Source: Myxococcota bacterium
Lineage (GTDB): Bacteria; Myxococcota_A; UBA9160; UBA6930
Reading direction: 5' to 3'
NCBI GenBank assembly: GCA_965223415.1
Contig: OZ245002.1
Coordinates: 2,016,001 to 2,080,000 of the forward strand
Length of the DNA stretch: 64,000 bases
Shown here: positions 1 through 64,000 of the stretch, in pieces
How positions within the stretch are numbered: position 1 is the stretch's first letter
How the letters are laid out: each line of letters starts with the position of its first letter
The notes under the pieces: model-generated
Database searches by the model: none
Told to the model about the DNA's origin: nothing
Seen by the model: the letters and a program-made list of their open reading frames with translations, nothing else
Made by a program: the position numbers and the translations under genes

Positions 1-540
1 CCGCTCGACCGTGTCACGGAGCCTCGCGAGGCCCTCGAGGGCGTAGTACTCGCACTGAAGTGGAATCAACACGCTATCCGCGGCGCAGAGGGCGTTCAAC
101 GTCAGGAGGCTCAGGGACGGCGGGCAGTCGACCAGGACGAAGTCATAGTGGGGCAAAATGTCCACCAAGGCGAGCCGCAGGCGGCTCTCGCGAGCCTCGG
201 CGGCCACCAGCTCGATCTCGGCGCCAGCGAGATCAGGCCCCGCGGGGACGATGTGGAGGTGGCCGAGCTCGGTTCCCACGGCGGCCTGGGGCAGGGTGCT
301 CTCGCCGGAGAGGACGTCGTAGAGCTGATGCTCGGGGGAGGCGATGCCGTAGGCGCTCGAGGCGTTGGCCTGGGGGTCGAGGTCGACCAGGAGGACCGGG
401 CGCTCGGCGGCGGCGATGGAGGCGGCCAGGTTGACGGCGGTCGTGGTCTTGCCGACGCCGCCCTTCTGGTTGACGACGGCGAGGACGCGGGCGCCGGTGG
501 GGGCGCTGTGGTGGGCGTCTTGGATGGTTGGCTCTCTCAC
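1..540 (-). CDS. parA: ParA/Soj chromosome partitioning ATPase (runs off window start)
   Basis: Reverse-strand translation gives VLAVVNQKGGVGKTTTAVNLAAS (deviant Walker A) and IPLQCEYYALEGL; GTG start at 540; lies downstream of rsmG. Confidence 0.95.
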   Translation of the reverse strand, partial: MREPTIQDAHHSAPTGARVLAVVNQKGGVGKTTTAVNLAASIAAAERPVLLVDLDPQANASSAYGIASPEHQLYDVLSGESTLPQAAVGTELGHLHIVPAGPDLAGAEIELVAAEARESRLRLALVDILPHYDFVLVDCPPSLSLLTLNALCAADSVLIPLQCEYYALEGLARLRDTVER

Positions 541-600
541 CCCGGGGCAGGTTGTGCCCCTAACCGGTCGTTGTATCACTGGGTCCTGGGGGCGTCCAGG

Positions 601-616
601 TGTTCCACGGGGAACG
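601..616. promoter_or_regulatory. parS-like ParB binding site
   Basis: TGTTCCACGGGGAACG versus consensus TGTTTCACGTGAAACA/TGTTCCACGTGGAACA; next to parA. Confidence 0.75.
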
Positions 617-623
617 TCCTCTG

Positions 624-849
624 GGCGGGGGTCTCTTGCGGGACTTCGGGGCGGGGGCCGGGCGGGGGTGCTTGCGCTGGTCTCCTTGCCACCGAGGTGT
701 GCGGGGCAGGGCCCTTTCTTGCCGGAGAGTCGGCACCGGGGATGGATGGAGCTCCAGGGCGTCTGGAGGGCCCTGGCGGGGCGGGTGGGCACTTGCGGCC
801 TCATGGCGGGATCCGTCGCTCGCTCCAGCACCCCCGTCCGGCCCTCGGG
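624..849. repeat. ~230-bp intergenic repeat, copy 1, with internal terminal inverted repeats (652-672 / 827-847)
   Basis: Close direct repeat of 1641-1869; ends CGGGGGCCGGGCGGGGGTGCT ... AGCACCCCCGTCCGGCCCTCG. Confidence 0.85.
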
Positions 850-951
850 AAGGCTGGGCGACATCGGTCCCGGGGGAGACGGTCGGGGGGGGGGGGCTCG
901 TGCGAGAGGGGGTGGCGACCGGTTTCGTGGGGTCAAAAAGGGGGAGGTGGG

Positions 952-967
952 CGTTCCATGGGGAACG
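952..967. promoter_or_regulatory. parS-like site
   Basis: CGTTCCATGGGGAACG. Confidence 0.6.
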
Positions 968-996
968 GTGGTGGGCCGCTGGGTTCGCGGGGCGGG

Positions 997-1608
997 TTAG
1001 GCGGCGGCGGTCGTGAGGGTGACGACGTGGCGGGTGGTGCCGGCGAGGGGGTAGGGGTGGAGATGGGCGGCCGGGGGGAGGTCGTTGGGGGGGTGGGGGC
1101 CGGTTTGGGCGAGGATGCGGCCGCCGGGGCGGACGGTGGGGTGGGCTCGTTCCAGCCAGGCGGTGAGGGGCCAGGTGGCCCGGGAGACGGCAACGTCCCA
1201 GGCGGCGTCCGGGGGGAGGTCTTCGAGGCGGGCCCGGAGGGCTTCGGTGTTGGGGAGGGGGAGCTCGCGGATCATGGCGCGGAGGAAGGCGTGCTTCTTG
1301 CCGTTGGGCTCCAGGAGAGTCACCCGGGCGTCGGGGCGCAGGATGGCGATCGGGATGCCGGGCAGGCCGGCGCCGCTGCCGACGTCGAGAACTCGGAAGG
1401 GCCGCTCGGGCAGGTGGGGGAGCAGAGGAAGGGCGTCGGCCACGTGCTCGGCGAGGATGGCCTCGACGCTCGTCGCTCCGGTGAGGCGGATGCGTTGGTT
1501 CCAGGCGTGGAGGCTCTCGGCGTAGCGGCGGAGCTGGTCTTCCTGGGGCGGCGAGAGCTCCAGGCCTCGGGCCAGGGGGCCGAGGGCGGCGCGGACGTCG
1601 GGGCTCAC
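997..1608 (-). CDS. rsmG: 16S rRNA m7G527 methyltransferase RsmG (GidB)
   Basis: WNQRIRLTG, VLDVGSGAGLPGIP SAM motif, VSRA; GTG start at 1608; upstream of parA. Confidence 0.93.
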   Translation of the reverse strand: MSPDVRAALGPLARGLELSPPQEDQLRRYAESLHAWNQRIRLTGATSVEAILAEHVADALPLLPHLPERPFRVLDVGSGAGLPGIPIAILRPDARVTLLEPNGKKHAFLRAMIRELPLPNTEALRARLEDLPPDAAWDVAVSRATWPLTAWLERAHPTVRPGGRILAQTGPHPPNDLPPAAHLHPYPLAGTTRHVVTLTTAAA

Positions 1609-1640
1609 CGGCAGTGGGTTCCACGGGGGGTGGTGGTTTG

Positions 1641-1869
1641 GCGGGGGGCTCTCTTGCGGGGCTGCGGGGCGGGGGCCGGGCGGGGGTGCTTGCGCTGGTC
1701 TCCTCGACACCGAGGTGTGCGGGGCAGGGCGCTTTCTTGCCGGAGAGTCGGCGCTTTGGAGACGGATGGAGCTCCAGGGCCTTGGGAGGGCCCTGGCGGG
1801 GCGGGTGGACACTTGGGGCCGCATGGCGGGATCCGTCGCTCGCTCCAGCACCCCCGCCCGGCCCTCGGG
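1641..1869. repeat. ~230-bp intergenic repeat, copy 2
   Basis: Direct repeat of 624-849; perfect 18-bp inverted repeat GGGCCGGGCGGGGGTGCT / AGCACCCCCGCCCGGCCC. Confidence 0.85.
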
Positions 1870-1978
1870 GCGGCCCGGCCGGTGACGGCCCGGTGGGAGA
1901 TGTTCGGGGCGGCTCGCGCGGTCGGGGGGGGGGGGGGGGGGGGTGACTGGTCCGGTTAGATGGGAAGGGGGAGAGGGG

Positions 1979-2037
1979 CGTTCCACGGGGAACACGTGCA
2001 GCGTCTCGGAGGCCGCTCGCGTGTTCCCCGTGGAACA
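1979..2037. promoter_or_regulatory. two parS-like sites (1979-1994, 2022-2037)
   Basis: CGTTCCACGGGGAACA and TGTTCCCCGTGGAACA, the latter one mismatch from TGTTCCACGTGGAACA. Confidence 0.8.
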
Positions 2038-2043
2038 TCCTTG

Positions 2044-2973
2044 CTAGTCGTCGTTGGAGGCCGCCGCCTCGGCGGCCTTCTCGGCCTCGTCGTACTCGGG
2101 CGCGCCTTCCGGGACGACCAGGACCTGGCGATAGCGGCCCTCGCCACGGCTCATGGTCGCCACGCTGTCGGTGTCGCGCAGGGTGACGTGGATGATGCGC
2201 CGGTCGCGCGGGCTCATCGGCTCGAGGGCGACGGTGCGGCCCGTGTCCTGGGCGCGCCGGGCGGCCCGCTCGGCCACGCGCTCGACGAAGTCGTCGCGGC
2301 GCCCGCGGTTGCCCTCGACGTCCACGATGATGCGCTTGGGATCCTCCTCGCCGCGGCTGGCTGCCTGGTTCGCGAGGAGCTGGATCGCGTCGGGGGTCCG
2401 GCCGTCGCCTGCGGTGAGCCCGTTCGCCGCGGCGCCGCTCACCTGGTAGACGATGAACTTCTCCTCCTCGGCCTCCTTGACGATCTCGAAGGGGCCCAGG
2501 TCCATCCGCTCGATCACGCCGAGGACGAACTCGCCGATCGGGCCGATCTCGCCCTTGGCTTCGCCCTTCGACGGCCCGAGGTCCTCGGCCGGGGCGATCT
2601 CCTCGTCCGCAGCCGCGCTCGCGCGATCCCGGTCCCGGTCCCTGTCGCGGTCCCGATCCCGGTCCCTGCCGCCGCGGGCACGGCCACCGCGATCCCGGTC
2701 GCGTCCGCGCCCACGGTCCCGATCCCGGTCGCGATCGTTGCGGTCGCGACGCGGGCCCCGGTCATCGGAGCGACCACCCTGGATGGTCCCGACGGCTGCG
2801 GTCGGCTGGGCGACGACGACCACTCGGCCGCCGAGGCCGGACACGCCGGTCTCGCCGAACTCCGTGATCGTCAGCTCGGCCCGCTCCATCCCGAAGTAGG
2901 TAATGGCCTTGGCGATGGCTTCTTCGGCGTCGCCGCCCAGGAACTCGTGGGCTTCGGCCTTGGGATCGTACAT
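2044..2973 (-). CDS. jag: Jag/KhpB (EloR) RNA-binding protein with KH and R3H domains and an RD-rich linker
   Basis: EEAIAKA Jag_N segment, LEPMSPRDRRIIH R3H motif, SRGEGRYRQV; follows yidC. Confidence 0.9.
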   Translation of the reverse strand: MYDPKAEAHEFLGGDAEEAIAKAITYFGMERAELTITEFGETGVSGLGGRVVVVAQPTAAVGTIQGGRSDDRGPRRDRNDRDRDRDRGRGRDRDRGGRARGGRDRDRDRDRDRDRDRASAAADEEIAPAEDLGPSKGEAKGEIGPIGEFVLGVIERMDLGPFEIVKEAEEEKFIVYQVSGAAANGLTAGDGRTPDAIQLLANQAASRGEEDPKRIIVDVEGNRGRRDDFVERVAERAARRAQDTGRTVALEPMSPRDRRIIHVTLRDTDSVATMSRGEGRYRQVLVVPEGAPEYDEAEKAAEAAASNDD

Positions 2974-3011
2974 GGGGAATGTCTCCTTCGAATCCTGTTG
3001 CGATGCGCCGG

Positions 3012-4718
3012 CTACTTCGCGGTCGCCGGCCCGGTGGTGCGGTTCGTGAGGACCTGCTGACCGATGCCGATCAGCGTGCTGACGAACCAGTAGAGCACCA
3101 GGCCCGATGCGAACTGGTAGAAGAGCACCGTGAACATCACGGGCATCACGGTCATCATCATGCGCTGCTGCGCCGGGTCCATGGAGCCCGACGGTGTGAG
3201 CTTCTGCTGCAGGAACATGCTCGCGCCCATCAGGATCGGGATCACGCGCACCGGCAGCTCGAGGCCAGGGATCACGAACAACGCCTCGGGGCGCGAGAGG
3301 TCGTCGATCCAGCCGACGAAGGGCTGCTGGCGAAGCTGGATCGCGCTCTGCAGGGCGAAGTAGAAGCCGATGAAGACCGGGAACTGCAGGAGCATCGGGA
3401 AGCAGCCCGACAGCATCGAGAAGGGGCTCACCCCCTCGCGCTTGTAGAGCGCCATCATCTCCTGGCTCTGCCGGTCCCGGTCGTCTTTGTACTTCTCCTG
3501 GATCTCCTTCATCTTCGGGGCGATGTCGCTCATGCGCTTCATCGACTTCATCTGCCGCGCCATCAGCGGTGCCATCAGCAGCCGCACCAGGATCGTGATG
3601 AGGATGATCGCGACGCCGTAGTTCGGCACGACGCCGTAGGCCGCCTCGAGGAGCCACGCGAAGAAGCGCGTCAGCGACGGGAACCAGCCCTTCTGGATGG
3701 CCTCGTCGAGATGGGCACCGAAGCCGTCGAGGCGCTCCTGCTCCTTCGGGCCGATGTAGATGCGGTACTCGTGGTCGATGCGCTGGCCCGGCGGGAGGTT
3801 CACCTCCTCGATGGCGACCTCGAGGAGCGCGGCGTCCTCACCGATCGGCGTCACCGTCGCGCCGGCGCGCTCCGGAACCTCGGGTGCGATGGCGGCCAGG
3901 AAGTAGGTGGTGTCCGCGGCCAACCAGTCGACACCGTTGTACTCCTTGATCTCCTCGATGCCTCCTGCGCCGAATCCGAGGAAGCTCTGGGCGGTGCGAA
4001 TGGGAAGCATCTCGACGTCGGCATCGGTGTAGAGCGCGACGGCGAAGTTCTCGAAGTCCGCACTGTCCCTGGCACGGGCGGGCCAGTGGAGGGTGAACTC
4101 CGGCTGCAGGTGACGATCGGAGCCGTTCTCGACCTCGATGCGCAGGCGCGCGCTGTAGCCGTCCTCGGCGAGGAGATAGGTCTTGCGCACGACGACGCCG
4201 GCGCGCTCGAACGTGAACACCCGGGTGTGATCGTCGGGCTCCTCGAGTCGGTAGGGGGCACGGCTCAGGTCGCCGAGGCCCAGACCCTCGAGGGGCGTGG
4301 AGAGCGCGCGCTCCTCGGGCCGCAGCGTCGTCACCTCGACGAGTGGGCGGCCCTCCTGGGAGGGATCGTCGTACTTGCGCAAGTCCCAGCGGACGAGCGT
4401 CCCGCCGTGGCTCGAGAACTCGGCCTCGAAGAGCTCGGTGGCCAGCGTCGACCGCTGCTCCGCGACCTCGGGGAGAGAGGGCTCCGCGGCGGGCGGGGGC
4501 GTAGGAGCCGGTCGAGGTGCAGGCTCGCTCGCGGTGGTCGACGCCGCCGGCGCGGACGTCGGCTCACCGGCAGCGAGCGGCTCCTCGGAGGGAGCCGGCT
4601 CTTCGGCCGCGGCCGGGTTCTCCTCGAGATACCGTTGCCTTTTCCCCTCGGTATACATCGTCCAGCTGACGATCACCGCGAAGGACAAGGTCATGGCGAG
4701 GAGGAAGTTACGATCCAT
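3012..4718 (-). CDS. yidC: Membrane protein insertase YidC
   Basis: [44 protein letters not shown] motifs. Confidence 0.97.
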
Positions 4719-4956
4719 GACGCCTGTCCCCCGCGTGCGGCACCGGATCGAAGCCACCGGCGTGGAAGGGATGGCAGCGGGTGATCCTCCGCAACGCGAG
4801 CCAGCACCCGCGAGCGGGACCGTGCTCTTCGAGGGCCGCGATGGCGTACTCGGAGCAGCTCGGTGCGAATCGGCAGCTACCTCCGAGGTGCGGCGAGAGG
4901 ACGACCTGGTAGACGCGCACGGTGAGCTGCAGGGCGTGCGTCACGAGGCGCGTCAT
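4708..4956 (-). CDS. yidD: Membrane protein insertion efficiency factor YidD
   Basis: [33 protein letters not shown]. Confidence 0.95.
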
Positions 4957-5315
4957 CCGGTGAGCTCCGTCAGCTCGTCCGCGATCTCGGCGGCGCTCCG
5001 ATCGGCAGCGCCGCGCCGCGCGATCACGACCAGGTCTTCCCCTTCGGGGAATCCATCGTGGCCCCGCCGGAACCACTCGCGCACCCGACGCTTCACGTGG
5101 TTGCGAGCGACGGCGTTGCCCACCTTGCGACTCACCGCGAGGCCCATGCGCGTCCGCGGCGCCTCGTAGCCCGACGCCCGGACCACCACGAAGTGGCGTC
5201 CCGCATGTCGCCGGCCCACGCGCTGCACGCGACGGAAATCCTTCGCGCTGCGCAGCCGGGAATCCCGGCGGAGGCGCTGGGAGCCCTCTCTGTGCCTGGA
5301 GAGGTCATCGGGCAT
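4953..5315 (-). CDS. rnpA: Ribonuclease P protein component
   Basis: [25 protein letters not shown] (RNR-type motif). Confidence 0.95.
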
Positions 5316-5356
5316 CGCTGTCCACGGGGAGGAGGGACCGTGGCCGCGGGTCCTGC

Positions 5357-5506
5357 CTACTTCGACGGGACGCTGACGGCGAGCCGCTTCCGGCCCTTGG
5401 CCCGGCGTCGCTTGATCACCGCCCGGCCGCTCTTGGTCTTCATCCGAGCACGAAAGCCATGGGAACGGAGGCGGCGAATGCGGCTCGGCTGATAGGTTCG
5501 CTTCAT
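5357..5506 (-). CDS. rpmH: 50S ribosomal protein L34 (not in ORF track)
   Basis: Manual translation [49 protein letters not shown]. Confidence 0.97.
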
Positions 5507-5844
5507 GATCCAGGCTCTTGCTCGAGCTGATCCTGGGTAGGGCCCACAAGGGGCGGAGAGCGCGGGATCCTACCCCTCGCCTCCGAGGAGCGCAATGGAA
5601 TCCGAAGGAGTCCCGAGGTGCCTGTTTCCGTCGGTCGGACCGCCGGACGGAGTGGTATGATTCCCCCGCCGGTCACCGGAGGGGGTGAGACGACATTCGC
5701 GCGGTTCGACCCGCGCGGGCCGACACAGCGAGAAGTGCGGAGTTTCGGAGTACTTCGGTCCGCTTTGTCGGTTTGTCGCACCCTCTCTCCTTCATCATCC
5801 TTCTTTCTAGAACGAAAGAAGAATCAGAGAAGAGGCGAGATGCA

Positions 5845-6969
5845 ATGAAGCTCGTGATCGAGAAGGGCGATCTGCAGCGGGGTCTGGGTCGTCTGCAGGC
5901 GATCGTGGAGAAGCGCAACTCGATGCCCATCCTGGCGAACGTGCTCCTCACGGCGTCGGGCAAGGGAGCCGACGCGAGTCTCGAGCTCGCCGCGACCGAT
6001 CTCGAGGTGGGCATCCGTGGTGCGCAGAAGGCCGACGTCTCGAAAGAAGGTGCACTCACCGTCTCTGCCCGCAAGCTTTACGACATCGTCCGCGAGCTCC
6101 CGGACGAGCCCGTCCAGCTCCAGTCGACGGACAACAGCTACCTCGAGATCCGTTGCGGTCGCTCGCGATTCTCCCTCGCGGGCGCGGATGCGGACGAGTA
6201 TCCGAGCCTTCCCGAATTCTCGCCGGGACAGCTCGTACGTCTCCAGGCGGCGGTTCTGAGCCAAATGATCGAGCGGACGATGTATGCCGCTTCCGTCGAC
6301 GAGACCCGGTACAACCTGAACGGCGTCTACTTCGAGGTGCTGCCCGAAGACGAGAAGATTCGCATGGTCGCGACCGACGGCCACCGTCTCGCGATGGTCG
6401 ATCGTGTGATCGGGAGCGACGCGAGCGGCCTTGCGAGTGGCCTCATCATTCCGCGAAAGGGGCTCGCGGAGCTCAAACGGCTCGTGGACGAGGAAGATGC
6501 GGACGAGATCGAGATCGGCTTCGAAGGCAACAGCGGACTCGCCCGCAAGGGAGACGTGACCCTCGTGATGCGACTGATCGAGGGGGAGTTCCCGAACTAC
6601 CGACAGGTCGTGCCCGAAGACATCCAGCGCCCGTTCACCCTCGCCGCGGAGCCGCTCACCCGCGCGTTGCGGCGTGTCGCACTGCTCTCGGCCGAGCGCA
6701 GCCGGGCGATCAAGCTCGATCTCGGCGAGGGGGCGCTGGTCATCTCATCGAGCAATCCGGATCTCGGCGAGGCTTCGGAAGAGCTCGACTTCGACTACTC
6801 GGGCGAACCGGTCTCGGTCGGCTTCAACGCCCGCTATCTGCTCGACGCCCTCGGAGCGCTGGGCGCGAAGGAGATCACGCTGGGCCTCCGCGACGGGAAT
6901 ACGGCCGCGGAGCTGCGCCCCACCGACGACACCGACAGCGTCGCGGTGGTGATGCCCATGAGGCTCTAG
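5845..6969 (+). CDS. dnaN: DNA polymerase III beta clamp
   Basis: MPILANVLL, ATDLEV, VATDGHRL, RLIEGEFPNY, C-terminal VVMPMRL. Confidence 0.98.
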   Translation: MKLVIEKGDLQRGLGRLQAIVEKRNSMPILANVLLTASGKGADASLELAATDLEVGIRGAQKADVSKEGALTVSARKLYDIVRELPDEPVQLQSTDNSYLEIRCGRSRFSLAGADADEYPSLPEFSPGQLVRLQAAVLSQMIERTMYAASVDETRYNLNGVYFEVLPEDEKIRMVATDGHRLAMVDRVIGSDASGLASGLIIPRKGLAELKRLVDEEDADEIEIGFEGNSGLARKGDVTLVMRLIEGEFPNYRQVVPEDIQRPFTLAAEPLTRALRRVALLSAERSRAIKLDLGEGALVISSSNPDLGEASEELDFDYSGEPVSVGFNARYLLDALGALGAKEITLGLRDGNTAAELRPTDDTDSVAVVMPMRL

Positions 6970-6990
6970 GAATCGGTCTCAACCCCCTGA

Positions 6991-9624
<2,634 letters not shown>

Positions 9625-9662
9625 CGATCAGGTATCTGACGTGCAGAACCTGGACATCTAGG

Positions 9663-12218
<2,556 letters not shown>

Positions 12219-12222
12219 GTCG

Positions 12223-12537
12223 GTGGGCGCGGAGCCGACGCTCCGCTTCCTCGGCGCCGCAGGAAGGGCGACCGGGTCGAAGTCCGGGGCCGAGCGGGTG
12301 AAGGTGCACGGGCGCTACATCCCGGTCCGGGCGCGGGTGGAGCAGCTCGACGTGTTCTCCGCCCACGCGGACCAGGCCGAGCTCCTCGCCTGGCTGGGCG
12401 GCTGCGAGCGGGCGCCGAGGCAGGTCTTCGTGACCCACGGCGAGCGGCCGGCGGCGGACAGCCTGCGCCGGCGGATCGTGGAGGATCTCGGCATGCGGGC
12501 CCGGGCGCCGGAGCACGACGGGGTCCACGGGCTCTAG
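12223..12537 (+). pseudogene. Internally deleted MBL-fold / beta-CASP ribonuclease remnant
   Basis: N-terminal [15 protein letters not shown] joined directly to C-terminal [14 protein letters not shown]; HxHxDH motif and central part absent. Confidence 0.75.
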
Positions 12538-12546
12538 CCGGGTCCC

Positions 12547-12587
12547 AAGAACGCAAGTCGCAAGGAACGTCCCCACTCTTGCGTTCT
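12547..12587. repeat. Single arm of the palindromic repeat at 42510-42588
   Basis: AGAACGCAAGTCGCAAGGAACGTCCCCACTCTTGC nearly identical to 42551-42586. Confidence 0.8.
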
Positions 12588-12653
12588 CGGGCGAATGCCC
12601 CGCGGGGGGTGGGGTGGTTGCCGGAGGGTGGGGGCGGGCTACAAACCCGGGCC

Positions 12654-13964
12654 ATGCCTCCCAGCGATCTGGATCTGTCCCGGTCGAAGGCGCTCTTCCG
12701 GCGGGCGCGACGGCTCATTCCCGGCGGTGTGAACAGTCCGGTGCGGGCCTTCGGGTCGGTGGGCGGGACGCCGCCGTTCATCGCCTCGGGGAAGGGCGCG
12801 TACGTCACCGACGTCGACGGCAACCGCTACGTCGACTACGTCGGGTCGTGGGGGCCGCTCATCCTGGGGCACGCGGATCCGGGCGTGGTCCGCGCGGTGA
12901 AGAAGGCCGCCTCTGCGGGGACGAGCTTCGGCGCGCCGACCGAGGGCGAGGTCGAGATCGCGGAGCTCGTGTGCAAGGCGGTGCCGAGCATGCAGCAGGT
13001 GCGCTTCGTGTCGTCGGGGACCGAGGCGACGATGAGCGCGATCCGGCTGGCCCGGGGCGCCACCGGCCGCAAGAAGATCCTGAAGTTCGCGGGCTGCTAC
13101 CACGGCCACTCGGATTCGCTGCTCGTCGGTGCCGGCTCCGGCGTCGCCACCCTCGGCATCCCGGGCTCTCCGGGCGTTCCCGAGGAGTTCGTGAAGCTCA
13201 CGATCCAGGTGCCCTTCAACGATCTCTCGTCGGTGGCGTCGGCCTTCAAGCACCACGGCGAGGACCTGGCGTGCGTGCTGGTCGAGCCGGTGGCCGGGAA
13301 CATGGGCTGCGTGCCGCCGCTACCGGGCTTCCTCCAGGGCCTGCGGGACCTGTGCGATCGCCACGGGGTGCTGCTGGTCTTCGACGAGGTGATGACCGGC
13401 TTCCGGGTGGCCTGGGGCGGCGCCCAGTGCCTCCACAAGGTGAAGCCCGATCTCACGACCTTCGGCAAGGTGATCGGCGGTGGGCTGCCGGCGGCGGCCT
13501 ACGGCGGTCGCAAGGAGCTGATGCAGGAGATCGCGCCGAGCGGCCCCGTGTATCAGGCGGGGACCCTCTCGGGGAATCCGCTGGCGGTAGCCGCCGGGCT
13601 CGAGACCCTGCGCCGGCTGGCCGAGCCCGGCGTCTACGACGCCCTGGGCGAGAAGACGCGGCTCCTCAGCGAGGGCCTGGCGGCCCGGGCCGAGGCGGCC
13701 GGGCTCGAGCTCACCACGGCGGCGGTCGGCGGCATGTTCGGCTTCTTCTTCCATCCGGGCCCGGTGCGGAACTTCGAGGACGCCAAGAAGGCCCACGAAG
13801 GCCGCTTCCAGGTCTTCTTCCAGAGCCTGCTCGAGCAGGGAATCTACCTGGCGCCCTCCCCCTTCGAGGCCGGCTTCGTCTCGCTCCGGCACGGCCGGAA
13901 GGAGCTGCGCGGGACCCTCCAAGCGGCCGAAATCGCGCTCGAAAGGGCCGCCAAGGTCCGTTGA
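12654..13964 (+). CDS. hemL: Glutamate-1-semialdehyde 2,1-aminomutase
   Basis: [51 protein letters not shown]. Confidence 0.97.
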
Positions 13965-14036
13965 GGCCCCCGGGGCCATCGGCTAGGATCCGCGCCGCTT
14001 CGCACCGGCCCGGCCCGGCTGGACTTCCGGGGCGAG

Positions 14037-14321
14037 GTGCAGATCGTGAACCAGGATCGGGACGACGGGTCGGACGAGGGCGGCCTTCCGGAGGGAGGCA
14101 CCCGCGCCTACTCGGCGGCCATGGAGGCCGTGGTCGCCATCCCCATCGCCATGGGGCTTGGGTGGTGGGCGGACACGAAGCTCGGAACGAGCCCCTGGCT
14201 CCTGTTTCTCGGTCTCGGCTTCGGCTTCGCCGCCTTCGTCCGCCGCCTGGTGCGAATGAGGAAGCTGGTCGAGCAGCAAGCGCGCGCCGCGAGCGACGAC
14301 GATGACCACCGCGACGACTGA
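14037..14321 (+). CDS. AtpZ/AtpI-family protein
   Basis: LGWWADTKLGTSPW motif, two TM segments, first gene of Fo cluster. Confidence 0.85.
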   Translation: MQIVNQDRDDGSDEGGLPEGGTRAYSAAMEAVVAIPIAMGLGWWADTKLGTSPWLLFLGLGFGFAAFVRRLVRMRKLVEQQARAASDDDDHRDD

Positions 14322-14799
14322 CTGGAACGAGACGATGCAGCAGGGCTCTGTGCTCGGCTGGAACCTCGCCATCTCGGCGGGGGCCACCGCTGCGTCCTGG
14401 GCGCTCGTCTCGCCGCGCTTCGCTCTCGCCCTCGCCCTGGGGGCCGCTCTCGAGGTCGTGAACTTCCGCTCCCTCTACGCCTCGTGCCGGGGGATCTTCC
14501 TCATGGGCGCCGAGGGCGTGGCCGGCGCCGGCCCCGCCGTGGGCGCTTTCGGCGTGCGCTTCATCCTGCTGGCCGCCGTGCTCTTCTTCGCCCTGCGCGC
14601 CGGCCTGCACCCGGTCGGGCTCGTGGTGGGCCTCTCCTTGATCATGCCCGCAGCGGTCGTCGCCGCCTGGCGGGCGCGCCCGCCGATCGATCCGGACGCG
14701 CCGGTGCTCTCCGACGACGATCCCTCCTGGGATGCCTGGAACCCCTGGCTGGCTCGCGAGGACGAGCCGGCCGATGATGACGAGGACCTCCTGTCGTGA
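14302..14799 (+). CDS. atpI: ATP synthase subunit I-like membrane protein
   Basis: Four hydrophobic segments, precedes atpB; start may be ATG 14335. Confidence 0.7.
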   Translation: MTTATTDWNETMQQGSVLGWNLAISAGATAASWALVSPRFALALALGAALEVVNFRSLYASCRGIFLMGAEGVAGAGPAVGAFGVRFILLAAVLFFALRAGLHPVGLVVGLSLIMPAAVVAAWRARPPIDPDAPVLSDDDPSWDAWNPWLAREDEPADDDEDLLS

Positions 14800-15515
14800 A
14801 CGTCTTCCACGGCCTCGAGCACGCGACCCACGTTCCGTGGGTGATCTGGTCCGCGCTCTTCGCGGGCGCGCTGCTCCTCGTGACCGGCACGGTCATCCGC
14901 TCCCGACTGGTCGCCGCCAACGGTGGCGTCGTGCCCGACGAGGGCTTCACGATCCGCAACGCCCTGGAGCTGCTGGTCGAGATGCTCTCGGGCCTCGCCG
15001 AAGACAACATGGGGCCGAACTGGAGGAAGTACTTCCCCTTCATCGGCACCCTCTTCCTGTTCATCCTGTTCTCGAACATGCTCGGGCTCATCCCCACCAT
15101 CGACGGGGCCACGAGCAGCGCCGCCACCACCTGGGCGTGGGCGATCATCTCCTTCCTGATCCACCAGTACGTCGGGATCAAGGAGCACGGCTGGTCCTAC
15201 GTGAACCACTTCCTCGGACCCAGCCTCTACGATCTCGAGGTCGGCGAGAAGACTTATCACCTGCGGCTGATGGCGCCGCTCTACGCGCCCATCGAGCTGC
15301 TCTCCCATCTCTCGCGAGTGTTCACCCTGGCGGTGCGTCTGCTCGCGAACATGTTCGCGGACCACACCGTCGTGGCGGTGTGGCTGGGCCTCGTGCCGGT
15401 CGCGGTGCCCGCCATCTTCATGGGCCTGGGCGTGCTGGTCGCGTTCCTGCAGGCCTACGTGTTCGCGATGCTCTCGATGATCTACATCGGCCTGGCCCTC
15501 GAAGAGGCCCACTAG
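14796..15515 (+). CDS. atpB: F0F1 ATP synthase subunit a
   Basis: FSNMLGLIP, TLAVRLLANMFADH, FLQAYVFAMLSMIYI. Confidence 0.97.
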   Translation: MNVFHGLEHATHVPWVIWSALFAGALLLVTGTVIRSRLVAANGGVVPDEGFTIRNALELLVEMLSGLAEDNMGPNWRKYFPFIGTLFLFILFSNMLGLIPTIDGATSSAATTWAWAIISFLIHQYVGIKEHGWSYVNHFLGPSLYDLEVGEKTYHLRLMAPLYAPIELLSHLSRVFTLAVRLLANMFADHTVVAVWLGLVPVAVPAIFMGLGVLVAFLQAYVFAMLSMIYIGLALEEAH

Positions 15516-15538
15516 CCTTCACCAAGGAGACCACCCAT

Positions 15539-15856
15539 ATGCGCAAGTTCGGCAACCTTCTCTTCTGGACGCTCGTCGTCTTCCTCGTGCCCGCCGCGGC
15601 GTTCGCCCAGGACGGCGGCGCCAGCGACGCCAGCTGGGGTTACGCCCTCGGCGCCGGCATCGCCATCGGCTTCGCCGGGCTGGGCTGTGGCATCGGCCAG
15701 GGCCTCACCGCCGGCAACACGACGGCCGGCATCGCCCGCAACCCGGGCGCGGCGGGCGCGATGTTCACCAACTTCATCCTCGGCATGGTGCTGATCGAGT
15801 CGATCGCGATCTACGGCCTCGTGATCGGCTTCCTGCTCCAGGGCAAGATCGGCTAG
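15539..15856 (+). CDS. atpE: F0F1 ATP synthase subunit c with N-terminal signal-like extension
   Basis: GCGIGQG, IARNP, LIESIAIY; AAGGAG RBS upstream. Confidence 0.95.
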   Translation: MRKFGNLLFWTLVVFLVPAAAFAQDGGASDASWGYALGAGIAIGFAGLGCGIGQGLTAGNTTAGIARNPGAAGAMFTNFILGMVLIESIAIYGLVIGFLLQGKIG

Positions 15857-16007
15857 CTCTATCCTTTCTTGACTCTTCGCTCGCCTCCCCCGAGGCGAAG
15901 CCTCGCGGGGGCTCGCTGCGCGCGCCGGCAGCGCTTGCGGCGGGACGGGCTCGCGGCTTCGCCGCATCGCTCGCTTGCCGTGGACGGGGTTGAGTCGACC
16001 AGGGACG

Positions 16008-16047
16008 AAGACACGGCCCGGCGGCCATGGTGCCGCCGGGCCGTCTT
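16008..16047. terminator. Strong hairpin between convergent atpE and hicA
   Basis: ACGGCCCGGCGGC ... GCCGCCGGGCCGT stem followed by CTT. Confidence 0.55.
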
Positions 16048-16061
16048 GCGTGCGGGCCCGT

Positions 16062-16247
16062 TCAAGGCCTGGGGATCTCGAGGTCTCGGCAGATCCGTAG
16101 AACGAGCAGCTCCCGGACCTCGCGGTGGCGAGGCAGTGTCGAAACGCGGCCGGTCCGGCCATGCACGTAGACAGAATGCCTACTGCCCTCGCGAAGAAGG
16201 CGACAGCCGTGACGTCGGAGATGACGCTCCAGATCGCGCCGCTTCAC
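16062..16247 (-). CDS. hicA: HicA-family toxin
   Basis: 61 aa, LREGSRHSVY, LPRHREV, RICRDLEIP. Confidence 0.9.
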   Translation of the reverse strand: MKRRDLERHLRRHGCRLLREGSRHSVYVHGRTGRVSTLPRHREVRELLVLRICRDLEIPRP

Positions 16248-16474
16248 CCGCCGGCGATCTTGAGCAGCTCCCGGATCACCTCCCCCTCGCCTGCTTCGCG
16301 CCGGGCGAGCTCGCGATTCGCCTGGAGGACCAACGCGACGGCTTCTTTGAGGTTGTCCCGCGCCTCATCCAGCGTCGCGCCCTGGGTGTTCGCGCCCGGC
16401 AGCTCCTCGACGAAGGCGACGTAGCCGTCGTCGACCCTCCGGAACACTGCGGTGAACGTCAGCTCCATGTCCAT
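16244..16474 (-). CDS. hicB: HicB-family antitoxin (short form)
   Basis: GYVAFVEELPGANTQGATLDEARDNLKEA; overlaps hicA by 4 nt. Confidence 0.9.
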   Translation of the reverse strand: MDMELTFTAVFRRVDDGYVAFVEELPGANTQGATLDEARDNLKEAVALVLQANRELARREAGEGEVIRELLKIAGG

Positions 16475-16850
16475 CTCCGCTTCTCCTCCAATCTAGCCCG
16501 CTGACCCCCACCACCGCCTACCCGGCAAGCAAGCCGAAGGGAGCGGAGAGTCACGAAGAGGCTGAATGAAGCCTCCGGGCGGGAGCAAGCGACGCGGGTC
16601 TCACCCCGTGTTGAATCCCCACGCCGCAGCCGAGCTCACGCCCGGAGGCTTCGGCCCGCGTGATCCCCGGTCCCGTCGAGGGATGCTTGCGGGCGGGCGC
16701 CTCTCGGCGCCGTGGCGTTTCGCAATCGCAACCCGCGTGCCACTCTCTGCCGATGCCCGGAAGGAACGAAAGCTCAAGGGCTGCGGGCGCTTGCGCCGCG
16801 CCGGCTCCGCCCGGGCCGGCTACGGGTGAACGACGGCGGGCGGTGGGCCC

Positions 16851-17468
16851 GTGAACGACGGTGCACGCGGCGTGTTCATCGTGTTCGAGGGGGTCGACGG
16901 GAGCGGCAAGTCGACCCAGGTCGTGCGGCTGGCAGCGCGGCTGGAGCAGGCGGGACACGCCGTGGTGTCGACCCGCGAGCCCCACGATTGCCCGGCCGGG
17001 CGACGCATCCGGGCGATGGCGCGGAGCGGCGAGCGGGTGAGCGCCGAGCAGGAGCTGGCGTGGTTCCAGGAGCAGCGCCGCGAGCACGTGCGCGACGTCA
17101 TCGCCCCGGCACTGGCCGAACGCCGCACGGTGGTGTGCGATCGCTACTACCTCTCCTCCGTCGCCTATCAAGGCGCTCGCGGTCTCGATCCGGCGCGTAT
17201 CCTCCGCGAGAGCGAGGCGGAGTTCCCCCACCCGGATCTGGTGCTGCTTCTGAACCTGGGGCCCGAGGAGGGCCTCGGACGGGTAGAGGGGCGGGGCGGC
17301 CCCGCCGAGCCGGTCTTCGAGGATCGCGAGCGCCTGCGGGCGGTGGACGCAATCTATCGCACCCTCGATCTCGCCTACCTGACGCCGGTGGACGCGAGTG
17401 GGTCCGAGGACGCGGTAGCGGACGAGGTGTGCACTCTCGTTCGCGAGCGCCTCGACCTGATGGTGTAA
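16851..17468 (+). CDS. tmk: Thymidylate kinase
   Basis: FEGVDGSGKSTQ, TREP, CDRYYLSSVAYQG. Confidence 0.95.
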   Translation: MNDGARGVFIVFEGVDGSGKSTQVVRLAARLEQAGHAVVSTREPHDCPAGRRIRAMARSGERVSAEQELAWFQEQRREHVRDVIAPALAERRTVVCDRYYLSSVAYQGARGLDPARILRESEAEFPHPDLVLLLNLGPEEGLGRVEGRGGPAEPVFEDRERLRAVDAIYRTLDLAYLTPVDASGSEDAVADEVCTLVRERLDLMV

Positions 17469-17479
17469 ACTCCCTCGCC

Positions 17480-18751
17480 ATGCCCGAGCACTCGCTGGCC
17501 GAGGCCGACCCGGCGCATCGCTACCTGGCGGTCCGCAACGCGTCGTCGGGCCTCGTGGCGCCCCTCTCCCCGGAAGACTGCACGCCCCAATCGATGCCCG
17601 ACGCGAGCCCCGCGAAGTGGCACCTGGCCCACACGAGCTGGTTCTTCGAGACCTTCGTGCTCGAGCCCCACGGCGGCGACTACGTGGCCTTCGATCCCGC
17701 CTTCCGCGTGCTCTTCAACTCCTACTACCACTCGGTGGGCGATCAGTACTTCCGCCCCCAGCGCGGGCTCGTGACGCGGCCCGGCCTGGACGAGATCCGG
17801 GCGTATCGCGCGCACGTCGACGCGGCGATGCTACGGGTGTTGGAGGCGGGCTCTCTCGGCGACGAGGAGCTCGGTGTCGTGGAGGTGGGTCTCCACCACG
17901 AGCAGCAGCACCAGGAGCTGATCGTCACCGACCTGAAGCACCTCCTGGCGCACAACCCGGCCCATCCACCCTACCGGCGCGATCTCGAGGAATCGACGCC
18001 GACCGCGGTGGAATCGCTCGGCTGGCACCGGGTGCCCGAGGGCACCCACGAGGTCGGTCACGGCGGCCGGGACTTCGCCTTCGACAACGAGGGGCCGCGG
18101 CACCCGGTGATGCTGCAGGAGGCCCGCATCGCCTCGCGGCTGGTGACCAACGGCGAGTACCTGGAGTTCATGGAGGACGGCGGCTACCAGCGCCCCGAGC
18201 TCTGGCTCTCGGACGGCTGGGCGACGGTCCAGGAGCGGGCGTGGCAGGCGCCGCTCTACTGGCTCGAAGGCGAAGGCGAGGCTCGGGTGCAGACCCTCGG
18301 CGGCGCACGCGCCCTCCGCCGGGACGAGCCCGTCACCCACGTGAGTGCGTACGAGGCCGACGCCTACGCGCGCTGGGCCGGCGCGCGTCTTCCCACCGAG
18401 TTCGAATGGGAGGTGTTGGCGGAGGCCCAGCCGCTGAAGGGGAACTTCGTCGAGAACGATCGCTTCCATCCCGCGCCGGCCCCGTCCGGCGAGCCTGCCG
18501 ACGGGCCGAGGCAGCTGTTCGGCGACACCTGGGAGTGGACCCAGAGTGCCTACGCGCCCTACCCGGGCTACCGCCCTCCCGAAGGCGCCCTCGGCGAGTA
18601 CAACGGCAAGTTCATGGTGAACCAGCTCGTGCTGCGTGGTGGCTCCTGCGCGTCGCCCAACAGCCACCTGCGGCCGAGCTACCGGAACTTCTTCTACCCC
18701 GACGCTCGTTGGCAGTTCTCCGGCATTCGCCTCGCCCGCGACGTCGACTGA
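17480..18751 (+). CDS. egtB: Ergothioneine biosynthesis sulfoxide synthase EgtB
   Basis: [28 protein letters not shown]-type domain ending [19 protein letters not shown]. Confidence 0.93.
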
Positions 18752-18764
18752 GAGGAGGCCCTCC

Positions 18765-19523
18765 GTGTCGTGGTTCCATCGCTTCGCGCTGCTCGTGCTC
18801 GCTCTCTTCGCCAGCGGCTGCGCCAGCACCTACTACCACACGTACCAGGAAGCCAACCCGGGCTGGTTCCCCACCGTGCCGTCTCCTGGCGCGTCGCTCC
18901 ACGAGGTGCTGGCGTTCCTCTACGCACCGCCCCAGGCCGACTACAGCCGGTTGATCTCGAAGCTGGACGTGATCCGGCTCGGCGAAGGTGGCGAGCAGAA
19001 GCTCGACGAGCCCCAGATCCAGGCGGCGCTCGCCGGGAGCACGGGCGATCTGGTGGTGATCGCCAACCAGGCCTGCCGCTCGGAGGTGGACCTGAAGCGC
19101 TACGCCGGAGAGAAGGTCGGTTGGTTCCTGCTCCGCGACGGCAAGCTCCTGTCCTACGACACCTTCGAGTTCGGGCATCGCTGTGTGGTGGCGAACGACT
19201 TCCGGCCGGCGGACGCCTCCGCTGCCGCCACCGAGGCGAGGATCGCGGCCTACGCGGAGCGACACTTCCCGACGTCGATGGCCCACGTCGGAGAGTTCTA
19301 CCGCAAGGGCCTCGCCTATCTCCGAGTGGAGCGCATCGCGGATGCCGAGCGGATGCTGGCCGCCGGCGACGGCGCACACGACGTCGGGTCGCGGGGCGAG
19401 AGGCGGATCCACTTCGAGGGCCCGTCCCGCTCGAGCCAGGTGACCGACGCGGCCGGCGTGGAGCGCTTCCGCATGCAGCTCGTGAAGGCGCTCGAGCGCC
19501 GGCGGAACGAAGCCGGGCACTAG
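18765..19523 (+). CDS. Hypothetical lipoprotein
   Basis: GGAGG RBS, GTG start, signal peptide with lipobox ASGC. Confidence 0.7.
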
Positions 19524-19529
19524 CGAGAG

Positions 19530-20401
19530 CTACTCGAAGGGCTCCGGCGGCTCGGGCTCGGGGGCCGGGGGGAGCGGCTCCGCCGCGGCATGGAGGCGGC
19601 GCATCACGAGCACGCCGAAGCCCACCAGCAGGCCGCTCGCCGCGACCAGCAGCGGATGGGTGTGGCCGTCGTGGGTGTTGAAGCCCTGGATGGGGAAGTC
19701 TTCGGCGAAGGTCAGGGCGAGCAGGCCCGTACCGTTCAGGAGGCCCTGGAGCAGGATGCCCGGCAGGAGGGAGCCGGTGGCCAGGCGCAGGCCGCCGAGG
19801 ACGCCGCCCTCGAAGAGGGCCTGGAGGACGACGACGACGAAGGCGTACTCGTTCGCCGCGCTGGTGAGCGCACGTACCAAGGTGAAGAGCAGGGTGGTCA
19901 GGAGCAAGCCGCGCGCCACACCGAGCTGGGCCACGGTGCCCTGCAGCAAGACGCCGCGGAAGAAGAACTCCTCGATCACCGGGCGCAGCAGAACGGCGAA
20001 GAGCGCGATCTCCAGGGTGAGGAGGCCGCGGGGCGAGAGCGCGCCAGCGGCCTCGGACGTCTCGCCCGGCTGCGGCGGCTCGGGCCGCTCCAGGACGAGG
20101 GCGACCAGGTTCTCGAGCTCCGAGAGCCAGAGCACGAGCGGCACCAGGGCAAGCACCAGCAGCACCTGCTGCGGGGGGAAGCCGCACAGCCCGATGCGGC
20201 GCTCGGCGGGGGCGGGCACGCGGCGCGCCGCGAAGGTGCCGATGCCTCCGAAGCCCAGGACCATGCCGGCCGCGAGCCCGGCGACCACGTTCCCGGCGAC
20301 CGCCAGGGGCGCAACGACGAACAGCATCACGAGCAGCGCCGCCAGGGTCAGCATCGAGGCCGTGCCGGCGCTGGGGAAGGCGTGGGGATCCGCGGGCTCG
20401 C

Positions 20402-20405
<4 letters not shown>
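19530..20405 (-). CDS. CPBP-family intramembrane metalloprotease-like protein
   Basis: [10 protein letters not shown] motif, multiple TM segments, [10 protein letters not shown]. Confidence 0.8.
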
Positions 20406-23208
<2,803 letters not shown>

Positions 23209-23212
<4 letters not shown>

Positions 23213-24213
23213 AACGTGTCGTCGTCCGTGTCGAGCCTCAGCTCCGCCGCGTTCTCCGCGAACATGCCCTTGCGCTCGATGTAGGTCTGGTCGCGCATCT
23301 TGTCGACGAACTTCCGGTACTCCTCGGCCATCCGCTGCTCGAAGAGCTGGGCGTGGAGCGGCTCGCGCGCCTGCTCCCAGGTGATCTGCTGGTAGGGGCG
23401 CCGCTCCACCACCTCGATCAGGTTGCAGCCGAAGGGGGCCTCGACCACCTGGCTCACGTCTCCGGGCTCGAGATCGGCGACGGCGCGGAGCATCCACCCG
23501 GCCACCTCGTTCTCGTGCAGCCAGCCGATCGTGCCGCCGACCTCCGGGTTCACCTCGGACAGCTGGCTGGCGACGTCGCGGAAGGTCTCACCGCTGGCGA
23601 TGCGGGCGCGGGCGGCGCCCACGCGCATGCAGGCGGTGGTGCGTCCGCTCTTCTCGTCTTCCGGGAAGGTGACGAGGATCTGGCGCAGGTAGAACTCCTC
23701 GCCGCCGCTCGGCTGGTTCGAGAACTCCCGGTCGAAGATCTCGCGGACTTCCTTGTCTCCGAGCCTCACCTTCGAGGCGACCATGCCGCTCATCACCTTC
23801 TGGTGCTCGATCTCACCGCGGATCTTCTCGCGGTAGGTCTCGAAGGGCATGCCCTGGGCGTCGACGGTGGCGCGCAGCTCCTCCAGGGTGAGCTGATTCT
23901 CGTGGGCGATGTCGGCGACCGCCTGGTCCACCTCGGCGTCGCTGGCGTCGAGCTCGGCGCGCTTCACCATCTGACGGATCAGGGCGCGCTCGATCATGCG
24001 CTCGAGGATCTCCAGGTGGAGCACCGCGACGTCCTTCTCGCCGCCGCCTTCCTCGCGGATGCGCGCCTCGGCGGGCGCGGCCGCCTGGAGCACCTCGGAG
24101 ACGAGCACGATCTCGCTGCCCACCTGGGCGGCGATGCCGTCGATCACCTCGGCGGCCCGGAGCGGCTGGGTCGGGACGAGGGTGGCGAGCAGAAGGGCGG
24201 CAAGCAGTCGCAT
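23209..24213 (-). CDS. SurA-like peptidyl-prolyl isomerase / chaperone
   Basis: Signal peptide, [18 protein letters not shown]urA_N-like segment, parvulin-like domain. Confidence 0.85.
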
Positions 24214-24350
24214 GACGGGGCCTCGTGGCGGGAGGCGGCCGAAGGTAACGCCTGGGGCGGCGCGGAACGAGGCTCCGGGGCCGATTGGTCCCCTGGAGGG
24301 AGGATGGATTGGATCTGTCGGGACCGATTGGACCCTTCTATCCTCGGGTC

Positions 24351-25838
24351 GTGCAGGAGCTGCCCTTCGCCGCGGATCGGGAGGCCGTCGCGCCGGTCTA
24401 CCTCCAGCTGGCCGACCACCTGGGCCAGCTGATCGAGACCGGCCGCCTGCGCTCGGGGGAGCGGCTGCCCGCCAGCCGGGAGCTGGCGGTCTCGCTCGGG
24501 CTCTCGCGGAACACGGTGAACCAGGCGTACCAGACGCTGATCGACCGGGATCTCCTGTGGGCGCGGGTCGGCCAGGGGACCTTCGTGCGCGAGGCCCCCG
24601 CCGCGTCCGCCGTCGCGGTGCCGGCGGCGGGGCGGCGCTTCGTCTGGGAGAGCCTGCTCTCGGGTCCGGCGCGTGCGCTGCCGTCGCGGCTGCCCCGCGA
24701 GCCCGGTGCGACGCCCTACGACTTTCGTGCCGGCCGGGTCGCACCGGAGCTGCTTCCGCTGGCGGAGCTGCGCCGGCTGTTCGGCAGCGTGATCGAGCGG
24801 GACGGGACGGCGCTGGCGAACCACCTGGAGCCGCGCGGCTGGCCGCCGCTGCGCGAGGCGATCGCCGCCTCGCTGGTGGCCCGGGGCGTGCGCTGCACCG
24901 CGGACGAGGTGGTGGTGGTGGCCGGCGCCCAGCAGGCCCTCGACGCGGTGGCGCGGCTGCTGGTGGACCCGGGGGACGCGGTGGCGCTCGAGAACCCCGG
25001 ATACTTCGGCGCGGATTTCGCCTTCCGCGCGGCCCGCGCCCACCGGATCCCGATCGGCGTGGACGGGGATGGGCTCGACACCGACGCTCTGGCGCGGGTG
25101 CTCGGGCGGGTGCGGCTGAAGCTGATCTACGCGACGCCCGCCGTGCAGCAGCCCACCGGTGTGGCGCTGTCGGAGCCGCGCCGGGCCGCGCTGCTGGCGC
25201 TCTCCGAGTCGGCGCAGGTCCCCATCGTCGAGGACGACTACGACGGCGAGCTGCGTCTCGACGATCCGGTGCGCCCGGCACTCAAGACCGCGGACGCCGC
25301 GGGTCAGGTGATCTACGTGGGCACCTTCTCGAAGGCGCTCTTCCCGGCGCTGCGGCTGGGCTACGTGGTGGCGCCGGTGCCGCTGCTGGACCGGCTCGCG
25401 GCCACCAAGCTCGCCAGCGCCATGGCGACGCCGGCCCTCGAGCAGGCGGTGCTCGCCGAGTGGATCACGAGCGAGGGCTTTGCCCGGCACGTGCGCCGGG
25501 TGCGGCGGGAGATCCGGATGCGGGTGGAGGCGGGGATGGAGGCCATCGCCGCCTGCCTTCCCGAGGGCACCGAGGTGCAGCGTCCGGCCGGCGGCGGCGG
25601 GCTGTGGGTGACGCTGCCGTCGGGGCTCGACGCCCGCGCCCTGGCCCACGCCGCGCGGGAAGCGGGGGTGTGGGTGTACTTCGGCTCGGGCTTCGCGACC
25701 GGCGACGACGCGGGCCACGGCCTGCAGCGCAACCTGCTCGTCGCCGTGGGTGCCGTGGCCGAAGGTGACGTCCGCGAGGGGATCGCGCGTCTCGGGGCCT
25801 GCGCAACGGCCCTGCAGCCAGGACGGAGGACGACGTGA
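24351..25838 (+). CDS. MocR/GabR-family PLP-dependent transcriptional regulator
   Basis: GntR HTH (LPASRELA..SRNTV..GQGTFV) plus aminotransferase domain (EDDYD, GTFSKALFPALRLG). Confidence 0.92.
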   Translation: MQELPFAADREAVAPVYLQLADHLGQLIETGRLRSGERLPASRELAVSLGLSRNTVNQAYQTLIDRDLLWARVGQGTFVREAPAASAVAVPAAGRRFVWESLLSGPARALPSRLPREPGATPYDFRAGRVAPELLPLAELRRLFGSVIERDGTALANHLEPRGWPPLREAIAASLVARGVRCTADEVVVVAGAQQALDAVARLLVDPGDAVALENPGYFGADFAFRAARAHRIPIGVDGDGLDTDALARVLGRVRLKLIYATPAVQQPTGVALSEPRRAALLALSESAQVPIVEDDYDGELRLDDPVRPALKTADAAGQVIYVGTFSKALFPALRLGYVVAPVPLLDRLAATKLASAMATPALEQAVLAEWITSEGFARHVRRVRREIRMRVEAGMEAIAACLPEGTEVQRPAGGGGLWVTLPSGLDARALAHAAREAGVWVYFGSGFATGDDAGHGLQRNLLVAVGAVAEGDVREGIARLGACATALQPGRRTT

Positions 25839-26236
25839 GCACACGACTCGACGGGTGGGGCTGGCTGCTGCTGGTTTTCGGCGTCGCGAGCCTGGCCAAC
25901 GGGCTGTGGGGGATGTTCGCCGCGCCCCACTGGTACGCGAACGTCGCCGCGGACACCGGGCCCTTCAACCAGCACTTCGTGCGCGACATCGGCGAGGCTT
26001 ACGGGACCGTGGGCGGCGCGCTGATCTGGGCCGCCTTCGCGCCGGCGTGGCGCGGGCCGCTCTGCGGCGTAGCGGCGATGTTCCTGGGGCTCCACGCCGT
26101 GGGCCACGTCTACGAGATCGCCATGGGCGAGCTCGACGCCCACCACTGGATCGAGGACCTGCCCGGCGTCTTCCTGCCCGGCGCCCTGTTCGTCTGGCTG
26201 ACCTTCCGTTTCCTGCGCGCGCCCGAGGAGAGCTGA
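25835..26236 (+). CDS. Small membrane protein
   Basis: Four TM segments, GPFNQHFVRDIG motif, translationally coupled to neighbours. Confidence 0.7.
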   Translation: MSTRLDGWGWLLLVFGVASLANGLWGMFAAPHWYANVAADTGPFNQHFVRDIGEAYGTVGGALIWAAFAPAWRGPLCGVAAMFLGLHAVGHVYEIAMGELDAHHWIEDLPGVFLPGALFVWLTFRFLRAPEES

Positions 26237-26788
26237 ATGAGGCTCGAGCCCATCGACCGACCTTCCTCCCTGCTGGGCGGCGTGATGTCCTTCGGCATGC
26301 GCCGGATGTTCGGGCGCGTGATCACGCCGGCGCGGGTGCTCTACAACCGGGTGCCGCGGCTGTGGAACGTCGCCTGGGCCTTCCTGCGCCTCGAGACGGG
26401 CGGGATGGCGATGCCGAAGGAGGTGGCCCTGCTGCTCCAGACGCGCATCGCGATGCTGAACGGCTGCGGCTTCTGCGCCGACATCGCCCGCGCCTACGCG
26501 ATCCGCCAGTCCCTGGGCATCGAGCGCTTCGACGCCCTGGCGAGCTGGCGCGACAGCCCGGTCTTCGACGACCGCGAGCGCGCCGCCCTCGCCTACGCCG
26601 AGGCCCTCTCCGAGCGCCGCGTCGACGACGCCCTCTTCGAGGAGCTGCGCAAGCACTGGAACGACCGGGAGATCGTCGAGATCACCACCGCCTGCGCCCT
26701 CGAGAACTACTACAACCTCATCAACCTCGCCCTCGACATCGAAGACGACGGCCTCGAACGCCTCGTGAAGAAACGGGGCCGGAGTTAA
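26237..26788 (+). CDS. Carboxymuconolactone decarboxylase / AhpD-family protein
   Basis: NGCGFC, FDDRERAALAYAE. Confidence 0.85.
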   Translation: MRLEPIDRPSSLLGGVMSFGMRRMFGRVITPARVLYNRVPRLWNVAWAFLRLETGGMAMPKEVALLLQTRIAMLNGCGFCADIARAYAIRQSLGIERFDALASWRDSPVFDDRERAALAYAEALSERRVDDALFEELRKHWNDREIVEITTACALENYYNLINLALDIEDDGLERLVKKRGRS

Positions 26789-26847
26789 GAATTCAGTTAC
26801 TCCCCCAAGGGGGAGTAACTGAATTCTTAACTCCGGCCCCGTTTCTT
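26768..26847. repeat. Perfect palindrome, 39-bp arms, 2-nt loop
   Basis: AAGAAACGGGGCCGGAGTTAAGAATTCAGTTACTCCCCC-AA-exact reverse complement. Confidence 0.95.
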
Positions 26848-26869
26848 AACTGCTAGCTTGGCGGGGACG

Positions 26870-27463
26870 ATGGTGGAGATCGTGCTGTATGGGCCGGTGA
26901 CGGCGCCGTTTACGCGGAAGGTGCAAGCGGCGCTGGCGGTGAAGAAGCTGCCCTACGAGTTCGTGGAGCCGCAGAGCCCGGAGGACTACCGGCGCTGGAA
27001 CCCGGAGACGGGGCTGCTGCCGCTGATCGACGTGAATGGCGAGCGGGTGCACGACTCGTCACGAATCCTCGACTTCCTGGACGCGCGGTTCCCCGAGCCC
27101 GCGCTCGTGGCGGCGGATCCGAAGGTGGCCCAGAGCCAGCGACGCCTGGAGCAGTGGGCCGAGGCCGCCTTCACGTTCTACTGGATCCACTACCTGCGTC
27201 GCCTGGTGGACGCGGACGAGGAAGGCGGCCCGGCGCGCACCGGCATGCGCGACGAGTTCGCCCAGCGCCTCGACGACCTGGTGAACTTCCTCGGCGGCCG
27301 CCCCTATTTCTACGCCGACGAGCCGAGCCGCGCCGACCTGGCCGTGTGGTCCTTCCTGGCGGGGGTGCGCGAGGCGGTCGGGCCGGAGGTCGCGGCGGTG
27401 CTCGAGGCGCGCCCGGCGCTGCTCGAGTACATGGCTCGCGTCGACGCCCTGCTTGACCGATGA
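26870..27463 (+). CDS. Glutathione S-transferase family protein
   Basis: APFTRKV, LPLIDVNGERVHDSSRILDFLD, PSRADLA. Confidence 0.88.
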   Translation: MVEIVLYGPVTAPFTRKVQAALAVKKLPYEFVEPQSPEDYRRWNPETGLLPLIDVNGERVHDSSRILDFLDARFPEPALVAADPKVAQSQRRLEQWAEAAFTFYWIHYLRRLVDADEEGGPARTGMRDEFAQRLDDLVNFLGGRPYFYADEPSRADLAVWSFLAGVREAVGPEVAAVLEARPALLEYMARVDALLDR

Positions 27464-27482
27464 TCTCTCCCGGGAGGACGTC

Positions 27483-27710
27483 ATGAAGGTCGAGATCAGC
27501 TACTGCGGGGTTTGAAACTACCTGCCCCGGGCCACCAGTCTGGTGGCCGCACTGAAGGACGAGCTGGGCCTGGAGGCGGAGCTCCACGAGGGCGGCGGCG
27601 GCGTGTACGACGTGGTCGCGGACGGCGCTCGGATCTTCTCCAAGCACGAGGAGGGGCGCTTCCCGGAGGATCGCGAGATCGTGGACGCCCTGAAGGAGCG
27701 CCTCGGATAG
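27483..27710 (+). CDS. SelW/SelT/Rdx-family selenoprotein (in-frame TGA read as Sec)
   Basis: GGAGG RBS; MKVEISYCGV(U)NYLPRATSL..GGVYDV..IFSK..GRFPE; TGA at 27513-27515 sits at the CxxU position; hairpin follows. Confidence 0.88.
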
Positions 27711-28021
27711 CCCGCTCCTACGAGAGGATCTACCGGGTCGTGCGGCGCATTCCGAAGGGGCGCGTCGCCACCTATGGGCAGGTGGCCGAGCTGGCGGGCC
27801 TGCCCCGGCAGGCGCGCCAGGTGGGCTACGCCCTCCACGCCCTGCCCGACGGCTCCCGCGTCCCGTGGCAGCGGGTCGTCAACGCGCGGGGCGAGGTGAG
27901 CGAGCGCGCCGTCCCGGGCATCGAGCCCGTCCAGCGCGCCATCCTCGAGGCTGAAGGCGTGGTCTTCGACGGGCGGGGGCGCGTCGACCTCTCCCGCTAC
28001 CGCTGGCGTCAGAGGACGTAG
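27707..28021 (+). CDS. MGMT/Atl-family alkyltransferase-like DNA-binding protein (start uncertain)
   Basis: IPKGRVATYGQVA, ARQVG, PWQRVVN (W in place of catalytic C). Confidence 0.85.
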   Translation: MARSYERIYRVVRRIPKGRVATYGQVAELAGLPRQARQVGYALHALPDGSRVPWQRVVNARGEVSERAVPGIEPVQRAILEAEGVVFDGRGRVDLSRYRWRQRT

Positions 28022-28731
28022 ATGCCCGCACGCTCCGCGATGTACTTCGCGAGGGCCTCTTCCTCTTTGGGGTCCACCTCGGTGAAGCGGACGCCCATCC
28101 CGACGGGCCGGTTGGACTTGCGCAGATTGCCCGGCACGTTCGTCGACATGACCTCGGCCTGCACGGCCACGGACCCGTCCGGCATCAGGAACTCGACCTC
28201 GAGGGAGGCGCCGTTGCCGCTCGGACGCGGTGTCTCGAGAAAGGCGCCGCGCAGGGACAGGTTGTGGACGCCCGCCGGCTTGCGCCCGGCCCCGGAGTGG
28301 ACGAGGGCCGCCAGCTGGGTGGGCACGCGAAGCATGTCGCGCACGTCGCCGCGGGTCTCGTCGAAGGCGGCCTGGTTCAGGACGAAGCGCAGCTCGCTGT
28401 CGTGATAGGGATCGAAGAGGCCGAAGCTGGCGCCGGCCGCGCGGGCGTCCGCGATCGTGTCGGCGTCCGGCCGCATCCCGAGCAGGACGATCTTCAGGGT
28501 CGCCGGCGAGCGGACCTCCCGCAGGCTCGCGACGAGGCCCGGGGCATCGCGGGCGTCGCTGCTGACCAGCGCCACCCGGATGAGCTCCTCGCGCGTCAGC
28601 AGCTGTCCCGCATGCACGCTGTCCCGGGCCGGTGAGGCGCGGAAGCCGACCGCCCACAGCCGATCGCACAGCGCCACCTTCGCTTCCTCGTGGCCGCAGC
28701 CGATCACCAGTGCGTGCGCGCGCTTCGCCAT
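28009..28731 (-). CDS. PilZ-domain protein with receiver-like N-terminus
   Basis: RxxxR (RDMLR), NLSLRGAF, GMGVRF. Confidence 0.75.
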   Translation of the reverse strand: MAKRAHALVIGCGHEEAKVALCDRLWAVGFRASPARDSVHAGQLLTREELIRVALVSSDARDAPGLVASLREVRSPATLKIVLLGMRPDADTIADARAAGASFGLFDPYHDSELRFVLNQAAFDETRGDVRDMLRVPTQLAALVHSGAGRKPAGVHNLSLRGAFLETPRPSGNGASLEVEFLMPDGSVAVQAEVMSTNVPGNLRKSNRPVGMGVRFTEVDPKEEEALAKYIAERAGIYVL

Positions 28732-28773
28732 GTGGAGCGCTCATCGGCGCCCCCGCCGCCTGGGTTGAACCCT

Positions 28774-31311
28774 TCAGGCCTCCAGGAGCGCTCGCAATCG
28801 GACCAGGGGCCCGTCACCGGGCTCCCCCTGGGTGAGGTCGATTTCCCCCGTCAGGGCCCAGTCGCCCTCCCCGTCCGGGTCCAGGAGGGTCTGGTGGAAG
28901 GTCCAGCGGCGCGGCCCGGTGTCCCGCAGCACGGTGTGGTGGGCGCGGCGGGCCTCGGCGTCGAAGCGCACGGCCCGGTGGGCCGCGAGGAACGGGGCCA
29001 GGAGCTCGGCCAGACGCTCCGGGCTCCAGGGCTCGTCCGGCTCCGGGGCCACGCAGCGGGCCGCCTCCTCCAGGTCCCCGCCGGCCAGCGCACGCAGCAG
29101 GGCGTGCAGCTCCGCCCGCACCCGGGCCCGGAACGCCTTGGGAGTGAGGGTCGGGGCGCGGGGTGCCTCGGGGGCCGGGGCCTCCGGGCGCGCCGGCTCC
29201 CCCGGCCGCACCATTTGCTCCCACTCCCGGAGCAGGCTCGAGTCCACCTGCCGGATCAGGGTGCGCAGGTAGGCGAGGGCGTCGTGGAGCTCCTCGGTCT
29301 TGGCCGCGTCGGGGACCGTCTGGTTCAGGGTCGAGAGCACCTGGCCCAGGTGCCGGAGCAGCAGCCCTTCGACCCGCTGCAGCCCGTAACGCTTCACGGT
29401 GTCGTCGAAGGCGGCGTAGTGCAGGATCATCTCGCGGGCGACGGACTTCGGCTTGATCGCCTCGTGACTCGCCCACGGATGGTGGTCGGCGAAGACCCGG
29501 AACGTCTCCTCCAGGAAGTCCGCCAGCGGGCGCGGGTGGGTGACGCGCTCGAGCTTGGCCTGGCGCTCCTCGTAGGGAACGCGCTGGGCCTTGAGCTTCG
29601 CGTACAGCTCGTCCCGCGCCTTGCGGGCCTGGGCGCGCAGGATCGGCACCGGGTCCTCGAGCACCGCCTCCACCACCGACACCACGTCGAGGGCGTAGTC
29701 CGGCTGCTCCCGGTCGAGGGCGTCGAGGGCCTCGACCAGGTAGAGGGAGAGGGTCTGGTGGAGCGAGAAGTCGCGCTGCAGCTCCTCGTCGACGATCACC
29801 CGGTGGTCCTGCACGCGCAGGATCTCTGCGCGGCGCAGCGAGCGGAAGAGGGCGGCGGCCTCGCGGAGCAGGCGGTGCCTGCGCCGCGGCGTCTCGTGGC
29901 AGCGGGCCACGAGCTCGGCGAGGGCGCCGTAGCCGCCGCGGCGGCCCGTCTGCCCCGGCGCGCGTTGCAGCAGGCTGACGAGCATGCCGTGGGTGACGCG
30001 GAAGCGGCTCTGGAGGGTCTCCGGCGGGCGCTCCACGAGCTGACGGAAGGTCTCCGCGTTCCAGGGCACGAAGCCGCGGGGCGCGGGCTTCTTGCGGGCG
30101 GGCTTGCGCGATCGCCCCTTGCCCTTGGCGGCGGCCTGCTTGTTCTCGATGACGTGCTCGGGGGCCTGGCACTCCACCCAGCCCTCGTCGTCGAAGCCCT
30201 TGCGTCCCGCGCGCCCGGCGATCTGCTTGAAATCGCGCACCGAGAGGATGCGCACCTTCTCGCCGTCGAACTTGGCGAGCTTGGTGAACAGCACCGTGCG
30301 GATCGGGATGTTCACGCCCACGCCGAGGGTGTCGGTTCCGGAAATCACCTTCAGGAGGCCCTGCTGGGCAAGCTGCTCCATGAGCAGGCGATACTTCGGC
30401 AGCAGTCCGGCGTGGTGCACGCCGATGCCGTGGCCGACGATGCGCTTCACGTCGCGGCCGTAGGGTGTGTCGAAGCGGAAGTCCTGCACCGCCTCGGCGA
30501 TGGCGCGGCGCTCCTCCCGCCCGCTCACCTTCGCGCTCGTCAGCGCGCCGGCGACCTCTGCCGCTTCGCGTTGGGTGAAGCTCACGACGTAGATCGGCGC
30601 CCGGTCCGCCTCGAGCAGCTTCTCCACCGTCTCCTGGAGCGGCGTCTCCCGGTACTCGAAGGAGAGGGGGACGGGGCGCTCTTCCGAGTAGACCTCCGCC
30701 ACCTCGCGCCGGGTGTAGGCCGTGAGGCGCTCCGCGATCGACGCCACGTTGCCGAGGGTGGCGGACATCAGCAGGAAGGTCGTGCGCGGCAGCGTCAGCA
30801 GCGGGATCTGCCAGGCCTGGCCGCGATCGCGATCGGCGTAGTAGTGGAACTCGTCCATCACCACGTAGGGCGCGTCGGTGGCCTCGCCCTGGCGCAGCGC
30901 CATGTTGGCCAGCACCTCCTGGGTGCAACAGAGGATCGGCGCGGCCCAGTTGATGCTGGCGTCGCCGGTGAGCATGCCGACGTTCTCGGCGCCGAACACC
31001 GCACACAGGTCGAAGAACTTCTCGGAGACGAGCGCCTTGATCGGCGCCGTGTAGAAGGAGCGCTTGCCCTCGCACATGGCCTTGAAGTGCAGACCCTGGG
31101 CCACGAGGGACTTGCCCGAGCCGGTCGGCGTGGAGAGCACCACGTGGCGGCCCGCGGCGATCTCGAGCAGCGCCTCTTCCTGGTGGGTGTAGGGCTCGAT
31201 GCCCGACTCGCGCACCCAGCCGAGGAAGGCGTCGAGCACCGCGCCGGAATCGAGCAGCGAGGCATCGCCGAGCGGAACCCGGTCGATCAGCCGCGGTGCG
31301 TCCGCGCTCAC
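28774..31311 (-). CDS. Ski2-like DEAD/DEAH-box helicase (DUF3516-type)
   Basis: TPTGSGKS, APIKAL, DEFH, SAT, HHAGLLP, QIAGRAGR; GTG start at 31311. Confidence 0.9.
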   Translation of the reverse strand: MSADAPRLIDRVPLGDASLLDSGAVLDAFLGWVRESGIEPYTHQEEALLEIAAGRHVVLSTPTGSGKSLVAQGLHFKAMCEGKRSFYTAPIKALVSEKFFDLCAVFGAENVGMLTGDASINWAAPILCCTQEVLANMALRQGEATDAPYVVMDEFHYYADRDRGQAWQIPLLTLPRTTFLLMSATLGNVASIAERLTAYTRREVAEVYSEERPVPLSFEYRETPLQETVEKLLEADRAPIYVVSFTQREAAEVAGALTSAKVSGREERRAIAEAVQDFRFDTPYGRDVKRIVGHGIGVHHAGLLPKYRLLMEQLAQQGLLKVISGTDTLGVGVNIPIRTVLFTKLAKFDGEKVRILSVRDFKQIAGRAGRKGFDDEGWVECQAPEHVIENKQAAAKGKGRSRKPARKKPAPRGFVPWNAETFRQLVERPPETLQSRFRVTHGMLVSLLQRAPGQTGRRGGYGALAELVARCHETPRRRHRLLREAAALFRSLRRAEILRVQDHRVIVDEELQRDFSLHQTLSLYLVEALDALDREQPDYALDVVSVVEAVLEDPVPILRAQARKARDELYAKLKAQRVPYEERQAKLERVTHPRPLADFLEETFRVFADHHPWASHEAIKPKSVAREMILHYAAFDDTVKRYGLQRVEGLLLRHLGQVLSTLNQTVPDAAKTEELHDALAYLRTLIRQVDSSLLREWEQMVRPGEPARPEAPAPEAPRAPTLTPKAFRARVRAELHALLRALAGGDLEEAARCVAPEPDEPWSPERLAELLAPFLAAHRAVRFDAEARRAHHTVLRDTGPRRWTFHQTLLDPDGEGDWALTGEIDLTQGEPGDGPLVRLRALLEA

Positions 31312-32396
31312 CCTCGCTTGGCGGCGAAATCCCGCAGGAAGCTCGCCAGCACCTCGCAGCCCTCCTTGGGGAAGGCGTTGTAGATGCTGGCGCGCATGCC
31401 GCCCACCGAGCGGTGGCCCTTCAAGCCCGAGAGCCCGGCGGCTTCCGCCTCCTTCACGAAGGCGGCGTCCTGCTCCGGGCTGGGCGTGCGGAAGGTGACG
31501 TTCATCAGCGAGCGGCTGCCCTCGCCGGCGGTGCAGGCGTAGAAGGGCTCGGCCCCGAGGGCGTCGTAGAGGATCTGCGCCTTCTCGCGGTTGTGCCGGG
31601 CCATCCCTTCGAGGCCGCCCTTGCCCTCGATCCAGCGCAGCACGCGGCCCATTACGTAGATGCCGAAGGTGGGCGGCGTGTTGTAGAGGGAGCCCTGCTC
31701 GGCGTGGGTCGCATAGCGAAGCATGGTCGGGAGCTCGCGGACCGGCGCGTCCAGGAGATCGCGGCGCACGACGACGAGGGTGACGCCCGAGGGCCCCAGA
31801 TTTTTCTGGGCGCCGGCGTAGAGCACGCCGTAGCGGGTGACGTCGACCGGCCGCGAGAAGACGTCGCTCGACGCGTCGCAGGCGAGCCACGCCTCGCCCG
31901 GCGCGGCGGGCTCTTCCTGCCACTGGGTGCCGAAGATCGTGTTGTTCGACGTGAAGTGGACGTAGGACGGTGAGTCGGACCAGCGGATCTCGGCCGGGCG
32001 GGGGATGACCGCGAAGTCCCGGTCCTTCGTGCTCGCGGCCTCGTGCACGGTGCCGTAGCGGCGCGCTTCCTTGGCGGCCTTCTCGCTCCAGCTGCCCGTG
32101 ACGAGATAGTCGGCGGTCGCGTCGTCGGCGAGCCAGTGGGCCGGCAGCTGGAAGAACTGGGTGGAGGCGCCGCCCTGGAGGAAGAGCACCGCGTAGTCGT
32201 CGGGAATGCCTGCGAGCCGCCGGCACCCGGCCTCGGTCTCCTCCGCCACGGCGCTGAAGGCCTTGCCGCGATGGCTGTGCTCCATCACGCCGATGCCCGT
32301 GCCGTGCAGGTCCCAGAGGGCCTCCTGCGCGTCGCGCAGGACGTCCTCGGGCAGGGTGGCCGGGCCGGCGGAGAAGTTGAGGGTGCGGTCGCTCAT
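31308..32396 (-). CDS. serC: Phosphoserine aminotransferase
   Basis: NFSAGPA, LFLQGGAS, YAGAQKNLGPSG, NTPPTF, GHRSVGGMRASIYNA. Confidence 0.97.
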   Translation of the reverse strand: MSDRTLNFSAGPATLPEDVLRDAQEALWDLHGTGIGVMEHSHRGKAFSAVAEETEAGCRRLAGIPDDYAVLFLQGGASTQFFQLPAHWLADDATADYLVTGSWSEKAAKEARRYGTVHEAASTKDRDFAVIPRPAEIRWSDSPSYVHFTSNNTIFGTQWQEEPAAPGEAWLACDASSDVFSRPVDVTRYGVLYAGAQKNLGPSGVTLVVVRRDLLDAPVRELPTMLRYATHAEQGSLYNTPPTFGIYVMGRVLRWIEGKGGLEGMARHNREKAQILYDALGAEPFYACTAGEGSRSLMNVTFRTPSPEQDAAFVKEAEAAGLSGLKGHRSVGGMRASIYNAFPKEGCEVLASFLRDFAAKRG

Positions 32397-32479
32397 GGGG
32401 GCGGGGATCCTAGCCGGTCACCCTTATTTCAGCTGTCTGCGGTATTGCAGTTCTCTGCAATCCATGGTATCCAGGGGTC

Positions 32480-33052
32480 ATGAACCGCTTCGAGCAGCGC
32501 CGCCAGCGCAACCGCGCCGCCCTCCTGGAGGCCGCGATCGAGCTCTTCCAGGCCCAGGGCCTGCGGGCCACCAAGCTGGAGGACATCTGCGAGCGGGCGG
32601 ATGTCTCCCCGCGGACCTTCTTCAACCATTTCGAGACCCGCGAGCACCTCTACCGGGCCATCGCCCGGCAGCGGGCGGAGCAGCTGGCCCAGCTGTTCGA
32701 CGGGCGGGCCGAAGACGCGCGTCCCTGCGCCCAGCAGCTGCCCGAGCTCTTCGGCGCGATCGGCGCCTACCTCGGGGAGCGGCCGGCCTGGCGGGAGATG
32801 GTCGCCGAGATGCTCTCGCAGCGCTTCGAGGACGGCGGCGAGACGGCCCGGATCGGCCAGGCGCTGCAGCGCTTCGTCGAGCGGGGCATCGCCCGCGGCG
32901 ACGTGGCCGACCGGCACTCCCCCGAGCTCCTCGCCGAGCTGCTGCTCGGTGCCCTGATCCACGCGCTCGGCCGCTGGTGCGCGAACGAAGACCACGACCT
33001 GGAGGAAGACCTCGGGCGGGCGGCCTGCGCCCTGCTCGAGCTCTTCGCCTGA
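32480..33052 (+). CDS. TetR/AcrR-family regulator
   Basis: N-terminal HTH ICERADVSPRTFFNHF. Confidence 0.9.
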   Translation: MNRFEQRRQRNRAALLEAAIELFQAQGLRATKLEDICERADVSPRTFFNHFETREHLYRAIARQRAEQLAQLFDGRAEDARPCAQQLPELFGAIGAYLGERPAWREMVAEMLSQRFEDGGETARIGQALQRFVERGIARGDVADRHSPELLAELLLGALIHALGRWCANEDHDLEEDLGRAACALLELFA

Positions 33053-33065
33053 TGGAGGACTCCCC

Positions 33066-34487
33066 ATGACCGAGAAGACCCTCGACACCTTCATGAACGA
33101 TCCGATCGGGTACTTCGATCAGTCGATCACCCGGATGCACATGATCCCGCGCGACGAGCTGGAAGGCCTCCAGCGCGAGGCGATGCGCCGGCGCTTCGCC
33201 GAGCACCGCGAGAGCATCGAGATCGTCCGCAACCTGGCGGACCGCCTCGAGATCAAGGAGGTGCGCGAGTTCGACGACATGGCGCCGCTCTTCTTCGCGC
33301 ACACCGCGTTCAAGTCCTATCCGTCGTCGCTGCTCGACAAGAAGCGCTTTGACCTGATGACGGGCTGGCTGCAGAAGCAGACCAGCAAGGACCTCTCCGG
33401 CGTCGACTGCGAGGGCTGCGAAGGCATCGACGACTGGATCGACCGGCTCGACGAAGGCTCCGAGCTGCGGGTGATCACCTCGTCGGGAACGACCGGCACG
33501 ATCAGCATCATCCCCAAGGACGCGGCCGGCGGCTTCTACACCATGCGGCTCTGGCGCCTCTTCCTCTTCCAGCGCTTCGGCGAGGAGCCGAAGCCCGACG
33601 AGATCGACCCGGTGGTCGACGTGATCTGGCCCAACTACGCGAAGGGCAAGCTCGGCCACCTGCGCATGGTGGAGCTGATGAAGCGCGAGTTCACCGGCGA
33701 CGACGAGAGCCGCTTCCACCCGCTCTATCCCGACGCGATCAGCTCGGACCTGATGTTCCTGGCGAGCAAGCTCCGCGCGGCCGCCTCCCGTGGCGAGCTC
33801 GACCGGGTCGAGATCGATCCGAAGCTCGTGGCGCGCAAGACCGAGTTCGAGGCGATGGAGGCGCGGCGCGGCCAGGACATGAACGACTTCTTCGCCCGCA
33901 TGACCTCACAGCTCGCCGGCAAGCGGGTGTTCATGACCGGCACCTACGCGCTCATGTACGAGCTGGCCAAGGGCGCCCTCGAGCGCGGCGTGAAGAACGT
34001 CTTCGCGAAGAACTCGGCGATCCTGACCGGCGGCGGCCTGAAGGGCATGGTCCTGCCCGACGACTACATGGAGGTGATCAAGGACTTCCTGGGCGTCGAC
34101 CGCATCCAGGAGGGCTACGGCATGTCCGAGATCAGCGCGCTGCACTGGGCCTGCGACGAGGGCCGCTACCACGTCCAGCCCTGGGTCATCCCCTACGTGC
34201 TCGACCCGGACACCAGCGAGCCCCTGCCGCGGGAAGGTGTGCAGACCGGACGCGCCGCCTTCTACGACTTCCTCAACCAGAGCCACTGGGGCGGCATCAT
34301 CTCCGGCGACGAGATCACCGTCGATTGGAGCACGCCCTGCCCGTGTGGCCTGGCGAGCGTGCCGATCGCCCACGACATCATGCGCTACAGCGAGAAGCAG
34401 GGCGTGGAGGACGATCGCATCACCTGCAACGCCACCCAGGACGTGCACGACGAGGCGGTGAACTTCCTCAAGGAGATCGAGGCATGA
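33066..34487 (+). CDS. LuxE-like acyl-protein synthetase (adenylate-forming)
   Basis: TSSGTTG, LTGGGLKG, YGMSE, VLDPDTSEPLP; upstream of LuxC-like gene. Confidence 0.7.
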   Translation: MTEKTLDTFMNDPIGYFDQSITRMHMIPRDELEGLQREAMRRRFAEHRESIEIVRNLADRLEIKEVREFDDMAPLFFAHTAFKSYPSSLLDKKRFDLMTGWLQKQTSKDLSGVDCEGCEGIDDWIDRLDEGSELRVITSSGTTGTISIIPKDAAGGFYTMRLWRLFLFQRFGEEPKPDEIDPVVDVIWPNYAKGKLGHLRMVELMKREFTGDDESRFHPLYPDAISSDLMFLASKLRAAASRGELDRVEIDPKLVARKTEFEAMEARRGQDMNDFFARMTSQLAGKRVFMTGTYALMYELAKGALERGVKNVFAKNSAILTGGGLKGMVLPDDYMEVIKDFLGVDRIQEGYGMSEISALHWACDEGRYHVQPWVIPYVLDPDTSEPLPREGVQTGRAAFYDFLNQSHWGGIISGDEITVDWSTPCPCGLASVPIAHDIMRYSEKQGVEDDRITCNATQDVHDEAVNFLKEIEA

Positions 34488-35944
34488 GCGACTTCCGGGT
34501 TCCGCTCTTCCTGCGCGGCGAGGTGATCGAGGAGAGTTGGGTCTCCTTCGGGGGGCGCTACGGAGGTGCCTCCTTCGAGGCGCCGGACCCGGCCGCCCAT
34601 GCGGATCGCCTTCCGCTCGGCAGCCCCCTCGACCTGGCCGACCTGTACGAGATCTCCTTCGACGAGATCCTGGACGTGCTCGAGGAGCTGGGCCGCGCCC
34701 TCGACTTCGAGAAGAACGCGCACGTCCGGAAGGCCTACGAAGCGGGGCTCGTGGCCGCGAACTACCCGGCCTCGATCCTGAAGAACAGCTACACCACCCT
34801 GCCCTACGCCTTCGATCGCGAAGCGATCCGCGAGCTGGCCGAGACGCGCATTGGCATCGACCACCTGGAGGGCTGGGTGCCGCGCACGCTTCGGGACGGC
34901 CGGGAGATCCGCGTGCGCGCCTTCGGGGCGCGGGCGCTGCACATCCCGGCGGGCAACGGTGGGCTCGTCTCCGCGATCACGATCATCCGCAATGCGATCA
35001 CCCGCAGCGACGCCATCGTGAAGGTGCCGTCGAACGATCCGCTCACGGCCGTGGCCATTGCCCGCACCCTGGCCGACGTCGCGCCGAACCACCCGCTGAC
35101 GAAGCACCTGGCCGTCGCCTACTGGAAGGGCGGCGACACGGCCGTGGAGGAGAAGCTCTTCCGCCCCGAGCACGTCGAGAAGGTGGTGGCGTGGGGTGGC
35201 TTCCGCTCGGTCAAGCACGTGACCCGCTACATCCAGCCTGGCCTCGAGATGATCGCCCTCGATCCCAAGCGGAGCGCCACGATCATCGGGCCCGAAGCCT
35301 TCGAGAGCGACGCCAACCTTGACGAGGTGGCCGCACGAGCGGCCTGCGACATTGGCATGGCGAACCAGGAGGCCTGCGCGAGCGCGCGGGTGGTCTACGT
35401 GCTGTGCGGGAGCGACGCCCAGGGCATCGAGGCCGCCAACCGGCTCGGCGAGCGCATCTACGCGAAGCTCCTCGAGCTGCCCGAGCACATCAGCACGAAG
35501 CCCCGCAGCTTCGACCGGGAGCTGCGCGATCACCTGGAGGCGTCGCGCATGACCGGGGACTGGTACCGGGTGATCGGCGGCGAGGAGAACGAAGGCGCGA
35601 TCATCGTGTCCCAGATGGACGAGGCGGTGGACTACGCGCCCCTGCTCTCGGGCCGCGTCGCCAACCTCGTGCCCGTGGACGACGTGAAGAAGGTGACCGA
35701 CGCGGTGAACGCCTACACCCAGACCGTGGGCATCTATCCCGAGCGCCTGAAGCGCGAGCTGCGCGACCAGCTGCCGCTGTTCGGCGCCCAGCGCCTCACC
35801 TCCCTGGGGTACGCCTGCCACGTGACGACCGCCATGCCCCAGGACGCCATCGAGCCCCTGCGCCGCATGTGCAAGTGGATCGTGGACGAGGAGTGCGATC
35901 CGGAGAAGGTGTTCCCGATGTGGAAGGCGCCGGCGAGCGCCTAG
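34484..35944 (+). CDS. LuxC-like acyl-CoA reductase
   Basis: HIPAGN, KVPSNDP, VAYWKGG, VAWGG, NQEACASAR catalytic Cys, QTVGIYP. Confidence 0.85.
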   Translation: MSDFRVPLFLRGEVIEESWVSFGGRYGGASFEAPDPAAHADRLPLGSPLDLADLYEISFDEILDVLEELGRALDFEKNAHVRKAYEAGLVAANYPASILKNSYTTLPYAFDREAIRELAETRIGIDHLEGWVPRTLRDGREIRVRAFGARALHIPAGNGGLVSAITIIRNAITRSDAIVKVPSNDPLTAVAIARTLADVAPNHPLTKHLAVAYWKGGDTAVEEKLFRPEHVEKVVAWGGFRSVKHVTRYIQPGLEMIALDPKRSATIIGPEAFESDANLDEVAARAACDIGMANQEACASARVVYVLCGSDAQGIEAANRLGERIYAKLLELPEHISTKPRSFDRELRDHLEASRMTGDWYRVIGGEENEGAIIVSQMDEAVDYAPLLSGRVANLVPVDDVKKVTDAVNAYTQTVGIYPERLKRELRDQLPLFGAQRLTSLGYACHVTTAMPQDAIEPLRRMCKWIVDEECDPEKVFPMWKAPASA

Positions 35945-38895
35945 GTTTCTGCGGGCGGGAGCACCCGGTCGTACACCTCGCGGATCGCGTCGGTGTGGCG
36001 AGCGTAGTCGTCGAGGAGCGGGAGGCGCGCGGTGCCGCTGCGTTCGGAGACGGCGTAGCCCAGGGAGCGGGCCACCGAATCGAGATCGGCGCGGTCGCGC
36101 TCGAGATCGGCGATCGAGCGGTTCTCGACCACGCGCAGGCGGCTCGAGAGGCGCTGGAGGAATGCCCAGCCCTCGGCGAGGACGCGGGCGTCCTCCTCGG
36201 GGAGGAGACCCTTCGCGGCGAGATCGGCGAGGGTCTGCTCGGTGCGCCGCGGGGCGAGGAGCTCCGGGTGCTCGGCACCGTGCCGCAGCTGCAGCCACTG
36301 GCAGGTGCTCTCCACGTCGAGGAGGCCGCCGCGGCCGGTCTTCAGGTTGCGGCGGCCCTCGGTCTCCTGGGCGAGCTCCTGCTGGATGCGGCCGCGGATG
36401 CGCCGGATCTCGGCGCCGGCGCCTTCCGGGAGCGGCGCCGAGAGGAACGCGCGGCGCAGGGCCTCGAAGCGCTCGGCCAGGGCGTCGCTGCCCACGACCG
36501 GGCGCGCGCGCAGCAGCGCCTGCCGCTCCCAGATGGCGGCGACGTCGGTGCCGGTCTCGCCGCGGTGATAGCGCTCGAAGGACGCCAGGGAGGTGACGAG
36601 CATGCCCTGGTTGCCGGAGGGGCGGAGCCGCGCGTCCACCTCGTAGCAGACGCCCTGGGCGGTGCGGGTCTGGAGCGCCCAGCCGAGCTTCTGGGCGAGG
36701 CGCACGTAGGCCTCCTGGGCCTCCATCACGCGCAGCGGATCGCCTCCGGGCAGGTCGTAGAGGAAGATGACGTCGAGGTCGCTGCCGTAGCCGAGCTCGC
36801 GGCTGCCGAGCTTGCCCATGCCGACGACGAGGAACTCTCCCTCTTCGACCCAGGCCGCGCTCTTCGGCGTGCGGGCGAGCTGGGCGTGGGCGACGCGCAG
36901 GGCGTCCTCGAGGCAGACCTCGGCCAGGTCGCTGAGCGCAGTCTCGACCTGGGCCGCGTCGACGACGCCCGACAGGTCGAGGAGCCCGATGTTCACCAGC
37001 TCGCGCTGCTGGAAGAGGCGCAGGGCGGCCAGGTCGGTCTCCTCGTCGGCGCCACCGCGACGCTCGCCCTCCTGGCGGCCCAGGAGCGCCAGGCCTTCAC
37101 GCAGCTCGTCCTTGCCGAGCAGGAGCTTCTTCGGATCGTCGAAGAGCGGCTCGATCAGCTCGGGCAGGCTGGCGACGACGCTCGAGAGGGTGCGCGACGC
37201 GGCGAAGAGCGAGACCAGGCGCGCGATCAGCTCCGGGCGGTCCGCCAGGAGGCCGTAGTAGAAGGTGCGCGCGCCTACGCCCTCGGCGAAGCGCTCCAGG
37301 TTGGCCATGGCGCGTTCCGGATCGGCGCTGCGGTCGACCTCAGTGGCGAAGCGCTGGGCCAGCGCCTCGAGGAGCTGGCGGTTCTCGGGGCCGACGGCGA
37401 TGCGCGGCGCCGCGCGGGCGAAGAGGTCGAGCACGCGGCCGGCGCCGCTCTCGCGGAACAGTGCCTCGAAGTGCTTGCGCACCTTGCCGGTGTGGAGGGC
37501 CAGGGCTTCGTCGAGGCGGGCGCAGGCGTCGTCGCCCGGGAAGAGGGTGCGCGCCAGGCGCTCCCGGGCGGGCCCCGGAGGCGGCAGGCGATGGGTCTGG
37601 CGCTCCCCTTCCATCTGGATCCGGTTCTCGACGCGGCGCAGGAAGCGGTAGGCCGCGAGCAGCTCGTCGCGGGCCTTCGGCGGAAGCGCGCCGACGTCGG
37701 CCAGCGCGTCCAGGGCGCGCGGCGCCGAGCGGCCGCGCACCTGGGGGATGCGACCGCCGTGCAGGAGCTGGAGCGCCTGGGCCACGAACTCCACGTCTCG
37801 GATGCCGCCGGTGCCGATCTTCACGTGGAAGCGCTCCGGGTCGCCGGCGTGGGCATCCTCGATCTTGGCCTTCATCTCGCGGATGGCGTCGACGGTCTTC
37901 AGGTCGACGGAGGACTGGTAGATCATCGGGTCGATGGCGCGGGCCAGCTGCCAGCCCAGCTCGACATCCCCGGCGACCGGACGCGCCTTCATGAAGGCGG
38001 CCTTCTCCCAGGTGGCAGCCCAGCCGTCGTAGTAGTCGGCGAGTGCGTTGGAGGAGGAGACGATGGCGCCCTGGCCGCCCTCGGGACGGAGGTCGAGATC
38101 GATGCGCTCGAGGAACCCCTCCGGCGTCGGCCCGACCAGTTTGCCGAAGCGGACAGCGAGGCGCGTGAAGTACTCGAGGGGGGAGAGGTCGTCGGGGCCG
38201 CCGGCGAGGGGCTCGCTACCGGGCGGTGGGCTCTCGTAGACGTAGACCAGGTCGACGTCGCTCGAGTAGTTGAGCTCCTCGCCGCCGAGCTTGCCGAGGC
38301 CGAGCACGACGAAGCGCAGGGGGTGCTCGGTGCCGTCGGCGCCGCGCCAGACCGGCGGGCCGAGCCCGGCTTCGAGCTCCGCGGCCACGTGGCGGAGCGC
38401 GGCCGCCAGCAGCACCTCGGCGAGGGAGGAGAGCTCGGCCAGGGTCTCGCCGACCTGCTCGACGGGGACGAGGCTCCCGTCCGCCTCCCGGGCGCTGATG
38501 CGCAGGAGCTCGTCGTACTTGAAGCGGCGCAGCTCGTCGGCGACGCCGGCGGGTGTGGCCTCGGCGAGGCGGGCGCCGAGGCGCGTCGCGAGCTCGTCGC
38601 GGGTGGCGGGCCGGGCGAGGTCGTCGGCGGCGAGGGCCAGCAGGCACGCGGGCCTCGTGCGCAGGGTCGCGGCGAGAAAGGGAGCGGTGCCGCAGCAGCC
38701 CGCGAGGACGCGGCGGAGGTTCTCCGGGTGGGCGCCCACGGCGCGAGCCAGGGCCTCGGCGTCGTGGGCCGCCGCGGCCTCGAGCACGTCGGTCGCCCGG
38801 CGCAGAGTGGCCTCGGGCTCCGGGCCCGGGGCCAGGGCGGCTTCCAGGCCGAGCATTTCGAGGGCGCGGGCAGCAGCGTCGGCCGAGGTCGTCAC
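35941..38895 (-). CDS. glnE: Glutamine synthetase adenylyltransferase GlnE
   Basis: Two GKLG..EL.Y.SD.D nucleotidyltransferase motifs, DLDLRPEG / DARLRPSG. Confidence 0.95.
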   Translation of the reverse strand: MTTSADAAARALEMLGLEAALAPGPEPEATLRRATDVLEAAAAHDAEALARAVGAHPENLRRVLAGCCGTAPFLAATLRTRPACLLALAADDLARPATRDELATRLGARLAEATPAGVADELRRFKYDELLRISAREADGSLVPVEQVGETLAELSSLAEVLLAAALRHVAAELEAGLGPPVWRGADGTEHPLRFVVLGLGKLGGEELNYSSDVDLVYVYESPPPGSEPLAGGPDDLSPLEYFTRLAVRFGKLVGPTPEGFLERIDLDLRPEGGQGAIVSSSNALADYYDGWAATWEKAAFMKARPVAGDVELGWQLARAIDPMIYQSSVDLKTVDAIREMKAKIEDAHAGDPERFHVKIGTGGIRDVEFVAQALQLLHGGRIPQVRGRSAPRALDALADVGALPPKARDELLAAYRFLRRVENRIQMEGERQTHRLPPPGPARERLARTLFPGDDACARLDEALALHTGKVRKHFEALFRESGAGRVLDLFARAAPRIAVGPENRQLLEALAQRFATEVDRSADPERAMANLERFAEGVGARTFYYGLLADRPELIARLVSLFAASRTLSSVVASLPELIEPLFDDPKKLLLGKDELREGLALLGRQEGERRGGADEETDLAALRLFQQRELVNIGLLDLSGVVDAAQVETALSDLAEVCLEDALRVAHAQLARTPKSAAWVEEGEFLVVGMGKLGSRELGYGSDLDVIFLYDLPGGDPLRVMEAQEAYVRLAQKLGWALQTRTAQGVCYEVDARLRPSGNQGMLVTSLASFERYHRGETGTDVAAIWERQALLRARPVVGSDALAERFEALRRAFLSAPLPEGAGAEIRRIRGRIQQELAQETEGRRNLKTGRGGLLDVESTCQWLQLRHGAEHPELLAPRRTEQTLADLAAKGLLPEEDARVLAEGWAFLQRLSSRLRVVENRSIADLERDRADLDSVARSLGYAVSERSGTARLPLLDDYARHTDAIREVYDRVLPPAET

Positions 38896-38921
38896 GGCGG
38901 GAATATGTAGGATGGCGCTGC

Positions 38922-39296
38922 ATGAGCAACGGGACCGAAGTGTTGGAGCGGGTCGCCCAGGCCGGCGGGCGCCTGCTGCGGGTCGAGCGGGAGCCCGCGC
39001 CCGGGCCGGGCGGCGCGCTGCGCTCGCGGCGGCTGCGGCTCACCTTCGACGTGGGCGCGGTGGAGCTGCGGGCGGCGCCGGAGGGGCTCGCCGCGGGGGA
39101 TGGCGGGGATCGGCCGGGCCTGCTTGGCGCAGACGAGGACGAGCCCTGGTGGACGGTGATCGGCAATCCCCTCACCCGGGTCGCGCCCCACGAGGAGCGA
39201 GGCTGTCTGGTGCAGTTCCGGCAGGACGAGGCCTCGCCGAAGCTGATGATCCTGGTGCCGGACGGGGATACGGTGGAGGTTCGCGTGGTGATCTGA
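38922..39296 (+). CDS. Hypothetical protein
   Basis: ORF with host-like codon usage, divergent from glnE. Confidence 0.55.
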   Translation: MSNGTEVLERVAQAGGRLLRVEREPAPGPGGALRSRRLRLTFDVGAVELRAAPEGLAAGDGGDRPGLLGADEDEPWWTVIGNPLTRVAPHEERGCLVQFRQDEASPKLMILVPDGDTVEVRVVI

Positions 39297-39372
39297 GGGG
39301 TTGCGAGCTGAGTTGCGCATCCCGGACGGGTGCCCCGTGACACCCGGTGGCCCGAGCGGGCCACTCCCTCGT

Positions 39373-39624
39373 ATGGCCAGGAAGCATCGCGTCCTTCGTA
39401 AGGGTCCCCGGACCGTCCTCCCCAGCTCGTTTCTGATCAAGGCGCTGGCCGTCCAGGGCCGCCGCTACGAGTGCGACAACTGCGGCGACACCATGTTCGT
39501 CCGCTACGAGTCGGGCCTCTGCCCCCTCTGCTACAACGGTCGCCGCAGCCCCGGGGACCTTCCCCTCCGCGCCCTCCCCGAGCACCTCGCCCTCGCCGGC
39601 CTCCCCGACGACCTCGAGCGTTAA
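39373..39624 (+). CDS. Small putative zinc-binding protein
   Basis: CDNC..CPLC. Confidence 0.55.
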   Translation: MARKHRVLRKGPRTVLPSSFLIKALAVQGRRYECDNCGDTMFVRYESGLCPLCYNGRRSPGDLPLRALPEHLALAGLPDDLER

Positions 39625-39661
39625 GATAGGGGCCGGTTCCATTCGTTAAGTTGTTCGCCCT

Positions 39662-40264
39662 ATGGCGATCTATCTGATTCGCCACGGGGAGACGGCGCTC
39701 AACGCGAACCGGACGGTGCAGGTGCCGGAGACGCCGCTGTCCGAGCATGGGCTGGCGCAGGCGGCGCGGCTGGCGGCGCGCCTGGCAGGCGAGGAGATCG
39801 CCTGCGTGCTGGCGAGCGACTACGCGCGGGCGGCGATGACCGCGGAGGCGGTGCAGCGCGCCACCGGCGCGCCGCTCGAGTCCGAGCCCCTGCTGCGCGA
39901 GCGCAACCTCGGAGACCTGCGCGGCCGGCCCTACGCCGAGTTCGACTTCGATCCGTTCGCGCCGGACTACGCCCCGCCGAACGGCGAGAGCTGGGAGGCG
40001 TTCCACGAGCGCGTCGACCGGGCCTGGGAGCGGGTCGCCGAGACCCGGGCCCGGGTCGGGGGCAACCTGGCCGTCGTCACCCACGGGCTCGTCTGCATGT
40101 CCGTCGTTTCGCGGATCGTCGCTGAGGGAAGCTCCGCGAGCCAGCTCGGAGGCTGGATCAACACCTCGGTGACCATCCTGGAGAGCGAGCCGCCGTGGAC
40201 CGTGCGCCTGCTCAACTGCGCCCGCCACCTCGACGACGACGCCGAGGCCAAGGGCCCCGCGTAG
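39662..40264 (+). CDS. Histidine phosphatase (phosphoglycerate mutase family)
   Basis: LIRHGET, SDYARA, VVTHG. Confidence 0.9.
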   Translation: MAIYLIRHGETALNANRTVQVPETPLSEHGLAQAARLAARLAGEEIACVLASDYARAAMTAEAVQRATGAPLESEPLLRERNLGDLRGRPYAEFDFDPFAPDYAPPNGESWEAFHERVDRAWERVAETRARVGGNLAVVTHGLVCMSVVSRIVAEGSSASQLGGWINTSVTILESEPPWTVRLLNCARHLDDDAEAKGPA

Positions 40265-40294
40265 CGCAACAACTTAACGAATGGAACCGGCCCC

Positions 40295-41440
40295 TTACTT
40301 AACGGCGCCGGTGTCGCGGAGCTTCTGGACGTCTTCGGGGGTGAGGCCCCAGGCGGTGAGGCCTTCGGCGGTGTGCTGGCCCGGGTGGGGGGCAGGGCCG
40401 GAGATCTCGGGGGCGGTGCGGCTGAAGCGCGGGGCGGGCGCGGGCTGGGGGATGCCGGCGACCTCGGTGAAGGTGCCACGCAGCTTGTTGTGGGGGTGCT
40501 CGTAGGCCTCGCCGATGTTGAGCACCGGCGCGTAGCAGACGTCGGTCCCCTCCATGATCTCGTTCCACTCGTCGCGCGTCTTGGACTTGAAGATCGCGGT
40601 CAGGCGCTCCTTCATCGCGCCCCACTGGCCGCGGTCCATCTGGTGCGGGAGCTCCTCGCCCTCGAGGCCGGAGAGGCGGATCAGCTCGGCGTAGAACTGG
40701 GGCTCGATCGAGCCGATCGAGACGTACTCGCCGTCCTTCGTCTCGTAGGTGTCGTAGAAGTGGGCGCCGGTGTCGAGCAGGTTCGTGCCGCGCTCGTCGT
40801 TCCAGGCGCCGATCTGGCGGAAGCCGTGCATCATCGCCATCAGCACGGCGGAGCCATCGACCATGGCTGCGTCGACCACCTGGCCCCCGCCGGACGTCGC
40901 GCGCTCGACCAGCGCCGCCACGATGCCGAAGGCCAGGAACATGCCGCCGCCGCCGAAATCGCCAACCAGGTTGAGGGGTGCCAGCGGCTTCTCGCCCTTG
41001 CGGCCGATGTGCCCGAGCGTCCCCGAGAGGGCGATGTAGTTGATGTCGTGGCCCGCGGCCTGGGACATCGGCCCCTCCTGGCCGAAGCCGGTCATGCGGC
41101 CGTAGACGAGGCGCGGATTGCGCTCCAGGCAGACGTCCGGCCCGAGGCCCAGCCGCTCCATCACCCCCGGGCGAAATCCCTCCATCAGGACGTCCGCCTG
41201 GTCGACGAGACGGAGGATGGTGGCGACACCCTCGGGGTGCTTGAGATCCACGCCCACGCTGCGGCGGCCGCGGTTGAGCAGATCCGCCGAGGGTGTGTCC
41301 GGGATCTCGTCTCGGACCGAGCCGGCCCGATCGATACGGAGCACGTCGGCCCCCATGTCGGCGAGCATCATCGCGCAGAAGGGCCCGGGGCCGATTCCCG
41401 CGATCTCGATCACCTTGATTCCGCTGAGGGGGCCAGACAT
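40295..41440 (-). CDS. CaiB/BaiF CoA-transferase III (alpha-methylacyl-CoA racemase-like)
   Basis: GIGPGPF, EGFRPGVMERLGLG, AGHDINY, NLVGDFGGG. Confidence 0.92.
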   Translation of the reverse strand: MSGPLSGIKVIEIAGIGPGPFCAMMLADMGADVLRIDRAGSVRDEIPDTPSADLLNRGRRSVGVDLKHPEGVATILRLVDQADVLMEGFRPGVMERLGLGPDVCLERNPRLVYGRMTGFGQEGPMSQAAGHDINYIALSGTLGHIGRKGEKPLAPLNLVGDFGGGGMFLAFGIVAALVERATSGGGQVVDAAMVDGSAVLMAMMHGFRQIGAWNDERGTNLLDTGAHFYDTYETKDGEYVSIGSIEPQFYAELIRLSGLEGEELPHQMDRGQWGAMKERLTAIFKSKTRDEWNEIMEGTDVCYAPVLNIGEAYEHPHNKLRGTFTEVAGIPQPAPAPRFSRTAPEISGPAPHPGQHTAEGLTAWGLTPEDVQKLRDTGAVK

Positions 41441-41475
41441 CACAGAACTCCTTGCGAGGGGCGGCGATGATACCG

Positions 41476-41787
41476 CTACTGAGGCAGCTCGAGCCTCGGC
41501 TCCAGGGGGTGGGGTCGGTAGAGGATCACCGTATGCCCCACCAATCCGCACAGCTCGGCCCCGGCGCGCTCCGCCAGGTCCCGGGCGGCCGCCTTCTTGT
41601 CTTCCGGCTGGGTGAGGCGGACCTTGATCAGCTCGTGGGCCAGGAGCGCCTGGTCGACGGCGCCAAGCACCGCCTGGCTGAGCCCCGCCTCGCCCACCTG
41701 GACCACCGGGCGCAGGGAGTGAGCGCGCGCACGAAGCCACTTGCGCTGGGCGCCGCCGAGGGAGGGATGGGGGTTTTCCTGGGCCAC
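41476..41787 (-). CDS. yhbY: YhbY CRM-domain RNA-binding protein
   Basis: LRARAHSLRPVVQVGEAG, HELIKV, VGHTVILYR. Confidence 0.92.
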   Translation of the reverse strand: MAQENPHPSLGGAQRKWLRARAHSLRPVVQVGEAGLSQAVLGAVDQALLAHELIKVRLTQPEDKKAAARDLAERAGAELCGLVGHTVILYRPHPLEPRLELPQ

Positions 41788-41820
41788 GGGGAGCGGGACA
41801 GGCTAGCATGCGCCCCCGTC

Positions 41821-42498
41821 GTGCCCCGGATCCTGCTCGCGCTTGTTCTGCTGCTCGCCGCCGCCTGCGCGAGCCCCCCGCCTCCGGCGGCACCGGCTGC
41901 GAACGGGGTGCCGCCCCCCGCGCCGGAATCCGCCGCCGCGCCTCCTGCCGCCATCCCCGAGGCCGAAGCGGTGCCCGAGCCCGCTCCGCCCGATCCGCTG
42001 CTGGCAAGCGTGGAGGCGGTTCTCGCCGAGCGCGCGCCCGCGCTCTCGCCGGCGGAGCGCGCTGCCGTCGCCGCCGAGATCGTCCGCGCCGAGCGCGATG
42101 ACGAGCTGCCGGCCCTTCTCGTGCTGGCGCTGATCGAGCAGGAGAGCCGCTTCGACCCGGGCGCCGTCGGCCCCCGGGGCTCCCTCGGCCTGATGCAGAT
42201 CCGGCCCTTCGTCGGTGCGGACGTGTCGCACCGTCATCGCCTGGGCTTCCACCGCACGCCCGACCTGCTCGAGCCGGCGCTCAACGTCGCCATCGGGACG
42301 CGCTTCCTCGCCGAGCTCCACGGCGAGTTCGACGACATCGAGCTCGCCCTCGCCGCCTACCATATCGGCCCCACGCGCGTCCGCGCCCGCGCCAAGCACG
42401 GCTGGCGCCCCCGCGGCCCCTACGTCCGCCGCGTGATGGGCCGCTACCAGGCCCTGCGCGTCCAGGCCGGCGAGCACGCCACCGCCTTCGGCGGCTGA
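41821..42498 (+). CDS. Lytic transglycosylase (SLT) lipoprotein
   Basis: Lipobox AAAC, QESRF, GLMQI, ALAAY. Confidence 0.85.
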   Translation: MPRILLALVLLLAAACASPPPPAAPAANGVPPPAPESAAAPPAAIPEAEAVPEPAPPDPLLASVEAVLAERAPALSPAERAAVAAEIVRAERDDELPALLVLALIEQESRFDPGAVGPRGSLGLMQIRPFVGADVSHRHRLGFHRTPDLLEPALNVAIGTRFLAELHGEFDDIELALAAYHIGPTRVRARAKHGWRPRGPYVRRVMGRYQALRVQAGEHATAFGG

Positions 42499-42509
42499 CC
42501 CGAGGGGAG

Positions 42510-42588
42510 ACTGCAAGAGGGGGGACGTTCCTTGCATCTTGCGTTCTGTAAGAACGCAAGATGCAAGGAACGTCCCCCCTCTTGCAGT
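42510..42588. repeat. Perfect palindrome, 38-bp arms, 3-nt loop
   Basis: ACTGCAAGAGGGGGGACGTTCCTTGCATCTTGCGTTCT-GTA-exact reverse complement. Confidence 0.95.
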
Positions 42589-42599
42589 ACGTTCTTGGC

Positions 42600-43955
42600 A
42601 TGGAGCGGGACTTCGATCTCTTCGTGCTCGGCGCTGGCTCGGGCGGGGTGCGGGCGAGTCGGGTGAGCGCGGGCTACGGCGCGCGCGTGGCGGTGGCGGA
42701 GGACGACCGGCTCGGCGGCACCTGCGTCAACGTGGGGTGCATCCCGAAGAAGCTCTTCGTACTGGCGTCGCACTTCTCCGAGGAGTTCGAGGATGCGGCG
42801 GCCTACGGCTGGGCCGTCGGGCCGCGGAGCTTCGACTGGCCGACCCTGATCCAGAACAAGGACACGGAGATCACGCGGCTGAACGGCGTCTACGGGCGCC
42901 TGCTCGAGCAGGCCGGCGTCACCCGCATCGACGGCCGCGCGACGATCGTCGACGCCCATACCGTCGAGGTCGGCGGCGCGCGCTACACCGCGGAGCACAT
43001 CCTCGTCGCCACCGGCTCCTGGCCGCACCTGCCCGAGATCGCCGGCATCGAGCACGCCATCTCGTCGAACGAGGCCTTCTCCCTGGAGGAGCTTCCGCGG
43101 CGCGCCGCGATCGTCGGCGGCGGCTACATCGGCGTCGAGTTCGCGGGCATCTTCCACGGGCTCGGTGTCGAGACCACTCAGATCTACCGCGGCCCGCTCT
43201 TCCTGCGCGGCTTCGACGACGACCTGCGCGCGACCCTCGCCGACGAGATGCGCAAGAAGGGCACCGACCTGCGCTTCGAGACCGACGTCCGCGAGATCTG
43301 CCGCGAAGACGACGGCCTGCACCTCCAGCTGACGACCGGCGACAGCCTCGTCGTCGACCAGGTGCTCTACGCCACCGGCCGCCTGCCGAAGACGAAGGAC
43401 CTGGGCCTCGAGAAGGCCGGCGTGGAGCTCGGGAAGAAGGGTGAGATCCTGGTGGACGCGTACTCGCGCAGCAGCGTCTCGAGCATCTGGGCCCTCGGCG
43501 ACGTGACCGACCGCCTCAACCTGACCCCGATGGCCATCGCCGAGGGCATCGCCTTCGCGCGCACCGTCTTCGGCGGCGAGCCGACGAAGCCCGACCACGC
43601 CGACGTTCCCACCGCCGTCTTCAGCCAGCCGCCGATCGGCACCACCGGCCTCACCGAAGCCGAGGCCCGCGAGCGCCTCGGCGACGTCGACGTCTACCGC
43701 ACCACCTTCCGCGCGCTGAAGCACACCCTGACCGGCCGGGACGAGAAGATCCTGATGAAGCTCCTCGTCGATCCCACCACGGACCGCGTCGTCGGCGCCC
43801 ACATGATCGGCGCCGACGCGCCGGAGATCCTGCAGGGCGTGGGCATCGCCGTGAAGCTCGGCGCCACGAAGGCGCAGTTCGACGCCACCATTCCGATCCA
43901 TCCGACGTCGGCCGAGGAGTTCGTGACCTTGCGGGAGAAGGTGCAGGACGGGTGA
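42600..43955 (+). CDS. gor: Glutathione-disulfide reductase
   Basis: [35 protein letters not shown]. Confidence 0.95.
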
Positions 43956-44602
43956 GGCGCGCCGAGAAGGCCGAGCGCATCCACAAGATCCTGGACCGGC
44001 TCTATCCCCAGCCGCCGGTTCCGCTCGACCACGTCGACCCGTTCTCGCTGCTCGTGGCCGTGCTGCTCTCCGCCCAGTGCACCGACGAGCGGGTGAACCG
44101 GGTGACGCCGGGCCTGTTCGCGATCGGGCCCGATGCCGTGGCCATGGCTCGCCTTCCCGTCGCGCGAATCCAGGCGAAGATCCGCTCCTGCGGCCTGGCG
44201 CCGCAGAAAGCGCGGAACCTCAAGGCCCTCTCCCGGCAGCTCCTCGCCGAGCACGGGGGCCAGGTGCCCGCGAGCTTCGAGGCCCTGGAGGCGCTGCCCG
44301 GCGTCGGCCACAAGACCGCCAGCGTGGTGATGGCCCAGGCCTTCGGCGTGCCCGCCTTCCCGGTGGATACGCACATCCACCGGCTGGCGGCGCGCTGGGG
44401 CCTCTCGAGCGGCCGCAACGTCGAGCAGACCGAGCGCGACCTGAAACGCGTCTTCCCCCGCGAGGCGTGGAACCGTCTGCACCTGCAGATCATCTTCTTC
44501 GGCCGTGAGCACTGCCCCGCCCGCGGCCACGACCTGGCGACCTGCGCCATCTGCGGCTGGGCCGCCAGCAAGCGGCGCATCGCCGAAGAGGCGCGACGTT
44601 AG
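43952..44602 (+). CDS. nth: Endonuclease III
   Basis: [17 protein letters not shown] HhH, VDTH, C-terminal Cys cluster. Confidence 0.95.
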
Positions 44603-44622
44603 GCGCCAGGCGACGCCCTGGA

Positions 44623-45597
44623 TCACGGCTCCAGGATCACCCGCTGGGTCATGTAGGCGACGTAGCAGAGCCCGAGCAGCACGGCCTCGGCGCGAATGAT
44701 GCGCTGGCCGCGCGTGTAGGACGTGACCAGCAGCATGAGGGAGAGGAACCCGACCACCGCGAGATCCATCCCTCCGCCCGCCGGCACCGGAACGGCGCGC
44801 ACGCTGGCGCTGGCGCCCAGCACGAGCAGGAGGTTGAAGATGTTCGATCCCACCACGTTGCCGATCGCCAGGTCCGGGAAGCCCTTCGCCGTGGCGATGA
44901 GCGAGGCCGTGAGCTCCGGCAGGCTCGTGCCCACCGCGATGAGCGTCAGGCCGATGATCGCCTCCGACACGCCGATGGCTCGGGCCAGGCCGACGCCCCC
45001 GTCGACCGTGAGCTGCGCGCCGTAGATCAGGCCTGCGAGCCCGGCGGCGGTGAGCGCCAGGGCCAGGCCGACGCCGAACGTGGGCGTGAGCTCCGGCTCC
45101 AGGGCGTCGGGATCGTTGCGCCGGCGCTGCTCGATCACGTCGTTCACCGTGTAGTAGACGAAGACCGAGAAGAGCAGCAGCAGTACGAGACCGTCGGTGC
45201 GGTCGTAGAAGTTGTCGCCGCCGCGCAGCCAGGCGTCCATGCCCAGCACAGCGGCCACCGCGGTGGCGAGCAGCATCATGGGCAGCTCGCGGACGATCAC
45301 CGGCGACTGGACCTGCAGGGGCTTGAAGAGCGCCGTAGCCGCCACGATGAGCCCGATGTTGGCCATGTTCGAGCCCATGATGTTCCCGAACGACATGGCG
45401 CCGTTGCCCCGCACCGCTGCTGTGATGTTCACCGCCAGCTCCGGCGCACTGGTGCCGAAGGCCACCACGGTGAGGCCGATCGCCAGGGGCGAGACGCCGA
45501 GCCGCCGCGCCAGCGCCGAGGCGCCACGGATCATCACGTCACCGCCGCCCAGGAGGAGGGCCAGGCCGAGGAGGGTGGTGAGGAGATCCTGGATCAA
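44623..45597 (-). CDS. Ca2+/Na+ antiporter (YrbG-like)
   Basis: GTSAPE and GTSLPE alpha repeats, GNVVGSN; TTG start inferred. Confidence 0.9.
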   Translation of the reverse strand: MIQDLLTTLLGLALLLGGGDVMIRGASALARRLGVSPLAIGLTVVAFGTSAPELAVNITAAVRGNGAMSFGNIMGSNMANIGLIVAATALFKPLQVQSPVIVRELPMMLLATAVAAVLGMDAWLRGGDNFYDRTDGLVLLLLFSVFVYYTVNDVIEQRRRNDPDALEPELTPTFGVGLALALTAAGLAGLIYGAQLTVDGGVGLARAIGVSEAIIGLTLIAVGTSLPELTASLIATAKGFPDLAIGNVVGSNIFNLLLVLGASASVRAVPVPAGGGMDLAVVGFLSLMLLVTSYTRGQRIIRAEAVLLGLCYVAYMTQRVILEP

Positions 45598-45670
45598 GGC
45601 TCGTAGCGGGTGGGCCCGTTCCTGGCGCGCGAGGGAGGAGCAAGGGGGCGCCCAGCATACGGCACGGTGT

Positions 45671-46324
45671 CTACCGGGTGAAGACCCCGCCGGAGGGCTC
45701 GTCGAGTCGCCGGGCGAGCACCAGCCAGAGTGGATCCGCCCCTGCCGGCGAGCGATCCATCCCCACGGCCGCGGCGAAGCCACCCGCACGCTCGAAGTAG
45801 GCCGCAACCGCCGCCATGCGCCCCGGCGGCGGCAGGACGTGGAACGCGCGGATCGCCTTGGTGGGGAAACAGCGGTGGGACATGGCCACCAGGGCAATGC
45901 CGCCGGGCCGCAGCACCCGCGCGAGCTCGCGGAACACCTCGACCGGCCGCGCGAGGTATTGGATCGAGACCGCGCAGAGTGCCGCATCGAAACGCGCATC
46001 CGGGTAGGGGAGAAGCGGGTTCACGTTCAGATCGTGAACGCGCCACGCGTCGAGCCGCGGGTTCGCGCGAAGCTCCTGCTCGTTCATGCCCAGCCCCTCG
46101 ACGCGACCGAGCGGCAGCCCCTCCGCCGGCGGCAGGTGGGAGACCCAGGATGACATGAGGTCGAGGACGTCGCTGCCCGGCGCCAGGTGCTCGCGGTAGG
46201 CGGCGGTGAGGGCGGCGATCGTCGCAGCGTCGATGTGGGTGACGAGGCGGGGCTGCGCGTAGAAGTGGGCGTCGGGGGATTCGTCCTGGCGGTCGAAGAA
46301 GCCCTCGGGGAAATCGGGGGGCAT
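45671..46324 (-). CDS. Class I SAM-dependent methyltransferase-like protein
   Basis: FYAQPRLVTHID, VLDLMSSWVSH, GLGMN, RVLRPGG. Confidence 0.85.
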   Translation of the reverse strand: MPPDFPEGFFDRQDESPDAHFYAQPRLVTHIDAATIAALTAAYREHLAPGSDVLDLMSSWVSHLPPAEGLPLGRVEGLGMNEQELRANPRLDAWRVHDLNVNPLLPYPDARFDAALCAVSIQYLARPVEVFRELARVLRPGGIALVAMSHRCFPTKAIRAFHVLPPPGRMAAVAAYFERAGGFAAAVGMDRSPAGADPLWLVLARRLDEPSGGVFTR

Positions 46325-46335
46325 CGCGTCCGAGA

Positions 46336-47373
46336 TTACCCGAGCGGCCCCTTCGACGGGCCGGTGCGCCGCTCCGCGGGCCATGGCTGCAGGTCCAGGG
46401 GGCTGCGCACTCCGAAGCCGCCGCGGTTCAGCACGTGGGTGTAGACCATCGTCGTGCTGACACTGCGGTGGCCCAGGAGCTCCTGGACCGTGCGGATATC
46501 GTGGCCGCTCTCGAGGAGGTGAGTCGCGAAGCTGTGGCGGAGGGTGTGGCAGCTGACACGCTTGGCGAGCCCCGCGCGCTGCGCCGCATTCTTCACGGCG
46601 CGCTGTACCGGCGCTTCGCTGAGATGGTGCCGTCGGTCGCCGCCGCCACGGGGATCTCGGGAGCGGCGAGCCGCAGGAAAGACCCAGAACCACGTCCAGC
46701 TCCGCGCGGCCTTCGGGAACTTTCGCGCCAATGCGTCGGGCAGGAACACGCCGGGGCGCCCGTCCGCGACGTCGCGTTCGCGGAGGACGCGCGCTGCTTC
46801 GAGCTGGGCACGCAACGGCTCCACCAGCGCATCGGGCAGCATCGTCCTGCGATCGCGGCGGCCCTTGCCGTCCCTCACCAGGACCTCGCGGCGAGCGAAG
46901 TCCAGATCCTTCACGCGGAGACGCAGTGCCTCGAGCAGCCTGAGGCCCGAGCCGTAGAGCAACCCAGCGACGAGGGAGGAAGTGCCCGTGAGCTCCGCCA
47001 GCAGCGCCTGCGTCTCGCTGACGCTGAGGACGACCGGGAGGCGGCGCGGCTTGCGGGCGCGAACCGGAGCGAGGCTGCCGAGATCACGCCCCAGGACCTC
47101 GCGGTAGAGGAACAGCAGGGCGCCAAGCGCCTGGTTCTGCGTGGACGGCGCCACGTCTTGCTCGACGGCGAGCCACGTGAGGAACGCCGACACCTCGGCG
47201 GCACCCATGTCCGCGGGGTGACGCGTCCCCTGATGGAGGATGAAGCGCCGGATCCACCCGACGTACGCCTCTTCCGTCCGGAGGCTGTAGCCGCGAACCC
47301 GGATCGCGTCCCGAACCTGATCGAGCAACCGCGGCGGCTGCCCTTCTCCCCGTTCCGGGGAGCGTTTCGGCAT
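46336..47373 (-). CDS. intI: Integron integrase (tyrosine recombinase)
   Basis: [21 protein letters not shown], IntI-specific insertion [32 protein letters not shown]; divergent cassette array. Confidence 0.97.
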
Positions 47374-47639
47374 GGTGTGGAACGACCCTGTCGCCCGGCC
47401 CGACGGGAGGGCCGCGGCGCGGGTGGGGTGGTCAATCGAGGCTACCAGCTTCGCGGGGCGGGGCCAGCGGGGGAGTCCCGAGAGCGGGCTCCGCCACGAG
47501 ACGCCGCCGCCTGTCGCACGAATTCGTTTCGAGAGACCCAGCTCGCCCGAATTGACTTCGAGCGCTCAGTATTCCCGAGGGGGCCGCAGCGAGACCCCGA
47601 GCGCGTCCAGTTCGGTGTAGACTCACTAGGGAGAATTGG

Positions 47640-47667
47640 TTCGGTGAGACCTACTATCTAGTTGGGC
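47640..47667 (+). other. attI site
   Basis: CCTACTATCTAG^TTGGGC; GTTGGGCGGCAGG is the reverse complement of CCTGCCGCCCAAC at the end of cassette 1. Confidence 0.8.
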
Positions 47668-47680
47668 GGCAGGGAGTTCG

Positions 47681-48406
47681 ATGAAGCGAGACTTCATCAT
47701 TTCCGAGATCAAGCGCACAGCCTCCGACAACGACGGGGTCCCTCTCGGCCAGCGCGCCTTCGCCACCACAACGGGGATCCGCAGGCACGACTGGTATGGG
47801 CGTTTCTGGCCGAACTGGAGCGCCGCGCTCTCAGACGCCGGTTTCGAGCCCAACGTCTGGCAGGACAAGATTCCCGAAGACCTCCTGCTCGAGAAACTCG
47901 TCGAACTCATCTCTGAACTCGACAAATTCCCCACCGACGCGGAGCTTCGGCAAAAACGACGCGAGAATCCGAGCTTTCCAAGCCACAGCACCATGCATCG
48001 GCTCGGTCCCAGAGCCGAAAGGGCTCGGCGAATCATCGACTACTGCTCGACCGACGAGGACCTCTCCACGGTTGTAGCTATCTGCACCTCCATCGCTGAG
48101 CAAGCAGTCCCGCCGGCCAATGTGCCCGCCGACCCCAGCGAAGCTGAAGAGTTCGGAACCGTCTACCTCATCAAATCCGGACGTCATTACAAAGTCGGAA
48201 GAACCAATGCATTTGGGCGTCGCGAGCGCGAAATCGAGCTCCAGCTTCCCGATAAGGCGCAGACGGTTCATACCATCACCACGGACGATCCTGTCGGAAT
48301 CGAAGCCTACTGGCACCGCCGATTCGCCGATCGTCGCAAGAACGGAGAGTGGTTCGAGCTGTCGCCCGAAGACATTCGAGCCTTCAAGAGGCGAACCTTC
48401 ATGTAG
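47681..48406 (+). CDS. Cassette 1: GIY-YIG-like (T5orf172/MUG113-type) nuclease with N-terminal helical repeats
   Basis: GTVYLIKSGRHYKVGRT, IEAYWHRRF..RKNGEWFEL; WPNWSAALSDAG repeat; more AT-rich codons than the core genes. Confidence 0.8.
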   Translation: MKRDFIISEIKRTASDNDGVPLGQRAFATTTGIRRHDWYGRFWPNWSAALSDAGFEPNVWQDKIPEDLLLEKLVELISELDKFPTDAELRQKRRENPSFPSHSTMHRLGPRAERARRIIDYCSTDEDLSTVVAICTSIAEQAVPPANVPADPSEAEEFGTVYLIKSGRHYKVGRTNAFGRREREIELQLPDKAQTVHTITTDDPVGIEAYWHRRFADRRKNGEWFELSPEDIRAFKRRTFM

Positions 48407-48414
48407 CGCCTGCC

Positions 48415-48550
48415 GCCCAACAAGGCGCTGCAGCTGACGAGCCACAGCTCGTTCCAATCGACCCGTGGTAGTGTTTGGCATCGAATTTGGAAGCTTCGAG
48501 CGGGCTGCAGAGGCGCTGTGGCTCGCAGCTGAGCGCCAGGTCCGTTAGCC
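48415..48550 (+). other. attC site 1 (R' end interrupted by IS1380 and IS110)
   Basis: R'' GCCCAAC; arms GCGCT(G)CAGCTG(A)CGAGCCACAGC / GCTGTGGCTCGCAGCTGAGCGC with extrahelical bases; R' GTTAG at 48544. Confidence 0.92.
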
Positions 48551-50073
48551 CTGATCCGGCATTGCGAGGTGTAGGGAAAGCCCGGAATTGAAAGTGGCTC
48601 CGTCGGTGTGCTTGATGGAAGTGCCAACCACCATCATGCCTCCGAGGAGCCACATTCGTGAAGCTAAGCAGACACCGGATTCGAGCCCGCGTCAAGGGCG
48701 AATTGTCGATCGCCTTCACGGATGAGGCGCTGACGAGCTACGGCGGGCTGGAGCTGTTCCGGCGCTTCTTCGACCGCTTTTGGGCAGAGCGCCTGAAAGC
48801 GGCCTTTGCGGATCGGGCGTTCGACTCGGACTACGGATCCTTCCGCTGCATGCTGGTGGTGGTGGGGATGCTGCTGCTGGGAGGGAGCCGTCTCTCGCAT
48901 GTCCGGGTGCTCGATCGGGATCCGTTGTTTCGGCGGTTCGTCCGATTGCAGCGGCTTCCGGACGAGCGGACCCTGGCGAGGAACCTGAAGGAGCTGACGT
49001 CGGGCTACCGCGATCGTCTGAACGAACTGCTGCGGGACATGGCCTATGGAACCCACACAGGGCTCGGCTTGGAGCGGGCCACGATCGAGCTGGACGGCAC
49101 CGTGCTTCGGACGGGCGAGTACGTGGACGGCGCCGAGCGCGGCTTCAACCCACATCACCCGAAGGACCCGTCCTACTACCCGCTGACGGCGCACCTGGCG
49201 CAGACGAGCCAGCTGCTCGGCGTATGGAACCGGCCGGGCAATGTGAACGATGCGGTGGGCGCTGCGGAGAAGCTGGCCTTTCTCCTGGGCGACGCGAAGC
49301 GGCGCCTCGATCGGGTCCCGATCGAGGTGCGGCTCGATGGCGCCTTCTTCCAGAAGGCCGTTCTCGAGGTTCTCACGGCCTCTCGCGTGGAGTACGCCCT
49401 CAAGGTCCCCATGTGGCGCTGGCTCGGCGTGCGTGAGAAGATCGCCGCCCGGAAGCGTTGGCACCGCGTCAACGCGAGCGTCGACGCCTTCTCCGTCGTC
49501 CACCGGATCCCACAGTGGAAGCGCTGCGAGCGGATCGTGGTGTTCCGCAAGAAGGTCTCCGGGCGAAGCGCGAAGAACTTCCAGCTCGACCTCTTCACCC
49601 CGGACGATGGCCACTACGAGTACTCGATGGTCGCGACGAACAAGCGGACCAGCGAGGCCGCCGTCTGGGCCTTCATGGCCGGACGCGGCGGCCACGAGAA
49701 GACGCTGGCCGAGCTCAAACAGCACCTGGCGTTCGCCACCATCCCGACCCAGGACTGGGACGCCAACAGCAACTGGCAGCTGCTCAGTGCCCTGACCCAC
49801 AACCTGGTGCGGGACTTCCAAGCCACGCTTGGCCTGCCAGAGCGACCCAACGGCCGAAAGCGGACCGCCCGGCTCCGCTTCCCCTCGCTCCGCACGCTCC
49901 GCTTCGAGCTGATCCAGCTCCCTGGCCGCATCGCTCGGCCTGCCGGACGCGCTTCGCTCCGAATCGCCGCGTCCTCGCGCAGCCGCTCCACCATCCGGGC
50001 CGCCGAGACCGCGCTCGCCGCGTGAGCCCGCCAGACCTACGCTCGGATCCGTGATCTCAATGCCGGATCAGGG
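48549..50073 (+). mobile_element. IS1380-family insertion sequence
   Basis: 16-bp TIR CCCTGATCCGGCATTG / CAATGCCGGATCAGGG; 4-bp TSD TTAG. Confidence 0.92.
48658..50025 (+). CDS. IS1380-family DDE transposase
   Basis: LTSYGGL, ELDGT, NRPGN, VRLDGAF, GRGGHEKTLAELK. Confidence 0.9.
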   Translation: MKLSRHRIRARVKGELSIAFTDEALTSYGGLELFRRFFDRFWAERLKAAFADRAFDSDYGSFRCMLVVVGMLLLGGSRLSHVRVLDRDPLFRRFVRLQRLPDERTLARNLKELTSGYRDRLNELLRDMAYGTHTGLGLERATIELDGTVLRTGEYVDGAERGFNPHHPKDPSYYPLTAHLAQTSQLLGVWNRPGNVNDAVGAAEKLAFLLGDAKRRLDRVPIEVRLDGAFFQKAVLEVLTASRVEYALKVPMWRWLGVREKIAARKRWHRVNASVDAFSVVHRIPQWKRCERIVVFRKKVSGRSAKNFQLDLFTPDDGHYEYSMVATNKRTSEAAVWAFMAGRGGHEKTLAELKQHLAFATIPTQDWDANSNWQLLSALTHNLVRDFQATLGLPERPNGRKRTARLRFPSLRTLRFELIQLPGRIARPAGRASLRIAASSRSRSTIRAAETALAA

Positions 50074-50092
50074 TTAGATACTCCCTTCGTCG

Positions 50093-51088
50093 TCAACCCT
50101 TCGTGGCGAAGAATTTCTCGCCAAGGAAGTCCTGGTCGTGGCGGAGCATGCCGTAGATGGCGTGGAGCAGCTTCCGCATGACGGCGACGAGTGCTTGCAT
50201 CTTGGTTTTGCCCTTGGAGAGCAGCTTCTCGTAGAAGGCCTTCACGTTCGGTTCCCAGCGTGCAGCGACCATCGCAGGAAGAAAGAGTGCGCGGCGAAGG
50301 TGGGCGTTGCCGGTCTTGCTGATGCGAGCTGGCTTGTGCACAGAGGTGCCCGATTGAAACTGTCGGGGGTCGAGGCCCGCATGCGCGACCCATTGCCGGG
50401 TCGTCATGTCCTTGGGCAAGGTGCCTAGCTCGGCGAGCAACTGGATGCCGGCTGCGTCGGCGATACCCTTGATCGATGTGATGTGGCCGAAGTCTCTGGC
50501 GAGCTCGGGGCTCTGCTCGATCACCTTCAACGCTTGCTTGCGCAGCCGATCGATTCGCCCCTCCAGGAGCTCGATCAGTTCGCGGATGTCTTGCTTCACG
50601 AACTCACTGAGCTCCTCGCTCTGGTCGTTGGCATGGAGCCGGTTCTTCTCCTGCGTCACGGTCTTGCTCAGAGCCTCCACGCGGCGGGAGAGGGCCCGTA
50701 CCTCCAGAATTCGGGGGTCCGGCGGAGTCCAGGCGGAAAACTCCATGCGCATTCCGAACTCGAGAATCGTTTCCGCATCGAGCGCATCCGTCTTGGAGCG
50801 TTGAAGCGATGCCTTGGCGAACGCGGCAATGGCCCGCGGGTTCGCCACCATCACCTGGGACGCCTTCGCACGGTGAAGCGCGAACGCGAGGTCGAGGCCG
50901 TACACCCCGGTCGATTCCAGGACGACGCGCGCCGTCGCATTCCCCTTCGTGGCCCACCGAATCAGCCTCTGGTGGCCCTTGGGATCGTTCGCAAAGACCA
51001 GCCCGCCCTCGCGAGTTCCGTTCCGGTCGATGGCGACGACGAGCTCCTTCGCCCCGACGTCCACGCCCACGTAATGACACTTCTTCAA
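50093..51088 (-). CDS. IS110 DEDD recombinase
   Basis: VGVDVG, VLESTG, KTDALDA, FQSGTS, ISKTGNAHLRRAL, AVMRKL; TTG start after GGAGGAG. Confidence 0.95.
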   Translation of the reverse strand: MKKCHYVGVDVGAKELVVAIDRNGTREGGLVFANDPKGHQRLIRWATKGNATARVVLESTGVYGLDLAFALHRAKASQVMVANPRAIAAFAKASLQRSKTDALDAETILEFGMRMEFSAWTPPDPRILEVRALSRRVEALSKTVTQEKNRLHANDQSEELSEFVKQDIRELIELLEGRIDRLRKQALKVIEQSPELARDFGHITSIKGIADAAGIQLLAELGTLPKDMTTRQWVAHAGLDPRQFQSGTSVHKPARISKTGNAHLRRALFLPAMVAARWEPNVKAFYEKLLSKGKTKMQALVAVMRKLLHAIYGMLRHDQDFLGEKFFATKG

Positions 51089-51099
51089 GGTCTCTCCTC

Positions 51100-51300
51100 C
51101 CCGTGATAAGCTGGGACCCGGGTCTCCCGACCCTGCACATTCACCTACGGACCTTGTAGACGCAGGCTCTCGGGCCTCGGATACTCCACGGCATGGGTGA
51201 CGAGGGCGGGAGGCCCATCTAACGGACAAGCTCTCTGGCTTCAGGCAGCGACGGCCTTTCCCGGGAACCCATCTCGGAGTCTCACTCAGGCCCGAAGAGC
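51100..51300 (-). ncRNA. Predicted bridge RNA (boundaries approximate)
   Basis: Contains guides matching target (GCUGCCU, GUCCGUUAG) and donor (GGAGUAUC, UACAAG), each pair separated by a short hairpin. Confidence 0.85.
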
Positions 51301-51324
51301 CTGCTCAGAGGTACAAGGCGGCTC

Positions 51325-51711
51325 ATGCGGAGTTCGTTGCTTGCACTTGCGGTTCTGCTGACGGCTTGTAGCGATCCTTGGGAGTGCAAACTCGACCTCC
51401 GAGAACAGCTATCGGAGATCTCCACAACGGAGGTGCGTCTCCGCGACGTCACCGATTTCGATTGGACCACGGTGAGCGTCTTCGGCCCTTACACTCCCGG
51501 CGAGGAGATTAGGAAGCTCGGCGTCACCTATGAACCATCTCCCCTGGGGTTCGATCACGTACCTGAGTCTGCTGCCGAGCTCGTCTTCCTAAGCGAGGAT
51601 CAGCCGGTCTGTCGGCATACATGGTTTCACCATGACTCACGATACAGCTTCCGTGCCTGGGAAGAGTTCGATCCAACAGATCCCGTCTTGGTTCCCTATC
51701 GAACTCCCTAA
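51325..51711 (+). CDS. Cassette 2: hypothetical lipoprotein
   Basis: Lipobox LTAC, DFDWTTVSVFGPY; cassette ends GTTAGGCGGC (reconstructed) / GCCGCCTAAC are complementary. Confidence 0.8.
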   Translation: MRSSLLALAVLLTACSDPWECKLDLREQLSEISTTEVRLRDVTDFDWTTVSVFGPYTPGEEIRKLGVTYEPSPLGFDHVPESAAELVFLSEDQPVCRHTWFHHDSRYSFRAWEEFDPTDPVLVPYRTP

Positions 51712-52343
51712 GCATCTGAACGATCCGGCTGATGGTTGACAGAAGTCCAGGTACATCCTTTACACGCCTGTGATCGTTCCGGTTCGCTGATCGTACCTTC
51801 CGAGGAGGGTGCGGTAGTAGATGATGTTCCAGAGCCCGTCGCCGATCTCTTCGAGTCCGATGGTCTCGCCGGCCAGGGCATGGGAGAGAAACGGCAGCCG
51901 GGGCTGCATGCGGAAGGTGCCGGCGTTGTTGACGCGTCGCACCTCGAGGTGGGCCGGATACTCGGGCTCGGGGAGACTCTCTGGGTAGCTGCGCTTGGCC
52001 GGGCTCCAGAGCTCGTCCGGGACCTGATCGCCGATGCCTTCGTGGGGCCGCTCGGCGTTGTAGCGGTCGCGAAAGCGGTCGAAGCGCCGCTGCTGGGATC
52101 GTCGGGTGGCTGCCGGAGGCCGAGCCGTCTCCTTCTTCAGCTCGCGGTGCATCCGTTCGTGAGCTCCGTTCTCCTGCGGGCTCGCGGGTCGGATCCGTTG
52201 GTGGACGATGCCGAGCTTCATCCACCAGACGTTCAGCTCGCAGAGGCCGTGGATGCCGGTTGTCGCAGGACGTGATATTCGAGGGCTAAGAGGACACGTA
52301 GATTTGCGCACCTCCTGTTGAGCCGCTGCGCGGCACGTTCCCC

Positions 52344-53630
52344 GTGAGGGAGGGGGGCGTGGGGCAGCGGCGACTGAGGCAGGAGGAAGTGATGACGATC
52401 GAAGTGCTGCACGAGCGGGGGTGCTCGAACCGGGAGATCGCCCGCCAGCTGGGGATCCGGGAGAGCGCGGTGCGCTACCGGCTGAAGCGGCTGGCGGAGG
52501 GGGCGCGAGACGGCCGGAGCGGGAAGCCCTTCCTGGCCGAGGCGGTCCACGAGGTGATCGCGGAGTGGCTGGAGGCGAGCTCGGGAGGCCGTGGCGTGAA
52601 CCTGCAGGAGCTTCACGAGTTCCTGGTGGAGGAGCACGGGTACACGGGGAGCTCCAAGAGCGTGCAGCGGTACGTGCGGGCCCGGTTCCCGAGACCGAAG
52701 GTGCGGAGCCGGCGTCGGGTGGAGACACCGCCCGGGGCGCAGGGTCAGGTGGACTGGGGCGAGTTTCCGGGCGTGCGGATCGGGGGCCAGGAGGTGGACC
52801 TGCATGCCTTCCACCTGGTGCTCTCGCACTCGCGGCGAGAAGCGGTGGTGTGGTCGGAGCGGGCGGACACGCTGGCGTGGCTGGACGTGCACAACCGGGC
52901 CTTCGAGCGGCTGGGCGGGGTGCCGGCGGTGCTGCGGGTCGACAACGTGAAGACAGCGGTGGCGAAGGGGGCGGGGCCATGGGGGACGGTGAACCCGGCT
53001 TACGCGAGCTATGCCGGGGCCCTTCGCTTCCACGTGGACGCCACCCGTCCCCGCCAGCCGCAGGAGAAGGGGAAGGTGGAGCGTCGGATCCTGGGGCACC
53101 GGCGGGGCTTCGATCCGCGTCGGCGGGAGCACGAGAGCCTGGAGTCGCTGCAAGCGTGGACGGACGGCCAGGTGGCGCGCTCGAGCCACCGGCGGCAGTG
53201 CCCGGCGACGGGCACGACGGTCTTCCAGGCGTGGGAGGCGGAGAAGCCCCATCTCGGGGCCCTGCCCGAGCGGCTTCCCGAGCCCTTCGACCTGGCCGTG
53301 ATGCGACGTGTCGGGCGCGACGCCACGGTGCGCTTCGAGGGGCGTACCTACAGCGTCCCCTTCCGCTTCGTCGAGCAGAGCGTCGAGGTGCGCGGCTGCG
53401 CCCGGCAGGTGCAGGTCTGGGCCGAGGGCTCGGTGGTGGCCGCGCACCCGCGCCACACGCGAAGCCGCCTGCTGCTGGACCCGAGCCACTACGAGGGGCC
53501 GAGCACGGAGGGGGTGGAGGCGCCCGTACCGCTCGGGCGCATGGGTCGACGCCTCCAGGAGCTGTGGGCGATGGAGCCGGAGCAGCGGCCGATCGACCTC
53601 TATGCCGATCTGGCGGAGGTGGCGCGATGA
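52344..53630 (+). CDS. istA: IS21 transposase IstA
   Basis: ETPPGAQGQVDWG, VDNVKT, EKGKVER, YSVP. Confidence 0.92.
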   Translation: MREGGVGQRRLRQEEVMTIEVLHERGCSNREIARQLGIRESAVRYRLKRLAEGARDGRSGKPFLAEAVHEVIAEWLEASSGGRGVNLQELHEFLVEEHGYTGSSKSVQRYVRARFPRPKVRSRRRVETPPGAQGQVDWGEFPGVRIGGQEVDLHAFHLVLSHSRREAVVWSERADTLAWLDVHNRAFERLGGVPAVLRVDNVKTAVAKGAGPWGTVNPAYASYAGALRFHVDATRPRQPQEKGKVERRILGHRRGFDPRRREHESLESLQAWTDGQVARSSHRRQCPATGTTVFQAWEAEKPHLGALPERLPEPFDLAVMRRVGRDATVRFEGRTYSVPFRFVEQSVEVRGCARQVQVWAEGSVVAAHPRHTRSRLLLDPSHYEGPSTEGVEAPVPLGRMGRRLQELWAMEPEQRPIDLYADLAEVAR

Positions 53631-54427
53631 CGGCGGGAAACCCGGTGCCCAAGAAGGGCGGCAAGGTGGATCTCGACCCGACCCGCGAGCGGCTCGTGCG
53701 CCTCGGCCTCCATCACGCGGCCGAGCACATCGGCGAGGAGCTGGCCCGAGCGACCAAGGACGACCTCGTGCCCCACCGCTTCCTCGACCTGCTGCTCGAG
53801 GCCGAGCTGCAGCACCGCGAGGAGCGGAGGATGAAGACCTCGCTCCGTCTCTCGGGCCTTCCCACGGGGCAGACCCTCGGCAACTTCGACTTCGCCTTCC
53901 AGCCGAGTGTGGAGCGGAGCCGGATCGAGACGCTGGGCACCTGCGCGTGGATCCGGGCCAAGGAGAGTCTGCTGATCCAGGGTCCGCCGGGAGTGGGCAA
54001 GACCCACCTGGCGGTGGCCCTGGGGGTGCGGGCCGTGGAGAACGGCTTCTCCGTGGCCTTCCATCGCCTCGAGGACCTGCTGGCGGCCCTCAAGCGCGAC
54101 GCCGAGATCAGCCCGCAACGGCTGCGGCGGCGCAAGCACATGAACGTGGCGCTCCTCGTCATCGACGAGGTCGGCTTCGAGCCCATGACGCGCCAGGAGG
54201 CGAGCCTCTTCTTCCGGCTCGTCTCCTACCGCTATGGGAGGGGCTCGATCCTGATCACCACGAACAAGGGCATCGCCGACTGGCCCGAGGTGCTGGCGGG
54301 CGACGAGGTGCTGGCCACCGCCATCCTCGATCGCCTCCTCCACCACAGCCAGGTGCTCAACATCTCGGGGCGGAGCTACCGGCTCCGCGAGCTCGAGCAG
54401 GCCGCGGGGCAAAGCGCCCAGCGTTGA
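53627..54427 (+). CDS. istB: IS21 helper ATPase IstB
   Basis: FDFAFQP, GPPGVGKT, IDEVG, ILDRLLHH, GRSYR. Confidence 0.93.
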   Translation: MTAGNPVPKKGGKVDLDPTRERLVRLGLHHAAEHIGEELARATKDDLVPHRFLDLLLEAELQHREERRMKTSLRLSGLPTGQTLGNFDFAFQPSVERSRIETLGTCAWIRAKESLLIQGPPGVGKTHLAVALGVRAVENGFSVAFHRLEDLLAALKRDAEISPQRLRRRKHMNVALLVIDEVGFEPMTRQEASLFFRLVSYRYGRGSILITTNKGIADWPEVLAGDEVLATAILDRLLHHSQVLNISGRSYRLRELEQAAGQSAQR

Positions 54428-55339
54428 GGCCCCAGAGGGCGGCCTGACGGCCGTGCTCTCCTTCGGAGAGCGGAAGAGAAGAAGGAAGAACCGAACATCA
54501 ACCCAGGGGGGTGCGCAAAACTAGCCGTCCTCTTAGCGCGCAAGAGATGACGTCCCTCGACACCGGTCGAGGCGAAGGGCGCACCGTTGTCGCTGCGGAT
54601 CGCCTCGGGAAGCCCGACCTCGCGGAACAGCCGTCGGAAGACGGGCTTCGCATGCTCCGTCCTCACGGAGGGCAGCCCTCGGCACACGAGGAGCTTCCGG
54701 CTGAAGTGGTCGGTCACCGTGAGCGGGTAGCAGTAGACGCCTGTCGAGGGACGTCATCTCTTGTGCGAAACTGGCCCTTGAAGTCGACGGGCCAGACCTC
54801 GTTCGGCCGCTCCGTCTGGAGCGGGGCGGCACCCGGATGGTCCCACTTCCGCCGCCGGCGGTTCTTGCGCAGCTTCCCGTGGCGATCGAGGATCGCGTTG
54901 ATCGTGCTCTGGGCCGGCAGCGCTCTTCGCGGGTGCCGCCGGGCCAGCACCAGGCGAAGCTTCTTCGCCCCCCAGCCGTACTGGGCCCGAAGCGCCAGGA
55001 CCTCCCGCTCCACGGCCTCGGGCGTCCGATGCGGGCAGCTCCTGGGCCTTCGCGAGCGCTCCTCGAGGCCCTCGCCCGCCTCGGCCCGCTCGAGCCACTT
55101 GTAGCCCGTGGGCCGGCTGACCCCGTAGCGCTCGCAGAGCTCCTTCATCCCCCACTGGCCGCTCGCATGATCGGCCACGAAGGCCTTCCGCTGTTCCGTC
55201 CGATTCGTTTGCATCCAAGGCATCCCTGGGTGTAAACGATGTACCCGGACTTCTGTAAACCATGTCCCCGGACCGTACCGTCCGCCGCCTAACCAGCGGC
55301 TGCAGCTGACCCGTTTAGGGAGTGTCAACTCCAATGATC

Positions 55340-55550
55340 GCGAAGCACGTGTGGGTCTTGGTGGTGTCCTCCAACGGAATCGGCTTGCGTCCCTGCGGGT
55401 TCGGGTTCAGTCCAAACGCGTTGTCGGCCTCGTGGGCTCAATGAGGGGTTCGGGGCGACGGTGGTGAATCGGGGCCAAGGGCTCATGGGCCGCAGTCAGC
55501 TGCCCGCCTACCGTCTTCGTTGGAACACAAGCGAGAAGGGGTCCTGGGGG
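55340..55550 (-). ncRNA. Predicted seek/bridge RNA of the IS1111-like element (also ~59920-60130)
   Basis: Contains GCAGCUGAC, identical to the attC sequence immediately at the insertion point. Confidence 0.65.
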
Positions 55551-55557
55551 AGCGGGG

Positions 55558-56607
55558 CTACGCCATGCCAAGGCACCTCCGGAGATCGAAGGCCTCGCCG
55601 CGGGTGAGCGTGACCCAGACGCTGACGAGGAGTCTGCGAGCCAAGGCCATGCGGACCTTGTTCTTGTGGACGCGGGTCCGCATCGTCTTCGCCCAGGCAC
55701 GAACCAACGGGTCGTCCTTCATCAGGCGAACCGCCCATTGGCTGACGATCCAGCGGAGCTCGGCCTGGCCTTGGCGGGTCATGCGGCCGTGGTGGGCGTG
55801 GTCGGCTGACTGGTTCACCTTGGGGGTGAAGCCGGCGAAGGCCGAGACCGCACGGGGGCCTCGGAATCGGTGCGGGTCGCCGATCTCGGCGAGCAGCGTG
55901 GCAGCCGATTGCGTCCCGATGCTCGGGAGCTCCTGCTCGAGGGCCTGGACGTCGGGATCCTCTCGCCCGATCCGTCGGATCTCCCGATCGAGAGCCAGCA
56001 CCTGGCCCTGCAGGCTATCGAGCACCTGGAGCAGGGCCTTGAAGGCGGTCTGCATCTCCAGGGTCGGCAGGGTGACGGTGCGGAGCTTCTCCCGGCTCGG
56101 CTTGGTATAGAGCGCGCTCGTGGGAGCGGGAATCCGGTAGGCGTTCAGGAAGCCCCGGAGCTGGTTCACGGCCTGTTGGCGCATCTGGACGAGGCGGTGG
56201 CGGACCCGAAGGAGCTTCCTCCTCCCGTACTCCTCGTCGCTCGGGTAGTAGGTCGTTGCCACCCGATCCAGATCACCGAGCCAGAGCCGGCGTGCAATCT
56301 CGGCTGCATCTCGCCGGTCCGTCTTCTTGCCGAGCTTCTTCAGGTCGAGCTTGCGCGGATCACAGACCAGAACGTCGAGCTGCGCCTCTCGGCAGGCGTT
56401 GACGAACCACCGGTTGAGGCCCAACGCCTCGACGGCTACGCGGCAATGGGGTCCGAAGAACTTCAGCCGCTCCACGACCCCGAGGCCCTGTTCAAGGCTC
56501 TCGGAGCGGATCCTCTCCTCGGCGATCTTCTCACCCCGCGCATCCAGCACGCAGATCTGGATCACGGTGCGATGCAAGTCGATCCCAGCGAAGTACTCTG
56601 TCGTCAT
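55558..56607 (-). CDS. IS110/IS1111 DEDD recombinase
   Basis: GIDLH, VEALG, KTDRRDA, NQSAD, ALARRL; same 349-aa protein as 60139-61188. Confidence 0.92.
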   Translation of the reverse strand: MTTEYFAGIDLHRTVIQICVLDARGEKIAEERIRSESLEQGLGVVERLKFFGPHCRVAVEALGLNRWFVNACREAQLDVLVCDPRKLDLKKLGKKTDRRDAAEIARRLWLGDLDRVATTYYPSDEEYGRRKLLRVRHRLVQMRQQAVNQLRGFLNAYRIPAPTSALYTKPSREKLRTVTLPTLEMQTAFKALLQVLDSLQGQVLALDREIRRIGREDPDVQALEQELPSIGTQSAATLLAEIGDPHRFRGPRAVSAFAGFTPKVNQSADHAHHGRMTRQGQAELRWIVSQWAVRLMKDDPLVRAWAKTMRTRVHKNKVRMALARRLLVSVWVTLTRGEAFDLRRCLGMA

Positions 56608-56765
56608 GGTCAGTCTCCTTGGGGAGTGTTTGTTGGAACACAGCCAAGGTGGCTGTTCCTCGGTGGACACCCAAAACCGGCCATAGAAGGACGTCTGAAA
56701 AGCGGCCATAGGGGCTGACGCCCAGGACGTTGACGACGGCGAGGGACCTGCGATCCCCCGCCGCC

Positions 56766-58355
56766 ATGGCGAACCTTCTGGGCAACGAGAAACGCGAGCA
56801 GATTCTGGCACTTGGCCGCCTCGGCTGGTCGCTTCGGCGGATCGAGGAGGCGACGGGCGTGCGCCGGGAGACGGCGAGCCGTTACCTCCGGGCCGCGGGG
56901 ATCGCGGTGCGATCTCCTGGTCGCTGGGGGCACGGGGCCCCAAACCCGGCCATAGAGGCGTCCACCGACTCGAAGGCCCCGGCAAAAGCGGCCAAAGAGG
57001 CGTCCACCGATCCGGCCTGGCCGCCGATGCCGGGCCGGAGCCCCCAGGCCAGCGCCTGCGAGCCCTACCGCGAGTGGATCGAGGCGGGCGTGCGCCAGGG
57101 CCGGACGGCGATGGCGATCTGGCAGGACCTAGTCGATGACCACGGCTTCGCCTTCAGCTATGCGAGTGTGAAGCGCTTCGTGGCGAAGCAGCGAGCCGCG
57201 GCGCCGCGCGAGGCGCACCCGGTGATCGAGACGGCACCGGGAGAAGAGGGCCAGGTCGACTACGGCGACGGGCCGATGGTGCGGCATCCCGGGTCGGGGA
57301 AGTACCGGCGCACGAGGCTGTTCGTCTTCACCCTGGGCTACAGCCGCAAGTGCGTTCGGCTGCTCGTGTGGAAGTCGAGCAGCCAGGTCTGGTCGGAGCT
57401 GCACGAGAAGGCCTTCCGCCGGCTGGGCGGTGCACCGCGCACCGTCGTCCTCGACAACCTCAAGGAGGGCGTTCTCAAGCCCGACGTCTACGACCCCGCG
57501 CTCAACCCCCTCTACCGCGATGTGCTCGCCCACTACGGCGTGACGGCGCTTCCGTGCCGGGTGCGCCACCCCGATCGCAAGGGGAAGGTCGAGTCCGGGG
57601 TGCGCCACGCGCAGCAGAAGGTCCGCGGGATGCGCTTCGAGTCGCTCGAGCAGGCCCAGGCCTACCTCGACCGCTGGGAGCGCCGATGGGCCGACACCCG
57701 CATCCACGGCACGACCAAGCGCCAGGTGGCGGCGATGTACGAAGAGGAGAAGCCGCACCTGCTCGGGCTTCCCATCGAGCCCTTCCGCTACTACCAGCAC
57801 GGCGAGCGCACGGTGCACCTCGACGGGGCCATCGAGGTGGAGGGGGCCTACTACCACGCGCCGCCGGGCTGGCTGGGGCGGCGGGTGGCCGTCCAATGGG
57901 ACGGGCTGCGGGTGCGGATGCTCGATCTGCAGACGGGGGAGCTGCTGCGCGAGCACGTCCGCCAGAGGCGGGGGCGCCGCAGGATGCGGGAGGAGGACCG
58001 CCCGAAGCGGACGCCGGCCACGACCCTCCAGCTGCTCGCGCGGGCCCGGCGCGCCGGCGTCCACGTGGGCGAGGTGTGTGAGGCGATCCATCGCCTGGAC
58101 GGCGAGCCCGGGGTGCGTCGCATCCTGGGCGTGCTCTCCCTGTGCAAGCGCCACGGCATCCCTCGCGTCGACGATGCCTGCGCCACCGCCCTGGCCCTCG
58201 AGCTGCCCACCTACGCGTTCGTCAAGCGCTACCTGGAGCGTCAGCCCGAGCTGCCGCTCTCGCTCAAGCAGGTGGACCCGCTCATCCGCCAGCTCACCCA
58301 CTACCGCGATCTCATCGATCGCCGCACCGAGGAGACCTCTCGTGAATCTGACTGA
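56766..58355 (+). CDS. istA: IS21 transposase IstA
   Basis: ETAPGEEGQVDYG, LDNLKEG, DRKGKVESG, RIHGTT. Confidence 0.92.
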   Translation: MANLLGNEKREQILALGRLGWSLRRIEEATGVRRETASRYLRAAGIAVRSPGRWGHGAPNPAIEASTDSKAPAKAAKEASTDPAWPPMPGRSPQASACEPYREWIEAGVRQGRTAMAIWQDLVDDHGFAFSYASVKRFVAKQRAAAPREAHPVIETAPGEEGQVDYGDGPMVRHPGSGKYRRTRLFVFTLGYSRKCVRLLVWKSSSQVWSELHEKAFRRLGGAPRTVVLDNLKEGVLKPDVYDPALNPLYRDVLAHYGVTALPCRVRHPDRKGKVESGVRHAQQKVRGMRFESLEQAQAYLDRWERRWADTRIHGTTKRQVAAMYEEEKPHLLGLPIEPFRYYQHGERTVHLDGAIEVEGAYYHAPPGWLGRRVAVQWDGLRVRMLDLQTGELLREHVRQRRGRRRMREEDRPKRTPATTLQLLARARRAGVHVGEVCEAIHRLDGEPGVRRILGVLSLCKRHGIPRVDDACATALALELPTYAFVKRYLERQPELPLSLKQVDPLIRQLTHYRDLIDRRTEETSRESD

Positions 58356-59103
58356 ACTCGATCCCGCACTGCGCAAGCTCCGGCTCTCGGGCATGGCCGA
58401 GCATCTGGAGATGCGGCTCCTCGAAGCCCAGAAGGGCGAGTGGGCGGCCATCGACCTGCTCTCGGCGCTCGTCCAGGACGAGCTCGAGCGCCGGCAGGAC
58501 CGACTGCTGGCCCGGCGCATCAAGCAGGCCCGCTTCCGCGACGCCAACCGGACCCTCAACGGCTTCGACTTCCGCTTCAATACGAAGATCGATCGCGCCC
58601 TGGTCTTCGAGCTCGCCACGGGCCGCTTCCTCGAGCAAGCCGAGGACGCTGTCTTCCTCGGCCCGCCGGGCACGGGCAAGAGCCATCTCGCCCAGGCGAT
58701 CGGCCTCGCCGTCATCCACCAGGGCCATCGCGTCGCCTACCGCGAGGTCCACGTCCTCCTCGAGGAACTCGCTGATGCGACCCTCGACGGCACCCGCAAG
58801 GAGTACCTGGCCGAGATCGCGAGAGTGCCGCTGCTCATCCTCGACGACCTCGGCATGCGCAAGCTCCCCACCACGGCCGCCGAGGACCTCCTCGAGCTGA
58901 TCATGCGCCGCTACGAGCGCACCAGCACCCTCGTCACCTCGAACCGACCCGTCGACGACTGGGGCCGGCTCCTCGGCGACACGGCAGCCGTCACCGCCAT
59001 GCTCGACCGCCTCCTCCACCACGGCCACCTGCTCAAGTGCGGACCCCGCAGCTGGCGCACCAAGAAGACCACCGCCTTGCCGAAGGAGGCCCCGGCGCGG
59101 TAG
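58342..59103 (+). CDS. istB: IS21 helper ATPase IstB
   Basis: FDFRFN, GPPGTGKS, LDDLG, MLDRLLHH, PRSWR. Confidence 0.93.
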   Translation: MNLTELDPALRKLRLSGMAEHLEMRLLEAQKGEWAAIDLLSALVQDELERRQDRLLARRIKQARFRDANRTLNGFDFRFNTKIDRALVFELATGRFLEQAEDAVFLGPPGTGKSHLAQAIGLAVIHQGHRVAYREVHVLLEELADATLDGTRKEYLAEIARVPLLILDDLGMRKLPTTAAEDLLELIMRRYERTSTLVTSNRPVDDWGRLLGDTAAVTAMLDRLLHHGHLLKCGPRSWRTKKTTALPKEAPAR

Positions 59104-59318
59104 AACCCCTCTGTCCTGGGCGCGGCCCTTTGGCCGCCTTTGAGACGTCCACCTTTGGCCGGTTTTCAGACGTCCACCGAGGGCTGTTCTCCAAGGAGCT
59201 GACCTCCCTATACCCTCCGGGCACCCGCGCGTTCCAACCGGGGCGTGGTACCCTTAGGGTTCCACTCAGGCGCCTCAGCGAGCCTCGGGGCCGGCCCGGC
59301 AGCTGAGCCGCCTGTCCG

Positions 59319-59540
59319 TTAGGCGGCGTTGGGCTTCCAGCGCATGGATGGCCGCTTCTTCGTGCGAGCGCACTCGCCGAGATAGAGATTGATCAGTGTT
59401 TGGTACGGGATGTCCGTCTCTTCCGACAGCTCACGGAAGTACGCGAGCGTCTCCTCGTCCAGACGAATTGTGATCTGCTTCTTCAGTCGCCTGGCGTACG
59501 GGTTCCTCTTTCCCTTCGAGAAGTCGTAGTTCTTTCTCAT
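59319..59540 (-). CDS. brnA: Cassette 3: BrnA-family antitoxin
   Basis: MRKNYDFSKG, KKQITIRLD, PYQTLINLYL. Confidence 0.88.
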   Translation of the reverse strand: MRKNYDFSKGKRNPYARRLKKQITIRLDEETLAYFRELSEETDIPYQTLINLYLGECARTKKRPSMRWKPNAA

Positions 59541-59827
59541 CGCTTCCACCGCCTCTCGTAGTCTCGTCTCTCGGCCCTGTTGGCGCGCCGCGCCGAGATG
59601 ACGCGAATCACGTGGTCTTCCTCTCGGTAGCAGTGGCAAACCACCAGGGCCCGGAGTGCAGCCGAAAGCCCAATCATCACGAAGCGGTCCTCGGCTTCAT
59701 CCGGGTCCTCGATCAAGATCGCAGCTTCGTCGTAGAAGACCGTCCGCGCTTCCTCGAACGAAACACCGTGTTTCTTCTGATTGGCCTTGTCCTTCTTCGG
59801 GTCCCAGTCGAAGTCGATATCGGCCAT
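59537..59827 (-). CDS. brnT: Cassette 3: BrnT-family toxin
   Basis: FDWDPKKDKANQKKHGVSFEEA, EDRF, IRVISARRA. Confidence 0.92.
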   Translation of the reverse strand: MADIDFDWDPKKDKANQKKHGVSFEEARTVFYDEAAILIEDPDEAEDRFVMIGLSAALRALVVCHCYREEDHVIRVISARRANRAERRDYERRWKR

Positions 59828-59835
59828 CCGACCCT

Positions 59836-59863
59836 AGTGTAGTTATACTGTAGTGGAACGCAA
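59836..59863 (-). promoter_or_regulatory. Putative promoter of the inverted brnTA cassette
   Basis: TTGCGT-16 nt-TACACT upstream of brnT. Confidence 0.5.
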
Positions 59864-59892
59864 CGCCGCCTAACCAGCGGCTGCAGCTGACC

Positions 59893-61266
59893 CGTTTAGG
59901 GAGTGTCAACTCCAATGATCGCGAAGCACGTGTGGGTCTTGGTGGTGTCCTCCAACGGAATCGGCTTGCGTCCCTGCGGGTTCGGGTTCAGTCCAAACGC
60001 GTTGTCGGCCTCGTGGGCTCAATGAGGGGTTCGGGGCGACGGTGGTGAATCGGGGCCAAGGGCTCATGGGCCGCAGTCAGCTGCCCGCCTACCGTCTTCG
60101 TTGGAACACAAGCGAGAAGGGGTCCTGGGGGAGCGGGGCTACGCCATGCCAAGGCACCTCCGGAGATCGAAGGCCTCGCCGCGGGTGAGCGTGACCCAGA
60201 CGCTGACGAGGAGTCTGCGAGCCAAGGCCATGCGGACCTTGTTCTTGTGGACGCGGGTCCGCATCGTCTTCGCCCAGGCACGAACCAACGGGTCGTCCTT
60301 CATCAGGCGAACCGCCCATTGGCTGACGATCCAGCGGAGCTCGGCCTGGCCTTGGCGGGTCATGCGGCCGTGGTGGGCGTGGTCGGCTGACTGGTTCACC
60401 TTGGGGGTGAAGCCGGCGAAGGCCGAGACCGCACGGGGGCCTCGGAATCGGTGCGGGTCGCCGATCTCGGCGAGCAGCGTGGCAGCCGATTGCGTCCCGA
60501 TGCTCGGGAGCTCCTGCTCGAGGGCCTGGACGTCGGGATCCTCTCGCCCGATCCGTCGGATCTCCCGATCGAGAGCCAGCACCTGGCCCTGCAGGCTATC
60601 GAGCACCTGGAGCAGGGCCTTGAAGGCGGTCTGCATCTCCAGGGTCGGCAGGGTGACGGTGCGGAGCTTCTCCCGGCTCGGCTTGGTATAGAGCGCGCTC
60701 GTGGGAGCGGGAATCCGGTAGGCGTTCAGGAAGCCCCGGAGCTGGTTCACGGCCTGTTGGCGCATCTGGACGAGGCGGTGGCGGACCCGAAGGAGCTTCC
60801 TCCTCCCGTACTCCTCGTCGCTCGGGTAGTAGGTCGTTGCCACCCGATCCAGATCACCGAGCCAGAGCCGGCGTGCAATCTCGGCTGCATCTCGCCGGTC
60901 CGTCTTCTTGCCGAGCTTCTTCAGGTCGAGCTTGCGCGGATCACAGACCAGAACGTCGAGCTGCGCCTCTCGGCAGGCGTTGACGAACCACCGGTTGAGG
61001 CCCAACGCCTCGACGGCTACGCGGCAATGGGGTCCGAAGAACTTCAGCCGCTCCACGACCCCGAGGCCCTGTTCAAGGCTCTCGGAGCGGATCCTCTCCT
61101 CGGCGATCTTCTCACCCCGCGCATCCAGCACGCAGATCTGGATCACGGTGCGATGCAAGTCGATCCCAGCGAAGTACTCTGTCGTCATGGTCAGTCTCCT
61201 TGGGGAGTGTTTGTTGGAACACAGCCAAGGTGGCTGTTCTCCAAGGAGCTGACCTCCCTATACCCT
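59893..61266 (-). mobile_element. IS1111-like element, copy 2 (intact, 1374 bp)
   Basis: Appears identical to copy 1 without the IS21; same insertion point in attC. Confidence 0.92.
60139..61188 (-). CDS. IS110/IS1111 DEDD recombinase
   Basis: Same protein as 55558-56607. Confidence 0.92.
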   Translation of the reverse strand: MTTEYFAGIDLHRTVIQICVLDARGEKIAEERIRSESLEQGLGVVERLKFFGPHCRVAVEALGLNRWFVNACREAQLDVLVCDPRKLDLKKLGKKTDRRDAAEIARRLWLGDLDRVATTYYPSDEEYGRRKLLRVRHRLVQMRQQAVNQLRGFLNAYRIPAPTSALYTKPSREKLRTVTLPTLEMQTAFKALLQVLDSLQGQVLALDREIRRIGREDPDVQALEQELPSIGTQSAATLLAEIGDPHRFRGPRAVSAFAGFTPKVNQSADHAHHGRMTRQGQAELRWIVSQWAVRLMKDDPLVRAWAKTMRTRVHKNKVRMALARRLLVSVWVTLTRGEAFDLRRCLGMA

Positions 61267-61503
61267 CCGGGGAACCGCCCCTTCCAATCGGGCCATGGTA
61301 CCCTGGGGTTCCCATGGCGCGCTCTCGCCATCCGACAGGTGTCGGTTCTTCTGGCTCTTCACGGCGTCTCCGTGGCCTGGGGTTGGCGGTCAGCGCTGTC
61401 GGCTGCGGCGGAAGCGCGAGCGGCTCTCGTAGAGCCATGCAGCACGCCCGTTGGGCAGCATGACCCTCCCTGGCACCAAGCCAAGCACTACTGGGAACCA
61501 GCT

Positions 61504-61968
61504 ATGGCAACGCTCCATCTGATGGTTGGCCTTCCGTGCTCTGGCAAGACGACGCTGGCACGCACCCTCGAACACAGGTACTCGGCGCTTCGCCTCACGC
61601 CGGATGAGTGGCAGGTGCGCCTCTTCGGGCAGGATGCGGCGGATCCGCGGCACGACGCCCGTCACAGCCTCATTGAGGCGCTGCAATGGGAGGTTGCCGA
61701 AAGGGCGTTGGTATTGGGCATCAGTGTCATCCTCGATTTCGGCTTCTGGGCGCATGAAGAACGAGAGGATTTCCGATCACGAGCCGAGCAGCTTGGGGCC
61801 AGTAGCGAAGTGCATTTCCTCGATGTACCGAGCGACGAGTTGCTTCGGCGGCTGGCCAACCGAAACGCACGACCGGAATTGGCGTTCCATATCCCCGAAG
61901 AGATGATGATGTCGTGGATAGAGTCCTTCCAGAGGCCGGACGAGGACGAACTGGAGCGTAGAGATTGA
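61504..61968 (+). CDS. AAA_33-type P-loop kinase-like protein (probable former cassette)
   Basis: MVGLPCSGKTT, TPDEW, VILDFGFW..ER. Confidence 0.85.
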   Translation: MATLHLMVGLPCSGKTTLARTLEHRYSALRLTPDEWQVRLFGQDAADPRHDARHSLIEALQWEVAERALVLGISVILDFGFWAHEEREDFRSRAEQLGASSEVHFLDVPSDELLRRLANRNARPELAFHIPEEMMMSWIESFQRPDEDELERRD

Positions 61969-62140
61969 CAACGGAACCCGGCCAGGAGAGCGCTCCGCCT
62001 AATCAGCGGGCCGCGGCAGATCGGGGCAGCGGATCACGCTGCGGCAGCCAAGCCTTCTGAATCGGGGATTCCGCCCTCCGAGGGACCCCTGGGTTACACT
62101 TCGATGCCTGAACGAACCCGGTCTGTCAGAGCAACGAAAG

Positions 62141-62653
62141 ATGTTCGAGACACTTCGGAACTTCGCAGAGATCGGGATTGCGATCGCCGGCTTCAGCGCG
62201 ATCGCTTCCGCCCTCAGATCGCGGGTCTCTGCCGCCTGGCCCGAGCGCGACCGCCTGGCCCTCGTATCGCTTCTCGAGACTTCGGCGTTGGTCGTGTTGT
62301 TCGCGATCGTTCCACAGGTGCTCCATCAGATCCTGGAGAACGAGCGCGGCCTCTGGGTCAGCTCCAACCTCGGTTACGCTGCGTTTCACTCCTTCCACTA
62401 CGTCATTCAGCTGCGACGCATCGGCTTCTCCGGCGGAGCGAGCGAGACCCTTCACCCGGTGAGCCGCCTGGCGGGTGGCACCATGTTTCTCGGCGGCATT
62501 CTGCTGGTAGCGACACAGGTAGCACTCGTTGCCTTCGGCGATCCGCGTCAGCTCCGATTCATCTACCTCGTCGCGTTGACCTGGCACTCCTGTGTGGCGG
62601 CCGTGATGTTCGGAAGCCTGATCCTTCGATCCTTGAGGGGCAATGATGCTTGA
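62141..62653 (+). CDS. Hypothetical membrane protein
   Basis: AEIGIAIAGFSAI and about five TM segments. Confidence 0.7.
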   Translation: MFETLRNFAEIGIAIAGFSAIASALRSRVSAAWPERDRLALVSLLETSALVVLFAIVPQVLHQILENERGLWVSSNLGYAAFHSFHYVIQLRRIGFSGGASETLHPVSRLAGGTMFLGGILLVATQVALVAFGDPRQLRFIYLVALTWHSCVAAVMFGSLILRSLRGNDA

Positions 62654-62992
62654 CGAGGCGATGCAGGTCGTAGCCAATCTGAGGCGCCGCGCCCGACTAG
62701 CCCATCCTCTCGGCGTCGGGGAATCACGCGAAGCAACCATGGACAAGGTCAATCTCGCTCAGAAGACTCCCGCTCCGCGGAATCGCCCGACCGGCTGAAA
62801 CGCGTCGCGGGCGGCCGAGCGCTCCCGAGACGCCAGAGCCCGGGCTTGCGATCGCTGCATCACTGCAACGACGCGTTGCGAGCCCGCAACGCCAGTGGCG
62901 TCCCGATGGCTCTCGATCGATGCCAGCTGGCACGCGGTTTGCTGCATCGGGGAGGAGAGCTTCCAATCTGCACCCATCGTGGGAGGACCTCC

Positions 62993-63385
62993 ATGTCGGC
63001 GGAGCGCGTGTTTCTCTGGGTCGCCGGCCCACTGTTCCTCGCAATCGGAGCCGCCTATCTCGTCTCGCCGGTGGCCATGGCGGCGGTCACCGAGCTGGGC
63101 GTGGCCACCGCCACCGCCACGATCGACGTCCGGGGCTACTACGGAGGGCAGCTCGCCGGCATCGGCGCTCTCGTGCTGCTCGGCGCAGTCCGGCCTGCCT
63201 ACGCCCCTGCCGCCTTCCTCGTCGTCGCGTCTTCCCTCGGAGGCACCGGCCTCGGGCGGCTCGTCGGGCTCGCAGCAGCAGACGCCGCGCCGCCGCTCAT
63301 GGTCTCGGCAACGATTCTCGAGCTGGCCTCCGCAGTGACGGCTCTTCTCCTGGCTCGCCGCACCTTCGACCTGCCTGCCGCCTAG
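62993..63385 (+). CDS. DUF4345-like membrane protein
   Basis: GGAGG RBS, DVRGYYGG, GLGRLVG. Confidence 0.75.
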   Translation: MSAERVFLWVAGPLFLAIGAAYLVSPVAMAAVTELGVATATATIDVRGYYGGQLAGIGALVLLGAVRPAYAPAAFLVVASSLGGTGLGRLVGLAAADAAPPLMVSATILELASAVTALLLARRTFDLPAA

Positions 63386-63647
63386 CCAGCAGCGCCAGGT
63401 GACCGGCAACCGCCGTGGTACACTGGGTCGACCCACGAGGCTGAGCGGCTTCGGCCCGGCGGCGTCCTCGTCAACTACGGCCTCGTCGCGACGGAGACCG
63501 TCGCGGTCTTCTCGGGCCACCTGGAGGCCTGGCGCATGGTTCCTACCCGGTGCATCCAAGGTGTCTTGCTCTTCCTGTTCGTGTCGGCCTACCACGATCG
63601 GTTCCTGCGGCGCTGGGTCGCCGTGTAGCAGCCAGGCACGAATCGTC

Positions 63648-64000
63648 TTGGCAGGACGCAGATCGAAACGAACGGACGCCGTGTGGGCGGCCGCGTTCTG
63701 CATCTTCCTCGCCTGCTCGACCCTCCCCGACTACGCGCGCCCCAGGGGTGAGCTCCTCGATCCGTCCGCCTATCACGCTACGGACGTCATCCGTTATCGG
63801 GAGCTGTCGCGCGCCGATTTCCGCGGCGATTCCCCGCCTCGACGCGTCGCCTCACACGCGTCGAAGCTCGGTGCGTTCACCTGCGCGAACATCGTGGCGA
63901 CGCCTACCACGGTCATGCCGACCATCACCCCCGATCCCCCGTCCGGCGGGTTCGTCGCCCGAGCACCTGCCCTGCGGTACCGGGCGGAGATGGATCGCGG
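63648..64000 (+). CDS. Hypothetical lipoprotein (runs off window end)
   Basis: Open frame ..AAFCIFLAC-STLPDYARP..IRYRELSRADFRG..; start TTG 63648 or GTG 63681. Confidence 0.55.
   Translation, partial: MAGRRSKRTDAVWAAAFCIFLACSTLPDYARPRGELLDPSAYHATDVIRYRELSRADFRGDSPPRRVASHASKLGAFTCANIVATPTTVMPTITPDPPSGGFVARAPALRYRAEMDR

Follow-up and report, generated by a model that had tools for sequence, protein, structure and literature searches.

An IS621-like IS110-group element with a predicted bridge RNA matching the R' box of integron attC sites in a Myxococcota genome

Analysis of an integron cassette array in a Myxococcota genome (assembly GCA_965223415.1; the window is the whole stretch analysed, 64,000 nt of contig OZ245002.1, positions 2,016,001 to 2,080,000) revealed an insertion sequence lying within the R' box of an attC site, with a predicted RNA upstream of its recombinase gene whose guides match that box. 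Judged from its sequence, the element is intact, recently multiplied and of the IS621-like RNA-guided kind. We put at about 0.9 the probability of the joint reading that it is an active or recently active IS110-group insertion sequence moving by the bridge mechanism of IS621, and that its bridge-RNA-guided insertion is aimed at attC R'.

The element occupies 50078..51317 on the minus strand of the window (1240 nt, counted with one CT core). Six copies in the genome were 100% identical over these 1240 nt and diverged exactly at the ends, and an independently assembled contig from a public sequencing run (possibly of the source sample) spanned exactly 50074-51317 at a depth about 6 to 7 times that of the flanks; with six identical copies and this contig, the boundaries rest on more than the window locus. 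An earlier note on this DNA had set the span at 50078..51324, which holds as far as 51317, but 51318..51324 (plus strand) is target DNA, namely the left target arm made up of the remainder of the original R' box and the 5' end of cassette 2. The right end (50078..50096, minus strand) comprises the left donor arm GGAGTAT (50084-50078) and a -35-like TTGACG (50096-50091), and the left end (51311..51317, minus strand) the CT core and the right donor arm TGTAC. Comparison of the ends by eye, rather than with a repeat-finder, gave no terminal inverted repeats. A non-coding stretch of about 230 nt precedes the recombinase gene and 15 nt follow its stop codon. The adjoining IS1380-family element (48549..50073, plus strand, NF033539) lies in the junction TTAG, duplicated at 50074-50077; its eight identical copies in the genome have 4-bp duplications, which read TTAG for the window copy and CTAG for the other seven. 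This element presumably arrived after the IS110-group element, since in the reverse order it would have removed most of the right target arm. Recomputation with the IS1380 element and its TTAG duplication removed gave the target GAGCCGC-CT-AACGGAC and the circle junction GGAGTAT-CT-TGTACC, in agreement with the earlier note, and the resemblance noted there to the IS621 donor was borne out in the left arm, where five of seven bases are identical (GGAGTAT against ACAGTAT).

The recombinase (50093..51088, minus strand, 331 aa) matched PF01548 and PF02371, and NF033542 above its cut-off. Pfam and residue alignment showed the DEDD RuvC-like domain and the Tnp domain with catalytic serine that characterise the IS110 group: D10, E58, D101, D104, S246 and G247 were invariant in 52 aligned sequences (from 120 homologues listed) and have as IS621 counterparts D11, E60, D102, D105, S241 and G242, as given in the account of PMC11208158. 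The only relatives with solved structures were ISCro4 and IS621, both matching over the full length (E 1e-46 to 1e-49), so that domains, catalytic set and structural relatives agree on an IS110-group DEDD recombinase, as first proposed. Two plasmid records encoded relatives at 45-50% identity, and no relative was present in the viral contigs searched.

The genomic setting is an integron with a single integrase gene found by tblastn, intI (46336..47373, minus strand; TIGR02249, 450 bits against a cut-off of 265). A probable attI R box, GTTGGGC (47661..47667, plus strand), suggested by its complementarity to R'' of attC1, starts cassette 1, whose ORF (47681..48406, plus strand) encodes a MUG113/T5orf172 domain (Pfam). 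The target site, attC1 (48415..48548, plus strand), has R'' at 48415-48421, L'' at 48427-48434, L' at 48528-48534 and the GTTAG of R' at 48544-48548, with pairing of the L and R boxes and a bottom-strand fold at z -4.58; an R''-L''-L'-R' order, a bottom-strand hairpin and a cassette array with intI were thus all found. The right target arm (48540-48548) lies within attC1, and the ORF of cassette 2 (51325..51711, plus strand, 128 aa, without Pfam match) begins directly beyond the left one. The L'-R' spacer of attC1 is long at 9 nt (8-9 nt in the attC sites of the window, 48528-48548, and of many relatives), the usual length being 5-6 nt, and the right target guide reads into these spacer bases. 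The element sits within the R' box, antisense to the cassettes. The integrase crosses over after the first base of GTTRRRY (PMC8876359), and the element core corresponds to positions 4-5; the proposal that the cassette junction itself is targeted therefore stands for entry into the R' box but not for the crossover point, which lies 5' of the core. With the crossover there, the element forms part of the next cassette, at its 5' end. Before the arrival of IS1380, the donor end had restored a consensus R' box, GTTAGAT.

The predicted bridge RNA (51128..51300, minus strand, ends approximate, drawn from the alignment) presents a target-binding loop followed by a donor-binding loop. All four guide motifs named in the earlier note were found, all on the minus strand: GCUGCCU (51249-51243) in the left target guide (51243..51251); GUCCGUUAG (51227-51219), the right target guide, followed by the handshake AU at 51218-51217 (together 51217..51227); GGAGUAUC, the left donor guide (51180..51187); and UACAAG (51158-51153), the right donor guide, followed by the handshake GU at 51152-51151 (together 51151..51158). 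Their claimed pairing with the substrates was complete for the right target guide (9/9), but the left donor guide matched only 8 of 9 positions. The IS621-type layout with a CT core was upheld in the copies and relatives. The handshake AU lies opposite donor AT in 66/73 loci, and GU opposite target GC in the window element; both pairs are identical to those of wild-type IS621 (A81/U82 and G166/U167; PMC11208158). In 75/87 loci the spacing between TTGAC and the core is the same, with a weak -10 in the window element, and this conserved spacing fits the junction promoter described for IS621. Neither a circle junction nor an empty-site joint was seen in contigs of four sequencing runs, a form of data that drops rare forms.

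Folding of the RNA had been suggested as a check, and on the single window sequence it failed: the fold was no better than shuffles (z -1.2), the left donor guide was buried by pairing in the ensemble, and opening all guides cost 10 kcal/mol. RNAalifold recovered the closing stem and both inner hairpins and missed the outer donor stem. Of 76 RNA regions that could be parsed, 59 were aligned after removal of near-duplicates, of those with long insertions and of a single misparse; on these, a two-loop structure drawn by hand had 96.9% of its cells paired, against 29-52% in slid controls, with compensatory change on both sides in 13 of 26 pairs. The two internal loops closed by conserved stems are thus features of the alignment-drawn structure, absent from the single-sequence fold. 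Rfam gave no matches at E up to 1 within 47400-52000.

Three of the six identical copies lie within attC R' boxes (in the window and in arrays at ~2.53 and ~2.78 Mb, no intI being found near the latter two) and three at partly matching non-attC sites, intergenic as judged by eye, so that targeting of attC R' holds for half of the copies while the specificity is loose. Guide scores out of 14 were 11.5, 12.5 and 12.5 for the attC targets and 11, 7.5 and 5.5 for the others, the copies at 7.5 and 5.5 having poor left arms; in IS621, one-armed matches at off-target sites, mainly of the donor arm, have likewise been described (bioRxiv 10.64898/2026.08.31.748434). The probability of at least 3 of 6 insertions in 5 given sites was ~9e-15 against a background of all CT sites, and 5e-4 for the same event over the 165 best-matching sites. 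A perfect right arm occurs at eight sites outside the element's RNA gene, five attC ends (GTCCGTTAG) and three others; three of the five attC ends are occupied, and the two remaining attC ends and all three others are empty. None of eight R'' half-sites was occupied, small numbers in any case, though several offer the same left arm and AAC; this is in line with a long right guide choosing R'. The top-scoring free target of the genome is the unoccupied attC R' box at 59314..59328 (plus strand) of the window. Two further R' boxes of the genome (G000 in our set) are marked by relics, an 11-nt left-end scar at 2531421 and a deleted paralogue at 2528872-2529270, which has a related RNA gene with a different right guide and has lost most of its recombinase up to the attC L''. 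The off-array copy at 4166327-4167566 lies exactly between two genes, which we take to be panB and panC, and its core extends over the first gene's stop codon.

Relatives of 46-86% identity provided 111 loci, of which 94 were kept after removal of four own copies, three duplicates and ten distant or fragmentary loci; the retained set includes one off-array copy of the window element and some near-duplicates. The earlier note had proposed comparing the flanks of relatives with their guides, and covariation exceeded permutation for both (0/5000 permutations in each case, kinship ignored): the right guide paired with the right flank at 5.49 of 7 positions against 3.69 permuted (69 loci), and the left guide at 5.23 against 4.15 (64 loci). 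With one locus per distinct guide the values were 5.41 against 3.01 (34) on the right and 5.27 against 4.03 (43) on the left. In the parsing of guides, two things were set in advance, namely the right guide's first base and, at the right junction, AT-CT. Right-guide positions 1-4 beyond the core paired in 63 to 68 of 69 loci and position 5 in 49 with 9 wobbles; positions 6 and 7 paired weakly across the family (16 and 19 Watson-Crick pairs of 69).

A rule-based attC test of the 87 readable right flanks called 19 full attC sites, 9 with the L' motif only, 21 with AAC only and 38 with none, whereas among all 404 CTAAC sites of the genome, real attC sites included, 10 were full and 25 had the L' motif only. 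Inspection by eye marked L076 as doubtful and L049, L059, L072 and L096 as missed. The extra base was located in the far arm of the attC, which is what entry at R' predicts. For guides with a GTTAG end and a flank of 200 nt or more, a second test passed 13/27. When genomes of the class were searched at the DNA level for the RNA gene, 33/225 had it; 15 of the 31 loci examined were new with a readable right flank, all beginning CTAACG, and 10/15 were full attC sites, including all three copies in one genome (G450), in a set biased to similar guides. An intI gene was present in the short fetched flanks of one relative only (L011).

These data bear on the proposal that the guide is not adapted to attC, but matches a common GC-rich motif, with copies surviving in arrays as safe places. 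Three of the six copies are intergenic elsewhere, arrays also collect IS1380, IS21-like and IS481-like elements, and guides of the GTTAG type need 12 changes on the tree, all of which would suit it; against it, the right guide is complementary at 9/9 positions to attC spacer plus GTTAG, five of the eight such sites outside the element are attC, relatives down to ~53% identity keep the same register, and variation in the guides goes with variation in attC, GTTAT-type boxes having GCAT left guides. We regard this proposal as improbable and prefer guidance aimed at R'.

The GCAT left-guide subgroup (L009, L046, L156, L158), which hits GTTAT-type R' boxes, keeps the target core AT at the left junction and the donor core CT at the right in 4/4 two-ended loci, as if only the top-strand product had been fixed; the parser is blind to a right AT. 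Guides of the attC type, present in 47 of 80 rows, are scattered on the sequence tree among retargeted relatives rather than forming one clade, and need those 12 changes on a quick tree; a single clade of them was rejected (AU test p 4e-6, on the quick tree, the group having been defined once a first tree had been seen). The window element falls in a well-supported 26-row group that is mostly of the attC type, with retargeted members such as L032 and L033. Close relatives (83-86%; L032:1700-2720, L033, L047 and L155) have GATAG right guides; in L032 and L033 the insertion is within an IS1595-family element, in its end repeat, which is similar to the L'-R' half of attC. Among other retargeted loci, the right flank of L086 is at a TGCTACC repeat beside a tRNA-like gene, and the flanks of L092 belong to a repeat that includes GCTGCAGCTGAC, similar to the L'' box of an attC.

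Recognition of the folded single-stranded attC hairpin by the protein, as by the integrase, with the RNA only setting the register, would account for most attC-type insertions adjoining an intact hairpin. The off-array copies at guide-matching sites not called attC, and the close relatives whose guides have changed and which occupy different targets (for instance the IS1595 terminal repeat) argue against such hairpin recognition, which we consider very unlikely; with half of the copies at non-attC sites, recognition appears to be by sequence rather than by the attC hairpin, in keeping with the guided reading.

The closest known systems are IS621 and ISCro4/IS622 (PMC11208160, PMC11208158), which share with the window element the domain order, the DEDD residues plus serine, an upstream RNA with target loop then donor loop, the CT core, the handshakes AU and GU, and a -35 box in the right end. 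Compared with IS621, the protein is distant, the RNA scaffold differs in sequence, the target here is the attC R' box, and the right target guide naturally pairs with ~5 to 7 bases beyond the core, against 2 in IS621. The IS1111-attC elements (ISKpn4, ISPst6, ISPa21, ISPa25; PMC11187229) are likewise attC-homing, antisense and moved by an RNA-guided DEDD recombinase, whereas their RNA is downstream, they have subterminal repeats, and they insert near the attC 5' end, splitting the hairpin; the window element goes into R', on the 3' side, so keeping the L''-L' hairpin intact, and regenerates GTTRRRY. Group IIC-attC introns (PMC3001079) are also mobile, attC-specialised and antisense to cassettes, but are retroelements that, like IS1111-attC members, insert near the attC 5' end, separating a gene from its attC.

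An IS1111-type element is present in the same genome, encoding a protein of 349 aa that is 26% identical over 155 residues to the IS621-like recombinase. Its copies in the window lie at ~59892-61270 and at 55311-56660, the latter split by an element that we take to be IS21-like, and further copies are at G000 2534635-2536032 and 2774306-2778004. All four adjoin attC L'' directly, and have inverted repeats near their ends and a downstream non-coding region; this region contains GCAGCTGAC, the L'' sequence, which is likely to be a guide. Two attC sites carry both the IS1111-type and the IS110-group element. The downstream RNA region and subterminal inverted repeats of IS1111-attC elements are present in the copy at ~59892-61270, and the IS110-group element has neither these nor a 5'-end insertion. 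The separateness of the two solutions, put forward in the earlier note, is thus seen directly within one genome. That the window element has been given the wrong label and belongs to the IS1111-attC members treated in the founding descriptions (reportedly by Tetu and Holmes in 2008 and by Post and Hall in 2009), has in its favour that NCBIfam assigns both elements the same model. The non-coding region upstream, the left guide 5' of the right guide, the insertion at the attC 3' end and the closest structures (ISCro4 and IS621) speak against mislabelling, as do IS1111-attC elements described near the attC 5' end with a downstream RNA, a form that the second element of the array takes; we give this possibility hardly any weight beside the IS621-like assignment.

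RNA-guided attC targeting has been described for the IS1111 members ISKpn4, ISPst6 and ISPa25 (PMC11187229), and the bridge mechanism is also known already; the IS621-like branch at R' appears undescribed in the papers searched. No IS110-group element at R' was found in the literature searched, which included passages of PMC11208160, PMC11089894, PMC11616780, PMC9229058 and bioRxiv 10.64898/2026.10.21.760802 and covered few subscription journals, with ISfinder and the founding IS1111-attC papers outside its scope; within the same limits, only IS1111-type and intron cases of attC targeting were found. In the supplements of Durrant 2024, file 4 holds RNA rows with the scaffold of the window element and a GTTCGTTAG right guide, which are unannotated orthologues, and in file 5 target_seq1529, 2459 and 3248 look like attC R' bottom strands. 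Rows that match target_seq 2459 and 3248 differ from these in both scaffold and donor, pointing to a second lineage. In files 4 and 5 of PMC11208160, this second scaffold, with its different donor, has GTGCGTTAG right guides and attC-like targets, and its end would not restore GTTRRRY. Integrons are not mentioned in the six supplementary files of Durrant 2024 that were searched; relatives and attC-like targets are held there unlabelled, so the data are public and the integron link appears unstated.

A circle, a transcript, recombination and survival of attC function are inferred. By analogy with IS621, the ends of the element would join in a circle, creating a promoter, and the bridge RNA would be transcribed and taken up by four recombinase subunits as a tetramer. 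Pairing would then bring the left guide to the arm on the cassette side, and the right guide to GTT and the spacer bases 5' of it, followed by strand exchange across the CT core. Thanks to its extension, the right guide would probably distinguish R' from R'', at which the same left arm and AAC are available. The element would come to lie 3' of the integrase crossover, on the 5' end of the next cassette, its own end rebuilding R' as GTTAGAT.

It is conceivable, though we hold it doubtful, that a widespread branch of IS621-like elements acts as a cassette hitch-hiker: through entry 3' of the crossover and a donor end that rebuilds GTTRRRY, it would leave attC usable, join the next cassette and be moved both by its own recombinase and by the integrase. 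The same donor end is found in relatives that do not target attC, all three occupied attC sites in the genome have also been hit by another IS, and no element directly behind attI was present among the loci examined. Evolution of the donor end towards restoring R' was rejected as an explanation, since relatives at other targets share the same end. If hitch-hiking were true, attC would offer three niches, one used by introns, one by IS1111 on the 5' side and one by IS621-like elements at R', and there would have been many gains or losses of R' guides via few-base changes.

RNA-guided attC targeting, described for the IS1111 group, is extended by these findings to the IS621-like group and to another position, the cassette junction, at which the recombination site may survive an insertion. 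PMC11616780 notes how little experiments have revealed about the effect of such elements on integron function, and this effect becomes testable. In the family, moreover, guides reprogrammed by nature (to attC R', GTTAT variants, the IS1595 end and other repeats) are combined with a donor that stays the same; the naturally long right guide may be useful for the study of bridge-RNA specificity, and the orthologues for genome engineering.

Cassette 2 seems to have lost its attC, and the region beyond it (window 51740-59190) is riddled with nested IS elements, presumably IS481-like and IS21-like. Further along the array, a BrnT/BrnA toxin-antitoxin cassette lies in antisense orientation at window 59319-59827.

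Follow-up and report, generated by a model that had tools for sequence, protein, structure and literature searches.

The 64,000-nucleotide stretch of DNA analysed here (the window) very probably carries a genuine insertion sequence of the IS110 group (IS621/ISCro4-type), with a bridge RNA aimed at the R' core in the 3' end of an attC site and with its closest kin in an attC-targeting lineage. The identity and boundaries of the element, the complementarity and covariation of its guides with the flanks, the fold of the RNA and the attC and integron context could each be established directly; RNA-guided insertion is the mechanism presumed from homology to IS621. Many members of the lineage occupy the same place in attC arrays, with guides that follow the local attC sequence.

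The insertion sequence and its seat in an integron cassette array

The element and the features around it are as follows, in window coordinates.

46336..47373, minus strand: integron integrase IntI, transcribed away from the cassette array (start near 47681)
48540..48548, plus strand: right target, reading GTCCGTT-AG on the cassette strand; R' end of attC1, with IS1380 now between this flank and the IS
48549..50073, plus strand: IS1380-family element at the right-end junction of the IS110 element, with 19-nt inverted ends (repeat pair I1)
48658-50025: IS1380 transposase (Pfam PF13701; NCBIfam IS1380, 211 bits, cut-off 180)
50078..51315, minus strand: IS110-group insertion sequence of 1,238 bp, accompanied by a single CT core copy, as read from the junctions
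50093..51088, minus strand: gene for the DEDD/Ser bridge recombinase (331 aa), with an intact open frame and a TTG start codon that follows GGAGGAGAG
51316..51324, minus strand: CT core (51317-51316) and left target GAGCCGC; start of the next cassette, with its ATG at 51325
59314..59327, plus strand: unoccupied exact copy of the target, GTCCGTTAGGCGGC, a 14-mer with 0 mismatches; R' end of the second attC

The recombinase contains the Pfam domains PF01548 (92.2 bits, cut-off 29, 3.8e-26) and PF02371 (73.8 bits, cut-off 21.3, 1.5e-20), and was matched by the NCBIfam model NF033542, 'IS110 family RNA-guided transposase', with 218.1 bits (cut-off 140). Its best relatives of solved structure in the PDB are ISCro4 (9t56, 4e-49) and IS621 (8wt6, 2e-46). 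The original prediction of an IS621-like bridge recombinase therefore holds as an assignment to the IS110 group; however, identity to IS621 is only about 36%, so that 'IS621-like' means the same group and not close kinship. Residues D10, E58, D101, D104, S246 and S249, which presumably include the catalytic ones, align with ISCro4 and are invariant or nearly so in 29 relatives, and the recombinase keeps every column that is invariant in these relatives. A total of 5,487 relatives were found at E<=0.001, the best with 87% identity. No relative of more than 50% identity was found by tblastn against plasmids, and thus there is no link to clinical plasmids.

The non-coding ends of the element measure 227 nt upstream of the recombinase gene and 14 nt downstream. 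When IS1380 and one copy of TTAG are taken out, the minus-strand junctions read GAGCCGC-CT-TGTACC and GGAGTAT-CT-AACGGAC; rereading that strand gave the same target and circle-donor halves as had been deduced previously. The earlier extent of 50078..51324 was right in its start, but the element ends at 51315, with 51316-51324 belonging to the core and left target flank. The dinucleotide CT is present at both junctions and once in the empty site at 59314-59327; the core dinucleotide alone is common to the element and the empty site, without any longer duplication. No terminal or subterminal inverted repeat of at least 7 nt was detected between the first and last 80 nt of the element in a search for exact repeats, imperfect ones being covered non-exhaustively. 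The IS1380 target duplication TTAG lies at 48545-48548 and 50074-50077, and IS1380 would have struck this sequence at the right junction later than the IS110-group insertion. With IS1380 removed, the IS110-group element is seated in GTCCGTT-AG-GCGGC; this is where the attC of the first cassette ends on its 3' side (R', GTTAGGC).

The inverse cores of attC sites have the consensus RYYYAAC (R'') and GTTRRRY (R'), and IntI cuts R' at G|TT. In attC1 (about 48407-48548, continued from 51318 onwards) R'' reads GCCCAAC at about 48414-48420, and R' reads GTTAGGC after reconstruction. The site refolds with R'' GCCGCCCAAC paired to R' GTTAGGCGGC; the reconstructed hairpin of 157 nt has, on both strands, GCCGCC.AAC paired with GTT.GGCGGC and a long inner stem. 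The integrase matches Pfam PF00589 and PF13495 and the NCBIfam model TIGR02249, 'integron integrase' (449.7 bits, cut-off 265). This hairpin, in the first cassette beside IntI, bears out the claim that the target is an attC R' core. Further attC ends were identified in the window at 55284, 59314, 59865 and 61446. The target 14-mer with up to three mismatches occurs 16 times in the window, close to the 13.5 expected, and for that reason the exact hit alone is meaningful.

The bridge RNA: guides, fold and covariation with the flanks

The 5' non-coding end of the element would encode a bridge RNA with two internal loops. Its parts, all on the minus strand, are listed below.

51115..51277: core of the bridge RNA (target-binding and donor-binding loops), from the consensus fold of 42 sequences
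51243..51249: left target guide (LTG) GCUGCCU, oriented like the top strand of the target, GCCGCCT, and able to base-pair with the bottom strand
51241-51238 and 51231-51228: target-loop hairpin AAGC/GCUU
51219..51227: right target guide (RTG) GUCCGUUAG, reverse complement of CT-AACGGAC
51180..51187: left donor guide (LDG) GGAGUAUC, matching GGAGTAT of the right end and the C of the core
51177-51174 and 51167-51164: donor-loop hairpin AGGC/GCCU
51153..51160: right donor guide (RDG) UCUACAAG, in which UACAAG (51158-51153) is the reverse complement of CT-TGTA of the left end

All coordinates given previously for the four guides and the hairpins agreed when the minus strand was read. In the window copy the RTG matches its flank at 9 of 9 positions, the LDG matches at 8 of 8 (seven LD bases and the first core base) and the RDG at 6 of 6. 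The LTG matches at 6 of 7 with one additional G-U wobble, and pairs over only seven of the nine positions used by IS621, positions 1-2 being mismatched.

The target-binding loop (GCUGCCU ... GUCCGUUAG) would recognise GCCGC-CT-AACGGAC, the bottom-strand version of CCGTT-AG-GCGGC at the 3' end of attC, a sequence that includes the R' core GTTAGGC. The joined ends of the element, GGAGTAT-CT-TGTACC, would be recognised by the donor-binding loop (GGAGUAUC ... UACAAG), and the DEDD/Ser recombinase would then exchange strands at the CT core. Accordingly, the element came to lie antisense to the cassettes and inside R', two bases 3' of G|TT. The long RTG, with about seven effective positions, probably lets the element tell R' (AACGGAC) from the near-identical R'' boxes in its own array (AACCAGC). 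A putative junction promoter of the form TTGAC(N), 17 nt, TAxxxx spans the right and left ends in 39 of the 42 unique end pairs of relatives; the candidate in the window copy is TTGACG, 17 nt, TACCTC, with a weak -10.

The fold was evaluated by comparison. RNAalifold gave a consensus of 20 pairs for the 42 sequences, 11 of them with compensatory changes. When a 31-pair structure was scored, 92.0% of the cells were paired compared with 85.4% in shuffles, and the number of double-change cells was 98 compared with 33.2, with none of 500 shuffles as good. Helices 2-8 are 86.9-100% paired, and pairing drops to 18-60% when the 3' partner is slid by 1-3 columns. The target guides lie between helices 2 and 3 and the donor guides between helices 7 and 8, so that the expectation of guides in the loops of a predicted fold is confirmed for the comparative structure. 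A long-range helix enclosing both loops (columns 17-22 against 204-209 of the alignment) was only 67% paired and was excluded from the model. The minimum-energy fold of the single 233-nt end (51090-51322) was rejected as evidence: it lacks the bridge layout, its guides are paired and its stability is ordinary (z -1.13; 31 of 200 shuffles fold as well). The structure is supported by the comparative fold alone.

A covariance model of the lineage, R1, scored 166.4 bits on the window copy, whose row was among those used to build the model. Applied to an annotated copy of IS621 (L080), R1 aligned the donor-binding loop at 518-588, just 5' of the gene (13.6 bits, with a rough E value of 0.015), and left the target loop unaligned. 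In this alignment the LDG stands opposite ACAGUAUC and the RDG opposite UUUGCAAG. The proposed IS621 layout with a CT core is thus corroborated by guides in two internal loops of a covarying fold and by the recovery of the IS621 donor loop. No match was obtained from Rfam in the whole window at the gathering score or in 51050-51350 at E<=10, and its library apparently holds no matching bridge-RNA family.

Covariation between guides and flanks was assessed in 79 related loci, which gave 43 unique pairs for the RTG and 45 for the LTG, with 2000 shuffled pairings for comparison. The mean match of the RTG to the right flank was 7.05 of 9 positions vs. 4.62 in the shuffled pairings, and that of the LTG to the left flank was 6.11 of 9 vs. 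4.55; none of the 2000 shuffles was as good in either arm. Family-wide, the RTG matches by position were 1.0, 0.98, 0.98, 0.98, 0.95, 0.84, 0.63, 0.35 and 0.35. Among the re-targeted relatives, L048 (CTATGTAAC) and L033 (CTTCGGGAC) match at 9 of 9 positions, and L037 and L045 are further cases. In one genome a single identical LTG is found at the sites GCTGCCT (L022) and GCCGCCT (L023, L061). The left flanks of L009, L038 and L020 match the LTG poorly, each at 3 of 9 positions, which may in part reflect miscalled ends. In 15 of 46 unoccupied array copies, each of the two guides matches at least 6 of 7 positions.

attC sites in the relatives and alternative readings

A FastTree phylogeny of 58 rows, in which the deep branches are unresolved, places the window protein inside a clade of seven rows with a support of 98; six of these rows are attC-supported and one is cut by a contig end. 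The lineage is widespread in the environment and occurs in MAGs with the labels Myxococcota/Deltaproteobacteria, beta proteobacteria/Casimicrobiaceae, Acidobacteriota, Spirochaetales and Gemmatimonadota. The right flank is CTAAC, CCAAC or CTGAC in 31 of the 79 loci. Its first 24 nt are repeated on the same strand, at a spacing of 450-2,900 bp, in 18 of 30 testable loci, and on the opposite strand in none of the 30. IntI homologues were found within 4 kb of four of the 79 loci, full length with 60-61% identity in L010 and L022, partial at a contig end in L005 and as fragments in L036. The arrays in the flanks of relatives and the covariation in both arms agree with the anticipated attC ends co-varying with the guides.

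A search for inverse-core partners (12-mer complement within 220 nt) gave GTT-starting partners with 7-11 of 12 matches at attC-type loci. Non-attC loci also score up to 9-10 of 12; the partner match was therefore rejected as a sole discriminator and used as one of three supports. By the criteria used, eight of the 58 tree rows have a CTAAC flank with no array, integrase or inverse-core partner ('CTAAC_only'). An open-frame/GC3 test of 20 relatives, which is crude and noisy, is suggestive as to orientation: in about 12 of the 19 loci with a left flank, opposite-strand frames come within 2 nt of the left end, and in about 14 of 20 loci those on the right start 56-240 nt past the right end.

The possibility was considered that the match between guides and flanks is coincidental and that the protein alone picks the target, as the unremarkable single-sequence fold might suggest. 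However, guides and flanks co-vary throughout the family, and the guides lie in loops that the R1 match makes homologous to those of IS621, an element with demonstrated RNA guidance (PMC11208160); targeting by the protein alone is hardly credible. It is also quite improbable that the lineage targets a generic GC-rich palindromic repeat, with attC incidental and without genuine bias towards R' rather than R'' or towards integrons. Family members from Acidobacteriota and Latescibacterota do lie in non-attC repeats of the TTCCACAG or CCCGTCT type, the eight CTAAC-flank rows are without array evidence, and the R'' boxes of the window array match the target at all but 3 of 14 positions. Yet the flank repeats are on the same strand only and at cassette-like spacing, which is not expected if both arms of a palindrome were used at random, and IntI lies beside the four loci mentioned and beside the window array. 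Furthermore, the window has two R'' boxes with GCCGCCTAAC, neither of them occupied at that position, and RTG positions 6-7, which here separate R' from R'', match the flank in 84% and 63% of the 43 unique pairs.

The window copy could be a stranded fossil, immobilised by IS1380 at the right junction together with a weak junction promoter, so that the guide match records only a past event. IS1380 does lie between the right end and the CTAACGGAC flank, of which 4 nt remain; the 64 kb contain a single copy, with an exact target left unused 8 kb away, and the -10 is TACCTC where TATATT, TATATC or TATCTT is found in 28 of 42 unique end pairs. On the other hand, the recombinase frame is intact with the columns invariant in 29 relatives all kept, neither the donor halves nor any of the four guides is damaged, and TACCTC is shared by L002, L003 and L006, which makes it a trait of the lineage and not decay of the window copy. 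Loss of mobility is a real possibility, though less likely than not. It is conceivable but rather unlikely that the whole IS110-group lineage is specialised on the cassette junction, its guides co-evolving with local R' variants, and that IntI could move the IS and a cassette as a unit. Arrays with GTTAGGC would then pair with guides ending in CU and arrays with GTTATGC with guides ending in AU; the array of L005 is GCCGC-AT-AACGGAT, and its LTG ends in AU. Because the conserved right end supplies AT, the R' of the upstream attC would still conform to the consensus (GTTAGAT, within GTTRRRY), and the IS would form the first part of the downstream cassette. Such specialisation would give the IS a second, integrase-driven route between integrons and hosts and help to explain its spread over several phyla.

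Comparison with known systems

Both IS621-type bridge recombination and attC-hunting IS1111 elements are known kinds already, and the window element leaves the known mechanism unchanged. An IS110-group lineage aimed at the attC R' end may be new; a literature search, with ISfinder and paper supplements outside its scope, found no paper on one. The lineage would be a natural, clade-wide example of bridge-RNA programming against the functional recombination site of another mobile system. In addition, two DEDD transposase branches have captured attC independently, at opposite ends of the site, and in the window both share one array. For integron biology, the element would be a parasite of the cassette junction itself; in sedentary chromosomal integrons it might obstruct cassette excision or hitch a ride with it. 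For work on bridge recombinases, the relatives supply dozens of natural guide/target pairs with a long RTG, which may be used to study specificity between near-identical sites such as R' and R''.

The window element resembles IS621 and ISCro4 in its two protein domains, its upstream non-coding end and its CT core. Its donor GGAGTAT-CT-TGTACC is nearly identical to the IS621 donor ACAGTAT-CT-TGTATT, and the IS621 donor given in the original prediction, ACAGTAT-CT-TGTAT, was recovered on the annotated copy L080. In Durrant et al. 2024 (PMC11208160), IS621 is described as guided by a bridge RNA in which LTG, hairpin and RTG are followed by LDG, hairpin and RDG, with a promoter across the joined ends. 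The same guide order, with the LTG in top-strand sense and the RTG complementary, and a candidate promoter across the joined ends are found in the window lineage. The RTG of the window element has 9 nt, about seven of them effective, whereas the RTG analysed for IS621 in that paper has four bases, longer ones being noted in other orthologues. The elements further differ in that the window LTG pairs over 7 of the 9 positions and the target loop cannot be aligned by R1. Moreover, the window target is the R' end of attC, whereas the IS621 copy L080 lies in ATCAGGC-CT-ACGT.

The IS1111-attC group has members such as ISPa21, ISPst6 and ISKpn4 (Tetu & Holmes 2008; Post & Hall 2009). In PMC3001079, these elements are reported to insert near the 5' end of attC, antisense to the cassettes. 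IS1111-type elements have their guide (seek) RNA downstream of the gene and subterminal inverted repeats, and choose their sites by RNA guidance; a long non-coding region upstream of the gene is the criterion of the IS110 group (Siddiquee et al. 2024, PMC11187229). The window element shares with the IS1111-attC group the DEDD transposase family, a presumably RNA-guided choice of site inside attC and an antisense position. Unlike that group as described in these sources, it has its RNA upstream, only 14 nt after the stop, no exact inverted repeat of at least 7 nt and a seat in the 3' R' core, GTT-AG-GC. Its separation from the IS1111 type, as originally proposed, is upheld by the upstream non-coding end, by the 5' position reported for IS1111-attC elements in PMC3001079 and by a second DEDD element, which lies in the 5' part of attC. 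Two copies of this second element are present in the same array, both antisense to the cassettes and inside attC.

about 55310-56658: second DEDD element, one copy
about 59891-61239: second DEDD element, other copy

By Pfam the second element encodes an IS110-family transposase (NF033542, 205 bits), which matches the window recombinase only locally, with 26%. Its non-coding end of about 250 nt lies downstream of the gene, and the element interrupts the 5' part of attC, following GCCGCCTAACCAGCGGCTGCAGCTGACC. Its best plasmid-borne relative is only about 31% identical, and any kinship with the clinical IS1111-attC elements is therefore distant. Group IIC-attC introns also home to the antisense strand of attC and are reported near its 5' end (PMC3001079); they are retro-elements with a ribozyme and a reverse transcriptase, unrelated in sequence or mechanism to the window IS.

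Boundaries of the element and the interrupted attC site

The integron integrase, the IS110-group element and the IS1380-family element that separates it from part of its target occupy the following window positions.

46336-47373: integron integrase (TIGR02249, 449.7 bits)
48549-50073: IS1380-family element with inverted ends
48658-50025: IS1380 transposase (Pfam PF13701; NCBIfam IS1380, 211 bits)
50078-51315, minus strand: IS110-group element proper, 1,238 bp
50093-51088, minus strand: recombinase, 331 aa, intact, with a TTG start after GGAGGAGAG

IS1380 is flanked on both sides by TTAG (48545-48548 and 50074-50077). When it was deleted together with one TTAG, GTCCGTTAG abutted ATACTCC and the minus-strand junctions read GAGCCGC-CT-TGTACC ... 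GGAGTAT-CT-AACGGAC, the CT core being the only sequence common to the IS110-group element and its flanks. The guide and junction coordinates of the original prediction were all borne out when 47500-52500 and the minus strand of 51060-51360 were read. The uninterrupted target, GTCCGTTAGGCGGC, has one further copy in the window (59314-59327, 0 mismatches), which serves as an empty site; no further copy of the element's left end was found in the window. The entry point of IS1380 is the exact boundary between the right end of the IS110-group element and its target flank, and the AG of its TTAG duplication is the bridge-recombination core.

The interrupted site is the R' end of an attC. The post-gene sequence of the first cassette, rejoined across both insertions, folded into a long imperfect hairpin in which R'' GCCGCCCAAC is paired to R' GTTAGGCGGC. 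Within GTTAGGC, the core AG takes up bases 4-5. The start of the next gene is at 51325, and the IS110-group element is antisense to the cassettes, which begin near 47681 and from which the integrase is divergent. Numerous nested elements lie in the first three cassettes (about 51730-55270, 52264-54560 and 56659-59190, boundaries by eye). A broken rve-type transposase frame (51760-52263) picks up again after 54560 and has an IS21-type pair (52344-53630 and 53308-54447) inside it. The third cassette, 59336-59830 on the minus strand, apparently contains two short genes opposite to the array strand.

The recombinase carries Pfam domains PF01548 and PF02371; against the NCBIfam model 'IS110 family RNA-guided transposase', whose cut-off is 140, it scored 218 bits. 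The nearest solved structures were the ISCro4 transposase (4e-49) and the IS621 transposase (2e-46). Identity to plasmid-borne IS621 copies was approximately 36%, and no plasmid-borne relative exceeded 50%. A large protein database yielded 5,487 relatives at E<=0.001, with a top identity of 87%; there were no ISfinder-style names among the best 120 of these. The best relatives lay mostly on contigs of 1-3 kb, which is expected because a repeated element breaks assemblies.

By homology, the excised circle would join GGAGTAT-CT-TGTACC, a junction predicted to bring the left-end -10 to a distance of 17 nt from a conserved TTGACG. After removal of 11 loci whose ends were miscalled, 39 of the 42 unique end pairs showed this promoter-like arrangement. 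The -10 of the window copy is the weak TACCTC, common to three relatives, and its right end is now parted from its flank by IS1380.

Bridge RNA fold and agreement of guides with flanks

A single-sequence fold of the upstream non-coding end was uninformative and Rfam gave no match to the bridge RNA region; therefore, relatives were used. Scanning a single genome from each species gave 460 relatives, and 79 loci were retained. Their upstream regions were strikingly conserved except at the positions that the original prediction had named as guides. In an alignment of 42 non-identical upstream regions (A2), RNAalifold predicted 20 pairs, and compensatory changes occurred in 11. The structure tested on A2 had 31 pairs and took in the target loop's small hairpin; 92.0% of cells paired compared with 85.4% in shuffles, and both sides had changed in 98 cells compared with 33.2 (0/500). 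When the 3' partners were shifted by 1-3 columns, pairing fell to 18-60%. The seven helices of the consensus fold were 86.9-100% paired. The left and right target guides (LTG and RTG) occupy an internal loop between an outer stem, GGCC/GGCC, and the hairpin AAGC/GCUU. The internal loop that holds the donor guides (LDG and RDG) is bounded by a covarying stem and by hairpin AGGC/GCCU. An eighth, long-range helix was weak (67% paired) and was dropped.

The A2 alignment was turned into a covariance model and run against the window and L080, an annotated copy of IS621. The model matched the window's own RNA and, immediately upstream of the IS621 gene, the donor-binding loop of IS621, placing LDG on LDG and RDG on RDG (13.6 bits, E 0.015); the target loop of L080 was not aligned by the model. 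The IS621 donor given in the original prediction, ACAGTAT-CT-TGTAT, was right as read on the same copy.

The right guide and flank could be extracted for 65 of 80 rows, giving 43 unique pairs. Mean agreement of the RTG with the right flank was 7.05/9 compared with 4.62 in shuffled pairings (0/2000), and by position it was 1.0, 0.98, 0.98, 0.98, 0.95, 0.84, 0.63, 0.35 and 0.35. This agreement was found despite diverse flanks at positions 3-7, and about seven RTG positions are therefore effective, more than in the four-base RTG analysed for IS621. For the left arm, 46 rows (45 unique) were used and 34 skipped, nine of them Latescibacterota copies in which the extraction rule had miscalled the left end; mean agreement was 6.11/9 compared with 4.55 in shuffles (0/2000). 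Guide-flank tracking is illustrated directly by the re-targeted members L048 (CTATGTAAC, 9/9 match), L033 (CTTCGGGAC, 9/9 match), L037 and L045. The left flanks of L009, L020 and L038 fitted poorly, at 3/9 each.

In L009 (3778-5011), which carries the same element as L011, with identical guides, the left half is ATAGGCT (3/9) and the right half matches at 8/9; a free site identical to the occupied one is present in the same array at L009:7871. From these sequences the insertion looks like one driven by the right half alone. The title of a 2026 preprint refers to 'half-match recombination'.

The R'' boxes of the window array, GCCGCCTAACCAGC at 55284 and 59865, have the left half, core and AAC in common with the target and differ from it at right-flank positions 4-6 past the core. 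Neither box carries an insertion at the corresponding position. We infer that discrimination between R' and R'' would be supplied by the long right guide.

Targets among the relatives

The right flank starts with CTAAC, CCAAC or CTGAC in 31 of the 79 loci. In the 30 of these with enough flank, the first 24 nt were searched for repeats with <=6 mismatches. Same-strand repeats at cassette-like spacing were found in 18/30 loci, with up to 8 copies, and opposite-strand repeats in 0/30. In 4/79 loci there is a homologue of IntI no more than 4 kb away. Among the other array copies of the 18 loci, 15/46 matched both guides at >=6/7 positions. Co-variation of the guides with the R' box, which the original prediction had put forward as a check, was shown by L005, where the free array sites read GCCGC-AT-AACGGAT and the LTG of the sublineage ends in AU, not CU. 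This AT-core sublineage consists of L004, L005, L007 and L013, and its RTG still ends in AG; an example is L005:3658-4893, with array copies at 2391, 5558, 6031 and 6630. In an occupied site of the sublineage, the left junction reads AT and the right junction CT, so donor and target have different cores, one kept at each junction.

A FastTree phylogeny of 58 proteins (11 loci excluded for frameshifts or partial matches, 12 identical rows collapsed) placed the window protein in a 7-member clade with support of 98, and 6 of the 7 were attC-supported in this analysis. Targets of attC type occur in at least four further clades, the deep branching order being without resolution. The 3' end of the IntI homologue faces the attC array in L010 (2791-3756) and L022 (6819-7760), and the integrase there would be co-directional with the cassettes, an arrangement termed 'inverted integrase'; unlike these, the integrase is divergent from the array in the window and in L005. 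Other branches of the family (L014-L018, L031-L032 and L067-L075) are inserted in different short repeats; their right flanks are CTGTCC.., CTTCAGGG or CTCCCGTCT, and of the last type a single Latescibacterota chromosome has 9 copies. The left non-coding ends of these branches measure 320-390 nt.

Comparison with other attC-targeting elements

In the open-access literature, attC targeting is ascribed to IS1111-group elements, whose guide is a seekRNA with its coding region downstream of the transposase gene (PMC11187229). Their attC insertions are antisense and close to the 5' end of the site (PMC3001079). A Shewanella survey and a plant-microbiome survey are in agreement. The window itself contains two copies, 100% identical, of a second DEDD (IS110-family) element.

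55283-56658: identical stretch, IS21-interrupted; gene on the minus strand, 55558..
59864-61239: identical stretch; gene on the minus strand, 60139-61188

Each stretch takes in 27 nt of attC flank. In both copies a non-coding end of about 250 nt lies 3' of the gene, and the two insertions, antisense to the cassettes, are located past GCCGCCTAACCAGCGGCTGCAGCTGACC in the 5' part of two attC sites. The protein of the second element matches the window's IS110-group recombinase only locally, at 26%. Among plasmid-borne relatives of the second element, the best reaches only about 31% identity; therefore, it is not among the clinical IS1111-attC elements. A second IS21 (56730-58355) with IstB (58078-59103) lies inside copy A, the interrupted one.

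In the text of open-access papers and preprints, no IS110-group element was found described at R', and integrons are absent from a 2026 preprint on the expansion of IS110. Sites of the R' kind may already be among the natural targets listed by Durrant et al. The original prediction held in both its observation and its interpretation, as regards boundaries, comparative fold, guide-flank covariation and attC/integron context. The mechanism is the one already known, and the target class is already known for the sister group; the apparent novelty lies in a lineage of the IS110 group that is found widely in environmental genomes and is aimed at the other end of attC.
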